NCBI GenBank assembly: GCA_964252035.1
Contig: OZ176217.1
Length of the DNA stretch: 64,000 nt
Origin: Podarcis erhardii
Taxonomy: Eukaryota
Strand: one strand, 5' to 3'
Shown here: one piece after another, positions 1-64,000 of the stretch
How the letters are laid out: every line of letters begins with the position of its first letter
Position numbering within the stretch: the stretch's first letter is position 1
Position numbers and translations under genes: made by a program
Notes under the pieces: generated by a model
The model's input: only the letters and a program-made list of their open reading frames with translations
What the model was told of the DNA's origin: nothing
Database searches by the model: none

Positions 1-129
1 AAGCTGGTCAAGGCCCTGTTGTCCCACCAATAAAATATGACTACCGCTTTGCTCTAGTGCAATGCCTTTTAATCTGGGCTGGCGCTGTCTTCCCTCCTTC
101 CCCTGCGCTTATAATTTAAACACAGTTAC

Positions 130-420
130 CTCCAGCCCCTCAACAATCTCTCTGATCTCTTCCTGCTTCTGCTGGGCTCTTTGGGTCTGACGACGCAGCT
201 CCTCCAGGCCCCGCTCATAGAAGTCGGAGCTGCATCTGATCTTGTCAAGCTTCTGCGTCGTGGACTCGTAGAGGTCACTCAGTGTGCTGGCAAACTGCAT
301 TACCCCATAGAAAAGAATGTTTACCTCCTGCAGAGCCGCGGGCTGCTGCTGGCCTGTGAGGATAGGGGCAAGCATGGCTGCAGAAGGCAGCAAGATACTC
401 AGGAATAGGAAAGTCAGCAT
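130..420 (-). CDS. ANGPTL8: Angiopoietin-like 8 (lipasin/betatrophin), coding exon 1 (97 aa); later exons lie left of the window
   Basis: ATG at 420 in good Kozak context (cagccATG); the ORF-track start at 435 is a TTG. Signal peptide MLTFLFLSILLPSAAMLA, then EVNILFYGVMQFASTLSDLY, which aligns without gaps to human ANGPTL8 EELTLLFHGTLQLGQALNGVY, then a coiled coil. Phase-0 donor GAG|GTAACT at 130/129 falls at the position equivalent to the end of human exon 1. Antisense in the DOCK6 intron before exon 15, as in mammals. Confidence 0.88.
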
Positions 421-470
421 GGCTGTGACTTGCAAGCCAATGGAAAAAACGAAGGAAGTAAGCCTGCCGC

Positions 471-476
471 TTTATA
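471..476 (-). promoter_or_regulatory. TATA box of ANGPTL8
   Basis: Minus strand reads CATATAAAG about 50 nt upstream of the ATG, implying a TSS near 445 and a short 5'UTR. Confidence 0.6.
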
Positions 477-1217
477 TGCAGAAGCGAGGGAGGGGTCTGA
501 TGGGGAAAGAGACGATTGAGCTGGACTGAGCAACCCACTCCAGCATTTAATGAGCCAGCAGTATTTTAATCCTGGGCTCTCATCCCACACTTAGCATGGG
601 CACAGAACTTCTGACCTGGGGCAACAGAGTTGCACAATGCTGGCAGATGGCAGCTTATTGCAGAGGTACCTAAAGGCTAACTTTGGATTCTGGCACCTCT
701 TAACGGTTGCAAGAGGTTGCGGGGAGGGGAAGGTGGCGTGTCTGTCCAAATGCTGGCTATGTTTATCCTGGCTGGGCTGTGGGATGGAGCAACGTGATGT
801 AATCCGCTGCCTCTTGGAGAGGGTGGCATGAAGGACTGGCGTGATGCAAAGACTTGATGCTCCAAAGGTCTCCTGCTCTTTTACCTTTATGGACTGAGCA
901 TGCTCTGCGCATATGGAACTCTGACCAACTGCGGGCAGAGAATGGGAGACCAGAGGGGCAGGAAATGGAGTAGGAGCTGTTGGTGGGCTGAAACTCTGAA
1001 CAGAACACATTTTAAGTTATCTGCATAGCCTGTGAAAATCCCTACTAAGTTGTACCTTAATCTTTGAGTGCAACTGATTCCCAGCAGGTGTACATTAATT
1101 TCTTTTGCAGATAAGGAAAAGGTGTTCTGGCAATCGCATCAGTTATGGGTCTCTCTGCCATGTACACATTTGCTGCCGCTCTCCCTCAGAACTGTAAAGA
1201 TTCCCCTTCTCTTGCAG

Positions 1218-60554
<59,337 letters not shown>

Positions 60555-62631
60555 AAAGGGAAGCCCCCGCTGGAACGGACCACCTGAAAAACTGCAGGGA
60601 CCATTCGCGGGAGGGAACTACTGAGCCTTGCATCCCCCAGGGTTGCCGCCAAGCAGGAAGGCAGGCTGCTTGCTCTGTTCTGGGAGGCCAACGCTGAGAC
60701 TTGGAGTACCCTCCCATGTCATTCCAGGCTCTCTCCAGGATGTGGGCCAGTCGGACACTTCAAGAGGAAGGAGACATCTCTGTGGGAGCTGGCGGTGGGA
60801 GTTATCTGGCTCCCACATTTGCGCAGCTCAGGGCTGTGCCCCACCCTCAGGAAGCCTTGCAGTGCACAGCTTTCTCGATGAAGCACCCCAGCTGTGAGAC
60901 CATCTGCAGATCCTCTTCCCTAATGAACTGAAGATTTGCTTTTGCTCTCATGGGCCTTTGACTTCCACAAAGAATAGCCAGATTTGAAACTCTGGGTATG
61001 GTTGCAGTTGGAGGCCCACCCAGCGTGGATTCTGTGTTGTCTTCTGACTTGACAGCTGGGCTCAGCCCAAAAACCTAGGTTTCCCCCTTTCTCCTGATCT
61101 GTTTTTGACACTCCCCTTTTTGGCTACCAACCACATAGAGTTGCCAGCTATTTGTTCATGAATCAACAAGAATGACAGGACCAAGTTCTTGTTCCCATTC
61201 CTGACTGGAGAGGGTGGGGAGAAGAGAGAGAGAGGCAGTGGTCTCTGAGGTTGAGTTAGGGGGCTGAAACCTAGGACACCTGGGTTCGCTTCTCACCTTT
61301 GGAGGTGAACAAGTCCTCTTGCACTAAGAGCTTGATATGTCCACCCAGTGCTTGGGCTGAAACCCAGGAGGTCCTGACCCCATACTTCCTCCTCTCTTCC
61401 CTCCAGCCCCTTCCCAGGAGCTCCTGACTGCCGGTTTTTATGTAGCTGGTCACCAAGTGATGGCCTTCTGCCAACTGCCTTCTGGGACCCTCAGCTTCCT
61501 CACTTGCAGCACGGGCCAAAGACCCTTCCCTATTTCACATGTCTCTTGCTATACCCTTTCGGAGGCAGGGGCTAGTATTTGCACGCACACTTGATCACAG
61601 CAGTGCCTTCTAGAGTGAGCAGAGGAGTTCTGTTCCCCTCCTTCCGCCCCCCAAAATGCCAAGGGGGAGGGGCTGTGTGCATTTGTTCGTTAAGAGGATG
61701 AATGAACTGTGAGCATCCCTCACCTTCGTCAGTGCCTCTCCCCCACCTTCCCAAGCATGCGGTAGTGAAGGAAAATCACCGCTGCAGGCTCGAGTTGAGT
61801 TTAGACTTTGATCTCACTCTTATAGGAATGAACATCCTTCTCCTGGGGGAGTAGTGATTAGCCCCTGCCCATAGTGGCAGAGCAAAGTGTATTTGGGAGA
61901 AATGGGTGTATTCTGCTTTCTTTAATAGGGGATGATTTGAGGATCGAGGGCAACGGCAAAATGCTCTTGTGTTTTTACTACTGGAGAGAGTAAATCCAGA
62001 TTTACTTGAAAGCAATGGGGAGCATTTCATCCGCATACATAGGATTAATCCAGATGATATTTCTGTATGGACTCCCTTGATTTGGACTAAGTATTTTTTT
62101 TCCTTGCTCAGTTTAGCATCATTTTTGGTGAAAGCAAAACAAGCTAGAACAAACAGATTTGTGTAAGCGGTGCTGATTCGGTTCCAAGTTTCTCCTTTTT
62201 GGTTTTTGTAGATTCGTACAGGCACTGGACCAATCCAACAGGTGAAACTTCCTACTGTTTCTCTCCCTTGCTCAGTAACCCCCCCCCTTCACATAACCAC
62301 CCAAAGACCTTTAAAAAAAATAAATAATTAACGGTTGGTGCTCTTTCCTAACAGTGGAAGACAAAAGGAGCTAAGTGCTGGAGTTCAGTTGCTTACTTAT
62401 AACCAAAGCTGCAACAGTTCAGATTCAAAATGTCATGTTCTCATGTTTAAGAAATGTCTTTCTCTCTGGATCAGAGTTCCACTCCTCTTACCTTGCTCCA
62501 GGCCAGATATTCTGGACATGGTAGATGCTACGTTTGTGCTATGGCCAGGCCAATGGTAAGCAGCTGAGATTTGATTTCTGTATGTCTTGCTCCTTGGTGG
62601 AGAAGTTTGTAAACATTTTATTTATAATGCC

Positions 62632-62637
62632 ATTAAA
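62632..62637 (+). terminator. Candidate DOCK6 polyadenylation signal ATTAAA (alternative AATAAA at 62319-62324)
   Basis: U-rich upstream sequence (TTGTAAACATTTTATTTATA) and GU/U-rich downstream sequence; implies a ~2.1 kb 3'UTR. Confidence 0.5.
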
Positions 62638-63029
62638 CAAAATCCAAAGAGACTGATTCTGTTCTTATTAATGAATAGGGTTGTGTCATTTGCTCACACT
62701 CATGTCACCTTGGAATCTGTACCAGCTACAGTTGTGCCATAAACTTCAGAATACAAGAACTAATCCAAGAGCCTAGTGAATCCAGAGAACCCAACTTTCC
62801 ATTTTTGAACTGGTCAAGTTTTAGGTCCTCATTGTTAGCAAGAACCCACGGATATGGGCAGAGTTTGCTTTGTGCTTTGAAATTTTAGGACACCCTTGGG
62901 ATAGGGCTGCTGTTGTCCCCTAATCCCTGTTCCTTCTCTGTTTTGACAGACTTGTTTTTCTAACCACCACAAACACCCTTTCTGCTGCCATTGACAAAAC
63001 TCAATGGCTCTGAATCCAAACATTTATCA

Positions 63030-63074
<45 letters not shown>

Positions 63075-63225
63075 TTATTATTTATACCCCGCCCATCTGG
63101 CTGAGTTTCCCCAGCCACTCTGGGCGGCTCCCAATCAAGTATTAAAAACAATACAGCATTAAATATTAAAAACTTCCCTAAACAGGGCTGCCTTCATATG
63201 TCTTTTAAAAATAGGATAGCTACTT
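63030..63225 (-). mobile_element. (AAT)~15 microsatellite plus short L2 3' fragment
   Basis: (AAT)n at 63030-63074, followed by TTTATTATTTATACCCCGCCCATCTGGCTG, the same L2 end as at 2795 and 37905. Confidence 0.8.
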
Positions 63226-64000
63226 ATTTGTTTAATGTGCAAACACTTAACTTCGGCTATGTGTATTTTCCAGGTGCTGATTGTGGCTATATTTCTAGTG
63301 CAGCCTTTTAGCCCTCCTGCACCAATGCTTCTGAATCACAAGTGCTGCAGTGCCAAGGACAAGGATGGGGCATTCAGGGGCCTAGAAAAATAAGCAGAGA
63401 AACTGTTTTGAGGAGAGGCATTTGCAAACAAGGAAGCCAAGAGAGGAGGAGGCGTATGAAGCAAAAAAAACTAACATGGAAGAGGCATGCGTTATGCAAA
63501 GCATTCCCAAGTACCACCTTGGTACTCTGCTGTCCAGGAACAAACAAAACAACAACATGGCGCAGGAGGGCTGACAGTTACAATGGGAAGAGTTTGAATC
63601 CCAAGGTGGAAGATCCAGCTTACAGACAAGGTTTCCCATTAACAGTGTGTGTTTGGTGCCCAGGTGCAGGGCAAAGGCGTAGCTGGTGCTCAGTGGGGCC
63701 TTGTTTGCAGACCATGGGTTGGTTTTGCAATTGTGCCTGGGCTTTTGCAAACCATCTGGACAACAAGCTAGTGAAAGAAGAGAGTGATGGAGGAGTTGAG
63801 CCCAAAGATAAGTGAGCCACAGGAAATCCCACAGGCGAGTGCTGGGGGTACCTGGTGTCTTGCAGTAACACAGGCAATTTGAAAAGAAAGGAAGTACGGG
63901 GAGCTTTCATCATTGAAGCTGCCATGCAAACCTATTGGCACACTGTGGGCTCTGTAATCACACTAGACCATCCATGGCACTTTAGTGCTTTCATGGTTTC

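Follow-up and report, generated by a model that had tools for sequence, protein, structure and literature searches.

The minus strand of the window (the whole stretch of 64,000 nucleotides of Podarcis erhardii DNA that was analysed) carries at 420..130 what we consider, with a probability of about 90%, to be the first coding exon of a lizard ANGPTL8 orthologue, lying antisense in the DOCK-C intron that precedes the first DHR-1 exon of a host gene that is most likely DOCK6. ANGPTL8 in squamates is already known to the databases: RefSeq and UniProt entries bear its name for over 100 fishes as well as for lungfish, coelacanth, newt, frogs, snakes and a lizard. Because the gene is already annotated and its nesting extends from teleosts to mammals, the finding is a correction to the literature and not a new gene, and what is of interest is the mismatch between database entries and the published record.

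Exon 1 and its relatives

The coding exon (130..420, minus strand), recognised from its sequence, translation, homology and the RNA contigs of a close relative, encodes a signal peptide, a conserved N-terminal motif and the start of a long helix. It comprises 97 codons, from the ATG at 420 to GGG CTG GAG, with gtaact following at the 130/129 boundary. This phase-0 splice donor after codon 97 (124..129, minus strand) is supported by the sequence, by breaks in the RNA contigs and by a boundary shared with relatives. The ATG stands in a good context, with a purine (G) at -3, and no other ATG lies between the TATA box and 420. A hydrophobic leader, MLTFLFLSILLPSAAMLAP, follows directly after the ATG and reads as a signal peptide on inspection; further along come AALQEVNILFYGVMQFASTLSDLYESTTQKLDKIR and then a charged, heptad-like stretch that runs up to the donor. 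The original prediction had described a signal peptide and a coiled coil ending at a minus-strand phase-0 donor, and both are seen in the sequence and translation of 420..130. Its placement of the exon directly 5' of a DOCK exon was likewise borne out, with the plus-strand exon at 1218-1335 beginning 797 nt from the ATG. The conserved motif, (D/E)VN(I/V)LxYGVxQF, presumably resembles SE1.

We compared the 97-residue product with 1.84 billion representative proteins using phmmer and obtained 35 matches at E≤1e-3, nearly all of them 100-330 aa long and every one aligned over the same N-terminal stretch. A word search carried by a 169-aa read-through ORF from a relative's genomic contig led to ANGPTL8 of the lacertid Zootoca vivipara, a 202-aa RefSeq entry named 'angiopoietin-like protein 8 isoform X1', and BLASTP against it gave a gap-free alignment with 83 of 97 residues identical (86%, E 2e-58). 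The only mammalian protein among the 35 phmmer matches was opossum ANGPTL8 (Monodelphis domestica; 31/80 identical, ~39%; E 1e-14 pairwise and 2e-8 library-wide), whose alignment is gap-free from A28 to E97. Columns A28, V33, L36, G39, Q42 and L75 are invariant across 16 aligned species, and the column of K57 holds K or R in 16/16 aligned vertebrates. No protein of ANGPTL3 or ANGPTL4 length (400-460 aa) appeared among the 35 matches at E≤1e-3, and this result, together with the Zootoca and opossum alignments, upholds the claim that a squamate carries an ANGPTL8 orthologue.

A different origin would place the exon in an ANGPTL3- or ANGPTL4-type gene, or in a copy of ANGPTL3 within DOCK7, with a fibrinogen-like domain encoded downstream. 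ANGPTL3 does sit in the equivalent intron of DOCK7 (PMC6371847), one frog member of the family is called 'angiopoietin-related protein 3-like' in RefSeq, and human DOCK7 slightly outscores DOCK6 in matches to the DHR-2 exons of the host. However, the closest full-length relatives are 184-221 aa long with three or four coding exons, and the Pfam fibrinogen domain was found in none of six full-length relatives, including those of Zootoca (202 aa) and python (206 aa). The list of 35 matches, with ANGPTL8 as its sole mammalian entry, also speaks against this origin, and the changes that human DOCK6 has made on its own weaken the ranking of DOCK scores as a guide to orthology. An ANGPTL3- or ANGPTL4-type origin is hardly credible on this evidence.

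Structure searches returned little beyond the coiled coil. Queried alone, the 97-aa sequence drew only weak coiled-coil noise from Pfam and the PDB, and a family-profile search of the PDB gave generic coiled coils and no ANGPTL structure. The Zootoca protein as modelled by AlphaFold (mean pLDDT 78) consists only of helices at residues 30-140 and 147-201, preceded by an unstructured leader with pLDDT below 55 at residues 1-24.

Gene structure, promoter and transcription

The window shares with Python, Anolis and Zootoca an exon 1 of 97 codons; in Astyanax the boundary follows codon 101, which is the aligned position. The coding exons of Zootoca correspond to residues 1-97, 98-154 and 155-202 (10001-10291, 11174-11344 and ~14729-14872 of L004), and those of Python to residues 1-97, 98-155 and 156 onward. 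Both Anolis carolinensis RefSeq models (162 and 190 aa; 10001-21069 of L003) are without the conserved third coding exon (KAH.QQQNLT...), and tblastn with the python exon found nothing within 10 kb downstream; the third coding exon of Anolis may be lost, diverged or further away. By analogy with Zootoca, exon 2 of P. erhardii is placed about 0.9 kb to the left of the window's first base. With exons 2-3(4) falling to the left of the window, the window speaks for the intactness of exon 1 only.

An alignment of the region 5' of the exon took in five sequences: the window, L001 (a relative at 98% identity), Zootoca, Anolis and Python. A TATA box, ATATAAA (471..477, minus strand), lies 52-57 nt upstream of the ATG and is conserved across squamates, with ATATAA invariant in the five-squamate alignment. 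Further upstream on the same strand, the block AAAATACTGCTGGCTCATTAA (547..567) consists mostly of columns invariant among lizards and python and may serve as a promoter element, and the block TTGTGCAACT (628..637) is conserved in the squamate alignment and fits what we take to be a C/EBP-type pattern, TKNNGNAAK. RNA contigs of the relative have 5' ends at 439, 444, 497 and 534. As such ends cannot fix a start site, the putative 5' UTR (421..445, minus strand) is drawn from the position of the TATA box.

No RNA runs were found on record for P. erhardii, and transcription was followed in four small runs (X1-X4) of a close relative (organism A), whose exon is about 96-97% alike, by comparison with window 1-3000. 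A 604-nt contig of X2, with a word depth of 66, fits 129-534 with 14 differences and continues for 198 nt beyond 129 that are absent from the window. Contigs of X4 (359 nt) and X3 (189 nt) also break at 129, with 197 and 22 further nt, respectively, absent from the window. Because contigs of all three runs leave the window at 129, the 130/129 donor is used in the relative's RNA, and the spliced transcript that had been anticipated from this donor is found to break exactly there. X1 yielded a low-depth contig (50-305) that runs through the donor and represents unspliced RNA or DNA. In X2, moreover, 1335 is spliced to 2045 across GT..AG ends, which gives exactly the host exon junction GQAMP|VIFGKSS, and it is this joint that identifies the runs as RNA, a status otherwise only guessed.

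Five squamates keep the frame of exon 1 open; its dN/dS is 0.61 in the comparison with Zootoca and 0.37-0.45 in those with Anolis and Python. The window and Zootoca are ~92% identical in the exon and in the intron and flanks alike; the exon thus diverges about as fast as the intron, which together with a dN/dS of 0.61 indicates that constraint between these two is weak. The exon might accordingly be read as a decaying relic, open in exon 1 while the rest of the gene is lost or broken, so that P. erhardii would make no functional protein. That only exon 1 lies in the window, that the dN/dS of 0.61 falls on the short Zootoca branch, and that the Anolis models stop short of a third coding exon are compatible with such decay. 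Against it stand the open frame and the conserved donor, TATA box and promoter blocks, as well as the donor-spliced contig in the close relative, whose word depth of 66 in X2 compares with 2.4 for the host-gene contig (contig depths are not reliable as a measure of expression level). Moreover, Zootoca, which is ~92% identical in neutral DNA, has a complete gene of 202 aa. We regard a relic as very improbable, and an ANGPTL8 gene whose first exon is spliced at 130/129 as the better reading.

The host DOCK gene

The exons that follow the nested gene on the plus strand belong to a DOCK-C gene. The first of them (1218..1335), which begins (R) and contains GQAMP, marks the start of DHR-1/C2; it is supported by the RNA joint, and the same exon adjoins the nested gene in Python and Anolis. 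The next exon (2045..2115) ends (K) and is supported by the RNA joint and by exon comparison, and a further exon (2420..2558), which begins (K), aligns to residues 617-663 of DOCK6 in the PDB with an E of 7e-19. The last coding exon (59151..59321) ends in PHSAHR and then a stop, so the window includes all of the host gene that follows the nested gene, down to its stop codon. In the 4.7 kb after the host stop codon, we found neither a neighbouring gene nor a CpG island. Within the host gene, positions 30590-30749 are 160 N, either an assembly gap or a mask.

Two further observations concern the introns of the host. A contig of X2 covers 888-1225 and another carries the 1335-2045 joint, so some plus-strand RNA of the relative holds at least 325 nt of the intron directly upstream of the exon at 1218-1335; either the intron was retained or DOCK has an internal start divergent from the ANGPTL8 promoter. 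Contigs of all four runs also pile up at 2806-3000, beside a low-complexity run at 2740-2805; their word depths range from 2e4 to 1e5, and they show many variants and loose ends. This segment is a very abundant dispersed, SINE-like repeat in a host intron.

Nesting antisense in a DOCK C/D-type gene was found in Zootoca, Anolis, Python, the frog Discoglossus, opossum and Astyanax. The first DHR-1 exon adjoins the nested gene in the window, Zootoca, Anolis and Python, and nesting alone recurs in the frog, the opossum and the teleost. The host protein models in these vertebrates are 2110-2139 aa long, except that of python, which has 1171 aa; the full-size models carry DOCK_C-D_N, DOCK-C2 and DHR-2, and the python model carries DOCK-C2 and TPR_DOCK9. 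In humans, ANGPTL8 lies in intron 14 of the 47 introns of DOCK6 and ANGPTL3 in intron 14 of DOCK7 (PMC6371847). The original prediction held that the exon occupies the same DOCK6 intron as in mammals. Its antisense position in a DOCK-C gene next to the first DHR-1 exon stands, and the choice of DOCK6 over DOCK7 is unproven at site counts of 5, 4 and 3 for DOCK6, DOCK7 and DOCK8.

These counts come from five host exons that were searched singly against the PDB, where DOCK6 is present at full length (9vm2) and DOCK7 and DOCK8 as DHR-2 domains. DOCK7 scored first throughout, DOCK6 was second for three exons, and DOCK8 edged out DOCK6 for two. At sites where the four sequences fall into two pairs (counted by eye over DHR-2 plus the C-terminal exon), the window pairs with DOCK6 at 5, with DOCK7 at 4 and with DOCK8 at 3, a star-like pattern that favours none of them. 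At most sites where human DOCK6 differs, the window, DOCK7 and DOCK8 agree, and the changes are therefore peculiar to mammalian DOCK6. With human DOCK6 altered at so many sites, the order of the scores is a poor guide to host orthology. Mammalian DOCK6 (9vm2 against the window's host exons in DHR-2, 52243-59318) looks fast-evolving, as does the ANGPTL8 nested in it.

ANGPTL8 might instead be nested in DOCK7 or another DOCK-C paralogue, in which case a shared intron with mammals would fail, and four-way site counts as close as these leave room for such a host. The host is nevertheless only ~88% identical to human DOCK7 over the 255 best-conserved residues, which we assume to be low for a DOCK7 orthologue. 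Orthology naming in RefSeq and Ensembl calls the nested gene ANGPTL8 in many species. The neighbourhood of human ANGPTL8 is conserved on anole chromosome 2 (PMC5237311), and the anole ANGPTL8 locus lies on the second chromosome record of the anole assembly, which we infer to be the same chromosome. A host other than DOCK6 is unlikely, and this indirect evidence makes DOCK6 the very probable one, short of proof.

Age of the gene and comparison with known systems

Databases already list the gene in many bony vertebrates, under several names. Entries called 'Angiopoietin-like protein 8' include those of Python bivittatus (UniProt), Liasis olivaceus, Monodelphis domestica, Protopterus annectens, Pleurodeles waltl, Discoglossus pictus, Amia ocellicauda, Astyanax mexicanus and Megalops (UniProt). 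The Latimeria member is an 'Uncharacterized protein ANGPTL8', the members from Anolis and Rhineura are still labelled 'uncharacterized', and a profile search retrieved more than 100 teleost RefSeq models called 'angptl8'. Whether databases annotate the gene in squamates had been left open beforehand; they do, and the Zootoca gene is already 'angiopoietin-like protein 8' in RefSeq. No bird, turtle or crocodilian protein was among the matches listed (35 from phmmer and the best 120 of 186 from the profile search), which did include squamates, amphibians, lungfish, coelacanth and fishes, and this may mean loss of ANGPTL8 in archosaurs and turtles.

We built a maximum-likelihood tree from 27 members of the ANGPTL8 family. 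Ray-finned and lobe-finned members are split (98/97), squamates group together (89/85), and the window joins Zootoca (100/99) next to the amphisbaenian Rhineura. As judged from these sequences, the branching order is that of the species, as a single-copy orthologue should show. By far the longest branch in the tree is that of opossum, at 2.1 against a median of 0.44 (about five times). Mammalian ANGPTL8 is thus fast-evolving, which may explain why searches seeded with mammalian proteins missed the others and why the gene was thought to be specific to mammals. Given orthologues from teleosts to squamates and the 98/97 split, ANGPTL8 clearly predates mammals and is at least as old as the last ancestor shared by ray-finned and lobe-finned vertebrates. 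The earlier inference that the gene is older than mammals was therefore right, too modest about where the gene is present, and not new.

The published record says otherwise. Reviews and primary papers from 2014 to 2024 describe ANGPTL8 as absent from fish, amphibians, reptiles and birds (PMC4284785, PMC5237311, PMC10475376, PMC11529983). The first of these, from 2014, reported no homologues in birds, amphibians or fish and linked the gene to homeothermy (PMC4284785); a 2017 paper found it absent from anole and fish despite conserved neighbours (PMC5237311); absence outside mammals was repeated in 2023 (PMC10475376); and a hypothesis has been built on absence in 'lower vertebrates' (PMC11529983). 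In some of these four papers the absence serves physiological arguments that connect ANGPTL8 with homeothermy or with a high turnover of lipase in the mammalian heart. Among the papers searched, none described ANGPTL8 from a non-mammal. The mammal-only statements are contradicted by the models now in RefSeq and UniProt.

In mammals, feeding induces ANGPTL8, which associates with ANGPTL3 and ANGPTL4 in complexes and modulates lipoprotein lipase (PMC7397750, PMC7526440). By analogy, lizard ANGPTL8 would be a secreted, all-helical protein of ~200 aa without a fibrinogen-like domain, whose long helix would pair with ANGPTL3 and/or ANGPTL4 and so tune lipoprotein lipase after feeding. The conserved stretch (D/E)VN(I/V)LxYGVxQF...Y..T..K/R would be the likely part in contact with the lipase or a partner. 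We tentatively suggest, at slightly less than even odds, that feeding-responsive lipoprotein lipase control of the ANGPTL3/8 type is ancestral to bony vertebrates and works in ectotherms, that the 'mammal-only' picture reflects a fast mammalian protein, and that the gene is perhaps lost or unrecognisable in birds, turtles and crocodilians. If true, an ancestral feeding-responsive switch would undercut hypotheses, such as that of PMC11529983, that start from a lack of the gene in 'lower vertebrates'. In practical terms, pythons and lizards, as ectotherms whose feeding cycles are extreme, are open to study of the ANGPTL3/4/8 system.

Among known systems, the paralogues ANGPTL3 and ANGPTL4 resemble the lizard gene in their signal peptide and N-terminal coiled coil, and their lipase-inhibitory SE1 region (PMC8478524) presumably has a counterpart in its conserved motif. 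They differ in their length of 400-460 aa and their C-terminal fibrinogen-like domain, and ANGPTL3 differs further in occupying the equivalent intron of DOCK7 (PMC6371847). Mammalian ANGPTL8 (also betatrophin, lipasin, RIFL or C19orf80) resembles the lizard family in its ~200 aa, signal peptide, N-terminal motif, long helix and lack of a fibrinogen-like domain, and resembles the lizard gene in having few exons and lying antisense in a DOCK-C gene, which in humans is intron 14 of DOCK6 (PMC6371847, PMC4284785). The human ANGPTL8 transcript has four exons (PMC4284785), whereas Zootoca isoform X1 has three coding exons. ANGPTL8 of Zootoca (P0039) is the same gene as that in the window, with which it shares the exon boundary, the promoter blocks and the host-gene neighbourhood.
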